In this document: piece by piece, positions 1 through 64,000 of the stretch
Numbering within the stretch: position 1 is the first letter of the stretch
How the letters are laid out: each line of letters begins with the position of its first letter
From: an uncultured Candidatus Berkelbacteria bacterium
GTDB lineage: Bacteria; Patescibacteriota; UBA1384; UBA12157; JAENIV01
Assembly (NCBI GenBank): GCA_963698075.1
Contig: OY969116.1
Span: 19,881-83,880 of the forward strand
Direction: 5' to 3'
DNA: 64,000 nt
Position numbers and translations under genes: made by a program
Notes under the pieces: model-generated
What the model was told of the DNA's origin: nothing
The model's database searches: none
What the model saw: only the letters and a program-made list of their open reading frames with translations

Positions 1-1508
1 ATGCTTCAGACATGTTTCCCTTAGCCACCAATAAACAATACTATCAAGTTCTCGCCATACCTAGCAATATCAAAAATCCGGCTGACGTTGCTGGAAGATT
101 AGCGCCTATTTTAGAAATTTCTGAGGATGAGATTTTTTCTAAGATTAATAATGATAAAAATTACGTCCCGCCCTTAAAACATGGTCTTAGCGAAGAAGAA
201 GGTGATAAAATTGCTAATCTCAAACTTCGAGGCATTGTTGTTTTGCCAGAATCATCTCGTTTCTATCCGGAAGGAGAATTGGCCTCTCAGATTTTGGGAT
301 TTGTTAACGATGCTGGTAATGGCCAATATGGTGTTGAAGGTTATTTTAATGATGAGTTAAAGGGTTCGGGAGGTCAAATTACGGCCGAAAAAGATGTTCT
401 TGGGCGTCTTTTTAACATTGGCGCCCGCACCCAACCAGAGAATGGCACCGATTTTATTTTAACTTTGGATCATAATATTCAGTATCAGGCAGAACAAGTT
501 TTAGAAGAGGCAATTAAAAAATATAAAGCCGATTCCGGCTCAATCGTAATAATTGACCCCCAAACTGGCGCTGTTTTAGCCATGGCTGGCGACCCAACTT
601 TTGACCCGAATAAATTTAATGAAGTGTCCCAAGACAATCAAGATGTTTTCAATAATCAGAGTATCGCTAAACCATGGGAGCCGGGTTCAGTTTTTAAACC
701 GCTAATTATGGCCGCGGCCATTAATGAGGGTAAAGTCCAACCTGAGACTGAAGGCGTTTTTTCCAATGTGGTGACCGTAGATAGCTACGAGATTCATACT
801 TCAACCGATCAAGCTTATGGACGGGAAACAATGACCCAGGTTTTGGAAAATTCTGATAATGTTGCCATGGTTTGGGTTTCGGAACAGTTAGGCAAAGATC
901 TGGAGTATAAGTATCTTAAAGATTATGGGTTTGGCCGTAAATCAGGCATCGAAATGGATACGGAAAGCCCCGGCGAAGTTTTAGATTTAAAGCAGTGGTC
1001 TAATACTCAAAGAGCCACGATTGCTTTTGGTCAGGGTATTGCCGTTACCCCCGTCCAGCTCGTCACGGCTATGGCCTCAATCGCCAATGGGGGGAAATTG
1101 ATGAAACCCTATATTGTTTCGGAAGTCACCAGCAGCGATGGTCAAAAAGATGTCCGCCAGCCTCAAGAGGTGAAACGCGTCTTAAATACTGACGTTGCCA
1201 ATAAAGTGAAAGATATGATGGTTTCCGTGGTGGTCAATGGCCACGGCAAAAAAGCCGCCGTCCCTGGCTACAAAGTCGCCGGCAAAACTGGTACGGCTCA
1301 AGTCCCCGCGCCAGGTGGTGGATATTATAAAGACCGTCATATCGGTTCATTTGTCGGTTTCGCCCCGGCCGATGATCCGAAATTTGTGATGTTAGTCCGT
1401 TTAGATCAACCAAAAAATGTTGATTGGGCCGAAAGTTCCGCCGCCCCAACTTTCGGCGAGCTGGCCAAGTGGCTGTTGGATTATTTTCGCGTGCCGCCCA
1501 CGGGATAG
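1..1508 (+). CDS. ftsI: penicillin-binding protein 2 / FtsI-type transpeptidase (5' end cut by window edge)
   Basis: Reading frame is open to base 1. PBP dimerisation region is followed by transpeptidase motifs SVFKP (SxxK), SDN (SxN) and KTGT. It leads a dcw-type cluster. Confidence 0.85.
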   Translation, partial: ASDMFPLATNKQYYQVLAIPSNIKNPADVAGRLAPILEISEDEIFSKINNDKNYVPPLKHGLSEEEGDKIANLKLRGIVVLPESSRFYPEGELASQILGFVNDAGNGQYGVEGYFNDELKGSGGQITAEKDVLGRLFNIGARTQPENGTDFILTLDHNIQYQAEQVLEEAIKKYKADSGSIVIIDPQTGAVLAMAGDPTFDPNKFNEVSQDNQDVFNNQSIAKPWEPGSVFKPLIMAAAINEGKVQPETEGVFSNVVTVDSYEIHTSTDQAYGRETMTQVLENSDNVAMVWVSEQLGKDLEYKYLKDYGFGRKSGIEMDTESPGEVLDLKQWSNTQRATIAFGQGIAVTPVQLVTAMASIANGGKLMKPYIVSEVTSSDGQKDVRQPQEVKRVLNTDVANKVKDMMVSVVVNGHGKKAAVPGYKVAGKTGTAQVPAPGGGYYKDRHIGSFVGFAPADDPKFVMLVRLDQPKNVDWAESSAAPTFGELAKWLLDYFRVPPTG

Positions 1509-1580
1509 TTCTTTACAAAGAATGCTAAAAAGAATGCCCAGCAGAGAGATCTACTGGGCAGGTCAGGAATAATGGGCCGA

Positions 1581-2342
1581 TTAGGTGCCGGGTGGTTGGA
1601 TGAAGTACGGCTCGGGGCGGTAGGGAACTGGCGGAAACCGGAGCGATCTTTTGGCTTCGGCTATCCTCGCCTGGCGTTCATCGAGGAACCGTCCCTTATA
1701 GAATCGGCAGTCGAGCAAGGCCGCGAAGGCCCAGTGGCCGTATTCTCGTGCCAGGTAGTGACTGTAAGGTAATCCCAGGCATCCGCGGCCAGATCCGGAA
1801 GACCATTTGACGAAAGGAACCTCTGGGATGCAATATTTGAAATACACCCCGGCAGGTATCAGATGTGGCCAGTTAGAAACGGGAACGATGAGGTCGTAAT
1901 GAAGGAGGAATTGTCGCGAGATTCTGATATCCTCGGCCGTGTGAGAGCTGACCTGCTGGCCGATGACAATCGCGCTTTCGATATTGCGGCGGCCTCGATC
2001 CCTGGCGAAAGTGACGACCTGCTTTTCCATGTAGTGGGCTGATGTGAGTCCATCACAGTCTGCTGTGCCGCCAGAGCAGTAGATATAGGATTCACTACCA
2101 AGACTCGCCAGCGAAAAGGCATCGATCGTTCCATGAATCCGTTCATCTGCTTCCGGAAGATATTCGCCTGGCATCTGGCCTTGTAAAGGATAGACCACGA
2201 CGCGAAGGGGACGATCTATTCCTTTCTGTCGTAAACGATGTAGTCCTGCGGACAACGCTCGTCTAAGCCGTTCCTCGTTCACCGAAGGTGCACCCCCGTG
2301 GGATGGTATTAGCCGACTTGAAATTAACAATTTCCTCGACAA
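1581..2342 (-). CDS. hypothetical protein (253 aa) encoded in a high-GC segment
   Basis: Long ORF on the minus strand inside a ~970-bp segment whose G+C is clearly higher than its surroundings. It converges on the ftsI 3' end. No motif I can name confidently; a weak resemblance to hydrolase/amidotransferase-like folds is not firm. Confidence 0.4.
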   Translation of the reverse strand: MSRKLLISSRLIPSHGGAPSVNEERLRRALSAGLHRLRQKGIDRPLRVVVYPLQGQMPGEYLPEADERIHGTIDAFSLASLGSESYIYCSGGTADCDGLTSAHYMEKQVVTFARDRGRRNIESAIVIGQQVSSHTAEDIRISRQFLLHYDLIVPVSNWPHLIPAGVYFKYCIPEVPFVKWSSGSGRGCLGLPYSHYLAREYGHWAFAALLDCRFYKGRFLDERQARIAEAKRSLRFPPVPYRPEPYFIQPPGT

Positions 2343-2478
2343 AAGTCAAGCCCCAGCACCAGAACAAAGTTCGGTGCGGGGCGCAGACCCCGCAGACGAC
2401 GCACAGCCATAACAGGACGCAGTCCGTTTGGCAGTAAGGAGTTGTGTGGGGTCAATAAATCTGATAGAATAAATCCTT

Positions 2479-3672
2479 ATGTCTAATTTTTTACAATCTT
2501 ATCTTCGTTTCTGGGCCAGCCGATATCTAAAGAAGGTCAAGCCCAAAATTATTGCCGTCACCGGTTCTGCTGGCAAAACCTCGACCAAAGAGGCAATTTT
2601 TGAAGTCTCGAAAGTTGCCTTTGGCGAGCAAGTGCGGCGGTCCGAAGGCAATTTGAATACCATCTATGGCATTCCTTTGGCAATTTTAGGTTTTAAAAAA
2701 CCGCCAGTGCCGTTGGACCGACCCTTTTCGCCCTGGCCCTGGATTCCCATAATTTTTATCGCTCCTTTTAAAGTATTTTCCAATTCGGCTACTAAATATC
2801 TGATCTTAGAAATTGCCGCCGATAAACCGGGAGATATCAAATTTACAACCAGCTACGTCAGGCCAGATGTTGTCGTCATCACCAATCTTGGCCCAGCCCA
2901 TTTAGAAATCTTTGGCACGATGAAAAAAATCATTGCCGAAAAAACCGAACTTTTAAAAGCTTTATCTTTGGATGGTTGGGCAGTTTTAAATTACGATGAT
3001 GAAAATCTTCGAAAGTTGAAGCTGGGAGATATTGTCAATATCAAAACCTATGCCATTGATGGAAAAGCGGAAATCAAAGCCCAAAATATTACAACGGAAA
3101 TAAAAGATTATCATCCAATCACCAATTTTCAAGTAATTTTCGATAACTTTAAGTTTCTTGCTCAAATTGCCACCCTTGGTCGAAAGCACAATGTTTATAC
3201 CGCTTTGGCAGCGATCGCTTGTGGGAATATTCTTAATATTGATAAAACAAAAATAATTGGAGGATTAAAAAATATTCATGGCCAAAAACATCGGATGGAA
3301 GTGTTAGAAGGAAAGAATGGCTCAATCATCCTCGATGATACTTACAATGCTAATCCTCTGAGTATGAAAGCGGCTTTGGAAACTTTAAAAATATTACCCG
3401 GGAGAAAAATTGCGGTTTTGGGAGATATGCTGGAATTGGGCGAAATTACTCAAAAAGCCCACCGAATTATTGGCGAATATGCCAAAGAAATCGTTGATGA
3501 AGTGCTAGCTGTGGGCGATTTGGCGATAAATTATCAGACCCAGAAATATTTTAAAAATAAAGAAGAGGTCATTAATTACCTTTTGAAGGAAACGAGAGTT
3601 GGTGATATGATATTAATAAAGGCTTCTCGCGGTATGGCTATGGAGAGTATTGTTGAGGCCTTGAAGCAATAA
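2479..3672 (+). CDS. murF: UDP-N-acetylmuramoyl-tripeptide--D-alanyl-D-alanine ligase
   Basis: Mur ligase P-loop GSAGKTSTKE and C-terminal DDTYNANP motif. It sits immediately upstream of mraY. Confidence 0.8.
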   Translation: MSNFLQSYLRFWASRYLKKVKPKIIAVTGSAGKTSTKEAIFEVSKVAFGEQVRRSEGNLNTIYGIPLAILGFKKPPVPLDRPFSPWPWIPIIFIAPFKVFSNSATKYLILEIAADKPGDIKFTTSYVRPDVVVITNLGPAHLEIFGTMKKIIAEKTELLKALSLDGWAVLNYDDENLRKLKLGDIVNIKTYAIDGKAEIKAQNITTEIKDYHPITNFQVIFDNFKFLAQIATLGRKHNVYTALAAIACGNILNIDKTKIIGGLKNIHGQKHRMEVLEGKNGSIILDDTYNANPLSMKAALETLKILPGRKIAVLGDMLELGEITQKAHRIIGEYAKEIVDEVLAVGDLAINYQTQKYFKNKEEVINYLLKETRVGDMILIKASRGMAMESIVEALKQ

Positions 3673-3673
3673 T

Positions 3674-4696
3674 ATGGAAACTATTCAACTTTATCTGCCG
3701 AATTTAGCGAAAATTTTTTGGTTGACAGCTCTCTCATTTATTATCGCCATAATTTGGACGCCCTTGTTTACTGATTTTTTGTATCGCAACCGTTTGGGTA
3801 AAAGGATCCGCAAAACCGGTTTCGACGAAGCCAGAGCGCCGATCTTTTATCGACTGCATAAAGATAAAGCCGACACTCCAACAATGGGCGGACTTTTGAT
3901 TTGGATGACGGCGGCGGTCATAACTCTTCTTTTTAACTTTTCTCGAGCTGGAACCTGGTTACCTTTATTTGCCTTGGTGGCTACCGGGATTATAGGAGCA
4001 ATTGACGACCTCGCTAATATCCGAGGAGGGGGGCCACAGGGGATAGGGCTTAGATTTCGTTTTAAATTACTGATCTATCTAACCATTGCTGCGGTTGGTG
4101 CCTGGTGGTTTTTCTTCAAACTCGGCTGGGATGTTTTTCATGTTCCGGGTATTGGTGATTTCTTTTTGGGCTGGTGGTATATTCCCATATTTGTCTTGAC
4201 GATTGTTTTTATGGCTTTTGCCGTCAATGAAACCGACGGTCTTGACGGTTTGGCCGGCGGAACTTTAGCGATTGCTTTTGCTGCTTATGGCATGATTGCC
4301 TTGGTGCAAGGCAAAGTGGCCTTAGCCGCTTTTTGTGGTACGGTCGTAGGTGCTATTTTAGCTTTTTTATGGTTTAATATTTATCCTGCCCGCTTCTTCA
4401 TGGGAGACACTGGTTCAATGTCTTTAGGTATGACCCTGGCCGTAGTGGCTTTTTTAACTAATTCGGTGGCAGTTTTGCCCATCATTGGTTTTATTTTTGT
4501 GATCGAGGCCTTGTCCGTGATTATTCAAATAATCTCCAAAAAAATTTTTCACAAAAAAGTCTTTTTATCGTCACCATTGCATCACCATTTGGAAGCTATC
4601 GGTTGGCCGGAGACGAAAGTGACGATGCGATTTTGGGTCATTGCGGCAGTAATGGCGGCAATTGGTTTGATGATTGCTTTAATTGGTCGGGGATGA
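3674..4696 (+). CDS. mraY: phospho-N-acetylmuramoyl-pentapeptide transferase
   Basis: Polytopic membrane protein with the MraY signature FMGDTGSMSLG and DDLANIRGG. Start is 2 nt after the murF stop. Confidence 0.9.
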   Translation: METIQLYLPNLAKIFWLTALSFIIAIIWTPLFTDFLYRNRLGKRIRKTGFDEARAPIFYRLHKDKADTPTMGGLLIWMTAAVITLLFNFSRAGTWLPLFALVATGIIGAIDDLANIRGGGPQGIGLRFRFKLLIYLTIAAVGAWWFFFKLGWDVFHVPGIGDFFLGWWYIPIFVLTIVFMAFAVNETDGLDGLAGGTLAIAFAAYGMIALVQGKVALAAFCGTVVGAILAFLWFNIYPARFFMGDTGSMSLGMTLAVVAFLTNSVAVLPIIGFIFVIEALSVIIQIISKKIFHKKVFLSSPLHHHLEAIGWPETKVTMRFWVIAAVMAAIGLMIALIGRG

Positions 4697-4942
4697 TTGC
4701 CTCGTAAGGCAAGGCATGACATTTTATTTTTAAAAGGAGATTTTATGGAAACCAAGCCATCAAAGATTGAACAAGAACCACAATTTAGTCCAGAGGCGAG
4801 AGGCCAGGAATGGATAGATTCTCATAAGCGGCAGCTAAATCAAACTTTAGCCAGCCAATTAGCGAAATTATGGGAAGGCGAAGATGTCAATTTTTTGCGC
4901 TTGGCTGTTACCCAAGTCACTGGTCAAAGAGTGGGGGAATAA
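4697..4942 (+). CDS. hypothetical small protein (81 aa)
   Basis: ORF packed directly after mraY (ATG adjacent to the mraY stop). No recognisable motif. Confidence 0.35.
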   Translation: MPRKARHDILFLKGDFMETKPSKIEQEPQFSPEARGQEWIDSHKRQLNQTLASQLAKLWEGEDVNFLRLAVTQVTGQRVGE

Positions 4943-5281
4943 ATGCCAGGGAAAGATTTTTCAACCAATTTGGAAATTATCAAAAAGTCCTTGGTTAAAA
5001 TCGGCTTTACCTTGGAAGAGGCAGAAAGTCAGCTTCAAGAGGTAGGGAAAATCGTTATTATGGCAATTTTCCAACGGCTCTTAAAAGAGCGGGCATCGGT
5101 TGAAGATTTGACGCCCCAAAATATTCAAAAATACCTTGAATCCAATTTTAACCCGACTTATCTTAAACAAGTGCTCGAATTCGAATCCAATAAAATTGTT
5201 GATGATTATCTTAAATCCGTCACCCAAGATTTGACTCCCGATATAAAACAGAACTTTTACCAAGATATTCAAGAAAATTAG
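4943..5281 (+). CDS. hypothetical acidic protein (112 aa)
   Basis: Start overlaps the previous stop as TAAATG, suggesting a co-translated pair. No recognisable motif. Confidence 0.35.
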   Translation: MPGKDFSTNLEIIKKSLVKIGFTLEEAESQLQEVGKIVIMAIFQRLLKERASVEDLTPQNIQKYLESNFNPTYLKQVLEFESNKIVDDYLKSVTQDLTPDIKQNFYQDIQEN

Positions 5282-5336
5282 ATATTAGATGACCTTAAGA
5301 CTTCTTTTCCAGGGTCTTTTTTGATAGAATAAGCTT

Positions 5337-6086
5337 ATGGAAGAGAAAATCTTCAAATTTTCGATATTGGCTAAATTTCCTGGAATTATTCATGGATTCT
5401 CCACCCGAAATTATGGTGACATGAGATTTGGTCATTTAGCCGATGAAGAGATTGTTAAAAATCGCCAGCATTTTTGCCAAAGTTTAAATATCAATTTGGA
5501 TGATATTGTCGTTGCGAGACTTATTCACGGATCAAAAATCACTACCGTTGCTAAAGAAGAAAAAGGTCGAGGCGCCCGGGATATGACCAGTGCCATTGCT
5601 CAGACTGACGGATTAATCACCAAAGAGAAGAAAATTTATCTTATGATAACTTTGGCCGATTGTATTCCTATCTTTGTTTTCGATCCCTTAAAGCAGATTG
5701 TCGGCATTGTCCATGCTGGTTGGCGAGGGGTTATCGCCCAAATTGTTGGAAGTTTGATCGCGAAATTAAAAAATTTAGGCTCAGAACCGGCAGATTTAAT
5801 CTTTGCTCTTGGGCCGGGAATTTGTCAGAAACACTTTATCGTCAAAGACGATGTTTTGGAAAAATTTAAGGAATATTATCCCTCGGCGACTTTTGTTCGT
5901 AATCACGATGGGTACATTGATTTAAGAAAAGCGATTTTGTTTGATTTAAAAAAAGAAGGGGTGGCTAAAAATAATATCGAGGTCGCTAGCGATTGCCCTG
6001 CCTGTTTAAATGGCAGATATGGCAGTTTCCGCAAAGAGGGGGCTGGCGTTCCGGCATCAGCAGCGATCATTGGGATGAGAGAATAA
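5337..6086 (+). CDS. pgeF: YfiH/PgeF-family peptidoglycan editing factor (DUF152, laccase-like)
   Basis: Family signature ITLADCIPIF and IVHAGWRG. dcw-linked position as for ylmD/pgeF in other bacteria. Confidence 0.75.
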   Translation: MEEKIFKFSILAKFPGIIHGFSTRNYGDMRFGHLADEEIVKNRQHFCQSLNINLDDIVVARLIHGSKITTVAKEEKGRGARDMTSAIAQTDGLITKEKKIYLMITLADCIPIFVFDPLKQIVGIVHAGWRGVIAQIVGSLIAKLKNLGSEPADLIFALGPGICQKHFIVKDDVLEKFKEYYPSATFVRNHDGYIDLRKAILFDLKKEGVAKNNIEVASDCPACLNGRYGSFRKEGAGVPASAAIIGMRE

Positions 6087-7441
6087 TGGAAAAATTAAAA
6101 AATCAAAAAGTTGGTGTTTTGGGTCTAGGCGATGAGAATATCGCCCTAGTTAAGTATCTGATAGAGCAAAATGCCAATGTTGTTGTATGTGATAAGCAGA
6201 GCAGGGAAGAGTTGGGCGAGTATTATCGTGAAGTGAAAAATCTGCCGGTGCAGTTCCGACTCGGGCCACACTATTTAGATCATCTAGACGATTTTAAGAC
6301 TGTTTTTCGCACGCCTGGTCTCCCCTACCTTGATAAAAAAATTCAAGAAGCTCAGAAAGCAGGAGTGGAAATTTCCTCACAAACAAAATTATTTTTTATG
6401 CTATGTCCCTGCCCTATTATAGGTATTACTGGGACTAAGGGTAAGGGTACCACAACAGCACTCATAGGCGAGATCCTAAAGTATGCTGGCAAAGATGTTT
6501 ATTTAGGTGGAAATATTGGTAAACCTCCAATATCATTCATAGATAAACTAAATAAAGATAATCTTGTTGTTTTAGAATTGTCCAGTTTTCAATTGCAAGA
6601 CTTGGAAAAATCACCCCATATTGCTGTCGTCTTGGATATAAAAATTGATCATTTAGATTATCATCAAGACGAAGCCGAATATATAGAAGCTAAATTAAAT
6701 ATCGTGCGTTTCCAAACTAAAGATGATTTTGCCGTCATCAATGCTGATTATTTGACCAGTATCGAGTTTGCCTCCTCGACAGCGGCTAAAATATGGTGGT
6801 TTTCACGGCGAAAAACAGTTGACATTGGCTCTTTTTTACTTCATGATAAGTTAATTTTAAGAACTGAAGATAAAGAAACCGAAATTATCGCTCTTAATCA
6901 AATCCAACTTCGAGGGGCTCATAATATAGAAAATATCGCTGCTGCTGCGACTGCCAGTTTTCTTGCCGGCGCTGACCTGGGAGCGATTAAAACAGCTGTC
7001 AAAGATTTTAAGGGTTTAGAACATCGCTTAGAATTTATCCGCGAAGCCCGTGGCGTCAAGTTTTACAATGATTCTTTTTCGACGACGCCCGAGACCACCA
7101 TTGCCGCCATTCAATCATTTAAAGAACCCATAATTCTCTTGTTGGGCGGTTCAGAGAAGGGCTCCGATTATCAGGAGCTTGGGAAAATTATCTCTCAAAG
7201 CAAGGTTAAAATGATTATCCCCATTGGTTTGACCGCCAGACGCATTGTCAAAGAAGTTGTCAACAATGATATTAAAATTATAGATGAAATTCAATCAATG
7301 ACTGAGGCGATCAAAATTGTTCAAGAGAACGCCCGGCCAGGCGAGGTCGTTTTACTTTCACCGGCTTCAGCTTCTTTTGATCGTTTTAAAAATTACAAAG
7401 AAAGAGGCAAAATTTTTAAAGCCGAAGTGAGTAAGCTATGA
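6086..7441 (+). CDS. murD: UDP-N-acetylmuramoylalanine--D-glutamate ligase
   Basis: Rossmann N-terminus VGVLGLG and Mur ligase P-loop GITGTKGKGTT. Start ATG overlaps the pgeF stop (TAATG). The ORF-track extension to 5993 is probably not translated. Confidence 0.85.
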   Translation: MEKLKNQKVGVLGLGDENIALVKYLIEQNANVVVCDKQSREELGEYYREVKNLPVQFRLGPHYLDHLDDFKTVFRTPGLPYLDKKIQEAQKAGVEISSQTKLFFMLCPCPIIGITGTKGKGTTTALIGEILKYAGKDVYLGGNIGKPPISFIDKLNKDNLVVLELSSFQLQDLEKSPHIAVVLDIKIDHLDYHQDEAEYIEAKLNIVRFQTKDDFAVINADYLTSIEFASSTAAKIWWFSRRKTVDIGSFLLHDKLILRTEDKETEIIALNQIQLRGAHNIENIAAAATASFLAGADLGAIKTAVKDFKGLEHRLEFIREARGVKFYNDSFSTTPETTIAAIQSFKEPIILLLGGSEKGSDYQELGKIISQSKVKMIIPIGLTARRIVKEVVNNDIKIIDEIQSMTEAIKIVQENARPGEVVLLSPASASFDRFKNYKERGKIFKAEVSKL

Positions 7442-8547
7442 GAATAAGACCTGGTAAACCTGATTATATTTTGGCACTAATTGTGTTTTTGATGTGTCTT
7501 TTTGGTATTATAATGATCTCTTCGGCCTCCATTGTTATTTCAGGGGAACGTTTCGGTGGCGATTTCTATTATGTTATCCACCAAATCATCTCTTTCGCTG
7601 TTGGATTGATCGCCCTGCTGGTAGGTTATTTTATTGATTATCGTTTTTGGCGCAAATATTCTCTGATTTTTTTTCTCATCACCATCCTTTTGCTTATTGG
7701 TGTTTTTGTTCCAGGTATTGGTAAAGAATTGGGTGGCGCTCATCGCTGGCTTGGTTTTGGTAATCTTCTTTTTCAGCCATCCGAACTGGTAAAATTAACC
7801 TTCATCATCTATTTTGCTTCTTGGCTTGAGAAAAAGGGTGAAGGAGTCCGAGATTTTTCTTCAGGATTTTTGCCATTTATTGTCTTGATAGTTATCCTTG
7901 GCTTTCTGATTATGAGCCAGCCAGATTTGGGAACTCTAAGCGTGATTGCTTTGACGGCCGTGGTCATTTTCTTTATCGCTGGCGCTCGCTACACTCATTT
8001 AGGTCTGGCGACGATTAGTGCTTTAATATTTTTTGTTATCTTAGTCAGGATTGCCCCTTATCGAATGCAGCGTTTTTTAGTTTTTTTAAATCCCAGCCAA
8101 CAGACCCTTGGCGCCGCTTATCACATTAACCAGGCCTTAATTGCCATTGGTTCAGGCGGATTTTGGGGCTTAGGTTTTGGTCAAAGTAAACAAAAGTATC
8201 TTTATTTGCCTCAGCCACATATTGATTCTATCTTTGCCATTATCGCCGAAGAACTAGGTTTTCTCAGAGCCAGTCTTATCTTGTTAGCTTACATTTTTAT
8301 CGGAGTCAGGGGTTTTAGAATTGCTCGAGAGGCGCCCGATAATTTTGCTAAATATTTAGCTGTCGGTATAACATCTTGGATAGTTTTGCAGGCCTTTATT
8401 AATATTGCGGCCATGCTTAATTTAGTGCCACTGACAGGGATTACTTTACCCTTTATTTCCTATGGGGGTTCTTCACTAATCGTTACATTATTGGCTGTTG
8501 GCATCCTCTTAAATATTTCTAAGTTTTGTCAAAAGATGGAGACATAA
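7438..8547 (+). CDS. ftsW: SEDS-family peptidoglycan glycosyltransferase / lipid II flippase FtsW
   Basis: Ten-TM SEDS protein between murD and murG. Conserved PQPHIDSIFA and GxGG loop region. Confidence 0.8.
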   Translation: MRIRPGKPDYILALIVFLMCLFGIIMISSASIVISGERFGGDFYYVIHQIISFAVGLIALLVGYFIDYRFWRKYSLIFFLITILLLIGVFVPGIGKELGGAHRWLGFGNLLFQPSELVKLTFIIYFASWLEKKGEGVRDFSSGFLPFIVLIVILGFLIMSQPDLGTLSVIALTAVVIFFIAGARYTHLGLATISALIFFVILVRIAPYRMQRFLVFLNPSQQTLGAAYHINQALIAIGSGGFWGLGFGQSKQKYLYLPQPHIDSIFAIIAEELGFLRASLILLAYIFIGVRGFRIAREAPDNFAKYLAVGITSWIVLQAFINIAAMLNLVPLTGITLPFISYGGSSLIVTLLAVGILLNISKFCQKMET

Positions 8548-9650
8548 TGCGTATCCTACTTACCGGTGGAGGAACTGCTGGGCATGCCTGGCCGATTATT
8601 CTCATCGCCCAAAGCCTCACCCGCAATAGACGAGCAAAAATTTTATATGTGGGCTCACGCCAGGGGATTGAGAAAGATTTAATTAAAAATCAATCCCGGA
8701 CTGATTTTTCCATACCTTTCCGGGGCATAATTGTTGGCAAATCCCGACCCTATTTTTCCTTCTCTAACTATTGGGACATTTTTAAAACTTTGATTGGGAT
8801 TATCCAGGCTTTTTTCATTATTATTTCATTTAAGCCCGATGTCATTTTTGCCAAGGGCGGTTACGTTACTTTTCCCATCATTTTTTGGTTAGGTTTTTTA
8901 AAAATTCCCTTAGTCATTCATGAATCAGATGTAATGATGGGTCGGGCCAATCTTTGGGCGGAAAAATTTGCCTCAAAAATCTGTCTGGGTTTTCCAATTG
9001 AGGAGTACAATGCTTTGCAAGAAAAATTACCCTTAGAAAAGTTAGTTTATACTGGAATTCCGGTAGCGCCAGACTTCTCCGAAACTCCGATTAAGACTGG
9101 TGGACATTTGAAACTTTTGATTACTGGCGGTTCCCAGGGTTCATCAAAAATCAATCAAATGATTGCCCAAATTCTGAGTGAACTTTTAAAAAAATATGAA
9201 ATCTGGCACATCGCCGGCAAACGAGATTATCTTGAACTTTTAAAATTAAAAGACAACAATTATCATCTGTATGATTTTACTCAACATTTGGCAAAATTTA
9301 TGCGTGATTCTGATTTAATAATTACCAGAGCGGGCGCTAGCACTTTAACTGAGATTGCCGCCGCTAGTAAGCCAGCAATTATCATACCGTTAGAAAGTGC
9401 CAAGGGTGAACATCAAGAGGCCAATGCCAAAATTTTCCAAGATAAAAATGCCGCGGTTGTTTTGAGTGAAAAAAACTTAACCTCTAGTTCGCTTCTTTCT
9501 ATTATTGATAACTTAATGTCAGATGAAGGGCTGCGTAAACTTCTGGGGCATCATGCCCATAGATTTTATCAACCACATGCCGTCGAAGAAATTATTGATG
9601 TTATCTTTGAATCCTCTCATGAATCGCATGCAAATTTTAAAACAATTTAA
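8547..9650 (+). CDS. murG: undecaprenyldiphospho-muramoylpentapeptide beta-N-acetylglucosaminyltransferase
   Basis: N-terminal MRILLTGGGTAGHAWP G-loop typical of MurG (GT28). ATG overlaps the ftsW stop (TAATG). Confidence 0.85.
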   Translation: MRILLTGGGTAGHAWPIILIAQSLTRNRRAKILYVGSRQGIEKDLIKNQSRTDFSIPFRGIIVGKSRPYFSFSNYWDIFKTLIGIIQAFFIIISFKPDVIFAKGGYVTFPIIFWLGFLKIPLVIHESDVMMGRANLWAEKFASKICLGFPIEEYNALQEKLPLEKLVYTGIPVAPDFSETPIKTGGHLKLLITGGSQGSSKINQMIAQILSELLKKYEIWHIAGKRDYLELLKLKDNNYHLYDFTQHLAKFMRDSDLIITRAGASTLTEIAAASKPAIIIPLESAKGEHQEANAKIFQDKNAAVVLSEKNLTSSSLLSIIDNLMSDEGLRKLLGHHAHRFYQPHAVEEIIDVIFESSHESHANFKTI

Positions 9651-10887
9651 AGCAGTTAAATCATTTTTAAGTCGAGAGATTCTAGAACACACATGGTTTT
9701 TTTTGGCGATTTTAATTATCGGAAGTTTCCTACTGAGAATTTGGCATTTGGGAGTAATCAAAGAAGAAATCTTCGACGAAGTTTATTTTGTCCATTTTGC
9801 AAAAAATTATTTATCAGGGACTTCTTTTTTTGATATTCATCCGCCGCTAGGCAAACTGATTCTCGCTCTAGGTATTAAAATTTTTGGTGATACCCAATTT
9901 GGTTGGCGGATTATGCCAGCGATTTTTGGGACCGCCGTCATCTTTTTAGGATATCTAGTTGGCAAAGAATTAAAAAACCCGCCTGACGATCGGGCAGGCA
10001 AAATTGTCGGACTATTTATGGCATTAATTTTGGCTCTTGATGGAATGATTTTAGTTTATTCCCGAGTCGGTCTAATGGATATTTTTATGATCTTTTTTAT
10101 TTTTTTTGGATTCTGGAGCTTTCTCAAATTTGCTAAAACTAATAAATTACATTATTTAGCCCTCGCTGGTTTATCGCTGGGTATGGTAGCTTCCGTAAAA
10201 TATATTGCCGGTTTGTTATTTTTTGTATTTCTTTTAATAATTTTCGTCAAAAAAATACCGATTAAAAAAATAATTTGGCAATTTCCGATTTTTATTCTCG
10301 TTCTACCAACATTAATATATCTTGCTTTTTTCCTTTTTAACTTCCCGCTTGATGGCCATTTTTTCAGCAAAGTATTAGAATGGCACCAACAATCTCTAAA
10401 TTATAATTTAACGTTAAAAGAAGGTCATCCTTATGGTTCAAAATGGTGGACTTGGTTTTTGCTCTTGAGACCAATTTGGCTTTATTTTAAAGATATTGGT
10501 GGCCAATATGTGGGTGTTGTTGGCTTGGGTAATCCTCTGGCCTGGTGGTCTTCATTGATAGTAGTGCCGGTGCTTATTTGGAGAGTTTACAAAAAAGACA
10601 CGACCGCTACTATTATTTTAGGTAGTTTTCTAATATTTCTTTTGCCCTGGGCTTTTTTTAAGAGAGTGCTTTTTTATTATCACGCCTTGCCGGCATTTCT
10701 CTTTTTAAGTCTTGGCACAGCTTATCTTTTGGAAAAACTTCTCAAAGATAATTTAGGAAAAGTAATTGTTTCTGTTTATTTTATCTTGTTAATTTTTTTA
10801 TTCTTTTATTTTTTGCCAATTTGGATGGGCTGGTCAATTTCCTCTGCCCAATTTTATCATCGAATGTGGTTCAAGAGCTGGATTTAA
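9619..10887 (+). CDS. glycosyltransferase family 39 (PMT/ArnT-like) integral membrane protein
   Basis: Multi-TM protein with the GT39/PMT-type loop motif IKEEIFDEVYFVHFAKNYL...DIHPPLGK. Overlaps the murG 3' end by about 30 nt. Confidence 0.6.
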   Translation: MNRMQILKQFKAVKSFLSREILEHTWFFLAILIIGSFLLRIWHLGVIKEEIFDEVYFVHFAKNYLSGTSFFDIHPPLGKLILALGIKIFGDTQFGWRIMPAIFGTAVIFLGYLVGKELKNPPDDRAGKIVGLFMALILALDGMILVYSRVGLMDIFMIFFIFFGFWSFLKFAKTNKLHYLALAGLSLGMVASVKYIAGLLFFVFLLIIFVKKIPIKKIIWQFPIFILVLPTLIYLAFFLFNFPLDGHFFSKVLEWHQQSLNYNLTLKEGHPYGSKWWTWFLLLRPIWLYFKDIGGQYVGVVGLGNPLAWWSSLIVVPVLIWRVYKKDTTATIILGSFLIFLLPWAFFKRVLFYYHALPAFLFLSLGTAYLLEKLLKDNLGKVIVSVYFILLIFLFFYFLPIWMGWSISSAQFYHRMWFKSWI

Positions 10888-10926
10888 TGATTAATTTGAG
10901 ATAGAATATACTTCGAAAGAGAAAAA

Positions 10927-12348
10927 ATGTTAAGCGAAGCGAAATCCGCCTCTGGCGGAATCAAAAAAATCCATTTTATTGGTATCAAAGGCGTAGGCAT
11001 GTGCGCCTTAGCATTACTTGCTAAAGAGAAAGGAGACGAAGTTACGGGCTCCGACATTGATGAGACCTTTGTGACAGATGACGCTCTAGCCAAGGCAGGC
11101 ATCGAAGTCAATATTTTTGATAGCAATAATATCTCCAACAAGCTTGATCTCGTAATTGTCTCGGCCGCCTACGGCAAAGACAACATTGAAGTAAAAGAAG
11201 CCAAAAAAAGGCATCTTGAGATCATGTTTTATTCTGAAGCCTTAGCTTTTTTTGCTCGTAATTCGCTCTTAATTGCTGTTGCCGGGATTCATGGTAAAAC
11301 AACAACGGCAGCGATGCTTAGTTTTCTTTTAACCAAAGCCAATCTTGATCCGAGTTTTGTCATTGGTGCTGGTGAGGTTAAGTCCTTAGGAACAAGCGGT
11401 CATGTCGGTAAGGGTGATTATTTTGTTGTCGAAGCCGATGAATATCGTAAGAGTCCAGACGACTCTTCATCTAAATTTTTTGATCTTTCACCGGAAATAG
11501 AAATAATCACGAGTATCGAGATGGATCATCCTGATATTTTTACTTCCGAAGAATCGGTCTTTAACGTCTTTTATAAATTTGCCTGTCGTATTCCCCGTAA
11601 AGGTTTTATCATTCTTTGCACCGATTATCCAAAAGCAAAAAAGCTCCAGCGCTCTTTGGCCGATCGCAATATTGAATCTTATGGTTTTTCAGAAGCACTC
11701 TGGCAAATTATCGATTTTCATGAAACTCGAACGGAAACAATTTTTTCAATTAAACATCAGGAAAAAATCATTGGTCCATTTAAATTAAAAGTGCCTGGTC
11801 AGGCTAACATCTTAAACGCTACCGCGGCAATTATTACTTGTCTAAAAATTGGGATAGAAGAAAAATTAATTAAAAAAAACATTGCTGATTTGGTGGGTGT
11901 TAAAAGACGTTTTGAAAAAATTGGCCAGTTCAACGACATTACCATTATCGATGATTATGCTCATCACCCTCGCTCAATTGATTTGACTTTAGAGGCCGCC
12001 AGAAAAAAATTTCCCACCCACAAAATTTGGTGTGTTTTTCAGCCTCACACCTATTCCCGAACTAAAGAACTCTTAAAGGATTTTGCCACCGCTTTCAAAG
12101 AAGCTGACAAAGTCATCGTCACTGAAATCTATGCTTCCCAAAGGGAAAGTGAAGCCACCATCAGTGGGCAACAACTAGCAGAGGCAATCCATCGGCACCA
12201 GCGTAACGTGAGATTTATTAGCGACTGGTCAAAAATTATCAAAGAAATTATTGATTCCGCCGATGGTCAAAATTTAATTATTACCATGGGTGCGGGTGAC
12301 ATTTACAAATTAGGCAATACATTACTCAAGGCATTAAAAGAGACGTAA
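10927..12348 (+). CDS. murC: UDP-N-acetylmuramate--L-alanine ligase
   Basis: N-terminus IHFIGIKGVGMCALA and P-loop AGIHGKTTTAAM. Confidence 0.85.
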   Translation: MLSEAKSASGGIKKIHFIGIKGVGMCALALLAKEKGDEVTGSDIDETFVTDDALAKAGIEVNIFDSNNISNKLDLVIVSAAYGKDNIEVKEAKKRHLEIMFYSEALAFFARNSLLIAVAGIHGKTTTAAMLSFLLTKANLDPSFVIGAGEVKSLGTSGHVGKGDYFVVEADEYRKSPDDSSSKFFDLSPEIEIITSIEMDHPDIFTSEESVFNVFYKFACRIPRKGFIILCTDYPKAKKLQRSLADRNIESYGFSEALWQIIDFHETRTETIFSIKHQEKIIGPFKLKVPGQANILNATAAIITCLKIGIEEKLIKKNIADLVGVKRRFEKIGQFNDITIIDDYAHHPRSIDLTLEAARKKFPTHKIWCVFQPHTYSRTKELLKDFATAFKEADKVIVTEIYASQRESEATISGQQLAEAIHRHQRNVRFISDWSKIIKEIIDSADGQNLIITMGAGDIYKLGNTLLKALKET

Positions 12349-12358
12349 GGAGACTCGA

Positions 12359-13339
12359 TTGAAGATTAAGAAGATTACGGAAATTTTGTCGGAAGTACGC
12401 GAACAAGTAGTCATGCGCAATTACACATCTTTAAAAGTGGGCGGGGTCGCCGATTATTTTTTCGAGGCCAAAAAAATTGAAGATTTAGTAAGAGCTGTCA
12501 GGGTCAGCGTTGATTACAAAATTCCTTATTTCATTTTGGGGGGTGGTTCGAATATTCTATTTTCTGATTATGGTTTTCCTGGATTGGTGATTAAAAATTC
12601 ATCCTCAAACGTCGCTGTTTTGAAGGAAAAAAGCCAGGTTATTGCCGATTCTGGCTTAACTTTAGCAAGGTTGATTATGGAAACAACCGCCAATGATTTA
12701 TCGGGTCCAGAATTTCTATATGGCGTACCAGGCACCGTGGGGGGCGCTGTCTACGGTAATGCAGGTGCCTATGGTCAGTCAATTGGTGATTATGTTAAAA
12801 ATTTGACGGTTCTAAAAATTGATCCCAAAGATAATATTCCCAAGATTTTTCAATTCGACAGATTATGGATGGATTTTGAATATCGCTCAAGCAGATTAAA
12901 AAAATTTAAATCTAGATTTAAACCAGTCATTTTGTCAGTCCGCTTTCAATTTTCTCAAAATCAAAAAGAAGAAATTATGAGAAAATTAAACAGTTTTAAA
13001 GAAAATCGTTTTAAAACTCAACCAATTGGGCTTTCTGCTGGCTGTGTTTTTAAAAATCCTATTCCCAACGAATTAAAAAATGTCACCGGGAAAGGTTCCC
13101 GGGGGATGCCGGAATTGCCAAGACAACGTCGGGCAGGTTATTTATTGGATCAATCAGGGGCAAAAAAACTCAAAATTGGTGCCGCTGTCGTATCTGGCAA
13201 ACATGCCAACTTTGTTTTAAATAATGATGGGGCTAGAGCTTCGGAAATTAGAACATTGATTGAAGCAATGAGAGAAGGGGTCACCCAAAAATTTGGTGTT
13301 ACTTTAGAAGAAGAAATTGAATATGTTGGTCAATGGTAA
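12359..13339 (+). CDS. murB: UDP-N-acetylenolpyruvoylglucosamine reductase
   Basis: FAD-binding N-terminus RNYTSLKVGGVADYFFEA..LGGGSNIL typical of MurB. Confidence 0.8.
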   Translation: MKIKKITEILSEVREQVVMRNYTSLKVGGVADYFFEAKKIEDLVRAVRVSVDYKIPYFILGGGSNILFSDYGFPGLVIKNSSSNVAVLKEKSQVIADSGLTLARLIMETTANDLSGPEFLYGVPGTVGGAVYGNAGAYGQSIGDYVKNLTVLKIDPKDNIPKIFQFDRLWMDFEYRSSRLKKFKSRFKPVILSVRFQFSQNQKEEIMRKLNSFKENRFKTQPIGLSAGCVFKNPIPNELKNVTGKGSRGMPELPRQRRAGYLLDQSGAKKLKIGAAVVSGKHANFVLNNDGARASEIRTLIEAMREGVTQKFGVTLEEEIEYVGQW

Positions 13340-13369
13340 ACCCTGTTAAGCGGGGCATAGGGAGGGCTC

Positions 13370-14110
13370 GTGTTTGGTACCCCCCCAAAAATTTTTAATC
13401 CACCACCACAAAAGGTCAAAAGGACATTTCCAAAATTCTTGATCGCAATTTTTATAATCCTTTTGATCGCTGGCGCTTTAATTTATTCGCTATTTTATTC
13501 ATCTTTTTTTCAAATTAAGAACATTACCATCACCGGGACGACCTTAGATGATTTTGATCAAACCGGCCTTAAAGGACAAAACATTCTTTTTATCAATATT
13601 TCCGAAATTAAATCAAAAATTTTGGCCTCCCATCCTGAAGTAAACCAGGTCCAGATAGTTAGGGGTCTTCCTGATACATTAAAAATTGTGATTAAGTCGA
13701 ATCAAGCCTTGCTGATTTGGCAGACAAACAATCAACAATATTTAATTAATCAAAAAGGTGTTGCCTTTAGCGAATTACAAGGTCAGACTGATCTTCCTCT
13801 TGTTCAGGATAATAAAAATTTAAATATCCAATTAGGCCAGCAGGTAGTCACAGCCAATTTTATTGAATTTATTCATGAATTGTCCAACAAGTTTTCTGAT
13901 GCGCTTGGTTTCAAAATTGTTTATTTTGAAATCAATGAAACTATTTTCCAGGTCGAGGCGATGGCCGATCAAGGATGGTTAGTTAAGTTTGATTCCACGA
14001 GATCGGTTGATGATCAGTTGGATGCATTAAAAAAAGTCTTAGCCGAACACAAGGCAGATATTCATGAGTATGCCGATGTGAGGGTTGAAGGAAAAGTTTT
14101 TTACAAATAA
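13370..14110 (+). CDS. ftsQ: FtsQ/DivIB-like cell division protein (single TM + POTRA-like region)
   Basis: N-terminal basic stretch plus one TM, then a beta-rich extracytoplasmic part. Position after murB in the dcw cluster. Confidence 0.5.
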   Translation: MFGTPPKIFNPPPQKVKRTFPKFLIAIFIILLIAGALIYSLFYSSFFQIKNITITGTTLDDFDQTGLKGQNILFINISEIKSKILASHPEVNQVQIVRGLPDTLKIVIKSNQALLIWQTNNQQYLINQKGVAFSELQGQTDLPLVQDNKNLNIQLGQQVVTANFIEFIHELSNKFSDALGFKIVYFEINETIFQVEAMADQGWLVKFDSTRSVDDQLDALKKVLAEHKADIHEYADVRVEGKVFYK

Positions 14111-14116
14111 AATATT

Positions 14117-15760
14117 ATGGTTAAAAGATGGTTAGTTTTACCTAAAAAATCGCAAGATTTAGTTGAACAACTTCTCATAAACCGCAGAATCAAAAAGGAG
14201 GACTGGACCTCCTTTTTAAGACCCGATTTTGAAAAAGGACTTCACGACCCCTTTTTAATGAAGGGCATGAAAGAAGTGGTTCAGCGTATCGAGGAAGCGA
14301 TCAAAAATAAAGAAAAAATTGGTCTCTTTGGTGATTATGATGCTGATGGCATTCCGGGAATCGTTTTGCTTTACGAGACTTTAAAACTTTTTGGGCTTGA
14401 TGTCGAAATTTTCATTCCCACCCGTGAGCAGGGCTATGGTTTAAATAATAAAGGGATTGATATTTTAAAAAAAGAGGGATCTTCTTTAATGATTACCGTT
14501 GATTTGGGGGTGAGAAATATTGAGGAGATCAATTATGCTTGCCAAAATCAGATTGAGACTATTATCATTGACCATCACGAGGTCGGTAAAAATTTGCCGA
14601 AATGCCTCATTCTTGATCCCAAACAAAGAGGCGATAAATATCCATTCAAAGATCTCTCTGCCACTGGCGTCGTTTTCAAGCTCTTGCAGGGATTGTCTAA
14701 AAAATCATCAAAAATTAATATCGCCTTTTTAAAATGGTCTTTGGATTTGGTGGCAATTTCTACCATTTGCGATATCGTGCCGCTCGTTGATGAAAATCGA
14801 ATCTTTGCCAAATGGGGCCTCATTGTTTTGCAAAAAACCAAGCGCCTTGGTTTGCGGGAATTATATCAAAGGGTTGCAATATTACCTGAAAAGATCGATA
14901 CTTATTCGGTTGGCTTCCAAATCGGACCGCGGCTCAATGCGCCGGGAAGAATGGACCACGCTAATGAAAGTTTTTATTTATTGACGACTAAAAATCACGA
15001 GCAAGCGGGTGTATTAGCCGAAAAATTGGATAAAATTAACCGCTGCCGCCAAGCGGAATTGGACCGAGTTTTAAATGAGGCCCGAAAAAAAGTTTGCCGC
15101 GATGGTCTTAATAAAAAGAAAGTTATTTTGGTCGATGGTAAAAATTGGCCGCATGGAATAATCGGTCTCGTAGCGGGTAAATTAATGGAAGAATTTGCCC
15201 GGCCGGTAATTGTCTGTGAGCGCCGCGAAAAAGATTTGCGAGGGTCGGCGCGTTCAATTGACGCTTACAATATTATCGAAGCTCTCGATTTTTCCAAAGA
15301 ATATTTGCTTCGATATGGCGGTCACAAACGAGCGGCGGGATTGACTTTGGAATTAGAACATCTTTCTAATCTTTATGACAAATTATTGGAAATCGCCGAA
15401 TCAAAACTCAAAGAAGAAGATTTAGTGCCAAAAATTACTATCGATGCGAAGCTCAATATTGAAGACATCAAAATGGATTTATTAAAAAATATTCAAAAAT
15501 TTGAGCCATTTGGTCTCGGTAACCCTCGTCCGGTGTTTATGATGGAGCAGGCGGAAATATCGGAGGTGAGGACCGTAGGTAAAGAGGGAAAACATCTTAA
15601 AATGCGGGTGGGCGAAATAGATACGATTGGATTTGATTTGGGCGTGTGGGCGGGCAAATTAGACCTTAATAAAAAAATAGATTTAGTTTTTACGATCGAC
15701 GAGGATACTTGGGATGGACGGTCAAAAATCCAACTCAAAATTTTAGATCTCAAAATTTGA
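14117..15760 (+). CDS. recJ: single-stranded-DNA-specific exonuclease RecJ
   Basis: DHH phosphoesterase motifs GDYDADGI and IIDHHE, followed by a DHHA1 region. Confidence 0.85.
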   Translation: MVKRWLVLPKKSQDLVEQLLINRRIKKEDWTSFLRPDFEKGLHDPFLMKGMKEVVQRIEEAIKNKEKIGLFGDYDADGIPGIVLLYETLKLFGLDVEIFIPTREQGYGLNNKGIDILKKEGSSLMITVDLGVRNIEEINYACQNQIETIIIDHHEVGKNLPKCLILDPKQRGDKYPFKDLSATGVVFKLLQGLSKKSSKINIAFLKWSLDLVAISTICDIVPLVDENRIFAKWGLIVLQKTKRLGLRELYQRVAILPEKIDTYSVGFQIGPRLNAPGRMDHANESFYLLTTKNHEQAGVLAEKLDKINRCRQAELDRVLNEARKKVCRDGLNKKKVILVDGKNWPHGIIGLVAGKLMEEFARPVIVCERREKDLRGSARSIDAYNIIEALDFSKEYLLRYGGHKRAAGLTLELEHLSNLYDKLLEIAESKLKEEDLVPKITIDAKLNIEDIKMDLLKNIQKFEPFGLGNPRPVFMMEQAEISEVRTVGKEGKHLKMRVGEIDTIGFDLGVWAGKLDLNKKIDLVFTIDEDTWDGRSKIQLKILDLKI

Positions 15761-15773
15761 ACTAATAAACGAA

Positions 15774-15799
15774 AGGACGAAACGGATCCGTTTCGTCCT
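15774..15799. terminator. perfect 26-nt palindrome (AGGACGAAACGGATCCGTTTCGTCCT) between convergent genes
   Basis: Fully self-complementary sequence read directly. It lies between the recJ stop and the stop of the minus-strand pseudopilin gene. Flanking U-runs are weak. Confidence 0.5.
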
Positions 15800-15842
15800 T
15801 GTGGGATGACTAGGAACTATGGTTGTGTGAGCAGGCCGGTCG

Positions 15843-16283
15843 CTACCACTCGCTGTATTTCGTATGTCCATCCATGGCGGTGAGACTGGAGGCGCTCTGG
15901 ACCTTGCCGGTCTTGGGGGTATAAACCCAGTCGGCATTCTGAGTAAAAGGGTCTATCGGCAGATCGCTGTCGGCGGTGTGCAGATACGGGCCTTTGAAGA
16001 CACCGATCGCATAGTCAACTCCGTTTGGACCTGGTGGCTTGGCGAGTTCTCCTTTTCCCTTTTCGGTCGTCATCAGGTCATCGAGCGTGCGTGGATAGTC
16101 GCCAAGATCCGCCTCGAACTGCTGGATGGCATCGCGGAGCTGGTGCAGATTGCCCCGAAGCGTTGCCTCATTGGCCTTACGATGGATATACAGCAGCCAC
16201 GTGAAGAGGAGCGCTGCCAGTATGCCCAATATGGCGATGTAGATCAAGATCTCGATCAGAGTGAAACCGAAACGCCGTTTCAT
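15843..16283 (-). CDS. GspG/PulG-like type II secretion pseudopilin (prepilin N-terminal methylation domain)
   Basis: MKRRFG|FTLIEILIYIAILGILAA class-III signal peptide. C-terminal GspG-like DPF..W...G...SL...DG motif region. Distinctly GC-rich. Starts at the internal ATG with a GGAG RBS. Confidence 0.75.
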   Translation of the reverse strand: MKRRFGFTLIEILIYIAILGILAALLFTWLLYIHRKANEATLRGNLHQLRDAIQQFEADLGDYPRTLDDLMTTEKGKGELAKPPGPNGVDYAIGVFKGPYLHTADSDLPIDPFTQNADWVYTPKTGKVQSASSLTAMDGHTKYSEW

Positions 16284-16420
16284 GCTCCCACTCCTATCGT
16301 TGGGCATCACTTTCTGCCCTGTCCAGGGATGACCTGGTATTAAATTATAGATAAAATTTTAGAATAAGTCAACAGAATTAAAAAACTTACTGTATAAATA
16401 AAGTCACAATAAACATTCCA

Positions 16421-16464
16421 ATATTCTGCAGAATGTTGGAGGGTTTTTAAAAGTCTTGTATAAT
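16421..16464 (+). promoter_or_regulatory. sigma70-like promoter with overlapping palindrome (operator candidate) upstream of the arsR-like gene
   Basis: TTGGAG (-35), a 17-nt spacer, then TATAAT (-10), all read directly. The -35 is embedded in the 28-nt motif ATATTCTGCAGAATGTTGGAGGGTTTTT that contains the 12-nt palindrome ATTCTGCAGAAT. An identical 28-mer recurs at 24468-24495. Confidence 0.5.
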
Positions 16465-16500
16465 AAAATTACCAAAGAGATATGAAAGAAAGTAAAAAAT

Positions 16501-16767
16501 ATGAGAGACAGCAGGAAATTGGAAAGAGTATTTAAGGGGGCAGCTAATCATTGGAGGATTGAAATTTTAATAATGATCCAAAGAAATCCCCAAATAACAC
16601 TGCACGATATTGCCGCCAAACTTCAGGCTAATTTTAAAACCATCTCCGAACATAATAAAAAATTAGTGGCAGCTGGGTTAGTTCAAAAAAAATATCTAGG
16701 TCGGGAAGTAACCCATAGATTATCTCCTTACGGAGAAAAAGTCTGTCAAATATTAAAAACGTTCTAA
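16501..16767 (+). CDS. ArsR-family winged-helix transcriptional regulator (88 aa)
   Basis: Small HTH protein with the LHDIAAKLQANFKTISEHNKKLVAAGLV recognition-helix region typical of ArsR/SmtB. Confidence 0.55.
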   Translation: MRDSRKLERVFKGAANHWRIEILIMIQRNPQITLHDIAAKLQANFKTISEHNKKLVAAGLVQKKYLGREVTHRLSPYGEKVCQILKTF

Positions 16768-16791
16768 AGGATATGCTATACTTTATAAGCA

Positions 16792-18084
16792 ATGAAGCAA
16801 AATAATCAAATAATTTTTGTCTGTTCAAATTGTGGCGAAGAATATTTAAAGTGGCAGGGAAAATGTGATAATTGCGGCCAATGGAATACGCTTAAAGAGT
16901 TCAAAATTCAAAGCTCAAAGTTCAAAATGGAGAAGGGATTAATATCAGAACCATTAGAGCTTTCGAAAGTTACCATCAAAAATTTCCATCGCCGCATGAG
17001 CAAAATCGGAGAATTTGACCGTGTTCTAGGCGGGGGGATTGTTCCCGGTTCAGTCATTTTGCTCGGCGGCGACCCTGGCATTGGCAAATCGACTCTTATT
17101 TTACAAATTGCCAACAAACTCGATAACGTTTTATATATCTCCGGCGAAGAATCAGCCGAACAAATTAAAATGCGCTTTGATCGACTCGGTTTGAAATCAA
17201 GTAAAATTAGAATTTTCACCGAAATAGATCTTTCATCAATTATAAATATTTGCGAAAAAGAACAGCCTCAAATTGTCATCGTTGACTCCATTCAGACAAT
17301 TTATTCATCTGATTTTCCTTCTACTCCCGGTTCAATTGTTCAAGTAAGAGAATGCGCTCTTCGACTTCAACAGTTGGCAAAAACTACTTCGACGACCGTC
17401 ATTTTAATTGGTCACGTCACCAAAGAAGGATCAGTGGCCGGACCGCGAACCTTAGAACATTTGGTTGATGTCGTTTTGTATTTAGAGGGAGAACGATTCC
17501 ATAACAATCGGATTTTACGCGCCGCTAAAAATCGCTTTGGCGCCACCGACGAAATCGGCATTTTTGAAATGACAGAAAAAGGTTTAGAAGAAGTCAAAAA
17601 TCCTTCAAAATTGTTTCTGGAAGAACGATTAAAAAATGTACCAGGGACAGTGGTCACAGCGACCATTGAAGGGACTCGTTCATTTCTCGTTGAGGTCCAG
17701 GCGCTAACCTCCACCACGATTTTCGGCTATCCTCAACGCCGTACCTCTGGTTTTGATTTAAATCGTCTCCAACTTTTAGTCGCCATCTTACAAAAAAGAG
17801 CCAATTTAAATTTAAACAGTCAAGATGTCTTTATAAATATTGTCGGTGGTGTTACAATCAAAGAACCGGCGGTCGATTTGGCGGTGGCGATGGCTATAGC
17901 CGGCTCATTTAAAAATAAAACCATTGATTCTAAATTGTGCATCTTTGGCGAACTTGGCCTCTCCGGAGAAATTCGTCAAGTCTCACATGAGCAAAAGAGA
18001 ATCGCTGAGGCCAAAAGACTGGGATTTTCTAAGTTTAATCGCACCAAAACCATAGGGGAGCTAGCGAGGAAATATTTTGTTTAA
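16792..18084 (+). CDS. radA: DNA repair protein RadA/Sms
   Basis: N-terminal C4 zinc finger CSNCGEEY..CDNCGQW, Walker A GGDPGIGKST, KNRFG motif and a Lon-like C-terminal domain. Confidence 0.9.
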   Translation: MKQNNQIIFVCSNCGEEYLKWQGKCDNCGQWNTLKEFKIQSSKFKMEKGLISEPLELSKVTIKNFHRRMSKIGEFDRVLGGGIVPGSVILLGGDPGIGKSTLILQIANKLDNVLYISGEESAEQIKMRFDRLGLKSSKIRIFTEIDLSSIINICEKEQPQIVIVDSIQTIYSSDFPSTPGSIVQVRECALRLQQLAKTTSTTVILIGHVTKEGSVAGPRTLEHLVDVVLYLEGERFHNNRILRAAKNRFGATDEIGIFEMTEKGLEEVKNPSKLFLEERLKNVPGTVVTATIEGTRSFLVEVQALTSTTIFGYPQRRTSGFDLNRLQLLVAILQKRANLNLNSQDVFINIVGGVTIKEPAVDLAVAMAIAGSFKNKTIDSKLCIFGELGLSGEIRQVSHEQKRIAEAKRLGFSKFNRTKTIGELARKYFV

Positions 18085-19012
18085 TATTACTAATGTTGAA
18101 CAAACAAACGTCACTATTTTCATCATTTCTTTGGCTGTCGCCGTTGGATTATTATTTTTGACAAGACGTCTTTTAAAAATTTCTTTTCCTTATTTTTTCA
18201 TGGGGCTTTTAGGGATTATCATCGGGTTATTAATCGGTTCTTTGGCGACCGTGCCGCTGGCCAAATTACCGGGTGCTTACGGTACTTGGGTTCCCGTAAT
18301 TGTCAACGCTTTTGTCACCGTCGCCGTCTTAGATCTTTTTTTGGCCCAAGCTAAACCAGCTTCTAATTTTTTGCACCGGCTGATGCAAAGACTTTTCGGC
18401 CACGAAACTGGTCATGAGGAATCAATTATTGTTGATACTTCTTCATTAATTGACGGTCGTATCGAGCCAATTGCTGTGAGTGGCTTTATTATGGGCAATA
18501 TTTTAGTACCAGCTTTTGTTTTATCTGAACTACAAAAGGTTGCCGATTCTGATGACCCCCTAAAAAGAGCTAAGGGTCGTCGAGGACTCGAGGTCCTCGA
18601 TCGCATGCAGCATAATCCCAAGATACCGCTAGAGATTATCGATGATATGGATACTTCGCGAGAGCCAGTTGATTTGAAATTAATCAAACTGGCTAAGAAG
18701 CGAAATGCTCGTATTCTCACGGTTGATTTTAATTTGAATCGCGTCGCCAAAATCCAAAAAATTTCCGTCTTAAATGTCAATGAATTGGCGGAGAGTCTTA
18801 AACCTTCTCTTATCCCTGGTGAAGAAATTATGGTCAAAATTATTCAAAAAGGCAAGGAGCCTGGTCAAGGCGTTGGTTATTTGCCTGATGGAACGATGAT
18901 TGTTGTTGAGGGCGGTCAAAGCTTAGTCGGTAAGGAAGTCAACTGCGAAGTGGTGCGAATTTATCATACCGTCGCTGGTAAAATGATTTTTGTTCAACCC
19001 AAAAAAAGATGA
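18077..19012 (+). CDS. YacL-like membrane protein with PIN and TRAM domains
   Basis: N-terminal TM helices, a PIN-like core (IVDTSSLIDGRI ... LTVDFNL) and a C-terminal TRAM-like beta domain. The radA-yacL linkage matches Firmicutes/CPR. Confidence 0.65.
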   Translation: MFNITNVEQTNVTIFIISLAVAVGLLFLTRRLLKISFPYFFMGLLGIIIGLLIGSLATVPLAKLPGAYGTWVPVIVNAFVTVAVLDLFLAQAKPASNFLHRLMQRLFGHETGHEESIIVDTSSLIDGRIEPIAVSGFIMGNILVPAFVLSELQKVADSDDPLKRAKGRRGLEVLDRMQHNPKIPLEIIDDMDTSREPVDLKLIKLAKKRNARILTVDFNLNRVAKIQKISVLNVNELAESLKPSLIPGEEIMVKIIQKGKEPGQGVGYLPDGTMIVVEGGQSLVGKEVNCEVVRIYHTVAGKMIFVQPKKR

Positions 19013-19038
19013 ACAAAAACGAAGATTGTGAATATTCT

Positions 19039-21594
19039 TTACAATGAGGTAGCTGGCGATGGTATGGGACTGGGGGATGTTTTTGATTTAGTATTAATTA
19101 CCACCGAATCTGAGTAAGATAGGCCAGTAACATCAGTGACAACCGCGGAGACACGATGAGTTCCTGTTGAGAGAGTTGCGGTATTAGAAATCATTGAATA
19201 TGGTTTATTGGTGTCAGTACCGATGCTTTTATCATCGATTAAAAATTCGACACTTTTTATGCCAACAGCGGATTCGACGCTGGCTACAATCGTAAAAGAA
19301 CCATTAATTGTTTTGTTATTGGCCGGAGCGGTAATTTTAACAGTAGTTTTATTAGTTAAACCGGCGCAAGTTTTGGTACCCGAGGGTGGCGCTGTAGAGA
19401 TAATCCCCATGCTGGCGGCATAGGCTCTGACGGGATTTTCCCAATTGGGATTTTCGGGTAATTCTGAATGGATGTCCATATATGTTTTTTCCTCAACAAA
19501 TTGGCTGGGACAGTCATCAGTTGCTTCTTGACCAGTATATTTGTCAATTCTGATTGTACCCACGCCATGAGCCCGCTCAGTTGGTACTTGCCACGAGGTA
19601 AAAATATCGGTAATGATTTCACCACCAGCTGGTAATTTATTAGTATATTTGTCCACGGTCAATGATTGAATGCCGTCGGGTTTTTGGAAATCTTCCACCG
19701 GGGTATTGGCTAAAGCTTTAGCCATAAAGTCATGCCAAATTGGTGCTGCCGCCATGGCCCCGGCTGCTCCAGCAGTCATTGGTGAATTATCGTTATTGCC
19801 CACCCAAACACCGGTAACCAGCGAGGGCGTATAACCGAAGGTCCAAGCATCGCGGTATTCCGAGGTAGTTCCGGTTTTGGCGGCCACCGGCCGATCATCA
19901 AAATACAGCGCGGAGTTTGAGCCGAAGATAAATGACCGGGCTTGATTGTCAGAAAGAATTGAAGAAACTTCATAGGCAATGTCGGGTGAGAGAACTTCCT
20001 TTTTGTTATCTTTGTATGCTTCTAAGACTTTACCCGAACCATCAACGACTTTCAAAATTGGCGTTGTTGGCACTAACGCTCCATTGTTGGCGAAAACTCC
20101 ATAAGCTGTCGCTAGGTCTACCAGCTTGATTTCACCGCCGCCCAAAACCAAAGAAAGGCCGTATCGGTCTCGATCATTTAAAGTGGTAATACCCATCGAA
20201 TGGGCTTGATTTAGAACATTATCCAGGCCGGCTAAATAAAGAGTTTTTACTGCCGGAATATTCAAGGAGCCGGCTAAGGCTTTACGCATGCTGACCGGAC
20301 CATGAAAAGTACCATCATAGTTTCGAGGCGTATAGTTACCAAAATCAGTTTGAACATCCCAAAGAGTAAAAGCAGGATCATAATTTTGCTTAAAAGCGGT
20401 AGCATAAACCACTGGTTTAAAAGCCGATCCGGGCTGGCGTTCGGCCACAGCCACGTTGACTTGACCATCAATTGAATTATCAAAATAATCTTTTGAACCG
20501 ACCATCGCCAGAATTTGGCCGGTTTTGGGATCGATGGAAACCAAAGCAGCATTGGAAGCATTGATATTGTCAAAACGTCTGTCTGCCCCCGATTTGACAG
20601 CATCTTCCGCCATCACTTGTTTATCTAAATCTAGAGTTGTGGTGACTTTAAGCCCACTACTTTCCACCATTTGTTCGCCATATTTTTCCACTAGAACGCT
20701 TTTAACATATTCTGCAAAATGAGGGGCAACGACATAATCATGGCGCTCGGCAAATTTGAGATTTTTGGCCTCGGCTTTGGCTTTGTCGGCTTGGGCTTGG
20801 TCAATATATTTTAAAGAGACCATCGAATCTATAATCCAATTTACCCGGGCCAGTCTTTCATTAGGATGACTGCCATAAGGCGAATAATAGGTGGGTCGTT
20901 GCAGCATGGCCGCCAAGGTAGCTGCTTCAGCTAAATCCAAATCCTTGGCATGTTTGTCAAAGAAAGTTTGTGAGGCGGCTTCTACCCCATAAGCATTGCT
21001 GCCGTAGGGTATTTGGTTAAGGTACATGGTGAGAATCTCATTTTTCGAGTACATGATTTCGATTTCAATTGACAAAATCAGCTCTTTAATTTTGCGAGTA
21101 AAGGTTTTTTGAGGGGAAAGCAGGGCATTCTTGACAAATTGCTGAGTGATCGTTGAACCGCCGGAGAGAAAAGCTGTCTTATGGAAGATATCATAATAAG
21201 CGGCGCGCATAACACCTTTGATATTAATGGCGAATTCATGGTAGAAATTACGATCTTCGGCTGTCAGAGTTGTTTGTTTGACAACATCGGGGATATCCGT
21301 TGAATTAAGATCAAATCTTTTGATTCCACCGCTCACGGTGTAAATTGGCTCATCGTTACGATCGAAAAGCTGAATTGACCCGGCGGTTTGCAGGTTTTTA
21401 ATTTTGCCAGGCGTAGGTAAATCTTTGGCAAACCAGGCAAATAAAAGAAGGACAAATAAGAAAAAACCTAAAACAATTCTTAGGACCCAACGCCGAATCC
21501 TTCTCCAATTCCAGGTTCGCGGTTGGGTGATTTTTCTTAAGTTAAGAGGGTTACGAAACGGGTTTAAATTTTTTATTTGATCAATAACACTCAT
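19039..21594 (-). CDS. bifunctional class A penicillin-binding protein (PBP1A), with C-terminal Ig-like extension
   Basis: GT51 motifs EDRNFYHEFAINIKG and RKIKELILSIEIE. Transpeptidase motifs SAFKP, SLN and KTGTT. About 120-aa C-terminal beta-rich tail. Confidence 0.85.
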   Translation of the reverse strand: MSVIDQIKNLNPFRNPLNLRKITQPRTWNWRRIRRWVLRIVLGFFLFVLLLFAWFAKDLPTPGKIKNLQTAGSIQLFDRNDEPIYTVSGGIKRFDLNSTDIPDVVKQTTLTAEDRNFYHEFAINIKGVMRAAYYDIFHKTAFLSGGSTITQQFVKNALLSPQKTFTRKIKELILSIEIEIMYSKNEILTMYLNQIPYGSNAYGVEAASQTFFDKHAKDLDLAEAATLAAMLQRPTYYSPYGSHPNERLARVNWIIDSMVSLKYIDQAQADKAKAEAKNLKFAERHDYVVAPHFAEYVKSVLVEKYGEQMVESSGLKVTTTLDLDKQVMAEDAVKSGADRRFDNINASNAALVSIDPKTGQILAMVGSKDYFDNSIDGQVNVAVAERQPGSAFKPVVYATAFKQNYDPAFTLWDVQTDFGNYTPRNYDGTFHGPVSMRKALAGSLNIPAVKTLYLAGLDNVLNQAHSMGITTLNDRDRYGLSLVLGGGEIKLVDLATAYGVFANNGALVPTTPILKVVDGSGKVLEAYKDNKKEVLSPDIAYEVSSILSDNQARSFIFGSNSALYFDDRPVAAKTGTTSEYRDAWTFGYTPSLVTGVWVGNNDNSPMTAGAAGAMAAAPIWHDFMAKALANTPVEDFQKPDGIQSLTVDKYTNKLPAGGEIITDIFTSWQVPTERAHGVGTIRIDKYTGQEATDDCPSQFVEEKTYMDIHSELPENPNWENPVRAYAASMGIISTAPPSGTKTCAGLTNKTTVKITAPANNKTINGSFTIVASVESAVGIKSVEFLIDDKSIGTDTNKPYSMISNTATLSTGTHRVSAVVTDVTGLSYSDSVVINTKSKTSPSPIPSPATSL

Positions 21595-21691
21595 AAAATC
21601 AGCCCCTCCTAAATACTTCCTTTACATTTTACCATGATAAAGGTTAAAATAAAAATAGTCAAGCAATTAAAGTTAATGATAGGAGAATATT

Positions 21692-22888
21692 ATGGCAGGA
21701 AATATCGAAGAACTTTTAAGCCGTGGAGTGGGGGAAATTATTGTCAAAGATTCTCTCAAAAAAAAATTAGAATCAGGTAAAAATTTAAGAGTCAAGTATG
21801 GCATTGATCCCAATAGAGGCGATATTCATTTGGGTCATGCCGTCCCGATTAGAAAGCTCAAAGCTTTTCAAGATTTAGGGCATAAGGCGGTTTTTATTAT
21901 TGGCGATTATACGGCTCGCATTGGCGATCCTTCGGCTAAAGATAAAACGCGGGAGGCGCCTAGCGAAGCGGAAATTAAAAAAAATGCCGACTCTTTTTTT
22001 GCTCAAGCTTTTCGGATTCTAGACAAAGATAAAACTGAAATTCACCTTCAAAGCGAGTGGTTTGGCAAATTTGATTTGGAGAAAGTTTTGGAAATTGCCA
22101 GTAAGGTCTCGGTAGCTCAAATTATGGAACACGAAACTTTTAGAAAAAGAATCGAAAAAGGCCAACCATTTATGATCCATGAAGAAATTTATCCACTTTT
22201 ACAAGGTTACGATTCAGTTGCTATTCGCTCGGATCTCGAACTTGGCGGTACTGACCAAAAATTTAACTTACTCATGGGTCGACAGATGCAAAAAGCTTAC
22301 GGTCAAAAAGAACAAGATATTTTAATGATGAATTATTTAATCGGCCTCGACGGCAAAGAGAAAATGTCGAAATCACTCGGCAATTACATTGCGATCAATG
22401 ATGAACCCAATGACATGTATGGCAAAGTCATGTCAATTCCCGACAATTTGATTGTCCAATACTATGAACTTTGTACCGATCTCACTCCCGGTGGACTAGA
22501 AATTATCAAAAAAGAATTAGCCACAGGCAAAAATCCACGCGACATCAAAGCTGAGTTGGCGAAATTAATCGTTGAGATATATTATTCTGTTGACGAAGCG
22601 GCCAAAGCAGCGCTGGAATTCGATAAAGTTTTTGCCAAAAAACAGGTGCCTTCCCAAATGAAAGATTATCATCTCGAGGAGAGTCGGGCTCATTGGACGA
22701 CCATTGGGTTGTTATCGAGAGTGATGCCGAATGTCTCTGGATCTGAATTAAGAAGATTAATATTTCAAGGTGGCGTAGATTTGGATGGTATGAAAATATC
22801 TGATCCGAATTTTAGAGTCAAACCGAAAAACGGTAGCATCTTGAAAGTAGGCAAGAAAAAATTTTTCAAAATTAGAACCAATGATTAA
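21692..22888 (+). CDS. tyrS: tyrosyl-tRNA synthetase
   Basis: Class I motifs HLGH (DIHLGHAVP) and KMSKS. A C-terminal S4-like domain favours TyrRS over TrpRS. Confidence 0.8.
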   Translation: MAGNIEELLSRGVGEIIVKDSLKKKLESGKNLRVKYGIDPNRGDIHLGHAVPIRKLKAFQDLGHKAVFIIGDYTARIGDPSAKDKTREAPSEAEIKKNADSFFAQAFRILDKDKTEIHLQSEWFGKFDLEKVLEIASKVSVAQIMEHETFRKRIEKGQPFMIHEEIYPLLQGYDSVAIRSDLELGGTDQKFNLLMGRQMQKAYGQKEQDILMMNYLIGLDGKEKMSKSLGNYIAINDEPNDMYGKVMSIPDNLIVQYYELCTDLTPGGLEIIKKELATGKNPRDIKAELAKLIVEIYYSVDEAAKAALEFDKVFAKKQVPSQMKDYHLEESRAHWTTIGLLSRVMPNVSGSELRRLIFQGGVDLDGMKISDPNFRVKPKNGSILKVGKKKFFKIRTND

Positions 22889-24440
22889 ATTTAAAATCAA
22901 AGAATTAGTCAAAAAATCCCTTGAAACCGCTTATCCCTCAGCAGGGGATTTTAAATTTCAGATTGAATATGCCTCCGATAAATTCGGAGATTATTCGACC
23001 AATGTGGCGATGATAGTGGCAAAAAGAGTAGGCGAGAGGCCGATAGATATTGCTGGTAAAATCACCGCTGAATTATCGAAGGATGCAATGTTTGAGAAGG
23101 TCGAAGTCGCCAAGCCGGGTTTTATAAATTTTAAGATCGCACTCCCCTATCTTCAACAGCAAATTTTAGAGATTAATAAAGCCGGCAAAAAATATGGCAA
23201 TAGCGATTTAAGCCAAGACTTAAAAGTTAACGTTGAATTTATCTCCGCCAATCCCACTGGACCTTTAACTATCGGTAACGCTCGCGGTGGGGTAATTGGT
23301 GACACGCTGGCAAATATTTTCGTCTCAACCGGCTGGAGAATAACTCGTGAATATTATTTCAATGACGCTGGCGGACAGATCGATGTTCTGGGCCACTCGA
23401 TTTTAAAAGACGAACAAGCCCAATACAAAGGCGATTATATTGAGAAGCTTGCCAAGCAAATTAAAACGACTGACTATAAAGAAGCCGGTAAGCAAGCAGC
23501 GCAAATAATTATCGGCTGGATCAAAACTACCGCCGAAAAGATGGGAATCAAATTTGATGTCTGGACAGCGGAAGGCAAAGACCTCCGCGATAAAGGAAAA
23601 CTTGAAGAAACATTTGCTTGGATGAAGGAGGAGGGTCTCGCTTACGAAAAAGACGGTGCTTTGTGGTTTAAGTCAACCCAGTTTGGCGATGACAAAGATC
23701 GGGTGTTAATCAAAAGCACCGGCGAACCGACATACTTCGGTGTTGATGCCGCTTATCATCGAAATAAACTCTTAGAACGAAAATTTGATAAAGCCATTGA
23801 CGTTTGGGGTGCCGACCATCATGGTGATGTCTCGCGTATCAAAGGTTTCGTCAAAGCGCTGGGCTTTGAAGATAAATTCGAAATCGTGATTCATCAATTC
23901 GTTCATATTGTGGTTGACGGTAAAGAAGTTCGGATGTCTAAACGCACAGGCAACTTTATTGCCGTTGATGATGTTTTAGCCGAAGTCGGCGTCGACGCCT
24001 ACCGTTTTTACATGCTGGCTTACGATTTAAATAGTCACTTGAATTTTGATCTAAAATTGGCCAAAGAAAAGAGCGAAAAAAACCCGGTTTACTATGTTCA
24101 ATACGCTTACGCTCGAATCTCTTCGATCCTTGCTAAAGCCAAAAGCGTACAAGAGTCGGATTTGAGTTTAATCAAAGAACCAGCCGAGATAGCGTTAACC
24201 AAAGAACTTATCAAACTGCCAGACATTATTATCGAAACAGCAGAGGATTATCAAGTACAAAAACTGCCGCATTATGCTTTGGAGTTGGCGACAAAATTCC
24301 ATAATTTCTATGAAAAATGCCGCGTGATATCTGAAGATGAAAAACTTACCGCGGCAAGAATTAACTTAATTAAAGCGACTCAAATTGTTCTCAAAAAAAC
24401 CTTAGATCTAATGGGCATCTCCGCGCCAGAGAAAATGTAA
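22881..24440 (+). CDS. argS: arginyl-tRNA synthetase
   Basis: N-terminal Arg_tRNA_synt_N region, catalytic SANPTGPLTIGNARGG, a C-terminal DALR-type anticodon-binding domain. Overlaps tyrS by 8 nt. Confidence 0.9.
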   Translation: MIKFKIKELVKKSLETAYPSAGDFKFQIEYASDKFGDYSTNVAMIVAKRVGERPIDIAGKITAELSKDAMFEKVEVAKPGFINFKIALPYLQQQILEINKAGKKYGNSDLSQDLKVNVEFISANPTGPLTIGNARGGVIGDTLANIFVSTGWRITREYYFNDAGGQIDVLGHSILKDEQAQYKGDYIEKLAKQIKTTDYKEAGKQAAQIIIGWIKTTAEKMGIKFDVWTAEGKDLRDKGKLEETFAWMKEEGLAYEKDGALWFKSTQFGDDKDRVLIKSTGEPTYFGVDAAYHRNKLLERKFDKAIDVWGADHHGDVSRIKGFVKALGFEDKFEIVIHQFVHIVVDGKEVRMSKRTGNFIAVDDVLAEVGVDAYRFYMLAYDLNSHLNFDLKLAKEKSEKNPVYYVQYAYARISSILAKAKSVQESDLSLIKEPAEIALTKELIKLPDIIIETAEDYQVQKLPHYALELATKFHNFYEKCRVISEDEKLTAARINLIKATQIVLKKTLDLMGISAPEKM

Positions 24441-24467
24441 TATCAATGTTCTGGACCAAATACTCCG

Positions 24468-24495
24468 ATATTCTGCAGAATGTTGGAGGGTTTTT
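24468..24495 (+). repeat. second copy of the 28-nt palindrome/-35 motif
   Basis: Exact 28/28 match to 16421-16448 (30/31 over the extended motif). Lies in the convergent argS / minus-gene intergenic region. Confidence 0.9.
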
Positions 24496-24537
24496 CTAGG
24501 ATATAAAATCAGATAATTACTCGGGTGAAAAAATGCT

Positions 24538-24563
24538 AAACGCCCCAGGGGGTGGGGCGTTTG
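24538..24563. terminator. GC-rich hairpin AAACGCCCCA-GGGGG-TGGGGCGTTT
   Basis: 10-bp stem. On the minus strand it is followed by a TTTTTT run, so it is a rho-independent terminator for the 24567-25136 gene and possibly bidirectional for argS. Confidence 0.6.
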
Positions 24564-24566
24564 GAC

Positions 24567-25136
24567 TTATAGTCCCATGCTTTGAGGGATTTCGTAGGTC
24601 GTGCCATTCCAATGGATAAAAACCAAATCACCGGAATTTTCGGTAAAGACAAGCATCCAGGAAAGAAAACTTTCTTTAGTACTATCGTATGTTTGTAGGG
24701 CAATTCTGACTGGTTTTTTGGTTAATTCTTTATTGTCGAACAAGGAATTACCATCGTTTGATAAAACATAAACATGATATTTACCATTAGTCATCTTGGT
24801 AATCACTAAGGTCTCGTCCTTGCCATTGCCATTTGTATCAGCAGTGGAAACGTTTGCAAAGGTTTCGCCCTCAGGAATTTTCAACGCATTATAATCAATA
24901 GTGCCTGAGGGGCTGGGGGATGGTGTGGCCAGCGAAGAAAGATTAATTGAAGGCTCTCCAGAGATTTTCAAACTATTGCTAGGGATAGGAGAAGCATTTG
25001 TTTGGCCAGATTCGGTTACAGGTTGTTTAAAAAGAATATAGCCGCTGTAAATTAAACCCGCGAGCACCAAAATTGCGATGATGATTATTAAAGCCTTAGT
25101 TCCGCCCGAAGTTTTCTTTGGTAGATCGTCCCACAT
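24567..25136 (-). CDS. hypothetical membrane-anchored extracytoplasmic protein (189 aa)
   Basis: N-terminal TM (ALIIIIAILVLAGLIY), a Ser/Pro linker, then a beta-rich domain. Last gene of a minus-strand operon. Confidence 0.5.
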   Translation of the reverse strand: MWDDLPKKTSGGTKALIIIIAILVLAGLIYSGYILFKQPVTESGQTNASPIPSNSLKISGEPSINLSSLATPSPSPSGTIDYNALKIPEGETFANVSTADTNGNGKDETLVITKMTNGKYHVYVLSNDGNSLFDNKELTKKPVRIALQTYDSTKESFLSWMLVFTENSGDLVFIHWNGTTYEIPQSMGL

Positions 25137-25145
25137 TGCCCCTCC

Positions 25146-26210
25146 TCAAATTATTGGTCCATTAGTCAATTCGCTTAATTTCATTTTAATGTAATTCTTT
25201 TGCAAACTCAAGAATGAAGAAAGCCCCACTGGGATTGGGAGCCAAAAAGAAAGAAGACGAAAAATTAAAACCGCGGCCAAGGCCGTTGGCGCGGGAATAC
25301 CGAAGCCAATAAATATTAATCCCATCGAAGCTTCGCTAATTCCTACACCTCCCGGGATAAATGAAATAGTCGAAAGGATTCTGGCAATGGCGTAAGTGAA
25401 GATGACAATTGCCAAATGTGGCTTAAAGCCGAATCCGAGAAAGGCAAAATAAAGACAAAAAATATCGCCGAACCAAAAAAACAAAGCACCCAAAACAGCC
25501 GAAATCTGCAAGCGTCTATTTTGGGCTAAAATCGATGTCGCTTGATAGATTTTATCAACTAGAGGTGGAACCTTTTCTAGCTCAATTTTTTGAAAACGAA
25601 AAATTTTGGCGAAGTGATTGGCAAATTTAACCAAACTATAGGCTTTATTGAGCAGTCTTTCTTTTTTTAAATAGAGATAAATGAGCCAGAAGAAGAAACC
25701 AAAGGCCGCGAAATAAATCAACCAAATGATTAAAAGTTTGCGAGAATCAAGCTCGGGATTGATAGGTGAAAAAGCAACGCCAATTAAATAGATAAAAGCG
25801 AAAACAAACCAAATAATAATCGTCCGGGACACGAACATTAAAACAATATGCGAAGTACGGATATTTTTGGCCCGATAAAAATAATAGTCAACCGCTGCCT
25901 CACCGAAAGTTGCCAAGGGCAAAAATTGGACAGAAAAAGAGTCCATTAGCGAAATTTTTAAGATATCCCAAAATTTCAATTTGTCGCCCGTCATGCGCAA
26001 AACCGTGCGATTGATGATGGCCGAACCAATATAAAAAAAAGATTCTGCCATTATAGCCAAGAGGAATGCCCAATATTTAATTTTATTCAAAAGATCTAAG
26101 GTTTCTTTGAGGCCAATGATCTTCGGGATCAGAATCCAAATCCCAATACCTACCAATAAAATGATGACGATTCTTTTCCAAGAAAAAAACCTAACAGCAT
26201 TCTTTTTCAT
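25146..26210 (-). CDS. polytopic membrane protein, lysyl-phosphatidylglycerol synthase TM-region-like (UPF0104-like)
   Basis: 8-10 predicted TM helices. Overall resemblance to the MprF flippase-type membrane domain. No synthase domain. Confidence 0.45.
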   Translation of the reverse strand: MKKNAVRFFSWKRIVIILLVGIGIWILIPKIIGLKETLDLLNKIKYWAFLLAIMAESFFYIGSAIINRTVLRMTGDKLKFWDILKISLMDSFSVQFLPLATFGEAAVDYYFYRAKNIRTSHIVLMFVSRTIIIWFVFAFIYLIGVAFSPINPELDSRKLLIIWLIYFAAFGFFFWLIYLYLKKERLLNKAYSLVKFANHFAKIFRFQKIELEKVPPLVDKIYQATSILAQNRRLQISAVLGALFFWFGDIFCLYFAFLGFGFKPHLAIVIFTYAIARILSTISFIPGGVGISEASMGLIFIGFGIPAPTALAAVLIFRLLSFWLPIPVGLSSFLSLQKNYIKMKLSELTNGPII

Positions 26211-26233
26211 AAATTTTTAACACCTTTAACGCC

Positions 26234-28447
26234 TTAAATCGAGATTTCATAGACACTATTTTTTTCCAGGATCCAGATCTTGCGTGATTTTACCGAGACA
26301 CTAAAATCGCTAAGATGATCGAAATTTTCCCCAAAGGCATATTGATGGATAAATTGGCCATCTTTATCAAATTCGAGAATTCTTTTTTGCCCGGCGTCAA
26401 GAATATAGAGCGATGGAGTGTCGGAATCCGTATAAATCTTAAGCGGTTTGGTAATCGTATCATAAGGTGTAGGGATATTTTTAAGACCAAAATTCGTCAT
26501 CAGTCTTGATTTTTGAAGTTTAACTGCCTTGCCTGAGTTTTTCAAAACGTAAATTGATCCATCGATAGCCAGGGAAATGGCATCTCTTAAATTAATGTTG
26601 GTCGCTGATATATATTCTTCGCCTGCTTGGAATTCTGTTTGGTTGGAAGTATGCTTGTAAATTTGCCCCAAGATTCCATCTAATAGATAAAGAGTGCCCA
26701 CGTAACTCGCGAGCGAATTAGCTGTTTCCCAATGAGCATCAGCATTAATTTTAGCAAGTTCCAATTTTTTCGATGAAGTATCAAATTGATAGAGATTTTG
26801 ACCACTGGTATAAAGATAAATAATTGAATCTGAGCGGGTACCGGCGGTAAAGTTACCTTTGGTTGAAGGGATGGTGCCGACTTTGCTAGGAGCACCTCCG
26901 ATGAGATTTCCTTGATAAATGTCGCTATCAGAAACAACAAAAACTTGGCCAGAGGCCACGAACAATTCTTTAGCATTATCGGGAATCGTCACAAGGGGCG
27001 TAAGTTTTCCGAAACGAGTCGTGGCTGTTAGTTTATCAAGCTCATTATTACAACCATCGAGGGTGCTTTGGGCGTCTTTAGCAACTAGTGTTTTATTTAA
27101 GATACCCTGAGACTTTTCAATGCAGGCAGCAAATTGTTCCTTGGCTTGGTCCTGATTACCTTCAGCAACCAAATTTTTCCCTTGTTTTTCGGCGGCCAGC
27201 GCTTCATCGAGAATTTTTTGAGCATTTAAATTGCCGACTTGATTGCCTCTATTTCTTATCAAGACAACAAGAGCAACCACTACAATTAAAAATATACATA
27301 AAGCAATGTATAAGTTTTTCCGCCTTTTGCGATCTCTGGCGCTTTGGACCACCCAATCAGAAACCCAGAGAATTTTTGACCAAATCCAAGAAAATATCTT
27401 CGTCCACCATTTTTGAAGAGCTTTTGATTTTCTCTGTTCTTTTCTCGCATTGTAGTAATGAATGTAGAGATCTGGAGAATATTTGACTTCTTCGTCTTTG
27501 AGTAAACCGTCATCGCGGGTTGACTCCTCAGTCATAAATTCTTCATGGAAGCGATCGGTCTTCATGTCTTTGTGGGCGGTCGCTTCTGATATCGTTTTTT
27601 TTGAAAATCTGTTTTGAATGGGTTGATAACCCTTTTTAAATAAGCTGATGATTATTTTTCTCAAGGAGAGGAAGAGAATTTTGGTTAAATTAACTAATTT
27701 CATGCCAATGGAATCAGTTGATTTGTCTAGATAAAAAACTTCCTCTAATTGACCTTCGATCGTTTCGCTCGATAATTCTTCTTTGGAGCCAAGTTCAATT
27801 ATTATAAGGTTTACCGTTCTGACTCTTTCTTTTCTTAGGAGTTTCGTAATTTGTAAGGCCGATTGCGAGGCATTATTTATGCTAATGATTTGTCGAATCG
27901 AATCTAGAGAGATGTGTTCAAAAAGTTCCTTATTGGCAATAACAATTTTGTCCTGGCTTTTGAGTTCCCCGGAGATAATATTGGAGAAGGTTTTCAAAGG
28001 ATGTGGTTCTATCGGTCCAGCTAAGTTCTCTGTCAAATGGTTAACTTTCCCGTCTCGAAAAATATAAACCTCAATCAGACCAGTAATACTTAAATGCAAA
28101 TTATTACCAACGATTGCCGCTAAAAGAGCATTGAGATTGCCGATCCAATCAGTTTCGCCATTTTGGGTAATTTGGGCCAGATCTTCGTTGACCCTTTTGA
28201 GAGAAGTTTCAAAATTAACCAGATCAGAGGTACTGCCACCCTGGTAATAATATTTGACAAAATTACTGATGATGGTCTGACCCACTTGGGCCGTCGGGAA
28301 CCAGGGAGAAAGCATCTCGGCCAAAGTAAAAATTTCTCCCATGGGTTTTTTAGCTAAATCGTGGCTGGTATGATGCTGGCAGGTTAAAAATCGGTCGGGC
28401 AATTTGCCCGAGTTGGTGATTCTGGCGAATTGTATTTCGTAACTCAC
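26234..28447 (-). CDS. large membrane-spanning hypothetical protein: N-terminal cytoplasmic domain, one TM, C-terminal beta-propeller-like repeats
   Basis: About 737 aa. Central TM (IALCIFLIVVVALVVLI), a coiled-coil stretch, then C-terminal repeated beta-strand motifs. The N-terminal domain is vaguely PP2C-like (uncertain). GTG start chosen at 28447 because an AGGTG SD lies 6 nt upstream; the track's GTG at 28456 is the alternative. Confidence 0.5.
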   Translation of the reverse strand: MSYEIQFARITNSGKLPDRFLTCQHHTSHDLAKKPMGEIFTLAEMLSPWFPTAQVGQTIISNFVKYYYQGGSTSDLVNFETSLKRVNEDLAQITQNGETDWIGNLNALLAAIVGNNLHLSITGLIEVYIFRDGKVNHLTENLAGPIEPHPLKTFSNIISGELKSQDKIVIANKELFEHISLDSIRQIISINNASQSALQITKLLRKERVRTVNLIIIELGSKEELSSETIEGQLEEVFYLDKSTDSIGMKLVNLTKILFLSLRKIIISLFKKGYQPIQNRFSKKTISEATAHKDMKTDRFHEEFMTEESTRDDGLLKDEEVKYSPDLYIHYYNARKEQRKSKALQKWWTKIFSWIWSKILWVSDWVVQSARDRKRRKNLYIALCIFLIVVVALVVLIRNRGNQVGNLNAQKILDEALAAEKQGKNLVAEGNQDQAKEQFAACIEKSQGILNKTLVAKDAQSTLDGCNNELDKLTATTRFGKLTPLVTIPDNAKELFVASGQVFVVSDSDIYQGNLIGGAPSKVGTIPSTKGNFTAGTRSDSIIYLYTSGQNLYQFDTSSKKLELAKINADAHWETANSLASYVGTLYLLDGILGQIYKHTSNQTEFQAGEEYISATNINLRDAISLAIDGSIYVLKNSGKAVKLQKSRLMTNFGLKNIPTPYDTITKPLKIYTDSDTPSLYILDAGQKRILEFDKDGQFIHQYAFGENFDHLSDFSVSVKSRKIWILEKNSVYEISI

Positions 28448-28456
28448 AGTTAGCAC

Positions 28457-28503
28457 CTTAATTCATCATTGAATTAGCAACTTAATTCATCATTGAATTA
28501 GCA
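28457..28503. repeat. tandem direct repeat (2 x 23 nt, period 24) CTTAATTCATCATTGAATTAGCA, each unit with an internal AATTCA/TGAATT hairpin
   Basis: Read directly. Sits immediately 5' of the minus-strand operon start, in its promoter/5'UTR region. Confidence 0.85.
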
Positions 28504-28581
28504 TTTTACGACATCAAAAACCTCGCATTCAGCGTCTATTACTAATAGTATATTCTAAAAAAAATACTGTCAAATCTTAGT

Positions 28582-28654
28582 ATTTTTAAAAATCGGGGTA
28601 GTCAGACTTGAACTGACGATCTCCAGACCCCCAGCCTGGCGCTTTGCCAACTAA
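28582..28654 (-). tRNA. tRNA-Pro (anticodon GGG)
   Basis: Manually folded cloverleaf on the minus strand. Acceptor CGGGGTA/TACCCCG with the C1:G72 pair typical of bacterial tRNA-Pro. D-stem GCTT/AAGC. Anticodon loop CTGGGGG. T-arm GTCAG-TTCAAGT-CTGAC. No encoded CCA. Confidence 0.75.
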
Positions 28655-28691
28655 GCTATACCCCGACGCCTGCCTCCGTCATATAATTTTT

Positions 28692-29315
28692 TTAAAGGAG
28701 AATTGGTTTTCCGGTAATCAGAGTAAAGAAAAGGGCAACCGTTTTCGACATTAAGGTCGGGATGATGGGAATAAAAGATGAAAAGATGATGATAATAAAT
28801 AGTAGGGGAATGCCAAATTGTTGCAGGAAAAGATAAGTTTCTTCGCTGGTAAAAATCGCCAAAATTTTTGAGCCGTCCAGGGGTGGAATAGGGATGAGAT
28901 TAAAAATCATTAAGACGAGATTAAAAAAGATCATCAAAAACAAAAATTCTTCTAAAATTGTCGGTAGGTTGATAAATCGATATAAAAGGCCCAAGATAAT
29001 CGCTAACAAAAGATTACTTATCGGACCTGCCAGTGAAACAGTTAAATTATCTATTTTTGGATTTTTAAAATTACGGGGATTGACGATGACCGGTTTACCC
29101 CACCCAAAACCAGCAAGAAGTAAAAAAATTGTCCCAGTGATATCAAGGTGAGCCAAGGGATTGAGAGACAACCTTCCCATTAATTTTGCCGTAGGATCAC
29201 CATAAAAATTCGCCATCCAAGCATGGGCATATTCATGAATGGTGATGGCCACCAGTAAAGCGATAATGAAGCCTAAAAAAATTAGGGGGTTGGTAAATAA
29301 ATTAAAAAGTAACAT
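28692..29315 (-). CDS. site-2 protease family (M50) membrane zinc metalloprotease
   Basis: HEYAHAW (HExxH) inside the first TM helix and LNPLAHLD downstream. Multi-TM. Confidence 0.75.
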   Translation of the reverse strand: MLLFNLFTNPLIFLGFIIALLVAITIHEYAHAWMANFYGDPTAKLMGRLSLNPLAHLDITGTIFLLLAGFGWGKPVIVNPRNFKNPKIDNLTVSLAGPISNLLLAIILGLLYRFINLPTILEEFLFLMIFFNLVLMIFNLIPIPPLDGSKILAIFTSEETYLFLQQFGIPLLFIIIIFSSFIPIIPTLMSKTVALFFTLITGKPILL

Positions 29316-29380
29316 AGTTGCACTCGAATCGTATTTATGATAACATAAATTGCTAGAGTTTCAAGAAATAGAAAGATTAA

Positions 29381-29569
29381 ATGAATACTTGCCAAATTTG
29401 CGGTCGGAGAACTCATGTTGGTTATAACCGGCCTCATTCAGTTCACCGAACCAAAAGAAAAATTTATCCCAATATTCAAAAAATTCATGGCCAATTTATT
29501 TGCATGGGTTGCTTGAGGACTCATTACAAATCTGCTCAGCGTACTAAACGCCAAAGTGAAAAATCTTAA
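29381..29569 (+). CDS. rpmB: 50S ribosomal protein L28
   Basis: 62 aa. CQICGRRTHVGYNRPHSVHRTKRKIYPNIQK matches the L28 consensus (C.v.GkrP..GnNrSHA.N.TkRrf.PNLq). Confidence 0.7.
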   Translation: MNTCQICGRRTHVGYNRPHSVHRTKRKIYPNIQKIHGQFICMGCLRTHYKSAQRTKRQSEKS

Positions 29570-29877
29570 ACGCTTGGCTTCGCTTCCTGGTCTGCGGCCT
29601 TAGCTCTGGATTTTGCCCAACATTCAGCGCAAAGGACATCATTAGGATCTCTTGGCTGGAAGTTAACTTCGCCTTCCTTGCCACATTCTTTGCAGATGAT
29701 CGAATATTTTTGCGTGTTTTCCCGTGTTTTTCTTTGTTTACGACAATCGGGACAGCGGCCAGGAGGATTTTGTAAACCTTTATCAGCGTAAAATTGTTGT
29801 TCGCCAGCAGACCAAATAAATTCCTTAGAACATTCCTTGCAGTTTAATTTTTTGTCTTCAAAATTCATTATTACCAT
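29566..29877 (-). CDS. hypothetical zinc-ribbon protein (103 aa, three CxxC pairs)
   Basis: CKECSKEF...CPDCRKQ...CKECGKEG...CAECW pattern. Convergent with rpmB. Confidence 0.45.
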   Translation of the reverse strand: MVIMNFEDKKLNCKECSKEFIWSAGEQQFYADKGLQNPPGRCPDCRKQRKTRENTQKYSIICKECGKEGEVNFQPRDPNDVLCAECWAKSRAKAADQEAKPSV

Positions 29878-29983
29878 TACCTTGTGTTTAATTGAGGGTT
29901 CGACCGACTAAAACTTTTTGTTTTACCCCTTCAATTGTAAAAGAAAAGTTTTCTTTTTGTCAAATGTAGGTTACAATCCAAAT

Positions 29984-30634
29984 ATGAAAATCAGTGAGAT
30001 TTTTAAATTACAAGCCGATGACTTAAAGTTTGCCCACGCTTATTTAGTCAAAGATTTTTTTGATACCCGCGAAACTGCCAAACTTCTAGAGATAAATGGG
30101 CCAGATCTTTTAGAAATTAAAGAAAAACCTCTTATCATCAAGACGATTCGTCAGTTGATTCATTGGTTAGCCTTAAAACCTCATAGTTCTCCTAGAAAAT
30201 TAGCCATCATTTATCAGGCAGAGGCTATGACCGTAGAAGCAGCCAATGCTCTTTTAAAAACCCTTGAGGAACCACCAAAAGATTCAGTCTTAATTTTACA
30301 AGCCCAGAATTTAGATCAGATTTTGCCGACGATTGCTTCGCGATGTCAATTTATCCGAGGCGAGCAATTGAAAAAAGATACACCCTTGGATTATCAATCG
30401 CCAGAAATATTAGCCCAAAAAAATTTAAAAGCACGCTTTGATTATGCTACCCAGATTAGTGATTTAGAAAATTTGAAGGAGATAATTAATGCCTGGGAAG
30501 AATATTTTTCTTCTAAATTATTGCAAGGTCAAGATTCTAGGGCGATATTAAGAAAAATTGGAAAGACAAGAGATTTACTTTTAACCAATGCTTCTGTAAA
30601 ATTACTTTTAGAGAACCTTTTATTGGATTTTTAA
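29984..30634 (+). CDS. holB: DNA polymerase III delta-prime subunit (degenerate AAA+ clamp-loader subunit)
   Basis: FAHAYLV N-terminus and clamp-loader motifs ALLKTLEEPP and TIASRCQ. No Walker A, as expected for delta-prime. The ORF-track start at 29918 is probably upstream of the real ATG. Confidence 0.65.
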   Translation: MKISEIFKLQADDLKFAHAYLVKDFFDTRETAKLLEINGPDLLEIKEKPLIIKTIRQLIHWLALKPHSSPRKLAIIYQAEAMTVEAANALLKTLEEPPKDSVLILQAQNLDQILPTIASRCQFIRGEQLKKDTPLDYQSPEILAQKNLKARFDYATQISDLENLKEIINAWEEYFSSKLLQGQDSRAILRKIGKTRDLLLTNASVKLLLENLLLDF

Positions 30635-30635
30635 G

Positions 30636-31292
30636 ATGAAACAAGTTTTACTTCGTTTCCCGACAACTGGAAAAGTCTATTTGTATAAGACATCTTTAGA
30701 TTTGAGCCCACGTGATGTTGTTTTGGCTGACTTTGGCGGAATTGTTGAGGAGGCTGTGGTGATTGCCAAAAATGATAAAATTGGCGAAATTGAGGAGAGT
30801 AGCGATCAGATTTTAAGAATTGTAACTTGTCAAGACCGCGAGCATCGTTCCCAGTTAAAAAAAATTGCCAGAAACTTGATCGAAGAAACTCAAAAAAAAG
30901 TTAATCGACATAGTCTGAAGATGACAATTCTTGACGCCGATCTTTCTTTTGATGAAAAAAAATTAACTTTTTATTTTAGTGCCAGAAGCCGCGTAGATTT
31001 TCGCAGTCTTGTCACTGATTTAGTTAAAAGCTATAACAAGTTAATTCGTCTTCAGCAGGTGGGGGCACGAGATGAGGCTCGATTCTTTGGCGGGATCGGT
31101 AAATGCGGAAGAGAGCTTTGCTGTAATAAATTTTTAAACAATCTTGAAAGCATTACCCTCGAGATGGCCGAGCTTCAAGAACTCTCGACTGCCGGTTCTG
31201 CCAAGCTCTCGGGTTGTTGTGGGAAATTGATGTGTTGTTTGGCTTTCGAAGCCCAAAATTACCCTAAGAAGACAAAAGAATCGAGGTTTTAA
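30636..31292 (+). CDS. ricT: PSP1 C-terminal domain protein (YaaT/RicT-like)
   Basis: Conserved holB-yaaT linkage. Cys-rich C-terminus GKCGRELCCNKF...GCCGKLMCC typical of YaaT/RicT. Confidence 0.7.
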   Translation: MKQVLLRFPTTGKVYLYKTSLDLSPRDVVLADFGGIVEEAVVIAKNDKIGEIEESSDQILRIVTCQDREHRSQLKKIARNLIEETQKKVNRHSLKMTILDADLSFDEKKLTFYFSARSRVDFRSLVTDLVKSYNKLIRLQQVGARDEARFFGGIGKCGRELCCNKFLNNLESITLEMAELQELSTAGSAKLSGCCGKLMCCLAFEAQNYPKKTKESRF

Positions 31293-31293
31293 C

Positions 31294-31794
31294 ATGATTG
31301 GCATTATTATCGTGGTGGCGGCAATTGTCGTGATTATAGTTTTGATTGCTCGTCGTCTCCCAGATGCCCGGGCGAAAATGTATCAATCACGCGAAGTTTC
31401 CGACCAAGAGATTAGTCTATACGGTTTAATCGCTCAGGCAGATGAGGCCTTTGAGGGGAAAAATTATGAGGAAGCGGAGAATACCTATGTTAAAGCCGCT
31501 TCTCAGGACCCTGACAATCCAAAAATATATTCTCGATTAGGCGCCATTTATTTAGAACAAAAGAATTTTTATGATGCTCGAGATGCTTTTTTGCAAGCGG
31601 CCAAAATCGAACCAGATTTAGCTTCTCGACACATCAATCTCGGTTTGGCTTACATGGGCCTTAAAGATTATTATAAAGCCGGCGAATCATTCAAGAAAGC
31701 CTTAGAGCTCGATCCTAAAAATAAAAAATATGAGCGTTTGTGGGACAAAGCGGAAAAAGCGCAGGAGAAAAGAGAAAAGAAAAAGATAAAATAG
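31294..31794 (+). CDS. membrane-anchored TPR-repeat protein
   Basis: N-terminal TM (IGIIIVVAAIVVIIVLI), three TPR-like repeats (AENTYVKAASQDPDN..., ARDAFLQAAKIEPD..., AGESFKKALELDPKN) and a basic tail. Confidence 0.55.
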   Translation: MIGIIIVVAAIVVIIVLIARRLPDARAKMYQSREVSDQEISLYGLIAQADEAFEGKNYEEAENTYVKAASQDPDNPKIYSRLGAIYLEQKNFYDARDAFLQAAKIEPDLASRHINLGLAYMGLKDYYKAGESFKKALELDPKNKKYERLWDKAEKAQEKREKKKIK

Positions 31795-31846
31795 CCCCCA
31801 TAGCTTAGTGGCAGAGCAGTAGTTTTGTGGGCCATTTGCCGTCTGC
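31795..31846 (+). pseudogene. truncated tRNA-Thr(UGU)-like 5' half (acceptor, D-arm and anticodon loop only)
   Basis: GCCCCCATAGCTTAGTGGCAGAGCAGTAGTTTTGTGG parallels the 5' half of the adjacent intact tRNA-Thr (GCCGACGTAGCTCAGTGGTAGAGCAGCTGTTTTGT). There is no matching 3' half. Confidence 0.45.
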
Positions 31847-31918
31847 GCCGACGTAGCTCAGTGGTAGAGCAGCTGTTTTGTAAACAGTAGGTCGGAGGTT
31901 CGAATCCTCTCGTCGGCT
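31847..31918 (+). tRNA. tRNA-Thr (anticodon UGU)
   Basis: Manual cloverleaf. Acceptor GCCGACG/CGTCGGC, D-arm GCTC-AGTGGTA-GAGC, anticodon stem GCTGT/ACAGT with loop TTTGTAA, T-arm GGAGG-TTCGAAT-CCTCT, discriminator U. Confidence 0.85.
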
Positions 31919-31961
31919 TAGACGGGAGACGGCAAATCAAACTATTGACGTAGGTTCGCAC

Positions 31962-31987
31962 TTGGTCGCGAGACCAAAGGCATTTTT
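31962..31987 (+). terminator. rho-independent terminator (TTGGTC-GCGA-GACCAA followed by GGCATTTTT)
   Basis: Stem, GNRA loop and U-run read directly, downstream of tRNA-Thr. Confidence 0.55.
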
Positions 31988-32014
31988 CCCTCTGGGGGCT
32001 CCATTTATTTTTCC

Positions 32015-32043
32015 TTGAGAAAACACAAAAAAAATGCTAAAAT
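32015..32043 (+). promoter_or_regulatory. candidate sigma70 promoter for the tRNA-Tyr/Thr/rpmG/Trp transcript
   Basis: TTGAGA, a 17-nt spacer, then TAAAAT, read directly about 50 nt upstream of tRNA-Tyr. Confidence 0.4.
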
Positions 32044-32095
32044 AACCTTGATAGCCGGGTTGGCCTCGCCAAGGCGGGGTAAACTCCGTACATCG

Positions 32096-32180
32096 TGCCG
32101 AGGTACCGAAGTGGTCAAACGGGGCTGACTGTAAATCAGCTGCCTTTATGGCTTCGGGGGTTCGAATCCCTCCCTCGGCA
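32096..32180 (+). tRNA. tRNA-Tyr (anticodon GUA), long variable arm
   Basis: Acceptor GCCGAGG/CCTCGGC, U8A9, 3-bp D-stem CCG/CGG, anticodon stem GCTGA/TCAGC with loop CTGTAAA, variable stem-loop GCC-TTTAT-GGC, T-arm GGGGG-TTCGAAT-CCCTC, discriminator A. Confidence 0.8.
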
Positions 32181-32222
32181 CAAACCTGACTGCTTGCCCC
32201 GCAAACGAGCGAAGCGAGATGT

Positions 32223-32277
32223 GCTGGGGTAAATCAGGCGCCTTTATGGCTACGGGAGTGCAAATCTCTCACCCGGC
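32223..32277 (+). pseudogene. degenerate duplicate of the tRNA-Tyr 3' half (anticodon arm through acceptor 3' strand)
   Basis: GCTGGGGTAAATCAGGCGCCTTTATGGCTACGGGAGTGCAAATCTCTCACCCGGCA aligns at roughly 80% to the 3' part of the tRNA-Tyr 45 nt upstream. No 5' half, so it cannot fold alone. Confidence 0.45.
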
Positions 32278-32281
32278 ATTT

Positions 32282-32353
32282 GCCCACCTAGCTCAGCGGT
32301 AGAGCAACTCCATGGTAAGGAGTAGGTCACCGGTTCAAATCCGGTGGTGGGCT
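32282..32353 (+). tRNA. tRNA-Thr (anticodon GGU)
   Basis: Acceptor GCCCACC/GGTGGGC, D-arm GCTC-AGCGGTA-GAGC, anticodon stem ACTCC/GGAGT with loop ATGGTAA, T-arm ACCGG-TTCAAAT-CCGGT, discriminator U. Confidence 0.8.
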
Positions 32354-32560
32354 AAGAAATTATCTAAAGAAAGGAATATTATAGCCAAGGCCAAATCGAT
32401 TTTAATTCAACTAGAATGTACGGTTTGTAAGTCGAAAAATTACACCACTAGTAAAAATCCAACAGAGAATAAAGAAAAGTTAGGTTTAAATAAATTTTGT
32501 AAAAAGTGCCGCAAGCATACCTTGCATAAAGAAGTTAAAATTTCGAAGCCTAAGAAGTAA
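32354..32560 (+). CDS. rpmG: 50S ribosomal protein L33 (zinc-ribbon type); start codon unresolved
   Basis: CTVCKSKNYTTSKNPTENKEKLGLNKFCKKCRKHTLHKEVK matches the L33 consensus (C..C...NY.T.KN......KLEL.K.C..C..HT.HKE.K). The frame is open from the end of tRNA-Thr(GGU) with no in-frame ATG/GTG/TTG outside the tRNA. The ORF-track ATG at 32312 lies in the tRNA anticodon loop. Confidence 0.6.
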   Translation, partial: KKLSKERNIIAKAKSILIQLECTVCKSKNYTTSKNPTENKEKLGLNKFCKKCRKHTLHKEVKISKPKK

Positions 32561-32565
32561 TAATT

Positions 32566-32639
32566 GGGCCTGTAGTTTAGTGGTAAAACGGCGGTCTCCA
32601 AAACCGCAGTCGGGCGTCCGATTCGCTCCAGGCCTGCCA
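32566..32639 (+). tRNA. tRNA-Trp (anticodon CCA), 3' CCA encoded
   Basis: Acceptor GGGCCTG/CAGGCCT (G1-U72 wobble), D-arm GTTT-AGTGGTA-AAAC, anticodon stem GCGGT/ACCGC with loop CTCCAAA, T-arm GGGCG-TCCGATT-CGCTC (unusual T-loop), discriminator G, then CCA. Confidence 0.75.
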
Positions 32640-32666
32640 GAAATAAACCTTTCGAACGACTCGGGG

Positions 32667-32695
32667 TTGACGATTTTTGATTAGTTTATTACAAT
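32667..32695 (+). promoter_or_regulatory. candidate sigma70 promoter of the pilus operon
   Basis: TTGACG, a 17-nt spacer, then TACAAT, read directly about 70 nt upstream of pilB. Confidence 0.45.
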
Positions 32696-32764
32696 TGAAT
32701 TAAGATAGATCCCGCCTACGCCAAACCTTTTCAAGAAGTAGGTGATTTTTCCTCTTCTTGAATT

Positions 32765-35044
32765 ATGTTTGGACTTCGGCGGGCAAGTCTCCTTCAAGGA
32801 GGGAGTTTGATTGTAGCCAATGATAAAAAATTAATTGATGTTCTCGTGGACACCGGTAAAATCAAAAAAGAAAATGTCCGTGATTTTGGAAATTTGTCTA
32901 ACCAGACCCTAGAGGACAAACTTAAAGCTCAAGGTATCCTCTCGGAGGAAGATATCAATCGGGCCTATGGGATTCTTTATGCGTTGCCTGCTATAAATTT
33001 GAAAGACCTGAAGATCCCCAAAGAAACTTTGGCGATAATTCCGGAGAACTTGGCCCGGCAATATAAAATTGTTGCTTACGAAAAAACGAATGATGTTCTT
33101 AAGGTTGCCGTGGCTGAACCAGGAAAATTATCGACGAACCTTAACCAGGTTTTGGAAGACATCAAAACCAAGAAAGGTTTAAAAATTATGCTAGCAATGA
33201 CCTCGATGGAAGATTTGAATTTTGCTATAGAACAATACTTTCATCGAAAAACTCCTCCAGCTGTCACCCAAAAGGCCAGTCGCGAGATTAATTTGGAAAC
33301 AATCCAAATTCCTTATGAAGTTATAAGCAAGTTTCCTGAAGATATTGCCCGCAAATATAAAATGGTCGTTTTTGAAGCCCCACATCCATCTTTCATCAAG
33401 GTGGCTGTGGCCGATCCTAGCGATAAAAAGGTGAGAGAAATCCTTGATTTTATTAGAGAAAAAAATGATATCGCTATTGAAGAATACATCGCCACACCTG
33501 GTCAAATTCATCAAAGCTTCAGGTTCTATGAACCTCCAAAAACAGCTATTTCGTCTTCAACGGAGTCGACGGTTGCCAATAAGCCAGCGCCACCAAGTGT
33601 TAGTTTACCGCCAATAACTCAGGCAGTTCCTGAATTAGCTCCTAAAAAATTTGTATCTAGGCCCGCCCCGCCTGTCTCGCCGAGCCAAGGCGGACCGCCC
33701 GGAGCGCCAATTACCAAACCTGTTCCCGCCCAAAAGACATCACTTAAAGAAGAAGAAATTCCTGAAGTGCAAGGCAAGGAGACCGAAACTCCTCTTGATA
33801 TCTCCAATGAAAATGATTTGGATACTTTTCTGGGTCAGGAGATTAAAGATGTTGGTGATCTCCAGGCATTTGCCGAAGGGGAACATATTCCTAAAACTAT
33901 CGCCGCCATTATTGCTTTAGCTGTTCGCAACAAAGCTTCCGATATTCATATCGAGCCCACGGAAAAATTTTTGAGAGTTCGTTATCGAATCGATGGCATT
34001 TTACGCGATATTATTAAACTGCCTTTAGAACAACAGCCGGCGATTATTTCCCGAATAAAAATCTTATCAAATTTAAAAATCGATGAGTCTCGCATTCCCC
34101 AAGATGGTCGTTTTGATGTAAAAACCAGTAATCATCAAATTGACTTAAGAATTTCGACTTTGCCAACCGTCAATGGCGAAAAGGCCGCGATGAGAATTTT
34201 GGATAAATCTCTCCAGATGTACACTCTTGAAGAACTTGGTTTAGCTGGTCGAGGTCTCAAAATTTTAATTGAAAATATCGATAAACCATATGGTATCGTC
34301 TTGGCAACCGGTCCGACTGGCTCTGGCAAATCCACGACTTTGTATGCTATCTTGAGCCGAATTTCCACCGCTTCCGTCAACATTATTACTTTGGAAGATC
34401 CGGTGGAGTATGAATTACCGGGCTTGAATCAATGTCAAATCAAACCGAAAATTGGCTTCACTTTTGCCAATGGACTCCGCAGTGTTCTTCGTCAAGATCC
34501 CAATATTATTATGGTTGGTGAAATCCGCGATGCGGAGACGGCTTCTCTGGCTACCCACGCTGCTTTAACTGGCCAACTGGTCTTGTCGACCCTCCATACC
34601 AACGATGCGACAGGAGCTTTGCCGCGACTAACTAATATGGGAGTTGAGCCCTTTTTGATTACTTCATCGACCAATTGTATCATTGGCCAAAGATTGGTCA
34701 GACGGCTCTGCGCCAAATGCAAGCGACCAGCCCATATCCCCGAACCAGTCGAAAAAGAAATCGAAAGGGAATTGGCTAAATTCAATTTACCCAAGCCGTA
34801 TCATTTTTTTGAAGGCAAAGGTTGTCCGGAGTGTAATCAAGGTTATCAAGGGAGAGTCGGAATTTTTGAAGTTTTACCGATGTCAGAAAAAATCGAAAAT
34901 CTGGCGATTACCCGTCGGCCAGCATCAGAAATCAAAACTGCCGCGATTGAAGAAGGCATGATTACGATGAAGCAAGATGGTTTAATCAAGGCAATCAAAG
35001 GGATCACCACTGTCAATGAAGTTTTAAGAGTAGTGTCAATATAA
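32765..35044 (+). CDS. pilB: type IV pilus assembly ATPase PilB (GspE family) with two N-terminal MshEN-type domains and a Pro-rich linker
   Basis: Walker A GPTGSGKSTT, Asp box, His box, tetracysteine CAKC...CPEC. An approximately 100-aa proline-rich spacer precedes the N2/ATPase core. Confidence 0.85.
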   Translation: MFGLRRASLLQGGSLIVANDKKLIDVLVDTGKIKKENVRDFGNLSNQTLEDKLKAQGILSEEDINRAYGILYALPAINLKDLKIPKETLAIIPENLARQYKIVAYEKTNDVLKVAVAEPGKLSTNLNQVLEDIKTKKGLKIMLAMTSMEDLNFAIEQYFHRKTPPAVTQKASREINLETIQIPYEVISKFPEDIARKYKMVVFEAPHPSFIKVAVADPSDKKVREILDFIREKNDIAIEEYIATPGQIHQSFRFYEPPKTAISSSTESTVANKPAPPSVSLPPITQAVPELAPKKFVSRPAPPVSPSQGGPPGAPITKPVPAQKTSLKEEEIPEVQGKETETPLDISNENDLDTFLGQEIKDVGDLQAFAEGEHIPKTIAAIIALAVRNKASDIHIEPTEKFLRVRYRIDGILRDIIKLPLEQQPAIISRIKILSNLKIDESRIPQDGRFDVKTSNHQIDLRISTLPTVNGEKAAMRILDKSLQMYTLEELGLAGRGLKILIENIDKPYGIVLATGPTGSGKSTTLYAILSRISTASVNIITLEDPVEYELPGLNQCQIKPKIGFTFANGLRSVLRQDPNIIMVGEIRDAETASLATHAALTGQLVLSTLHTNDATGALPRLTNMGVEPFLITSSTNCIIGQRLVRRLCAKCKRPAHIPEPVEKEIERELAKFNLPKPYHFFEGKGCPECNQGYQGRVGIFEVLPMSEKIENLAITRRPASEIKTAAIEEGMITMKQDGLIKAIKGITTVNEVLRVVSI

Positions 35045-35136
35045 ATAACTAAAAACTAAAATGTAAAAACTAAAAACTACAGCTTAAAGCATAAAAAAAT
35101 CGATATCATTTAACATTTGCGTTTTAAGCTTTAAGT

Positions 35137-36219
35137 TTGACCGGAGGGAACATGCAAATTACATTAGATCCAACGATGAAAAAACTTCTCGATCTCGCGA
35201 TCGAAAGGAAGGCCTCTGATCTCCATTTAACCGTCGGGGTGCCGCCAACTATCCGTATTGATGGTAAATTAAGTGCTGTCCCCGATGAACCGGTTTTGAC
35301 CACCGAGACGGTCTCCAGGCTGATTCAGTCTTTTATGACGAGTGAGCAATTGGAGCGGCTAAAAATTCGCAAAGAAGTTGATTTTTCCTTTGGTTATCAG
35401 GATATGCGTTTTCGGACTAATACTTATTTTCAAAAAGGTAACCTTGCCGCTTCTTTGAGGTTAATTCCTAAACTTATCAAAAGCATTAACGAACTAGGTT
35501 TACCGCCAATTTTGGAGAAGTTTACCAATCCTTCGCAAGGATTTTTTATCATTACTGGGCCAACCGGCCATGGCAAATCCACCACCTTGGCGGCGATGAT
35601 TAACCATATTAATCACAACCGTGCGGAGCATATCGTTACCATTGAAGACCCAGTCGAATATGTTTTTGAACATGATAAGTCGATTATTTCCCAAAGAGAA
35701 GTCGGTTCAGACACCAATTCTTTTGCGAGAGCCTTACGCTCTTCTTTGCGCGAAGATCCTAATGTTGTTTTGGTAGGGGAAATGCGTGATCTCGAGACTA
35801 TTGATGCCGCCCTAACCTTGGCCGAAACTGGCCATTTGGTTTATACCACCTTACATACCAATTCCGCCTCTCAGACAGCTGATCGTATCATTGATGTTTT
35901 TCCTCCTCATCAACAACAGCAAGTTCGGATGCAGTTGGCCAATGTCTTGCTTGGGGTTGTCTCGCAAAGATTAATCCCAAGAACCTCCGGCGGTCGAATT
36001 GTTGCTTGTGAAATTATGGTCGCCAATTCCGCTGTTAGAGCCACCATTCGTGAGGGTAAAACTCATCAATTGCCCAACATCATCCAAACTTCAGCCTCAG
36101 AAGGAATGATTACCTTAGATAAAGTCTTGGCTGAATTGGTTAGTAAAGGCGAAATCACCATTGATAATGCCTTAACCTGGTCACTCGATCCCAAAGCGTT
36201 TAAGATGATGGTGTATTAG
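35137..36219 (+). CDS. pilT: twitching-motility retraction ATPase PilT
   Basis: About 360 aa PilT-size protein. Walker A GPTGHGKSTT, EDPVEY, GEMRD. Lacks the N-terminal extension of PilB. Confidence 0.85.
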   Translation: MTGGNMQITLDPTMKKLLDLAIERKASDLHLTVGVPPTIRIDGKLSAVPDEPVLTTETVSRLIQSFMTSEQLERLKIRKEVDFSFGYQDMRFRTNTYFQKGNLAASLRLIPKLIKSINELGLPPILEKFTNPSQGFFIITGPTGHGKSTTLAAMINHINHNRAEHIVTIEDPVEYVFEHDKSIISQREVGSDTNSFARALRSSLREDPNVVLVGEMRDLETIDAALTLAETGHLVYTTLHTNSASQTADRIIDVFPPHQQQQVRMQLANVLLGVVSQRLIPRTSGGRIVACEIMVANSAVRATIREGKTHQLPNIIQTSASEGMITLDKVLAELVSKGEITIDNALTWSLDPKAFKMMVY

Positions 36220-36374
36220 AAAGCTTAAAGCTAAAAGCTTAAAGCTAAAAACTGCAATTTAAAATAAAAAAGAAAATAAAATCATTTTAAACTTTTTGCT
36301 GAAGCTTTAACATTTAACCTTTAAGTTTTAACATAATTATGGTATATTAAATTTATCAAGATAAAAGGAGGGTT

Positions 36375-37433
36375 GTGAAAGATATCGTTCTCTTTTCGAG
36401 GATAACCAATAAGGAAAAGGTTTTTTTCGCCAGACAATTGGCAGTGATGATCTCTTCGGGGCTGGCGATTGATAATGCCATTAATTTGGTGCGCCTACAA
36501 ACCAGGAATGTTGCTTTCAAGCGTGTTTTGGGGCAAGTTTACACCGATGTTCAAGCGGGAGAAAAACTTTCAACTAGTCTGGGTAAATTCCCAAGGGTTT
36601 TTGATCAAGTTTTCATTGCCGTTGTCAGTTCTGGTGAGGCTTCGGGAAAACTTGATAAGGTTTTGACTCATTTAGCCGACAGAATGGAAGAGATGCAAAA
36701 TTTTAAAAGTAAAGTCAGATCAGCCCTCGCTTACCCGATTTTTATCATTGTGATGATGATTTTAGTGATTGCGGTCATGATGATTAAAGTCATCCCGGTT
36801 TTAAAAGGCGTTTTTGAAGATTCGGGGGCGAAATTGCCCTGGACAACCCGAGTGATTATGGCTATTTCCGACTTTATGGTTACCTGGTGGTGGCTGGTGC
36901 TGGCGGCCATCGCTTTCTTGGTTCTTATTTTATGGTTTATCTTTACCCAGACTAAGGGAGGGCGTTTTAGTTGGGATGTAATTAAATTAAAGTTCCCAAT
37001 TGTTCGCTATGTTTCCTATGATATGTATATGGCCAGATTCACGCGTACCTTGGGAATGCTGATTGCCTCCGGCATCCCGATAATCGAGACCATCAAAATT
37101 ACTGCTCGGGCAATGAATAATCGAGTTTACATTCGGATTTTAAAAAATGTCATCAGTCAAGTTGAACGGGGGATTCCCATGTCCGTGCCCTTGGAAAAAG
37201 AAAAAGAGTTTCCGATCCTCGTGCCTCAAATGATTATGGTCGGCGAGCAAACGGGCAAACTCGAGACTTTAATGGAGAAGTTAGCCGATTATTATGAAGG
37301 TGAAGTTGACACCAAAGTGAAAACTATTGCCAGTTTGATTGAACCGGTAACGATTGTGATTGTCGGTGCGGGAGTGGGCTTTTTGGTTTATTCAATTTTA
37401 TATCCAATATATAGTTTGGTAAATGTAATTTAA
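36375..37433 (+). CDS. pilC: type IV pilus platform protein PilC (GspF family)
   Basis: GTG start. Two GspF-type repeats with three TM helices. Sits downstream of pilB and pilT. Confidence 0.8.
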   Translation: MKDIVLFSRITNKEKVFFARQLAVMISSGLAIDNAINLVRLQTRNVAFKRVLGQVYTDVQAGEKLSTSLGKFPRVFDQVFIAVVSSGEASGKLDKVLTHLADRMEEMQNFKSKVRSALAYPIFIIVMMILVIAVMMIKVIPVLKGVFEDSGAKLPWTTRVIMAISDFMVTWWWLVLAAIAFLVLILWFIFTQTKGGRFSWDVIKLKFPIVRYVSYDMYMARFTRTLGMLIASGIPIIETIKITARAMNNRVYIRILKNVISQVERGIPMSVPLEKEKEFPILVPQMIMVGEQTGKLETLMEKLADYYEGEVDTKVKTIASLIEPVTIVIVGAGVGFLVYSILYPIYSLVNVI

Positions 37434-37449
37434 CAATTTTCAAACACCA

Positions 37450-37815
37450 ATGACCATTCAAATTCCAAATTCCAATAGAAAATTTGATTTAGAAGAACGG
37501 ACGTTAAAATTCGGGATTGAGATTATCAATTTTGCGAAAACAATAGAACAAACTGCAATATCCAGACCAATAATAAGCCAGTTAGTCAGATCGGGTACAA
37601 GTACTGGTGCGAACTACACGGAAGCAAACGAGTGTAATTTCAAGAAAGATTTTTATCATAAGATCAATTTGGCGAAGAAGGAAGGAAAAGAAACTGTTTA
37701 CTGGTTGAATATTCTTGAGGGTATTATTAACGATAAGAGGAAATTACGATTGTTAAAACAAGAAGCCCACGAATTTGTCTTAATCTTTTCAGCAATACTT
37801 AAAAAGAAGGTTTGA
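37450..37815 (+). CDS. four-helix-bundle protein (TIGR02436 / 23S-rRNA-IVS protein family, Avd-like), copy 1
   Basis: 121 aa. Family signature FDLEERT..F......F and GANY.EA......DF..K...A.KE..ET.YWL. Paralogous to 38439-38801 and 39707-40075. Confidence 0.7.
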   Translation: MTIQIPNSNRKFDLEERTLKFGIEIINFAKTIEQTAISRPIISQLVRSGTSTGANYTEANECNFKKDFYHKINLAKKEGKETVYWLNILEGIINDKRKLRLLKQEAHEFVLIFSAILKKKV

Positions 37816-37937
37816 ATTTTGAGATTTATGGTTTGAATGGATGTTGGAATTTATAATTTGGGATTTTAACAAATAAGGTTTGTAAGGTCGATCAACCTTA
37901 AGAAATAATAAATCAAATTAATAAAAGGAGAAAAAAC

Positions 37938-38333
37938 ATGAAACGACGAGGTTTCACTTTAATCGAGTTATTGGTGGTCATCGCGATCATCGGCATCTTG
38001 GCTGCCATGATTTTAGTGGCGCTATCGAGTGCGCGCCAGAAGGCAAGAGTTGCTGCAGGCAAAGGTACTTTATCCGGTATTCCAGCGGCTCTTGCTATCT
38101 GTGCTGATTCGAACAACGGTGCAGGTGCAGCTGTAAACACGCCCGGGACTGACCCCATATGTTCACCTGAGACTACGGATTGGCCGGCTCTTCCTGCTGG
38201 CTGGTCGTGGGGGGCAGCAGGCGGTACACTTCTAGATCCGACTGTTGCAGGTGCTTGTGATGTTTCTAATTGTGGTGGAGCTGGAGTTACAGCTAGTTGC
38301 TCACAGACAGGCTGTACTTTTGTAGGACCTTAA
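37938..38333 (+). CDS. type IV pilin with Cys-rich, GC-richer C-terminal domain
   Basis: MKRRG|[18 protein letters not shown] class-III signal. C-terminal half has 8 Cys and many Gly/Ala. G+C is noticeably above local background. Confidence 0.8.
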
Positions 38334-38340
38334 TCAAGCA

Positions 38341-38423
38341 GATCAGCTCGGATGTTTGTGGAAAATGCCGTACGGCCCACAAAGTCGGGCTGATCCCTTG
38401 ACTCGTTAACTTTGTTAACGAGT
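38341..38423 (+). terminator. two consecutive hairpins: a 20-bp imperfect stem, then a perfect 10-bp stem (ACTCGTTAAC/GTTAACGAGT)
   Basis: First hairpin is GATCAGCTCGGATGTTTGTGG ... CCACAAAGTCGGGCTGATC with loop AAAATGCCGTACGGC. Both read directly. No clear U-run, so this may be a transcript-stabilising or processing structure rather than a terminator. Confidence 0.45.
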
Positions 38424-38438
38424 AATGACGAAATCAGA

Positions 38439-38801
38439 ATGGCGAATGACGAAAATAAGAAAAGAAAATTTGATTTAGAAGAAAGAACGGCCAAATTCGC
38501 TGAAGATGTTATAGATTTTACGAAAGAATTACCGCGAGATCCAAAATACATAGATACAATTAAACAGCTAATAAATGCAGTGACATCAATTGGTGCCAAC
38601 TACTGCGAAGCTGATGATGCGCAATCTAAAAGGGATTTTACGCACAAAATTGGTATTTGCAAAAAAGAATCAAGAGAAACTAAATATTGGTTAAGAATTA
38701 TTGCTAAAATATTTCCTCAATTTAAAGATAAAGCGCGAAAATTATGGCAGGAAGCAAACGAGTTAAATTTGATTTTCGGAGCCATTAATAGAAAAAAGTA
38801 A
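38439..38801 (+). CDS. four-helix-bundle protein (TIGR02436-like, Avd-like), copy 2
   Basis: MANDENKKRKFDLEERTAKF...GANYCEADDAQSKRDF.HKIGICKKESRETKYWL. Start chosen at the internal ATG (the track ORF begins at 38412). Followed by the motif CATTTAATAATTTA. Confidence 0.7.
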   Translation: MANDENKKRKFDLEERTAKFAEDVIDFTKELPRDPKYIDTIKQLINAVTSIGANYCEADDAQSKRDFTHKIGICKKESRETKYWLRIIAKIFPQFKDKARKLWQEANELNLIFGAINRKK

Positions 38802-38865
38802 TTTAGTCATTTAATAATTTATTCTGGTTTCGGATTTCTGGTTTCGTCATTATTTAAGCGTCATT

Positions 38866-39648
38866 ATGACATCATTAATCATCACTTACATTTTGATCGT
38901 TTTATTCGGCCTGGCCGTCGGTTCCTTTTTAAATGTCATCATCTTGCGTTTTGATGAATTAAAAACCATCTGGCGCGTTCGTTCTCACTGCCTGAAATGT
39001 AAAAAAGAAATCCGCTGGTACGACTTGGTGCCGTTTTTTTCCTATTTTATCTTGGGTGGCAAATGCCGCGATTGTAAAAAGCCGATTTCCTATCAATATC
39101 CGATTGTCGAAGCTTTAACAGCGGTGCTTTTTGCCGGCATTTACTATTACTACGGCCTGACTTGGCAAGCGTTACTATTAGCCATTATTTTATCAATCCT
39201 TATCTGTATTGCTGTCTATGATATTTTAAAGATGGAAATTCCCGATGTTTTGACCTATCTGGGGATTTTTTTCGCCCTTGGTTTTACCTTTTTGAAGCTT
39301 TATCAAACCAATAGCTTAGCTTTAGAAAATCTGATACCCTATGGTTACGCCATTCTCGTTGCCGGTGGTTTCTTGGGTTTTTTGGTGATTTTATCGCGGG
39401 AAAAATGGATGGGAATGGGCGATATTCTGTTGGGGATATTGATGGGAGTTCTTCTGGGGATGCCAGCGGTTTTGGTCGGTTTATTTTTCGCTTTTGTTTT
39501 GGGTTCAATTGTCGGCTTGATTTTAATTGCCGCCAAAAAAAAGACACTCAAAGATGCTGTTCCTTTCGGCCCCTTTCTTGTTTCCGGCACAATTATCGCG
39601 CTTTTTTGGGGAGAAAAGTTGGTAAACTGGTACCTTGGGATTTTCTGA
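38866..39648 (+). CDS. pilD: prepilin peptidase PilD (A24 family)
   Basis: Tetracysteine CLKCKKEI...CRDCKKPI in cytoplasmic loop 1 and multiple TM helices. Confidence 0.8.
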   Translation: MTSLIITYILIVLFGLAVGSFLNVIILRFDELKTIWRVRSHCLKCKKEIRWYDLVPFFSYFILGGKCRDCKKPISYQYPIVEALTAVLFAGIYYYYGLTWQALLLAIILSILICIAVYDILKMEIPDVLTYLGIFFALGFTFLKLYQTNSLALENLIPYGYAILVAGGFLGFLVILSREKWMGMGDILLGILMGVLLGMPAVLVGLFFAFVLGSIVGLILIAAKKKTLKDAVPFGPFLVSGTIIALFWGEKLVNWYLGIF

Positions 39649-39663
39649 CGCTTGGCGTCAGAA
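39643..39663 (+). terminator. hairpin TTCTGACGC-TTG-GCGTCAGAA overlapping the pilD stop codon
   Basis: Perfect 9-bp stem read directly. No strong U-run. Confidence 0.4.
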
Positions 39664-39706
39664 GTAATGACTAATTTCTAAATCCTAATTTCTAACAAAA
39701 ATCTAA

Positions 39707-40075
39707 ATGTCAAATAAAGAAAAGCCAAAATATGATTTAGAAGAGAGGACAGCTAAGTTTGGAGAAAATATTATCGAGTTTTGTAAAAAAATACCATTAA
39801 ATCCAATAGCAATTCCAATAATTACGCAACTTATTAAAGCGGGTACCAGCGTTGGAGCAAATTATAATGAAGCAGATTGTGCGGAAACGAAAAAGGATTT
39901 TGAGCATAAAATGGGAATTTGTAAAAAAGAATCAAAAGAGGCGAGACATTGGTTAAGAATGATTGCTAAAGCCGTGCCAGAATTAAAAGAAGAATCTAGA
40001 AAACTTTGGAAAGAGGCAAACGAATTAAACTTAATTTTTTCTTCAATTGTCAGAAAATCACGCAGTAAAATTTGA
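39707..40075 (+). CDS. four-helix-bundle protein (TIGR02436-like, Avd-like), copy 3
   Basis: KYDLEERTAKFGENIIEF...GANYNEADCAETKKDFEHKMGICKKESKEARHWL. The stop is directly followed by CATTTAATAATTTA. Flanked by inverted AAATCCTAA / TTAGGATTT repeats. Confidence 0.7.
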   Translation: MSNKEKPKYDLEERTAKFGENIIEFCKKIPLNPIAIPIITQLIKAGTSVGANYNEADCAETKKDFEHKMGICKKESKEARHWLRMIAKAVPELKEESRKLWKEANELNLIFSSIVRKSRSKI

Positions 40076-40150
40076 CATTTAATAATTTAGTATTTTATTA
40101 GACATTAGAGCTTAGGATTTAGGATTTAATAATGTATTTTGGAGGGTAAA

Positions 40151-40690
40151 ATGTTTAGACTCAACGAGGGTTTGTCAACAAAAAGATTCTCCGTCTTGCG
40201 ACGGAAAGGTTTTACTCTTATCGAGCTTTTAGTTGTCATTTTCATCATTGGTCTTTTGGCCAGTATTGTGGTGGTCAGTGTTCAGGGGGCGAGAGCGAAA
40301 GCCAGGGATGCTAAAAGAAAAGCAGACCTGCGAAGTCTTAGAACAGCCATCGAACAATATGCCAATGATAATGGTCAATATCCTGCAACATCCGGAGCTT
40401 TACACGACCCTGGTTGTACTGGAGAAAATTGTTCTTACGCGATTAGTACGTTGACAACTTCCTTAGCATCTTATCTTTCTCCCATTCCTCACGACCCCAT
40501 TGCTAGTAGACTGAATACTTATTTTCCAACTGTGCCGTCAGATTATAACTACGCCAGAGTGAGTCCTGGTTCTGGTTATGGAATACTTATGAACTTTGAC
40601 GATAGCACATCTAGCTCTCCCCACAGATGCAAAGTGGGGACTAATGTACCGTCAACTTGGTGGAGTAGTGCACCATCTTGTGAACAATAA
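40151..40690 (+). CDS. type IV pilin (long leader peptide)
   Basis: ...VLRRKG|[19 protein letters not shown]. The 20-aa leader before G-1 is unusually long. The ATG at 40139 is an alternative start. Confidence 0.7.
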   Translation: MFRLNEGLSTKRFSVLRRKGFTLIELLVVIFIIGLLASIVVVSVQGARAKARDAKRKADLRSLRTAIEQYANDNGQYPATSGALHDPGCTGENCSYAISTLTTSLASYLSPIPHDPIASRLNTYFPTVPSDYNYARVSPGSGYGILMNFDDSTSSSPHRCKVGTNVPSTWWSSAPSCEQ

Positions 40691-40714
40691 ATAAATTTTT
40701 ATGGAGGTTCATTT

Positions 40715-41200
40715 ATGGCTATTAAAAAAGGTTTTACTTTAATCGAATTAATGGTCGTCGTTTTAATTATCGGTATTTTGGCCAGCATCGTCATTGTTAA
40801 TGTTAACAATTCTCGCATTAATGCTCGCGATGCCAAAAGGGTTCAGGATCTTGATACTATTAATTCCGTGCTTCAAATGTATGCTGATGCTAATAATGGT
40901 CAATACCCAGGTTTAGCAGGGACTGGTGATGCTCGTGTGCGTAGCATTGGTGCTAGTGGTGCTTGGCTTGATTGGCCTGCTCTTGCTAGTAGTTTAACAG
41001 TCTATATTCAAACTTTGCCCAAAGATCCGATTAATAATAGTACATATTTTTACGGTTATATTGGTAACCCCTCGGGTTATAAAATTTTTGCTACAAAAAT
41101 GGAAAGTACCCAGGGTCAAAAGAAGGCCTCAGAAACGAATCCGACAATTGCAGGTCGTTACGAGATTTACACGAGTGATCATAGTGGCGTTACTTGGTAG
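40715..41200 (+). CDS. type IV pilin
   Basis: MAIKKG|FTLIELMVVVLIIGILASI with E at +5. Resembles the neighbouring pilins in the first ~60 residues. Confidence 0.8.
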   Translation: MAIKKGFTLIELMVVVLIIGILASIVIVNVNNSRINARDAKRVQDLDTINSVLQMYADANNGQYPGLAGTGDARVRSIGASGAWLDWPALASSLTVYIQTLPKDPINNSTYFYGYIGNPSGYKIFATKMESTQGQKKASETNPTIAGRYEIYTSDHSGVTW

Positions 41201-41214
41201 ATTTATGGGAGGAA

Positions 41215-41726
41215 ATGTGAAAAAGAAATTTGGTTTCACCCTAATCGAACTGATGGTCGTGGTTTTAATTATTATGCTTTTAGCGGGAGTGATTATTGTT
41301 AACGTTGATAATGCCCGTAGAAAAGCCCGCGACGCCAAAAGAGTTTCCGATTTGGGTTTGATCGCTTCCGCCCTGGAAAACTATTATGCCGATCATCATA
41401 GTTATCCAGCTGGTGGCTATTGGAGTGAATGCAACGCCTGGGGAGGATTAGCGGCAAACAATGTCATCCCAGGTCTTGTTCCCAATTATTTAAACGCTTT
41501 TCCTTCTGATCCCCAAATGGATAAAGTTAACAGCGTCTATTGTTATATATATGTATCTAATGGCAGTAATTATAAGATAATCGATCATAACGGACCCAGT
41601 ATTAATTATCTAAGTCAACCTACGCTCATAGATCCAGTAAGGGATGGAGGTACAGATTGTACTAAAGTTGATGGGACAAGTCCATGGGCATGGAGTATAT
41701 CTAGTCCTGGGGCGCCGTGTTGGTAA
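41215..41726 (+). CDS. type IV pilin
   Basis: GTG start gives MKKKFG|FTLIELMVVVLIIMLLAGV. The ORF-track upstream extension (from 41061) overlaps the previous pilin and is probably not translated. Confidence 0.7.
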
Positions 41727-41787
41727 AAATAATTTATAAAAAACTATCAATGAAAAAATCTTTCACTTTAAGCAAGGAGATAATTAA

Positions 41788-42411
41788 ATGATTGTTAAAA
41801 GGGGTTTCACACTTATCGAACTGATGGTCGTGGTTTTAATTATTTTACTGTTGGCTGGAGTGATTGTTGTCAATGTTGATCAGGCCCGCAAAAAAGCCCG
41901 CGACCAAGCCCGCATCGCCGACCTCAACAATGTCGCCTCGGCCTTAGAAGCCTATCATGCTGACACTCAACAATATCCAGCAGGAGACTTGATTGCCGGT
42001 GCTGGTACCATGGGAGAAGCGGGTAGTTATCCATTAAGTAAGTGCGCTTATGTTTACGCTGTAAAAGTATTTTTGAAAGATAGCAATTATCTTAATTCTT
42101 GTCCCCAAGAAGCATCGCTAAATTTCGCTAATTGCACTCAGTTTGGTAGTGGTGTTGAAGCTGCCTGTACCTCTGGGGGCATTCCCCAAAATACTATAAA
42201 ATACAATAATCCAAATTATGAGGGTTATCGTTATACATGCTGGTCCACTAATACGCCCTATGTTTGTGAACATTATGCATTAGCAACTTTCCTAGAAGAA
42301 AATTCAATCCCGCCCGCCACAATAGCATCTGATATTAATAACAATAAACCATCCTATAGAATTTGCGACGGTGAGCCAGATTACGGTAGTTCATGGTGTT
42401 TAAATCATTAA
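41788..42411 (+). CDS. type IV pilin
   Basis: MIVKRG|FTLIELMVVVLIILLLAGV. Variable, Cys-containing C-terminal domain. Confidence 0.8.
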   Translation: MIVKRGFTLIELMVVVLIILLLAGVIVVNVDQARKKARDQARIADLNNVASALEAYHADTQQYPAGDLIAGAGTMGEAGSYPLSKCAYVYAVKVFLKDSNYLNSCPQEASLNFANCTQFGSGVEAACTSGGIPQNTIKYNNPNYEGYRYTCWSTNTPYVCEHYALATFLEENSIPPATIASDINNNKPSYRICDGEPDYGSSWCLNH

Positions 42412-42417
42412 AACCAA

Positions 42418-42993
42418 ATGTCCAAATCTTTCACTCTAATCGAAATGTTAGTCACTATCGGCATTGTCATTTTGATTGCCGCGGTTAGCGGTCCGGCTTT
42501 GGATTCTGAACGTAATCGAGCGAATTTAGATTCTGCGGTCCAGCAATTCCGCGATCTTATCTCTCAAACTCAAGCTTATGCCTTGGCGCCGGAAAGTCCA
42601 GATGCGCAACATTATTTACTGGCAATAAATTATGGGCTTAACCAGCAAACTTTTTATGGACCTACTTTGCTTAAAAATGAATATGGAATTTATGTTGTCA
42701 AAAATAATTGGGGAACAATTACAAATATAAAAAAAGGCAAAGTTGCAGCCCTTTCTTCAATTTCAATCAACTCAAGCTCAACTGGATATATCGATCCCAA
42801 TCAATTATTCAAAATCCATTTTCGGACAACCGATGGAATCGCCGGCTGCTCAAGGGTTTATTATGAAACCTGGGGAACCACCTGCAGTTTTGCTACCAAC
42901 AGCTATGCCGAAATATCAATTGGGTTAGGCAGTCAAACTAAAATTATCAAAGTCAATAAAATTACCGGTGAAACCGAGGTTATTACTCCATGA
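42418..42993 (+). CDS. minor pilin / pseudopilin (Ser at -1)
   Basis: MSKS|FTLIEMLVTIGIVILIAA. Prepilin-like N-terminus with Ser instead of Gly before the F. Confidence 0.6.
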   Translation: MSKSFTLIEMLVTIGIVILIAAVSGPALDSERNRANLDSAVQQFRDLISQTQAYALAPESPDAQHYLLAINYGLNQQTFYGPTLLKNEYGIYVVKNNWGTITNIKKGKVAALSSISINSSSTGYIDPNQLFKIHFRTTDGIAGCSRVYYETWGTTCSFATNSYAEISIGLGSQTKIIKVNKITGETEVITP

Positions 42994-43460
42994 GAAAAAG
43001 TTTTACTTTAATTGAGGTCGTCTTTGCCGTGGGTATTATTTTAATTTTTCTCGGTGCTTTAATCGCTATTTTTAACATCGGTTCAAGAAACGCTATCGTC
43101 AGCGCTCATCGTCTGCAGGCCGCCAATTTGGCCCGGGGAGCGGCGGAAATTGCTAAAGAAGTTCGCGATACGGGCAAGGTAACCCCAGGTTGGGCTGGCA
43201 TGAATGTTGACTGCTGGTTGCCGGGCAGCGCTGCCGGTATTATCAATCATCCAAGACCTGATTGTGGTACCGTTGGTAATCTACGTTTAGGTTTTTCTGC
43301 TAAGCCAGATTCTGCGACATACGATTTGGTCACCTTTACTCGTCAAGTTACTATAACTAATGTAACCAGCGATATCAAAAAAATCACCGCCACCGTTTCT
43401 TGGAGTGATTATGGTAAAAACTATTCGGTAATAGTTGTTACCTATTTAACTAATTATTAA
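42990..43460 (+). CDS. minor pilin / pseudopilin (Ser at -1)
   Basis: MRKS|FTLIEVVFAVGIILIFLGAL. Overlaps the previous gene by 4 nt. Confidence 0.6.
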   Translation: MRKSFTLIEVVFAVGIILIFLGALIAIFNIGSRNAIVSAHRLQAANLARGAAEIAKEVRDTGKVTPGWAGMNVDCWLPGSAAGIINHPRPDCGTVGNLRLGFSAKPDSATYDLVTFTRQVTITNVTSDIKKITATVSWSDYGKNYSVIVVTYLTNY

Positions 43461-43461
43461 C

Positions 43462-43962
43462 ATGCAAAAACAAAAATCCTTTACTTTAATCGAGCTTTTG
43501 GTGGGGGTGAGTATTTTTATTGTTGTCGTCGTGATCGGTTTAGCCACAGTCGTTACCTTGAATCGGAATCGCTCAAAAACCGAAACCATTTCCAATATTC
43601 AAACATCCGGCAATTTGGCCATGGAAATAATGGTCAACAGAGTTGAGACCGCCACGAGTTACAGTTTCATTTCCGGTACCAGTACTTTAACTGTTTCCTC
43701 TGGAGGAAAAAATTATCAATTTAGTCGGGCTGTTGACGCCAACAATATAGGTTATGTGGGAATGACAGTAAGTGGTGTAACGGGAATACAACGTTTAACA
43801 TCCCCAGATGTGAATATAGGCCTAAACGATCTTAATTTCACAGGAGTTTCTGGATCATTTACCGTTAAAAATTACGTTACCATCAATCTAATTTTGCCGA
43901 GTACTTGGGTTGGAAGCACTGAAACACTTACTTTACATAGCACAGTTATCGCTCAATTATAG
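43462..43962 (+). CDS. minor pilin (Ser at -1)
   Basis: MQKQKS|[18 protein letters not shown]. Placed among the minor pilin genes. Confidence 0.55.
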   Translation: MQKQKSFTLIELLVGVSIFIVVVVIGLATVVTLNRNRSKTETISNIQTSGNLAMEIMVNRVETATSYSFISGTSTLTVSSGGKNYQFSRAVDANNIGYVGMTVSGVTGIQRLTSPDVNIGLNDLNFTGVSGSFTVKNYVTINLILPSTWVGSTETLTLHSTVIAQL

Positions 43963-43973
43963 GAAGAAATAAA

Positions 43974-44480
43974 ATGAAAAACATTTTTCAGACCAAAAAA
44001 AGCGCCGCCTTGATTATCGCCTTGCTAATTATTTCGGCTGTAGCAATTTTTGCTTTCACCGCCGCCCGGTCAATTACTGGCAGTATCGGCCGGACATCTC
44101 GGACCAGTGAAGCTATGATAGCCGAAGAAGCCGCCAAAGGCGGAATTGAATGGGGATTATTAACTTTGAAAGGTTGCAGCCCCTCTGCTCCATACCCCTC
44201 ATCTAAGACCTGTTATGTGTACAATGGAAGCGCTAATAGTGTTTGTACACTGAATTTTCCCACCGATGCCACTCCTTCTTCATGTACTACAACTATTCCC
44301 GATATCAACAAAAGATATGCTGATATTCGGGGGTATGTGACCGTGAACGTCGATCTTATCGGAAGTGTCACGGGAAAAACGGGTGAGGTCTATTCCATCG
44401 GCAAATTTGGTGGTGTTCACAAAGGACTAAAGGCGACAATAACTATTAGTCAAACAACTATCGATTATATTAATTATTAG
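43974..44480 (+). CDS. PilX-like minor pilin (N-terminal anchor without canonical cleavage motif)
   Basis: KKSAALIIALLIISAVAIFAF hydrophobic N-terminus, as in PilX N-terminal domains. Last gene of the pilin block. Confidence 0.45.
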   Translation: MKNIFQTKKSAALIIALLIISAVAIFAFTAARSITGSIGRTSRTSEAMIAEEAAKGGIEWGLLTLKGCSPSAPYPSSKTCYVYNGSANSVCTLNFPTDATPSSCTTTIPDINKRYADIRGYVTVNVDLIGSVTGKTGEVYSIGKFGGVHKGLKATITISQTTIDYINY

Positions 44481-44579
44481 AACTTGTTCAATAATCTCAA
44501 CTCTGATATATTTAATTTATGTAAAACTTACTCTATTAAGTAAATAACTTTACAGGTAAATTTATTTAAAAATATTTTT

Positions 44580-45017
44580 ATGAAAATAACAATTTTTTCC
44601 GACGGCGGAGCGCGAGGCAATCCCGGTCCTGCCGCCGTAGGCGGCAAACTCGAAATCCGAAACTCGAAATCCGAAATTAGAGAGCATAAAATCTCTAAAT
44701 ACATCGGCGAAGCTACCAACAACCAGGCAGAATACCAAGCAGTCATTGAGGCGTTGAAATGGGTTGAGGAAAATATCAAAGAATCTGATTTAGAAATCGA
44801 ATGTTTTTTGGATTCAGAATTGATTGTTGAGCAATTAAATCAACGTTACAAAATTAAAAATGAGGGACTAAAGCCTTTATTTTGGCAAATCCGTGACCTT
44901 ATGATGGCTCTGGGTGGCAAGATTTCATTTAAATATATTCCTAGAGAAAAAAACAAAGAAGCAGATAAATTGGTCAATAAAGCAATTGATGAGTCTATGG
45001 GCAAAAGTTGGGGCTGA
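44580..45017 (+). CDS. rnhA: ribonuclease HI
   Basis: IFSDGGARGNPGPAA...TNNQAEYQAVIEAL...DSELIVEQL...KNKEADKL cover the RNase H catalytic D-E-D-D residues. Contains an internal 14-nt tandem duplication (AACTCGAAATCCGA x2). Confidence 0.8.
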   Translation: MKITIFSDGGARGNPGPAAVGGKLEIRNSKSEIREHKISKYIGEATNNQAEYQAVIEALKWVEENIKESDLEIECFLDSELIVEQLNQRYKIKNEGLKPLFWQIRDLMMALGGKISFKYIPREKNKEADKLVNKAIDESMGKSWG

Positions 45018-45019
45018 CT

Positions 45020-47830
45020 ATGTTTAAAAACATTAATTCTAAACAATCTTTCCCAGAACTTGAAAAAGAAATTTTGGAATTTTGGAATAAAAATCAAATA
45101 TTTCAGAAATCTTTAGAAAAAAACAAGGGCAAAGATAAATTTATCTTTTATGAGGGTCCGCCGACGGCCAACGGTAAGCCCGGCATCCATCATGTTTTAG
45201 CCCGCGCTTTTAAAGATATTGTTTGCCGCTATAAAACCATGCGTGGTTTTCACGTGGGTCGCCGGGCTGGCTGGGATACTCACGGCTTGCCAGTAGAAAT
45301 TGAAGTGGAAAAAGCCCTCGGCATTTCCGGTAAAGATAAAATCGAAGCCTACGGCATTGAAAAATTTAATCAAAAATGTCGCGAAAGTGTTTGGCGCTAC
45401 AAAGAAGAATGGGAGAATTTGACTCGCCGAATCGGTTTTTGGATTGATTTGGAGAGTCCCTACATCACCTATGAGAACTCTTATATTGACAAAGTTTGGC
45501 AAATATTAAAGAAAATTTGGGATAGGGGATTATTGTACGAAGGCCATAAAGTCGTACCTTATTGTCCGCGTTGCGGCACGCCGCTATCATCACACGAAGT
45601 CGCCCAGGGATATAAAAAAATCACGGAACCCTCAATTTATATTAAATTACGATTAAAAAAAGAACCATCAACCTATATATTGTCTTGGACGACGACTCCA
45701 TGGACTTTGCCAGGCAACGTGGCTTTGGCGGTTGGTGCTGATATTGAATACAGCCAAATCAAAGTCAATGATGAGGTTTGGATTTTGGCCTCGGAGCGGC
45801 TAAATATTATTTCTGAAAAATATCAGTTAGTAAAAAAAATCAAAGGTAAGAATTTGGTTGGCCTTGAATATGATCCAATTTTTGTCATTAAAGAATTCCA
45901 GACGGATAAATCCTACAAGGTCTATGACGCCGACTTTGCTAATACTGAAGAGGGGACTGGTATTGTCCACACGGCCGTAATGTATGGGGAAGATGATTAT
46001 GAATTGGGCGGGAAAGAAAATTTGCCGAAATTCCATACTGTTGATGAAACCGGCCATTTTAAAAATAATGTGCCGGAAGTTGGCGGAATGTATGTCAAGG
46101 CCAAAGAGACCGAAGAAAAAATTATTTCGTATTTAAAAAAACAGAATAACTTTCTAAAGACCGAAAATTTCGAACACGATTATCCTTTTTGTTGGCGCTG
46201 CGATACGCCGCTAATTTACTATGCCAAAGATTCTTATTTTATTGCGATGTCAAAAATTCGTGAAGAACTCATCGCCAATAATAAAAAAATAAATTGGATT
46301 CCCAGCTACATTAAAACTGGTCGGTTTGGCGAATGGCTGGCCGAAGTCAAAGATTGGGCTTTGTCGCGCGAGCGTTTCTGGGGCACGCCCTTGCCAATTT
46401 GGAAGTGTGTTTGCGGCGAGCAAATTTTTATTGGCTCGATTAAAGAACTTAAAGAAAAGACAACCACTAAAATTGATAAACTAGATTTACATCGGCCTTA
46501 TGTTGATGAGATAAAAATTAAATGTCCAAAGTGCGGTAAAAACGCGAGAAGAATTAAAGATTTGATTGATGCTTGGTTTGATTCTGGCTCAATGCCTTTT
46601 GCCTCCGGTGAGGAAGAAAATGGCAATTACCCGGCTGATTACATCGCCGAAGCCCTTGACCAAACCCGGGGCTGGTTTTATACGATGCTTGCGATCTCAA
46701 CGCTAATTGACAAAGGTAATTCTTATAAAAACGTTATTTGCCTTGGATTAGTCTTGGATGAGCAAGGCAAAAAAATGTCGAAATCGCGGGGTAATATTAT
46801 TGAACCATTTTATATTCTCGAAAAATATGGGTCTGATTCTCTACGCTGGTTTTTTTATACCGTCAATGCTCCGGGCGACTCCAAAAGAATGGGCGAAAAA
46901 GATGTTCAAGAAAGTTTAAGAAAGTTTATTTTGATTTTGTGGAATGTTTATTCGTTCTTTATAACCTATGCTAATATCGACCGATGGGTGCCGCAAAAAT
47001 TGGCCGAATCGGACGAAATTCTAGACAAATGGGTATTGAGTTATTTTAATAAGTTAACAAAAGATGTTGCACAAAAACTCGATGATGATTTTGATATTGT
47101 CGGCGCAGCCCGGGAAATTGAAGAATTTAATACCGATCTATCAACTTGGTATCTTCGACGCTCCCGCAAGCGCCGAGATGATAAATTCTATTCGACTTTG
47201 TATTATGTGCTGATAAATTTAACAAAAATTATCGCGTCTTTTACACCCTTCATCGCCGAGGAGATTTATCAAAATTTGAAAAGTGATGCTCGCGACAAAG
47301 ATCCGCAATCTGTTCATCTTTGCGAGTGGCCCGAGGTGGGAGAGGTTGATGAAGAAGTTTTAGCCAATATGCGGAAAGTCCGTCAACTGGCTGAGAGAGG
47401 ATTGGCTTTAAGGGCGGAAAAAAATATTCGCGTCCGACAACCTTTGGCTAGTTTTACTATTGATCAAAAAATTAGTGAAAGTTATCTCGAAATTCTTAAA
47501 GATGAACTTAACGTTTTAACTATCGCCCACGGCAAGAAAATCAAATTAGATACTCGTCTTAACGATGAACTTAAAGAAGAGGGAATTTTACGCGATCTTA
47601 TCCGTTCGATTCAAGAACTTCGTAAAAAGGCCGGACTCAATCCTGCTGATAAAATCAACTTATATTATGAGACAAAAGATAATAAGCTCCAAAGTATTAT
47701 TTCTAATTCTCAAAAAAGAATTCTAGAAGCCACCAATTTGGATCGTATCCAATCAGGCAAAGATGCTTCCATAAAACACGCGGCCGTGTATAATATAGGT
47801 ACTCAAAAACTTTGGATGGGTATTAAATGA
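45020..47830 (+). CDS. ileS: isoleucyl-tRNA synthetase
   Basis: HIGH-type PPTANGKPGIHHVL, editing-domain TTPWTLPGN, KMSKS, and CxxC zinc knuckles. 937 aa. The ATG is 3 nt after the rnhA stop. Confidence 0.9.
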   Translation: MFKNINSKQSFPELEKEILEFWNKNQIFQKSLEKNKGKDKFIFYEGPPTANGKPGIHHVLARAFKDIVCRYKTMRGFHVGRRAGWDTHGLPVEIEVEKALGISGKDKIEAYGIEKFNQKCRESVWRYKEEWENLTRRIGFWIDLESPYITYENSYIDKVWQILKKIWDRGLLYEGHKVVPYCPRCGTPLSSHEVAQGYKKITEPSIYIKLRLKKEPSTYILSWTTTPWTLPGNVALAVGADIEYSQIKVNDEVWILASERLNIISEKYQLVKKIKGKNLVGLEYDPIFVIKEFQTDKSYKVYDADFANTEEGTGIVHTAVMYGEDDYELGGKENLPKFHTVDETGHFKNNVPEVGGMYVKAKETEEKIISYLKKQNNFLKTENFEHDYPFCWRCDTPLIYYAKDSYFIAMSKIREELIANNKKINWIPSYIKTGRFGEWLAEVKDWALSRERFWGTPLPIWKCVCGEQIFIGSIKELKEKTTTKIDKLDLHRPYVDEIKIKCPKCGKNARRIKDLIDAWFDSGSMPFASGEEENGNYPADYIAEALDQTRGWFYTMLAISTLIDKGNSYKNVICLGLVLDEQGKKMSKSRGNIIEPFYILEKYGSDSLRWFFYTVNAPGDSKRMGEKDVQESLRKFILILWNVYSFFITYANIDRWVPQKLAESDEILDKWVLSYFNKLTKDVAQKLDDDFDIVGAAREIEEFNTDLSTWYLRRSRKRRDDKFYSTLYYVLINLTKIIASFTPFIAEEIYQNLKSDARDKDPQSVHLCEWPEVGEVDEEVLANMRKVRQLAERGLALRAEKNIRVRQPLASFTIDQKISESYLEILKDELNVLTIAHGKKIKLDTRLNDELKEEGILRDLIRSIQELRKKAGLNPADKINLYYETKDNKLQSIISNSQKRILEATNLDRIQSGKDASIKHAAVYNIGTQKLWMGIK

Positions 47831-48927
47831 GTCGATTGAGACTACCAAAACTTAAATTGCCCTTTGGTATTGATTGGTCTTTATATCTGGTGCCATTAAT
47901 TTTGGCTATTTTAGGAATCGTCATCATTTTTTCCGTGACTTACACCACCAAGCCGACATTGGTAATTTCCCAAATTATCTATCTTATTTTGGGGGCTGGC
48001 GTGGCTATTTTCTTGACTTTTCTTGACTATCGGATTTTAAGAGGTGTTTCATTCTTTCTTTATTTAATCATTTTAGCGCTTTTAATCGTGGTTTTGATTT
48101 TTGGTCCGCGGACCTTCGGGGCCAATCGCTGGATCAATCTCGGAGTCTTTCAACTTCAACCCTCAGAAATTGGAAAACTGGTGATTTTGTTATTTTTGGC
48201 GAGAATTTTCGCTGAAACCGAAGAGTTTCGTCTCCGAGAAATTTTATTAATTCTAACGATTGTCGCTCTGCCGATAATTTTAATTCTTCTTCAACCGGAT
48301 TTCGGTACCGCCATGGTCATTTTTATTGAATTGATTGTTTTATTATTTTTCTCTAACGTTCGAAAAATTGTCTTAGTGGCCATTTTTGCTGGCGTCTTGG
48401 TTTTGGCGCCAATCGGTTGGCATTTCTTGAAAAGTTATCAAAAAGAACGCATCTATACTTTTATCAATCCCTCGCTAGATCCTTATGGTTCGGGTTATAA
48501 TGTCACTCAGGCAAAAATTACCGTCGGTTCCGGTGGCCTTTGGGGACAGGGAATAGGCAAAGGGACACAGATCCAACTTAATTTCCTACCCGTGGCCCAT
48601 ACTGACTTCATTTTTGCTTCAACGGCTGAAGCCATTGGTTTTGTCGGTTCCAGCCTTTTAATTATTTTATTAATTTTTCTAAGTTTCCGAATTATTACGA
48701 TTTCTAAGTTGTCAAAGGACACTTTCGGATTTTATTTCGCCATTGGTTGGGGATTAATTTTACTTTTTCAAGTTTTGGTTAATGTCGGCATGAATTTGGG
48801 AATTATGCCCGTAACGGGGATACCTTTGCCTTTTGTTTCCTCAGGCGGCTCTCAGATGATTACCAACATGGCGGCAATTGGGATTTTACAAAGCATTTAT
48901 CTCAGACACCAAAAAATCAGCTTTTAG
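47827..48927 (+). CDS. rodA: SEDS-family protein RodA (second SEDS copy)
   Basis: Paralogous to the ftsW at 7438 (same PQPHxDFIFA and GIPLPFVS regions) but outside the dcw cluster. Confidence 0.75.
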   Translation: MSRLRLPKLKLPFGIDWSLYLVPLILAILGIVIIFSVTYTTKPTLVISQIIYLILGAGVAIFLTFLDYRILRGVSFFLYLIILALLIVVLIFGPRTFGANRWINLGVFQLQPSEIGKLVILLFLARIFAETEEFRLREILLILTIVALPIILILLQPDFGTAMVIFIELIVLLFFSNVRKIVLVAIFAGVLVLAPIGWHFLKSYQKERIYTFINPSLDPYGSGYNVTQAKITVGSGGLWGQGIGKGTQIQLNFLPVAHTDFIFASTAEAIGFVGSSLLIILLIFLSFRIITISKLSKDTFGFYFAIGWGLILLFQVLVNVGMNLGIMPVTGIPLPFVSSGGSQMITNMAAIGILQSIYLRHQKISF

Positions 48928-49006
48928 ACAGGCTATTGACTTTTAAAATTGTTTCGATATAATTAGATTGTATTAGTCCCTTCGGGGGCTTTTTAGGAAG
49001 GATAAG

Positions 49007-49270
49007 ATGGCCGAATTTGCCGTCATTAAAACTGGTGGAAAACAATATAAAGTTCAAGTTGGTGATATAATTAAAGTAGAGAAACTGCCAGATAAAAAAA
49101 CAGTTGAGTTTACCGATTTATTAGCTGCAAGAAAAGTTAAAGCCAGCATTATTTCTCAGGGTAGATTTCCTAAAGTTCGCATCCTAAAATTCCATCGTCG
49201 CAAGCGCTACCAAAGGAATCGGGGGCATCGCCAATCTTACAGTGAAATAAAAATTGAAAAAATAAGTTAA
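49007..49270 (+). CDS. rplU: 50S ribosomal protein L21
   Basis: MAEFAVIKTGGKQYKVQVGD...KFHRRKRYQRNRGHRQSYSEIKIEKI matches the L21 consensus (GGKQ...V.G......FkfrRRK.y.k..GHRQ.yT...I..I). Confidence 0.75.
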   Translation: MAEFAVIKTGGKQYKVQVGDIIKVEKLPDKKTVEFTDLLAARKVKASIISQGRFPKVRILKFHRRKRYQRNRGHRQSYSEIKIEKIS

Positions 49271-49271
49271 A

Positions 49272-49472
49272 ATGCATCGCATGCTTCAAAAAATCATTAA
49301 TTACTTCACCAGTTCCTATGAGGAAATGCGTAAAGTCATCTGGCCGAATCGGCGAGAAATTACCAGCCATTCGATTATTGTTGTCCTTTCAATCTTGATC
49401 TCGATGGGGATTATTGCCGCGATTGATTACGGATTATTCAATTTGTTACAAAGGTTAATTTATTCGAAATGA
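49272..49472 (+). CDS. secE: preprotein translocase subunit SecE
   Basis: 66 aa. EEMRKVIWPNRREITSHSIIVVLSILISMGII matches the SecE core (E.kKV.WP.r.E....T..Vl......). Confidence 0.7.
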   Translation: MHRMLQKIINYFTSSYEEMRKVIWPNRREITSHSIIVVLSILISMGIIAAIDYGLFNLLQRLIYSK

Positions 49473-49478
49473 CACTCC

Positions 49479-49583
49479 GCCGACAGAAATCGGCGGTATC
49501 TTATCCTCCATTTCGGCGGAGTGGAAATCCGCCGAAGCAGAAGACAGGCATTCATCCTCCGACAGAAGTCGTGAGTCTTCTGC
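49479..49583 (+). promoter_or_regulatory. structured leader upstream of nusG: three GC-rich hairpins with interchangeable arms
   Basis: CCGCCGA-CAGAAA-TCGGCGG, TTTCGGCGGA-GTGGAAA-TCCGCCGAA, and GCAGAAGAC...GTCTTCTGC (9-bp stem) were read directly. Arms of hairpins 1 and 2 are mutually complementary, which allows alternative pairing. The motif CCGACAGAA occurs twice. Confidence 0.4.
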
Positions 49584-49608
49584 GAAGGAGGATAATTGAG
49601 GAGAAAAT

Positions 49609-50211
49609 ATGGCCAACAACATTCGCGATCTTGCCAAAGAGGAAGAAGAGCGAGAGGCTGATAACTTAAAACTTCAAAAACAGACAGGGGAACGGGGTTG
49701 GTACGTAATCCATACTTATTCTGGTTATGAAGAGCAAGTGGCTGAAAATCTAAAACAGAGAATCGAATCCTTAGGGATGGACGAAAAAATTTTTCAAGTT
49801 CTCGTTCCTAAAGAAAAACAAATTGAAATTAAAAACGGCCGGCGGAAAACCGTGGAGAAAAAAATTTTTCCTGGCTACGTCTTAGTGGAAATGATTGTCA
49901 CCGATGATTCTTGGTATGTAGTCAGAAATACCCCCAATGTTACTGGTTTTATCGGTTTAGGTGTCAGGCCAACGCCAATGTCGAAGTTGGAAGTTGAACG
50001 AATTCAAAAGAGAATTGGTGTTGAGGAACCTAAGTTTAAGATCGAATATAAACCAGGGGATTTGGTGAGAATTTCCGACGGACCCTTGAAAGGGTTTGAG
50101 GCCAAAGTGACCGAAATTGATGAAGATAAAGGAAAAATTAAGGTTTTGGTGTCGATGTTTGGTCGGGAAACACCAGTTTCTTTGGATTCACTTCAGGTGA
50201 AGAAAGTATAA
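49609..50211 (+). CDS. nusG: transcription termination/antitermination factor NusG
   Basis: NGN domain (WYVIHTYSGYE...KIFPGYVLVEM) and C-terminal KOW (GDLVRISDGPLKGFEAKV). Canonical secE-nusG-rplK order. Confidence 0.85.
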   Translation: MANNIRDLAKEEEEREADNLKLQKQTGERGWYVIHTYSGYEEQVAENLKQRIESLGMDEKIFQVLVPKEKQIEIKNGRRKTVEKKIFPGYVLVEMIVTDDSWYVVRNTPNVTGFIGLGVRPTPMSKLEVERIQKRIGVEEPKFKIEYKPGDLVRISDGPLKGFEAKVTEIDEDKGKIKVLVSMFGRETPVSLDSLQVKKV

Positions 50212-50214
50212 AAG

Positions 50215-50640
50215 ATGGCCAAGAAAATAAAAACCATCATTAAGCTCCAAGCACCCGCCGGTAAAGCCACCCCCGCGCCGCCGATTGGGCCAGCTTTGGG
50301 CCAACACGGCGTTAATATCATGGAGTTTGTCAATCAATTTAACACCCAGACGGCCAAAATGGGGGAGACGATTGTGCCGGTGGAGTTAACAGTTTATGAA
50401 GATAGAACCTTCTCTTTTATTTTGAAATCGCCGCCAGCAGCCGAGCTCTTAAAAAAAGCCGCTGGCATTGAAAAGGGATCGGGAGTTCCTAATCGCGAGA
50501 AGGTTGGCAAAGTCACTGAAGCCCAGGTAGAAGAAATTGCCAAACTTAAGATGGAAGATTTGACCGCTAATGATTTAGAAGCCGCCAAAAAAATCATTCG
50601 CGGCACCGCGAAAAATATGGGAATTGAAGTTGTGAAATAA
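50215..50640 (+). CDS. rplK: 50S ribosomal protein L11
   Basis: [38 protein letters not shown] is near-consensus L11. Confidence 0.9.
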
Positions 50641-50660
50641 ACGGCTCGCCCTATCAAGAT

Positions 50661-51236
50661 ATGAGTGTTATAAATATAAACGATAAAAATAGTCTCCAAA
50701 ATGCCGCCAAAGTGCTCAAAGAAGGCGGCATTTTGGTATTTCCGACTGATACGGTTTATGGAATTGGCTGTCTGATGAATGAGTTGGCAATCAGACGGCT
50801 ATATGCAATCAAAAATCGTCCTTTGTCTCAACCAACTGCGATTTTATTCGTAAAAAAGATAATCCTTAAAATATGCTCCAGCATAAATAAGGGATTAAAT
50901 ATACCCGAAGACATTAAAAGGGGATTTAGAAAAGGTAAAATTACCTTATTGATGCCGATAGATCGGATAAATATTAGACATATCAAAATATTGGTAAAAG
51001 ACAATAAAATCGGCATTCGTTTGCCAAAATATCAGTGGCTTGAAAAGTTGATAAATATTGTCGGCCCGATTGTCGCATCATCAGCCAATAAAAAAGGGGA
51101 GAGACCGCCGGCAAAATTTGAGGCAATTGACCAAGATATTATCAAACTGGCGGATTTGACGATAAAAACTGACCAGAAACTTCCAGGAAAACCCTCGCGC
51201 GTTTATGATTTAGAACTCAAAAAAGATCTTCGGTAG
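50661..51236 (+). CDS. tsaC: threonylcarbamoyl-AMP synthase (TsaC/YrdC family)
   Basis: GGILVFPTDTVYGIGC N-terminal signature and ...SSAN KKGERP. It has an internal insertion relative to short YrdC. Confidence 0.7.
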   Translation: MSVININDKNSLQNAAKVLKEGGILVFPTDTVYGIGCLMNELAIRRLYAIKNRPLSQPTAILFVKKIILKICSSINKGLNIPEDIKRGFRKGKITLLMPIDRINIRHIKILVKDNKIGIRLPKYQWLEKLINIVGPIVASSANKKGERPPAKFEAIDQDIIKLADLTIKTDQKLPGKPSRVYDLELKKDLR

Positions 51237-51239
51237 TAC

Positions 51240-51278
51240 GAAGAAAGCCCCGCTTGCGCAGGGCCTTCTTCTTTTTAT
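51240..51278 (+). terminator. rho-independent terminator after tsaC
   Basis: GAAGAAAGCCCCGC-TTGCG-CAGGGCCTTCTTC stem-loop followed by TTTTTAT. Confidence 0.6.
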
Positions 51279-51844
51279 CCTCTCCTTTACAATCCCAACC
51301 GCCACGTTAGATAATTTTCATATCTAACGGGGCATCTAGCCAGTCTCATAATAATTTTTAATGTACAAGACTGGGATTGGGTGTAAGAGGAAAGAAATTA
51401 CCTTGAACGGCAACTTTCTTTACCCTTACCGGGATTTAAAGAATATAACATGAAATCCGCAAATTGTCAAGAGATGCATCAGCCCCCGGTGAAAACACGG
51501 GGGCTGTTAGTGATGTTTCATATACCAGAGGCGTGGAAGAGGCTTGGGCAGTTGGCGGAGCCTGCCTTGTTGATAGAGCGTTCCGGCGAACTGATTGAGT
51601 TGACGTTGGCCGCCCCGACCGAGAAACCTGCGTAGCCGGGGGACCTTGATGTCTTGTAGATGTTGTTGGTTCATGTCCCAGCCGAGCTTGCGGGCACAAG
51701 ATACAACGTTGTCTTCAAGCTCCGGTCGCCGCTGGCAAGATAATCGCATCAGACTCGCCTCCAGGTCGTATTTACTTATGAAAAATTATAGCATAAATTT
51801 CATTCTTTGTCAATTCTTTGATAAATTAAGATTGGGTATAAATT

Positions 51845-52942
51845 ATGAACACAGATGCTAAATATTGGGTAGCGCTTTCAAACCACCAAAAAATCGGGGC
51901 GCGAACTTTTGCCAAGCTCTACCGACGATTTAAAAAATTAGAAAACGTTTGGCAAGCCCGGGAAAGAGAATTAGCTGAAGCCGGTTTGGATTTAGGCCAA
52001 ATTGAAGCGGTCAAGGAAATAATTGCCAATAAAGATCCTGATGAAGAACTTGAGCGATTAAAAAAATATGAAATCAAGGTCATAATTTTGCCTGACCAAG
52101 ATTATCCCAGGCTTTTGCGCGAAGTTCCTGATCCACCAGGCCTTCTCTACCTTAAAGGGAAAATTCTTCCTCAAGACGAGCTGGCGATTGCCGTCGTTGG
52201 TTCACGCAAATTTAGCCATTATGGCCAGCGGGCGACCGAAGAAATTGTCTATCCCTTAGCACGTTCAAAAATCACGATTGTTTCGGGAATGGCCCTCGGG
52301 ATAGATGCTTATGCCCATAAAGCGGCTCTTGATGCCCATGGTAGAACAATTGGTATCATGGCTTGTGGCTTAGATCAGATATATCCAATCGCCAATATTC
52401 GTTTAGCCGACAAAATTCTTTCAAGCGGCGGGGCCATAATTTCCGAATTTCCCTTGGGGATGCCGGCCTTAAAATTTAATTTTCCCATCCGCAATCGCAT
52501 TATTGCCGGTTTAAGCCTGGGGACAGTGGTGATTGAATGCGCTGAAGGTTCTGGTTCACTCTTGACAGCCGCGGCTGCCCTGGAATACAATCGGGAAGTC
52601 TTTGCCGTTCCCGGGGAGATTTTTGCGGAAACTTCCCAAGGCACTAACCGATTAATCAAGATGGGTGCCAAGTTAGTCACTTCTTATCAGGATATTTTGG
52701 AAGAATTAGCCATTGAGGAAAAGGAAAAAATTAAAAAAGCCAGACAAATTATCGCCGATACTCATGAGGAAGAAATTCTGTTAAAATTGTTAAGAGACCC
52801 GATCTTAATTGATTCGCTGGTTAATAGGTCGGGTTTGGATGCGGCGACGATCAATTCCACCTTAATCCAGATGGAAATGAAAGGTAAAGTCAGAAACTTG
52901 GGCGGCACGAGATATGTCGTCAGCGGGAAAATTAAATTATGA
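51845..52942 (+). CDS. dprA: DNA processing protein DprA (Smf)
   Basis: Rossmann-like core AVVGSRKFSHYGQRATEEI...IVSGMALGIDAYAHKAAL...GGAIISEFPLG, plus a C-terminal winged-helix region. Confidence 0.8.
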   Translation: MNTDAKYWVALSNHQKIGARTFAKLYRRFKKLENVWQARERELAEAGLDLGQIEAVKEIIANKDPDEELERLKKYEIKVIILPDQDYPRLLREVPDPPGLLYLKGKILPQDELAIAVVGSRKFSHYGQRATEEIVYPLARSKITIVSGMALGIDAYAHKAALDAHGRTIGIMACGLDQIYPIANIRLADKILSSGGAIISEFPLGMPALKFNFPIRNRIIAGLSLGTVVIECAEGSGSLLTAAAALEYNREVFAVPGEIFAETSQGTNRLIKMGAKLVTSYQDILEELAIEEKEKIKKARQIIADTHEEEILLKLLRDPILIDSLVNRSGLDAATINSTLIQMEMKGKVRNLGGTRYVVSGKIKL

Positions 52943-55125
52943 ATTTAGTGATTGTCGAGTCTCCGGCTAAAGGCCGGACAATTAAGAATATTTTAGGGGG
53001 GGATTTTAAAGTTCTCGCTTCTTTCGGTCATGTCCGTGACCTTCCCAAAAAAGAGTTGGGTCTTGATCTTAAAAATGATTTTCAACCCAAATATACAATC
53101 CCCGCCAAAGCTCGAAAAACAGTGAAACTTTTAAAGGAAGAAATCGCCAAGGCCAATAATCTTTATTTAGCCACTGATTATGATCGAGAAGGCGAGGCCA
53201 TTGCCTGGCATCTCATCAAGGCCGTCGGCCTTGATGAACTTAAAACTAAAAACTTAAAACTTAAAACTTTTAGAATTACTTTTCATGAAATAACGAAACC
53301 TGCCATTTTGGAAGCGATTAAACATCCAAGAGATATCGACATTCATTTGGTCGACGCCCAACAAGCCAGACGTGTTTTGGACCGCCTGGTGGGTTATAAA
53401 CTTTCTCCCTTTTTATGGCAAAAGGTTGCCCGGGGACTTTCGGCTGGTCGGGTTCAATCGGTGGCAGTAAGGTTAATAGTTGAACGTGAGCGAGAAATTC
53501 GTCAATTTGTTCCTCAAGAATACTGGCAAATTGTCGCCGAACTGACCAAAAAGGAAGAAAGCAAAACTTTTAAGGCGATTTTATCGGAAAAAGACGGCCA
53601 AAAAATTGAAAAACTGGCGATCAAAGATCAAAAACAAGCCCAGCAAATTTTGAATGACCTCAAAGGCGCGTCTTATCAAGTCAAGGATATCCAATTCGAA
53701 ACTAAAGCTCGCTGGCCGCAACCGCCATTTACGACCTCAACTCTTCAGCAGGAAGCTGGTCGGCGTTTAGGTTTCTCCGCCAAGCAAACAATGCGCCTTG
53801 CCCAAGGGCTTTATGAGGACGGCTTAATCACCTATATGCGTACCGATTCAGTTCAGGTCTCTCCTTTAGCAATCACTCAAGCCCAAAAAGTGATAAGTCA
53901 AAATTTCGGCCGAGAATATCTGCCGTCAAGGCCGAAATTTTATAAAACAAAGATTTTACGCGCCCAAGAAGCCCATGAGGCCATCCGGCCAACTGATTTG
54001 TCGCGTCAAGAAATTTTAGGGCAGAGCGAGCGTCAGAAGCTTTATGATTTAATTTGGAAAAGAATGCTCGCCTCCCAAATGAAAGAGGCGGTTTTTGAGG
54101 AAACTCTGGTGGATATTGTGGCTAAAGAATACGGTTTTCGCGCTATCGGCTCAAAAATGAAATTTGATGGGTTTTTAAAGATTTATGGTTATCGAGATGA
54201 CGAAAATAAATCTCAACTAATTCCGAAATTATCCATCAAAGAAATGCTTGATTTGAAAAAACTCCAGCAAACCCAATACTTTACTGAGCCGCCATCGAGA
54301 TACTCCGAAGGCACCCTTATTAGAGAACTGGAGAAAAGAGGTATTGGTCGACCATCAACCTACGCCCCGACATTGGCTACGATTATTGATCGGGGATATG
54401 TTGAAAAAATCCAAGGCAAACTCTTACCCAAAGAAATTGGCGAGATTGTCAACGATTTATTGGTTAAACATTTTCCGAAGGTTATTGATTACCAATTTAC
54501 CTCCAAAATGGAAGCCAATTTAGATGAAATTGCTGAAGGAAGATTAAAATGGCAAAAAGTCGTTGGTGAATTTTATGAACCTTTTTCCAAAGATTTAGCC
54601 CGCAAAATCCAAGAAGTTTCCAAAAAAGAGATTACAGAGGAAGAATATGATAAAAATTGTCCCAAATGCGGTAGGAAACTCAAGATTAAGTTAGGCCGAT
54701 ATGGGAAGTTTTTGGCCTGTTCTGGCTTCCCAGATTGTAAATACACTGGACCTTTATTAGAAAAATTGACGATACCACCGACGGATTCTCGAGAAAAATG
54801 TCCCAAGTGCGGTAAAAAATTAACCATTAAAGAAGGTAAATTCGGCCCCTTTTTAGCTTGCGACGGCTATCCTGGCTGTAAATTTACGAAAAATATTGAA
54901 ATCGCTGCCAAAGTTCCTTGTCCAACCTGTGGCAATAAACTTCTTAGAAAACGAACCCGTAAAGGCAGGATATTTTGGGGTTGTGCCAATTATCCAACCT
55001 GTAAGACCGCTTACTGGGATGAGCCTCAAGAGAAAAAGTGTCCAAAATGTAAAAATCTTTTAACTTTAAATTCGAAATTGAAAATATTAAAATGTAGTCA
55101 GTGCGATTGGAAAGAAAATGTCTAG
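52939..55125 (+). CDS. topA: DNA topoisomerase I
   Basis: Toprim N-terminus MNLVIVESPAKGRTI, the active-site Tyr region, and three or four C-terminal CxxC...CxxC zinc ribbons. The ATG overlaps the dprA stop (ATGA). Confidence 0.9.
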   Translation: MNLVIVESPAKGRTIKNILGGDFKVLASFGHVRDLPKKELGLDLKNDFQPKYTIPAKARKTVKLLKEEIAKANNLYLATDYDREGEAIAWHLIKAVGLDELKTKNLKLKTFRITFHEITKPAILEAIKHPRDIDIHLVDAQQARRVLDRLVGYKLSPFLWQKVARGLSAGRVQSVAVRLIVEREREIRQFVPQEYWQIVAELTKKEESKTFKAILSEKDGQKIEKLAIKDQKQAQQILNDLKGASYQVKDIQFETKARWPQPPFTTSTLQQEAGRRLGFSAKQTMRLAQGLYEDGLITYMRTDSVQVSPLAITQAQKVISQNFGREYLPSRPKFYKTKILRAQEAHEAIRPTDLSRQEILGQSERQKLYDLIWKRMLASQMKEAVFEETLVDIVAKEYGFRAIGSKMKFDGFLKIYGYRDDENKSQLIPKLSIKEMLDLKKLQQTQYFTEPPSRYSEGTLIRELEKRGIGRPSTYAPTLATIIDRGYVEKIQGKLLPKEIGEIVNDLLVKHFPKVIDYQFTSKMEANLDEIAEGRLKWQKVVGEFYEPFSKDLARKIQEVSKKEITEEEYDKNCPKCGRKLKIKLGRYGKFLACSGFPDCKYTGPLLEKLTIPPTDSREKCPKCGKKLTIKEGKFGPFLACDGYPGCKFTKNIEIAAKVPCPTCGNKLLRKRTRKGRIFWGCANYPTCKTAYWDEPQEKKCPKCKNLLTLNSKLKILKCSQCDWKENV

Positions 55126-55729
55126 AATTCTTCCTGATTCCGTTTCAAAACTAATTGAAGAATTTGCCAAATTGCCGGGAGTTGGTCCAAAAACCGCCTC
55201 GCGACTGACTTTTTATCTTTTAACTAAAGGTGAACAAGATTTAAAAAACTTTGGCGAGGCCGTCTTAAATCTTAAAAAAATGCTGAAAATTTGCCAATCC
55301 TGCTATAATATAACTGAGAAGTCACCTTGCGAGATCTGTGAAGATCCCAAACGTGACCGGAGTATTTTGATGGTGGTTGAAGAACCATTAGATATTGTCG
55401 CCCTGGAAAAAACAGGCTTTACTGGACGTTATCATGTTTTAGGAGGAGTAATCTCGCCGATTGAAGGCATTGGTCCGGAAAACTTGCGTATTGGCGAATT
55501 ATTAGCCAGAATTAAAGAAGATAGGGGAATTAAAGAAATTATTCTTGCCACCGATCCTTCTTTAGAAGGCGAGGCAACGGCGATGTATCTTGCCCGTGAA
55601 TTTCAGAAGCTCGCTTTACCAAAATTAATGATTACGCGGATCGCCCGCGGTCTGCCGGTGGGCGGTGATCTTGAATATGCCGATGAGATTACTTTGACCC
55701 GGGCGTTGGAGGGAAGGAAAGAATATTAA
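55118..55729 (+). CDS. recR: recombination protein RecR
   Basis: HhH N-terminus, C4 zinc finger CQSCYNITEKSPCEIC, and a Toprim domain. Overlaps topA by 8 nt. Confidence 0.85.
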   Translation: MSRILPDSVSKLIEEFAKLPGVGPKTASRLTFYLLTKGEQDLKNFGEAVLNLKKMLKICQSCYNITEKSPCEICEDPKRDRSILMVVEEPLDIVALEKTGFTGRYHVLGGVISPIEGIGPENLRIGELLARIKEDRGIKEIILATDPSLEGEATAMYLAREFQKLALPKLMITRIARGLPVGGDLEYADEITLTRALEGRKEY

Positions 55730-55748
55730 TGCTGGAAGAAGGAGGAAG

Positions 55749-55943
55749 ATGAAAAAATCCGAACAAGCAGTTTGTTCAAATTGTGGTTGGTCGGGGGATG
55801 CCTTGGGTTTAACTCATTGTCCCGAATGTCACCAAGAGCTTATCTCTTTGGATTCGGATAAGCTGGAGAGTCGTCTTGGCCAAGAAAAATACCCATCAGA
55901 GGCAGTCGCCAAAGTTGAAGATGAAGATGATTCTGTTCAATAA
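55749..55943 (+). CDS. hypothetical small acidic zinc-ribbon protein (64 aa)
   Basis: CSNCGW...CPECHQ followed by an acidic tail. Wedged between recR and cysS. Confidence 0.4.
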   Translation: MKKSEQAVCSNCGWSGDALGLTHCPECHQELISLDSDKLESRLGQEKYPSEAVAKVEDEDDSVQ

Positions 55944-57275
55944 ATGTTAAGACTTTACAATAGTTTGACCAAAAAAATCGAAATTTTTAAGCCAATTAAA
56001 CCCAAATCCGTGGGGATGTATGTTTGTGGTCCAACAGTTTATTCAAGTGACCATTTGGGACATGGCCGAACTTGGATTTTTTTCGATTGGCTAAGGCGCT
56101 ACTTTTTAGCGAAAAATTTTAAAGTCAAATTTGTCCAAAATATTACCGACGTTGGTCATTTGCTAGATGATGCCGAAGAGGGTGAAGACAAAATTGAAAA
56201 AGAAGCCAAAGAAAAAGGCGTCAAACCAGAGGCAATCGCCCGACGCTTTGAAAAAGAACATTTTCAAGATTTAGCCAATTTAAATATTTTAAAACCAGAT
56301 TTCAATCCCCGGGCAACTGACCATATCAAAGAGATTATCGATTTTATTCAAGTCCTCATCAAAAAAGATCATGCTTACGTGGTTGGTGGTAACGTTTATT
56401 TTTCTGTCTCTTCATTTAAAGATTATGGCAAGCTTTCCGGCCGCAAGGTTGATGAAATGATTTCTGGGGTACGGATAAAATCGGACCCCAGGAAAAAATC
56501 ACCGGCGGATTTTGCTTTGTGGCTTAAAGCTGATTCAGGACATTTGCAAAAATGGCCATCGCCTTGGGGCCAAGGTTTTCCCGGTTGGCATATTGAATGT
56601 TCAGTGCTATCAACTAAATATTTGGGCCAACCTTTTGATATTCATGGGAGCGCTTCGGAACTTATTTTTCCTCATCATGAAAACGAAATTGCTCAAAGCG
56701 AGAGCTACGCTGATAAACCGCTGGCTCGATACTGGCTTCATGCGGGCATGCTTTTAATCAACGGTCAAAAAATGGCTAAAAGCACCGGCAACTTTATCAC
56801 CATTAAAAATGTTCTTGGAAATTATGACGCCGACACGATCAAAATTGCCTTTATGACCACCAACTGGCGAAAACCTTTCAATTGGGAAGGAAACGCCATT
56901 GAGGAGGCCAGAAAAGTCAAGGTTAAACTGGTGCGAGCCCAAAAAGAGGCCCAACCGCTCAAAACTGGTTTTAAAACCGAAATTAACAATGCCTTGGAAA
57001 ATGATTTTAACGTCCCACAAGCTCTAGCAATTATTGTGGGCAATTTAAGTAAGCTTTCCCGGGATGATTTTGATTATATTAAAGAGGTTTTTGGACTCAA
57101 GTTAGAAGATAAAACCAAGCTAACCTCAAAACAGGAGAAAATGGTTGCGAAAAGGGGAAAAGCCCGCGAAAAAGGGGATTACGGACGGGCTGATGAGATA
57201 AGAAAAAAACTAGAAAAAGAGGGGATTATCGTCGAAGACACCACCGCCGGGCCAAGAATTATCCCTAGATCTTGA
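55944..57275 (+). CDS. cysS: cysteinyl-tRNA synthetase
   Basis: MYVCGPTVYSSDHLGHGRTW (HIGH), KMAKS, and zinc-ligand Cys/His positions. Confidence 0.9.
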   Translation: MLRLYNSLTKKIEIFKPIKPKSVGMYVCGPTVYSSDHLGHGRTWIFFDWLRRYFLAKNFKVKFVQNITDVGHLLDDAEEGEDKIEKEAKEKGVKPEAIARRFEKEHFQDLANLNILKPDFNPRATDHIKEIIDFIQVLIKKDHAYVVGGNVYFSVSSFKDYGKLSGRKVDEMISGVRIKSDPRKKSPADFALWLKADSGHLQKWPSPWGQGFPGWHIECSVLSTKYLGQPFDIHGSASELIFPHHENEIAQSESYADKPLARYWLHAGMLLINGQKMAKSTGNFITIKNVLGNYDADTIKIAFMTTNWRKPFNWEGNAIEEARKVKVKLVRAQKEAQPLKTGFKTEINNALENDFNVPQALAIIVGNLSKLSRDDFDYIKEVFGLKLEDKTKLTSKQEKMVAKRGKAREKGDYGRADEIRKKLEKEGIIVEDTTAGPRIIPRS

Positions 57276-57338
57276 CTTTTCGGACAAAATATGGTATATT
57301 AGCAAGTTAAATAAGATAGGATGGAATTGAAAACTAAA

Positions 57339-57366
57339 AGGAGGCCAAGGAGTGCCTCTTTTTGTT
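57339..57366 (+). terminator. terminator-like hairpin after cysS (AGGAGGC...GCCTCTT followed by TTTGTTTT)
   Basis: 7-bp stem with one G-U wobble plus a U-run, read directly. Confidence 0.5.
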
Positions 57367-57565
57367 TTGGTCAACCTGCTGGCTGAGACCTGTGGAGAGA
57401 AGACTCAAAAATAATAGAGTCTGCCCCTCCTTCCCTGGTCTTGGCTAGCATGTTGCCCTAAACTACAGGCTTCGCCTGAGTTCAGGACAGGCCCAAAGCA
57501 GAGCTGGCCCTCTGTGAGGACACAGATTCGCATCGACATTACATCGGGATAGGAGGATACGCGCG

Positions 57566-58381
57566 ATGCGACGTACCGTCACAATCTTTCTAGCCCTGGT
57601 GCTCACATTCGTGAGTATCGGGCTAGCGTCTGCGGAGAAGTTCAAGCAGACGTCGACCCCTAAGCTGGGACACTATGCCAAGGTCTTCGATCCGGCGACC
57701 GGCCTTCCGCTGATAGTGGAAGGGCCTGATGGTCAGCCGATCGAATGCTCGGCAGACCAAGTCCCCATCGGTGCGACAGTTCGCGTCTACTGGCTGACTA
57801 ACGCCAATGGACGACACACCGTCAAGCTCACCGCCCGCGAAAAGGACGGGAGCGTTGAGCAGGACATTGTTGGCGGGCCGTACTACGTCGACTACCTCAC
57901 TAAGACGGACTACATTGGCCCCCACGTCTGTACTGCCAGCATCTGGACTGACGAAGAGCGGTGGGACCCGGCCGTCGAGGAATACACTGTCATCTCCAAA
58001 ACCCTCGAGCAGGCTCGGTTCAAGCCGCGCGTCATCACTGCCCCGCCCGGGACTCCAATCCCGCCGGGCGCCACGCCGATCAGTCCGCAGGTGGTTCCGG
58101 TGCCAGACGCTGATCCGCCAGCCATACCGACACCCGCGGCACCCCCTGTTGATCCTCTGATGGGTCTGAAGCTGGCAAGCAGGGAACAGATCCTGACTTG
58201 TACCTATGATCGGGTCAACCGAGTTCAACTTGGAGACCAGATCGTGGTAAAGGTTCGCGGACAGGTCGTCGGGTTGCTCGAGGTCACTCGTCTCGACCGG
58301 TTCGGCTACAATGCCATCCTGGTCGCAGGCGAGGCCCCTGTCGGGGCGGAACTGTACCTCAGGAATGGAGGCCAAGCGTGA
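57566..58381 (+). CDS. secreted hypothetical protein with Pro-rich linker (high-GC island gene 1)
   Basis: Signal peptide MRRTVTIFLALVLTFVSIGLASA, a beta-rich domain, a PPGTPIPPGATPISPQVVPVPDADPPAIPTPAAPP linker and a C-terminal domain. G+C is far above the backbone. The stop overlaps the next start (GTGA). Confidence 0.6.
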   Translation: MRRTVTIFLALVLTFVSIGLASAEKFKQTSTPKLGHYAKVFDPATGLPLIVEGPDGQPIECSADQVPIGATVRVYWLTNANGRHTVKLTAREKDGSVEQDIVGGPYYVDYLTKTDYIGPHVCTASIWTDEERWDPAVEEYTVISKTLEQARFKPRVITAPPGTPIPPGATPISPQVVPVPDADPPAIPTPAAPPVDPLMGLKLASREQILTCTYDRVNRVQLGDQIVVKVRGQVVGLLEVTRLDRFGYNAILVAGEAPVGAELYLRNGGQA

Positions 58382-59145
58382 AGCGTTTCACATCGGTTCT
58401 GATCGCTATCGCTGTTCTGATGCTCGCTGCAACCACCCTCGTGGTGGCGCAGGAAGAGGAGCTGGTCGGCCATGTCCCGGAGCTCCAGCAGTACGTCGAG
58501 GTTTCAGTGTACCACGACACGACCGGTCGCACCGAGGCCGATCTGGCGCAGCGTGAGAAGCATTTCATCTCGACAGTACCTCAGGCCGGTGGTCTTCGAG
58601 GTGCTGTGCGGGAGATGGTGCTCGCGGGTGTCGTCCATGTGCCCGAGACCGGATGTGGGAACTACGTTCCTGGCCAGTCCGTCCACTACTGGTCGATGTA
58701 CCAGGCCTGGACGGGGCCGCATAAGGCACGGGTTCCAACGGTCGCTGGTCCGCAAGGTCCACAAGGACCCGAAGGACCACAGGGAGTTCCGGGTCCACAA
58801 GGGCCGCCAGGACCGCAAGGACCGTCGGGACAGTGCTATGTCCAGTACATCGAGACCCCGCGCGTCGTCTTCGCCCCGGACACGCGGGCGATCTGGGTCC
58901 CGCAGGGGAACCCGCCAATGTTGTACCAGGCTCCCGAGTGGTGGCAATATCTCCTCGGGCCAGCCACAGCCTATCTGGGGCGGGGCAGAACCAACATCTC
59001 CTTTACCCAGAGCCAAGTAGCACAGGGTGGCCGCGGCGGCAAGAATGTCAACGTAAATGACAATGACAACACCGCGGTCGGCACGGGTGGCGACGCCACG
59101 GCCAATGCTGGTGCCGCGGCTGGAGCGCAGTCTCAGTCGCAATGA
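58378..59145 (+). CDS. secreted protein with collagen-like (Gly-X-Y)10 repeat (high-GC island gene 2)
   Basis: GTG start and signal peptide [53 protein letters not shown] repeat. The C-terminal [23 protein letters not shown] motif is homologous to the N-terminal region of the next gene. Confidence 0.6.
58747..58833 (+). repeat. collagen-like Gly-X-Y triplet repeat coding region
   Basis: Ten consecutive GXY triplets, mostly GPQ, read from the translation. Confidence 0.8.
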
Positions 59146-59292
59146 GATCATGCCCGGGTATAGCCCGGGTTTCGTACCCCCCACTTCGAAGTCTGAGGTG
59201 GGGGCAGTCTCTTGTTTCTTCAATCGAGGAAATAAAAGATTGCCTAAAGGTCGATAAAAGGTTTAAAAAAAAACAATTTAAAGGAGATCATC

Positions 59293-59892
59293 ATGACAAA
59301 ACTTATTGGTTTTCTTGCAACTGGCCTTGTCGTTTTAGCCTTTCCGGCCATTGCAGCTGCCAGTTCCAATGTTAACGTTTCAACCAATGACTTTACCTCT
59401 GTGAATGATTGGCTTGAATGGATTCCTGGTGAAGACACTGGTAATATTAACGTTAACGAAAACACCAACACTGCAATTGCAACCGGTGGAAATAGCACTG
59501 CCACTGCAGTCGCTGTTTCTCAAGCACAACAGCAGCAACAGACTAATAGTGACACCGATAAAAATACTGGTGGTCAGCAACAGCAGCAACAGCAACAAGA
59601 TGTCTCTGTTAATGCTGGCGGAAAAGGTGGAGTTACTGCTGAAGTAAAACAACAGCAACAACAGCAGCAAGGTGGCCAAAAACAAGAACAGCAACAGAGC
59701 CAAAAAGGTCAGCAACAACAGCAGCAACAAGTTGCTCAGGCTCAAAAGCAATCGCAGACGACCAAAGGTGGTACTTTACCAAACTCTGGTCCAGAATTAG
59801 CGGTTCCTTTTGCCTTAGCGACTCTTGGCACTTCAGTTGCGGCTTACCTTCGCCAAAAGAAACAGTTGGCAACCTTAGCGTTTCTTAAGTAA
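59293..59892 (+). CDS. Gln-rich cell-surface protein with LPxTG-like sortase sorting signal
   Basis: Signal peptide, poly-Q/low-complexity stretches, then LPNSG + hydrophobic segment + RQKKQ basic tail, i.e. the tripartite sortase-substrate architecture. AT-rich, unlike the upstream island. Confidence 0.65.
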   Translation: MTKLIGFLATGLVVLAFPAIAAASSNVNVSTNDFTSVNDWLEWIPGEDTGNINVNENTNTAIATGGNSTATAVAVSQAQQQQQTNSDTDKNTGGQQQQQQQQDVSVNAGGKGGVTAEVKQQQQQQQGGQKQEQQQSQKGQQQQQQQVAQAQKQSQTTKGGTLPNSGPELAVPFALATLGTSVAAYLRQKKQLATLAFLK

Positions 59893-60057
59893 GAACATCG
59901 TTTCGCGATAACCTTGTTTTCTTCCGCCTTCGCGGAGCGAAAATAACCAAGCTTTTAATCGTACCTTACACATAGTTGTCGTAAGACAACGCAAGAAAAC
60001 CTGCCTTAAACGGTAGGTTTTCTTGTATCTGGAGATATTTTCAGGTATAATAGACCT

Positions 60058-61029
60058 ATGGCCACCAAAGAAGAATTGGCAAAATTGCTAAAAATCGATG
60101 AGAAAAAAGCCAAGATCTCCGAGATTCAAAACGAGATGCAAAATCCCGTTTTTTGGCAAATCCCGGAAAAGTCAAAAACCATTACTCAAGAACTAGCTAA
60201 CCTAGAAAAAGAAATCGAGGAATTTGAAAAAGCTGGCACTCCTGCCGAGTTACATCAACTAGAATTGAAAGCAATTCTCGCGGATAAATATGATTATAAT
60301 AATGCGATTCTTTCGCTGCACGCCGGCGCTGGCGGCACCGAAGCTCAAGATTGGGCGGAAATACTTTTACGAATGTTTGAAAGATTTGCTGAGCGTCACG
60401 GCTGGCATTATCAAATCTTGGAAATTTCTCCGGGCGAGGAAGCAGGGATTAAATCGACCACAGTAAAAATCAGTGGCCCTTATGCTTTCGGGTTTTTGAA
60501 ATCTGAAGCCGGCGTCCATCGGTTGGTAAGGCTTAGTCCATTTGACGCCGACAAAGCACGGCACACCAGTTTTGCCTTGGTGGAAATTATTCCTGAGATC
60601 GAAACCGGCGAGGAAATCAAAATTGATGAAAAAGATTTGCGAATCGATGTTTACCGTTCGCGCGGCCACGGCGGCCAAGGTGTTAACACTACCGATTCGG
60701 CGGTAAGAATTACGCATCTTCCCACCGGCATCGTCGTCGCCGTCCAAAACGAACGCTCACAGCTACAAAATAAAACCACTGCCTTAAAAATTTTACAATC
60801 GCGTCTTTTAGCGCTAAAATTGAAGGAGAAAAAAGCAGCGGAAATCAAAATCCGCGGCGAACATCTTTCGGCTGGTTGGGGCAATCAGATCCGCTCCTAC
60901 GTTTTACATCCCTACAAACAAGTTAAAGACCATCGGACCGATTTTTCCTCCACCAATCCCGAAGATGTTTTAAATGGTAATCTGGACGGTTTCATCGAAA
61001 GTTATTTAAAGAAAGGAAAAAATGTTTAA
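60058..61029 (+). CDS. prfB: peptide chain release factor 2 (no programmed frameshift)
   Basis: SPF tripeptide (RF2-specific), GGQ motif RSRGHGGQGVNTTDSAVRITHLPTGIV. Single uninterrupted frame from ATG. Confidence 0.85.
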   Translation: MATKEELAKLLKIDEKKAKISEIQNEMQNPVFWQIPEKSKTITQELANLEKEIEEFEKAGTPAELHQLELKAILADKYDYNNAILSLHAGAGGTEAQDWAEILLRMFERFAERHGWHYQILEISPGEEAGIKSTTVKISGPYAFGFLKSEAGVHRLVRLSPFDADKARHTSFALVEIIPEIETGEEIKIDEKDLRIDVYRSRGHGGQGVNTTDSAVRITHLPTGIVVAVQNERSQLQNKTTALKILQSRLLALKLKEKKAAEIKIRGEHLSAGWGNQIRSYVLHPYKQVKDHRTDFSSTNPEDVLNGNLDGFIESYLKKGKNV

Positions 61030-61324
61030 CAAAGCCAGACAGCTTTACGATTTACAAAAAAAGGCGAGAGCCATTCAAAAAGAATTAAGAGACACCGAAG
61101 TTGAGGCCAAAGCCGCCGGCGGAGCGGTGACCATCGTTTTTAACGGCGAGCAACATATTCAAGAAGTTTCCATTGATGAATCGATGCTTGAGCCGGCCAA
61201 AAAACAAGAATTGGAGCATGCGCTCCAGCAAGCGATTGCCGAATGTGTTTCTCGAGTCCAAGCCGTTGCTGCCGAAAAAATGAAGGTAATCGCTGGCGAT
61301 TTAAATATCCCAGGAATGAGATAG
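61022..61324 (+). CDS. ybaB: YbaB/EbfC nucleoid-associated protein
   Basis: 100 aa with the YbaB pattern (basic N-terminus, VEAKAAGGAVTIVFNGEQHIQEVSID). Overlaps prfB by 8 nt. Confidence 0.75.
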   Translation: MFNKARQLYDLQKKARAIQKELRDTEVEAKAAGGAVTIVFNGEQHIQEVSIDESMLEPAKKQELEHALQQAIAECVSRVQAVAAEKMKVIAGDLNIPGMR

Positions 61325-61342
61325 CAAAGAAGTAATTACAGT

Positions 61343-62071
61343 ATGCAAAGTGTTATTTTTTATGGATTTTTATCCGTGGCTCCGCTCGTTATTGGTGCTT
61401 GGTTAGGCGCCTATCTTAATGTTAAAGAAAAATATCTTGGAGCAATTTCTGCCTTTGGCGCCGGGGCGCTGATAGCCGCTTTAACTTTTGGACTCATGGA
61501 AGAGTCGTTTAAGTTGGGTGGGTTGGATAATTCAATTATTGGGTTTGTTGTCGGTGGGGTGCTTTTTGTGGTTGGTGATCTTTTAATTATTAAGATCGGC
61601 GGTCGTGGACACCGGCGTTTTTACGATGTCGAAAGCTCAACCGGCTGGGGGATAGTATTAGGAGCAGTTTTGGATGGTATTCCTGAATCAATTGCCCTCG
61701 GAATCGGCTTACTTTTGAATAAAACAGTTGGTTTGCTGGTACTCGTGGCCATTATTTTAGCTAATCTTCCCGAGGCACTTTCTTCGGCCTATGATTTAAA
61801 AAGAGTCAAAAAATCAAATCGCGAAATTCTTCTAACCTGGGTTTTTGTCGCGATTGCTGGATTGGTCTTTGTTATTTTGGGTTATACTGTTTTTGCTCAC
61901 ATGTCTGAATCTGTGACCGCCACTTTTGAATCATTCGCCGCGGGTGCTATTTTAGCCATGCTCGCTGTTACCATGATGCCCGAAGCCTATAAAGAAAGCG
62001 GTTTGGATGCCTCGCTGGCAACAGTTTTGGGATTTTTGGTAATATTCATCTTATCGAAAGCGGGGATATGA
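61343..62071 (+). CDS. ZIP/ZupT-like divalent-metal transporter (degenerate motifs)
   Basis: 8-TM protein with LDGIPESIALG and ANLPEAL, resembling the ZIP HNxPEG motifs but without the His. Confidence 0.45.
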   Translation: MQSVIFYGFLSVAPLVIGAWLGAYLNVKEKYLGAISAFGAGALIAALTFGLMEESFKLGGLDNSIIGFVVGGVLFVVGDLLIIKIGGRGHRRFYDVESSTGWGIVLGAVLDGIPESIALGIGLLLNKTVGLLVLVAIILANLPEALSSAYDLKRVKKSNREILLTWVFVAIAGLVFVILGYTVFAHMSESVTATFESFAAGAILAMLAVTMMPEAYKESGLDASLATVLGFLVIFILSKAGI

Positions 62072-62631
62072 GACTTATCGTCGGGTTGGGAAATCCAGGG
62101 CCTAAATACGAAAAAACTCGACATAATATTGGTTTTATGATTTTAGAAAAAATTGCCGCAAATAGGGGAGTGGTTTTGAATGCGTGGCGTTTGGAGCCGC
62201 ATTATGAATCGCGTTTCGCCGAAATGGGGGATTTAGAGGACCGAATAAAATTAGTCGAACCCCAAACCTTTATGAATCAATCCGGCCGGGCAGTAAAATC
62301 GTGTAAAAATTATTGGAAAATTGACAGCGAGGACATTTGGGTAATTCATGATGATGTTGATTTGGAATTCGGGAAAGTCCGCATTAGTTTGGGTGGAACA
62401 TCGGCCGGGCATAAAGGAATCCAATCGATTATTGAAGCAATAGGGGGGAGCTTTTGGCGAATTCGTATCGGAGTAGGGAAGTCTGAGCAAATTCCGACCG
62501 ACGATTGGGTTTTGATGAATTTTAAAAAATCAGAAGCCGAGAAGTTATCTAAGATTATTGACGCGGTGGCTGATTTTGTGTTAGAATCTTTAAGTAAAGG
62601 TTTAGAAGAACAAACTATTAACATTAAATAA
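62068..62631 (+). CDS. pth: peptidyl-tRNA hydrolase
   Basis: MRLIVGLGNPGPKYEKTRHNIGFM N-terminal signature. The catalytic His and Asp are present. Confidence 0.85.
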   Translation: MRLIVGLGNPGPKYEKTRHNIGFMILEKIAANRGVVLNAWRLEPHYESRFAEMGDLEDRIKLVEPQTFMNQSGRAVKSCKNYWKIDSEDIWVIHDDVDLEFGKVRISLGGTSAGHKGIQSIIEAIGGSFWRIRIGVGKSEQIPTDDWVLMNFKKSEAEKLSKIIDAVADFVLESLSKGLEEQTINIK

Positions 62632-62654
62632 GATACGAACTACGAAAATTTACT

Positions 62655-62700
62655 AAAATACGAAAAAAATTCTTTAGTATTTTCGTATCCAATTCGTAAT
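62655..62700 (+). promoter_or_regulatory. candidate L1-binding leader hairpin upstream of rplA
   Basis: ATACGAAAA...(loop)...ATTTTCGTAT stem within a leader rich in TACGAA repeats. By analogy with the L1 autoregulatory leader that mimics the 23S L1 site (established for rplKA operons). The specific fold was not verified. Confidence 0.3.
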
Positions 62701-62731
62701 TTCGTATAGAAAACGACGTTAGGAGCGTATC

Positions 62732-63589
62732 ATGGGAACTCAAAGACCAGTAACTATTAGCGAAAGCCCTGAAGATATAGGCGGACCGATCGCCGAACAC
62801 CACGGCAAGAAGAAACTCAAAGCGAAAAGTGCAAAGCTTAAAGTAGAAGAGAAAATCAAAGAAGGAAAGTTTAAGAAAGAAAAACCTAAGACGCAAGAAG
62901 AAGCGAACGCTCCTGTAGAAAAGCAGGAAGCGAAGTCTCCCGAAGCCGAAGTCGAAGAAAAACCCAAGAAAGTCAAAGTTGGTAAAGCTAAAATCCGTTC
63001 TAAAAAATATCAAGAAATTATTAAACTTATTGATCGGACTAAAAAATACGGTGTTTCAGAGGCGATCGGTCTTGTAAAAAAAACATCACTTACCAAGTTT
63101 GATGGTAATGTTGAAGTCCATCTTCGGCTTTTGGCCAAGACGGGCAAACCGGAAAATTTACGTGGTCTCATCAAATATCCTCATCTGACCGGCAAATCGG
63201 TTAAGGTTGTGGTGATTGACGAAAAAATGGCCAAAGATATCGAAAAAACCGGCAAGGCAGACGCTGATATCTACCTGGCAACTCCAGCAATGATGCCTAA
63301 GATTGCCAAATTGGCCAAAATTTTAGGTCCAAAAGGCAAGATGCCCAATCCAAAGTCAGGCACGATCACCGAGAACACAGAAAAGACGAAAAAAGATCTT
63401 GAAACTGGCCAAGTTGAATATAAAACCGATTCTTTCGGCAATATTCATCAAATTATCGGCAAAGTCTCGGCAGAACCGAAAATCTTAGAAGAAAATTTCC
63501 AAGTCTTACTGGCTGCGCTTCCGCAAGATAGAATAGTATCGATCACTCTACACGCCACCATGGGCCCGGGAATAAAAGTCCAGTTGTAA
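62732..63589 (+). CDS. rplA: 50S ribosomal protein L1 with ~95-aa Lys/Glu-rich N-terminal extension
   Basis: The C-terminal ~190 aa match L1 (KKYGVSEAIGLVKK...FDGNVEVHLRL...GKMPNPKSGT...). The N-terminal K/E-rich low-complexity segment is atypical. Separated from rplK by about 12 kb. Confidence 0.75.
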   Translation: MGTQRPVTISESPEDIGGPIAEHHGKKKLKAKSAKLKVEEKIKEGKFKKEKPKTQEEANAPVEKQEAKSPEAEVEEKPKKVKVGKAKIRSKKYQEIIKLIDRTKKYGVSEAIGLVKKTSLTKFDGNVEVHLRLLAKTGKPENLRGLIKYPHLTGKSVKVVVIDEKMAKDIEKTGKADADIYLATPAMMPKIAKLAKILGPKGKMPNPKSGTITENTEKTKKDLETGQVEYKTDSFGNIHQIIGKVSAEPKILEENFQVLLAALPQDRIVSITLHATMGPGIKVQL

Positions 63590-63613
63590 ATTTTAAGAGT
63601 TCTCCAACCATGT

Positions 63614-63638
63614 AATTTACACTTACGAAGTGTAAATT
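63614..63638. repeat. perfect 11-bp-stem hairpin AATTTACACTT-ACG-AAGTGTAAATT
   Basis: Read directly. Lies 25 nt after the rplA stop and 27 nt before the transposase-like ORF, so it could be the rplA terminator and/or the subterminal hairpin of an IS200/REP element. Confidence 0.6.
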
Positions 63639-63664
63639 CATTGGTTAAATGTTACAATAATGAC

Positions 63665-64000
63665 ATGAGGAAAGAAAAACTGGCAAAAAATCAGGTGTAT
63701 CATATATTTTCTCGTAGTATTGCCGAGTTTAAGATTTTTAATAATACTGAAGATTATCTTAGAATGTTAGATCTGCTTCAATTTTTTAGTATTTTTTCCC
63801 CGCCGTGTAAATTTTCGAATTTTCTGAAATTACAGATAGTACAACAAGACGGTTTTCAAGTCTATTTTGATAAAATAGCTGCCGATCAAGAGAAGATTAT
63901 CTCGCTTGTGGCTTATTGTTTGATGCCGACTCATTTACATTTGATACTAAAACAGTTAAAAGATGATGGCATAACAATATATATGAAGAACGTACTCGAT
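63665..64000 (+). mobile_element. IS200/IS605-family (HUH, Y1) transposase or REP-associated tyrosine transposase, 3' end beyond window
   Basis: Translation from the ATG at 63665: MRKEKLAKNQVYHIFSRSIAEFKIF...LVAYCLMPTHLHLILKQ. The YHIxxR N-terminal motif and HUH motif LMPTHLHLI are characteristic of TnpA-IS200/RAYT. No stop before the window end. Confidence 0.6.

Follow-up and report, generated by a model that had tools for sequence, protein, structure and literature searches.

Within the 64,000-nt stretch of DNA analysed here (the window), ftsI and murF are separated by a GC-rich segment at 1509-2478 with an open reading frame on the opposite strand. The earlier note on this DNA regarded the segment as a foreign insert occupying the normal place of murE. 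The question raised by this locus is whether the gene in the segment, here called gene X, arrived recently and displaced murE or has long resided there, and what it encodes. In our overall reading, which we consider probable, gene X is a resident, exchangeable DUF218-like gene of the ftsI-murF slot that would tune precursor supply, and its GC content would derive from the history of its alleles.

murE and the ftsI-murF junction

The two genes that border the segment are listed below.

12..1508, plus strand: ftsI, 3' 498 codons (the window begins within the gene); Pfam Transpeptidase (4.1e-80) and PBP_dimer
2479..3672, plus strand: murF, 397 aa; TIGR01143 (murF) 275.5 bits versus 76 bits for murE; Pfam Mur_ligase_M and Mur_ligase_C

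We determined which Mur ligases are encoded in the window. Only murF (2479-3672), murD (about 6086-7441), and murC (10927-12348) were present, and tblastn with E. coli MurE against the window gave just weak cross-matches to these three genes, in agreement with the earlier statement that the 64 kb lack murE. The same query detected no murE remnant on either strand of 1509-2478 (best E 0.29 over 11 residues). No Mur-ligase domain was found in the X protein with Pfam or with the TIGR Mur-ligase profiles, including TIGR01085.

The loci of relatives were recovered by a MurF-based scan of genome contigs, and metagenomes were scanned with a 10-sequence alignment of X. Of 80 Patescibacteria loci, 67 had ftsI preceding murF in the same orientation, and in 52 of these 67 the gap between the two genes was at most 100 nt. 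The same junction as that of gene X, or an adjoining one, contained unrelated cargo in L011 (an IS30-like transposase), L048 (an 846-aa secreted protein), and L057 (an HD-like protein). murE was found at the ftsI-murF junction in none of the 80 sampled Patescibacteria loci, and no MurE-like sequence was detected in any of the 96 loci examined. The assumption that murE normally lies between ftsI and murF does not apply to Patescibacteria as far as the phylum was sampled. Because murE was absent from the junction in all 80 loci, nothing was displaced by gene X. For annotation, the proteobacterial order ftsI-murE-murF should not be assumed for Patescibacteria.

Gene X and its predicted protein

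The features assigned to gene X are as follows.

1535..1560, minus strand: predicted intrinsic terminator of gene X, with a stem of 11 bp and then TTCTTTTT (terminator scan)
1581..2282, minus strand: gene X, encoding a 233-aa DUF218-like protein with a GTG start (homologues, family profile, fold prediction)
2287..2297, minus strand: ribosome-binding-type box GGGGGTGCACC, its GGGGGTG core lying 8 nt before the GTG start
2321..2349, minus strand: predicted promoter of gene X, -35 TTGACT (2349-2344), 17-nt spacer, and -10 TAATTT (2326-2321)

The 253-aa open reading frame previously described on the opposite strand exists at 1581-2342 (minus strand), with a revised start. TTG at 2342 was rejected as the start codon since it sits within the promoter, and the conserved start codon is GTG at 2282, which gives 233 aa. 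A first search returned homologues in 7 clusters, a second search with a profile added only two proteins more, and an exhaustive profile search among 1.84 billion (1.84e9) proteins gave 26 representatives of the family. Indels among the homologues were whole codons, and dN/dS was ~0.15 within one allelic type. These results indicate that gene X has evolved, as judged from its substitutions, under ordinary purifying selection within each type.

The signals around the reading frame were compared among relatives. The terminator sits in the 72-nt gap separating the convergent stop codons of ftsI and gene X. Most aligned relatives had a GCCCAGC...GCTGGGC hairpin at the same spot, its stem longer or altered, and the terminator region of L001 contained a different hairpin. 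The GGGGGTG core was kept in most clade loci; L093 and L094 carried GGAGG, and L095 a degenerate form. The 12-nt box TTGACTTTTGTC of the promoter (2349-2338) was near-invariant. All main-clade X loci with upstream sequence carried it, with at most one mismatch, ~60-75 nt ahead of the X start and regardless of allelic type, and it had just 7 other near-matches in 1.05 Mb. The divergent L012/L007 type was without this box. A generic promoter scan did not call the gene X promoter because its -10 agrees at only 3/6 positions. These results indicate that gene X is a predicted independent minus-strand transcription unit consisting of promoter, ribosome-binding box, 233-aa reading frame, and terminator.

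The X protein of the window alone had no Pfam match at E <= 0.1, and to that extent the earlier description of a protein with no recognisable family was accurate. It failed at the family level. Fifteen of 25 family members matched PF02698 (DUF218; best E 2.6e-10), and the X family profile aligned with a canonical DUF218 protein (L007 895-1428) with an hhalign probability of 97.6% and an E value of 3.7e-12. The top BFVD fold match was also a DUF218 protein (E 4.6e-5). The AlphaFold2 model (pLDDT 94, pTM 0.90) showed a DUF218-type alpha/beta (Rossmann-like) fold; a Foldseek search of this model against the PDB gave nothing at E <= 0.001, and the YdcF structure was not retrieved. Together, profile and fold comparisons place X as a predicted member of a tiny, divergent DUF218 (SanA/ElyC/YdcF) subfamily.

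We then compared conserved residues of X with those of E. coli SanA. A putative triad consists of T115 in SxHTAE, H140 in SNWPHL, and E180 in AREY, in register with FRTLD (T125), RFHCE (H149), and IREF (E182) of SanA, with spacings of 25/40 versus 24/33. T115 and H140 were at least 90% conserved in the 25-member alignment, and the Glu was present in most members, as read by eye from the alignment blocks. The mapping rests on motif register, because pairwise hhalign of X and SanA alone was not significant (probability 1.3%). It has been reported that the T125A, H149A, and E182A mutants of SanA are inactive in E. coli (PMC12176290). These results indicate that X keeps a putative Thr/His/Glu triad that corresponds to essential residues of E. 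coli SanA. X had no transmembrane segment, its maximum 19-residue Kyte-Doolittle mean being 0.89 versus 2.93 for SanA, and its N-terminus was a charged helix. X is thus predicted to be a soluble cytoplasmic protein without a membrane anchor. Both of its termini carry additional helices, and a proline-rich C-terminal tail, [RE][FYW]PP[VI]xP/Y, is conserved.

Residence, exchange, and composition of gene X

Gene X was found antisense between ftsI and murF in L001, L002, L003, L004/5, L006, L009/10/15, L012, and L092-L096. It occupied the same slot in every relative with flanking sequence, about 10 distinct genomes with identity down to 31%, and was single-copy at all clade loci. Every one of the 26 family members that was examined with flanks lies in the ftsI-murF slot of this clade. 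L007 carried a 30%-identical relative of X and a canonical DUF218 gene in tandem after ftsI. The earlier note had itself held that homologues of similar composition at the same position in related low-GC genomes would speak against a foreign insert, and such homologues, also on the same strand, were what we found. These results indicate that gene X, to judge from its distribution, has long occupied precisely this slot in one clade of Patescibacteria and is not a recent insertion. A further lesson for annotation is that GC-rich, apparently family-less open reading frames of CPR genomes can be residents of long standing.

The residents of the slot were highly divergent. At least five types of X were distinguished, with 31-50% identity between types and 63-79% within them. 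The window and L094 shared 88.8% identity in FtsI and 36.7% in X, and L006 and L092 shared 85% and 45.6%, respectively; L002 and L092 had 77% identity in FtsI and 78.5% in X. In neighbor-joining trees, with support computed as split frequencies, the X tree grouped {window, L001, L004, L006} (bootstrap 100) and {L002, L092} (100), whereas the FtsI tree grouped {window, L094} (90), {window, L094, L001} (98), and {L006, L092} (100). The splits of the X tree occurred in 0/100 FtsI trees and vice versa. Species relationships were judged by flanking genes only, and these are themselves mosaic (window-L094: FtsI 88.8%, MurF 56%). Nucleotide identity fell to 44-61% over X against 66-83% in the flanks. 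Between types, dS was saturated and the X DNA was essentially unalignable, yet active-site residues persisted. Between L092 and L002, dS was 0.64 for X and 2.2 for FtsI; between the window and L004, it was 0.78 for X and saturated for FtsI. The 5'UTR of L006 was mosaic, L092-like upstream of the ribosome-binding box and window-like from the box onward, so the crossover point in L006 coincides with this box (2287..2297).

Since the X phylogeny conflicts with that of the flanks, versions of X appear to have moved horizontally within the clade. The earlier term "foreign-looking" was apt in this sense, but not in the sense of a recent insert. These comparisons indicate that the slot content is exchangeable, the distribution of the X types being at odds with the tree of the flanking ftsI gene, and that the probable crossover points are the ftsI 3' end and terminator on one side and the conserved promoter and 5'UTR boxes on the other. 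Exchange appears to proceed by homologous recombination within the conserved flanks and boxes. To our knowledge, exchange of deeply divergent alleles within the otherwise conservative dcw cluster is uncommon. Such exchange suggests diversifying selection on this wall-synthesis step in Patescibacteria.

The conflict between the two trees could also arise from hidden paralogy, if an ancestor had carried several tandem DUF218 paralogues that were differently retained. The two tandem DUF218-type genes after ftsI in L007 and the ancient divergence of the types, with saturated dS between them, are consistent with this explanation. However, X is single-copy at all clade loci, and FtsI proteins that are 85-89% identical accompany different X types; several paralogues must then have been kept until very recently. 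The lower dS of X than of the flank within a type and the visibly recombinant 5'UTR of L006 also argue for exchange, and we consider hidden paralogy unlikely.

We examined the composition of the segment and of the other GC-rich patches in the window. The GC content of 1509-2478 was about 0.53-0.56 compared to 0.41 across the whole window, and 300-nt windows over 1201-2400 gave 0.52-0.563 compared to 0.410. A comparison of codon composition with the backbone, which the earlier note had proposed, gave GC 0.54-0.55 and GC3 0.56 for gene X, compared to a mean GC of 0.416 (sd 0.058) and a mean GC3 of 0.394 (sd 0.078) for 59 window ORFs. Gene X was more than 2 sd above the mean for both values, and the markedly higher G+C reported before was thereby confirmed at both scales. 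Three further gene-sized GC-rich patches had been reported as well:

15843-16310, minus strand: pilin gene, GC 0.55
57566-59145: two ORFs with hydrophobic, signal-peptide-like N-termini (judged by eye), GC 0.61-0.63
51.3-51.8 kb: ORF-less stretch with modest enrichment, GC just 0.46

The patches at 15.8-16.3 and 57.3-59.2 kb were as described, but the one at 51.3-51.8 kb contained no gene. In ftsI, GC3 climbed from 0.25 to 0.50-0.52 across the final 180 codons toward the junction with gene X, and it was flat (0.22-0.32) in L013, a locus without gene X.

In all clade genomes, the GC content of X was 0.48-0.61 compared to 0.39-0.46 in the flanks, and the distant X relative in L007 was low in GC. 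The shift affected all three codon positions. Polarised third-position changes in X summed over six lineages to 53 S>W versus 32 W>S, small counts obtained by parsimony at near-saturated sites. The high GC may reflect a history of exchanged alleles rather than a donor outside the clade: alleles could have been imported from GC-richer relatives and be slowly ameliorating, or recombination at the ftsI-murF hotspot could be GC-biased.

Selection on the nucleic acid, through rare GC-ending codons for low expression or through a stable antisense duplex or structure, could instead keep the GC high. GC enrichment is present in every type at identities down to 31%, the plus-strand fold has a z of -3.07, and the plus-strand hairpin past ftsI has no T-run, which makes read-through into antisense X plausible. 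Nevertheless, we regard such selection as rather improbable. All three codon positions are shifted and not the third alone, the enrichment extends to synonymous sites in ftsI, and the distant member in L007 does without high GC. The polarised changes in X go mainly from GC to AT, which suggests decay over maintenance.

Two other readings of the slot itself were also weighed. In one of them, X has no cell-wall role and is a conflict gene, serving in immunity, as an antitoxin, or against phage, at an integration hotspot. Although cassette-like replacement, deep allelic types, and the unrelated cargo in L011, L048, and L057 would be expected of such a gene, X stands as a single-gene unit between two essential genes and has no partner gene, its active-site residues are conserved across types, and studied DUF218 members act in envelope biogenesis. 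PADLOC and PHROGs gave no match for six members, and a defence or phage origin was rejected. We consider this reading very unlikely.

The other is the earlier view of a foreign island, recently acquired, that pushed murE out of its usual position; we consider this highly improbable. Gene X has in common with a genomic island its deviant GC and codon composition, its opposite strand, and its horizontal movement; the absence of murE from the 64 kb and the other accessory-looking GC-rich genes in the window would also fit. Unlike a genomic island, X has no mobility genes or att-like repeats, is in the same slot clade-wide, and belongs to a pool endemic to the clade. No integrase, transposase, or direct repeats flanked the segment, and the nearest tRNA was at 28.6 kb; among the marks of a recent genomic island, gene X showed the compositional one alone. 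An island is also difficult to reconcile with the same gene in the same slot in about 10 related genomes and with the 80 Patescibacteria loci, in which ftsI and murF as a rule adjoin without murE. The 1.84e9 proteins include only 26 family members, and those examined with flanks are all in the slot, so that no donor outside the clade can be seen.

Possible function of gene X and the adjacent structured element

In E. coli, genetic work of 2025-2026 has connected SanA with ftsI, with the supply of lipid II, and with peptidoglycan synthesis at the septum. Conservation of SanA is mostly within Enterobacterales (PMC12176290), and SanA is genetically tied to ftsI in E. coli (PMC12176290, PMC13251401), where deletion of sanA suppresses ftsI23 and raises nascent peptidoglycan incorporation (PMC12176290). 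Both SanA and X are DUF218 proteins with triad residues that correspond by motif register, and the tie to ftsI is genetic for E. coli SanA and physical, by gene linkage, for X. SanA is periplasmic with an N-terminal membrane anchor, whereas X has no hydrophobic segment; sanA is outside the dcw cluster in E. coli K-12, whereas X is inside it. The location of a DUF218 gene at the ftsI-murF junction of a distant phylum with reduced genomes provides independent support for the link of SanA to ftsI, lipid II supply, and septal wall synthesis.

E. coli YdcF is a cytoplasmic DUF218 protein with reported SAM binding and an alpha/beta nucleotide-utilising fold. Like YdcF, X is a soluble, anchor-less DUF218 protein of about 200-270 aa, with a predicted Rossmann-like alpha/beta core; the terminal helices and proline-rich C-terminal tail are extra in X. 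E. coli ElyC, also a DUF218 protein, balances the synthesis of enterobacterial common antigen (ECA) and peptidoglycan via a shared lipid carrier. ElyC and X share the domain family, and the carrier-linked precursor flux of ElyC is the model borrowed here for X. However, ElyC is membrane-anchored, periplasmic, and tied to enterobacterial common antigen, which is not expected in Patescibacteria, and X is anchor-less. We know of no biochemical activity for any DUF218 protein and of no divergent-allele swapping for sanA.

From the analogy with SanA and ElyC and the strict linkage to ftsI and murF, we infer that X may modulate peptidoglycan-precursor flux. X would act at the cytoplasmic face, on a peptidoglycan precursor linked to a nucleotide or a lipid, and tune precursor supply to septal synthesis, and the divergent types would reflect diversifying or frequency-dependent selection on this precursor step. 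The intact putative triad without an anchor points to a cytoplasmic substrate and makes X a small soluble protein suited to biochemistry.

A second feature of the segment, separate from gene X, lies next to its promoter.

2350..2458, plus strand: three-helix structured repeat of ~105 nt, GC 0.60

This element abuts the -35 box of X and ends 20 nt before the murF ATG. In L009, one copy was found at the same place and another immediately upstream of the mraZ promoter, where L001 also has a copy. In the alignment of copies, 92.6% of cells were paired versus 72.5% in shuffles, and 27/37 pairs had double changes versus 30-45% in slid controls. The plus strand is favoured because of the excess of G.U over A.C pairs (13 versus 1) and the RNAalifold energy (-33.4 versus -25.9). 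The strand-specific G.U pairs and the covariation suggest that the element may act as RNA. The only Rfam matches in the whole window at the gathering threshold were 5 tRNAs; a cut-off of E <= 10 for 1300-2700, and of E <= 0.1 for the surroundings of the L001 copies, produced no match. The 51.3-51.8 kb patch, a GC-rich gene-less stretch of L001, and the 2350-2458 element had no homology to one another.

A further reading, in which the minus-strand reading frame is spurious and the whole segment serves as a structured non-coding RNA or as an untranslated dcw spacer, has next to no chance of being right and was rejected. RNA genes of AT-rich genomes typically have high GC, as this segment does, the plus strand folds better than shuffles, and the element is genuinely structured, but Rfam was empty, the fold z-scores (-3.07 and -1.5, 20 shuffles) were unremarkable, and protein-level conservation with codon-phase indels, low dN/dS, a confident fold prediction, DUF218 matches, and active-site residues that outlast alignable DNA all argue for a protein.

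Returning to gene X as an exchangeable resident, the ftsI-murF slot might be a balanced-polymorphism locus, in which the X types edit the precursor differently (for example, UDP-MurNAc-peptide for MurF or a lipid-linked intermediate) and the ~105-nt RNA co-regulates the slot with the dcw operon. This extension is speculative and, in our estimate, improbable. If it is true, swapping of X alleles would change wall chemistry and the susceptibility of these episymbiotic bacteria to host, phage, or antibiotic attack.

Promoter-associated intergenic repeats such as REP/BIME and Correia-type repeats are short, GC-rich, hairpin-forming, and intergenic. The element resembles them in these respects, in its at least two copies per genome, and in that its copies each abut a -35 TTGAC(A/T) box. 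It differs in that its copies are so far found only around the dcw cluster and in its strong covariation, strand-specific G.U pairs, and invariant unpaired CAGUAAGGAGUU.

Gene X between ftsI and murF

The minus-strand ORF in the interval from the ftsI stop to the murF start (1509-2478) is a protein-coding gene, designated X. The following features are discussed:

12-1508, plus strand: ftsI, left flank of the interval
1581-2282, minus strand: gene X
2350-2458, plus strand: structured element outside X, GC-rich (0.60), about 105 nt with three helices
2479-3672, plus strand: murF, right flank of the interval

The alignment of X homologues showed indels in whole codons and blocks of invariant residues. 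dN/dS within one allelic type (a deeply divergent version of X) was ~0.15, as for murF, and the AlphaFold2 prediction reached a pLDDT of 94.0 and a pTM of 0.90. Rfam matched no family in the interval, even at E <= 10. In the database version, X starts at GTG 2282 and encodes 233 aa. In most relatives, this GTG is preceded by GGGGGTG(C/T)AC, and the box TTGACTTTTGTC, which hardly varies, lies 60-75 nt upstream of the start with a TAnnTT hexamer after it. TTG 2342 (253 aa) was rejected as the start since it falls within this promoter. An intrinsic terminator with an 11-bp stem and TTCTTTTT is located 3' of the stop (1560-1535, minus strand), with a related hairpin at this place in most relatives.

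The earlier note described this opposite-strand ORF, which does exist, as having no recognisable family. This holds for a single-sequence Pfam scan of X, which gave no match, but not at the family level, where 15 of 25 members matched PF02698 (DUF218; best E 2.6e-10). The family profile aligned to a canonical DUF218 gene with an hhalign probability of 97.6%, and the top viral-structure match to X was a DUF218 protein (E 4.6e-5). The family is tiny: a search of 1.84 billion proteins gave 26 representatives at E <= 1e-3. Through the motifs IGExxSxHTA and SNWPHL and a downstream RE, T115, H140, and E180 of X are in register with T125, H149, and E182 of SanA, each of which is needed for SanA function (PMC12176290). 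Unlike SanA, X has no hydrophobic anchor, so it should be cytoplasmic, like the DUF218 protein YdcF. After a lower-confidence linker, X ends in a proline-rich tail, [RE][FYW]PP[VI]xP/Y (1581-1650, minus strand). This possible docking motif persists between allelic types whose identity is otherwise 31-50%.

The junction in relatives and the probable exchange of X alleles

X was antisense between ftsI and murF in every family member retrieved with its flanks (loci L001, L002, L004/5, L006, L009/10/15, L012, and L092-L096 of other genomes). In the distant locus L007, ftsI is followed by a 30%-identical relative and a canonical DUF218 gene. L013, which is just as closely related, has no X and an ftsI-murF gap of 46 nt. 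In a survey of 80 GTDB Patescibacteria loci, 67 had ftsI ahead of murF in the same orientation, with gaps of <=100 nt in 52, 101-400 nt in 11, and more in 4. These four larger gaps contained X (twice), an 846-aa secreted protein, and an HD-like protein, and none held a Mur ligase. E. coli MurE found no MurE-like sequence among 96 loci, while 91 were found with E. coli MurF. MurE tblastn gave no match inside 1509-2478 and only weak cross-matches to murF, murD, and murC, the only Mur ligases in the window, as the earlier report of a missing murE had it. Since no murE was seen at the sampled junctions, the proteobacterial order ftsI-murE-murF, on which murE was expected here, does not hold for Patescibacteria, and X displaced nothing. 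At or beside the junction, L048 carries the 846-aa secreted protein (3218-5758) and L057 a 219-aa HD-like protein (5304-5963). In L011, an IS30-like transposase and large unknown proteins (1414-5910) occupy the expected ftsI position.

The high GC of the interval was also reproduced. GC in 300-nt windows over 1201-2400 was 0.52-0.563 against 0.410 for the whole window, and X had a GC of 0.54 and a GC3 of 0.56 against means of 0.416 (sd 0.058) and 0.394 (sd 0.078) for 59 long ORFs of the window. Homologues of similar composition occupy the same position in related genomes: across the clade, X had a GC of 0.48-0.61 and a GC3 of 0.45-0.705, with flanks at 0.39-0.46. The excess was small in L012, and the L007 member showed no enrichment (GC 0.345). 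Because GC at both levels and the absence of murE were reproduced, the earlier observation was correct, but it was misread as a foreign insert. X has long resided at a conserved site in the dcw cluster, as a divergent DUF218 member confined to this clade; what moved horizontally is its alleles, which are exchanged and stay GC-rich.

The relatedness of X was out of step with that of its flanks.

Protein identity of FtsI and X between loci
Window and L094: FtsI 88.8%, X 36.7%
L006 and L092: FtsI 85.0%, X 45.6%
L002 and L092: FtsI 77.1%, X 78.5%
Window and L006: FtsI 75.3%, X 68.6%

In 100 NJ bootstraps, the X tree supported {window, L001, L004, L006} and {L002, L092} at 100 each, and the FtsI tree supported {window, L094} at 90, {window, L094, L001} at 98, and {L006, L092} at 100; neither tree recovered the groupings of the other (0/100). 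In sliding nucleotide comparisons, L092 and L006 were 44-61% identical over X and 66-83% on either flank, and L092 and L002 were 71-91% identical over X, exceeding the flanks. For same-type pairs, dS was lower in X than in ftsI (0.64 vs 2.2 for L092-L002; 0.78 vs saturated for window-L004). The 5'UTR of L006 is L092-like until the GGGGGTG box and window-like onward, so that the box marks a crossover point. X members down to 31% identity (P0016) adjoin FtsI C-termini near-identical to that of the window. It is therefore quite likely that X alleles are exchanged as cassettes, with a fixed slot and changeable content. Hidden paralogy could also produce the conflict between X and its flanks, and is a possible but weaker explanation than exchange. 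The murF genes of the window and L094 (178-1590) were 56% identical (dS about 2.2), and their ftsI genes (2401-4110 in L094) 88.8% identical (dS 0.94). Because the flanks are mosaic as well, as in the L094 murF and the L011 cargo, the junction is a recombination hotspot.

The GC shift in X affects all three codon positions. ftsI GC3 climbs toward X from 0.25 to 0.52 in the window, and likewise in L009, L006, and L001, and is flat in L013, which lacks X. Polarised third-position changes in X, summed over six lineages, were 53 GC->AT vs 32 AT->GC (p ~0.02, a rough normal approximation on the summed lineages); in ftsI the direction was opposite, with AT->GC prevailing. The GC->AT excess and the clade-endemic family fit GC-rich alleles that would circulate inside the clade and decay after arrival, with recombination tracts bringing GC into the ftsI 3' end. 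This is the least secure part of the account, and GC-biased gene conversion at the hotspot is an alternative source of the high GC.

Proposed role of X

We know of no chemistry for DUF218 proteins. ElyC is a balancer of carrier-linked pathways. When SanA is lost, more nascent peptidoglycan is incorporated and ftsI23 is suppressed (PMC12176290). SanA phenotypes hinge on how much lipid II is available, and ftsI mutations suppress them (PMC13251401). By analogy, the most plausible substrate of X, a triad-bearing, anchor-less DUF218 enzyme fixed between ftsI and murF, would be a peptidoglycan precursor in the cytoplasm or at the inner leaflet, and X would tune precursor supply for the septal machinery. 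We give an envelope-precursor role even chances. Since divergent X types keep the catalytic residues, diversifying selection on surface or specificity is suggested. The position of X offers independent genomic support for the emerging connection of DUF218 with FtsI and lipid II, and a core operon contains an unexpected variable cassette and an undescribed structured element.

The structured element and other features

Copies of element 2350-2458 were found as follows:

L009 9819-9927, minus strand
L009 14756-14860, plus strand
L001 14680-14762, plus strand
L001 15978-16087, plus strand

L009 carries the element at the equivalent place by the X promoter. In both L001 and L009, a copy lies just upstream of the mraZ promoter, beside GTGG MraZ-type repeats, and a further L001 copy adjoins another TTGACA promoter. 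Every copy is abutted, on the opposite strand, by a -35 TTGAC(A/T) box. Covariation was strong: pairing was kept in 92.6% of cells vs 72.5% in shuffled and 30-45% in slid controls, with double changes at 27 of 37 pairs; these figures come from six matches, one weak, in an alignment fitted to the model and are somewhat inflated. The plus strand of the window is favoured by 13 G.U vs 1 A.C and by an alifold energy of -33.4 vs -25.9. The unpaired loop CAGUAAGGAGUU is nearly invariant. Neither the window region nor the L001 copies matched Rfam, and 79 other Patescibacteria loci gave no full-scoring copy (best E 0.013). A small RNA, a leader, and a promoter-associated repeat are candidates. Directly downstream of the TTGACA promoter after an element copy, L001 14763-15977 is a 1.2-kb stretch without genes (GC 0.555) that matches nothing in Rfam, lacks a homologue in the window, and may be a large non-coding RNA.

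The region 51237-51844 (608 nt, GC 0.46) has no convincing ORF and no Rfam match at E < 0.04. Within it, a GC hairpin, CAGCCCCCG...CGGGGGCTG, adjoins TTGTCAAG, the same hairpin-plus-TTGACA layout as at element 2350-2458. The earlier patch at 15.8-16.3 kb is a type IV pilin-like gene (15843-16310, GC 0.55), on the minus strand like X; a second is at 37938-38333 (plus strand), both assigned by the N_methyl motif and T2SSG. The most foreign-looking patch of the window is 57566-59145, with adjacent plus-strand ORFs at 57566-58381 and 58378-59145 (GC 0.61 and 0.63, GC3 about 0.69). By eye, both have hydrophobic, signal-peptide-like N-termini, and the second has collagen-type GPQ repeats. A second variable dcw slot lies between mraY and a Cu-oxidase_4 (PgeF-type) gene and holds two small family-less ORFs in the window (4697-5281), a GC-rich (0.566) prephenate dehydratase gene in L002 (6587-7444), and an IS200-type Y1 transposase in L009 (6624-7298). 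Between murG and murC, a PMT-family (protein O-mannosyltransferase-like) membrane glycosyltransferase gene (9523-10887, plus strand) keeps its position in L001, L002, L003, and L009.
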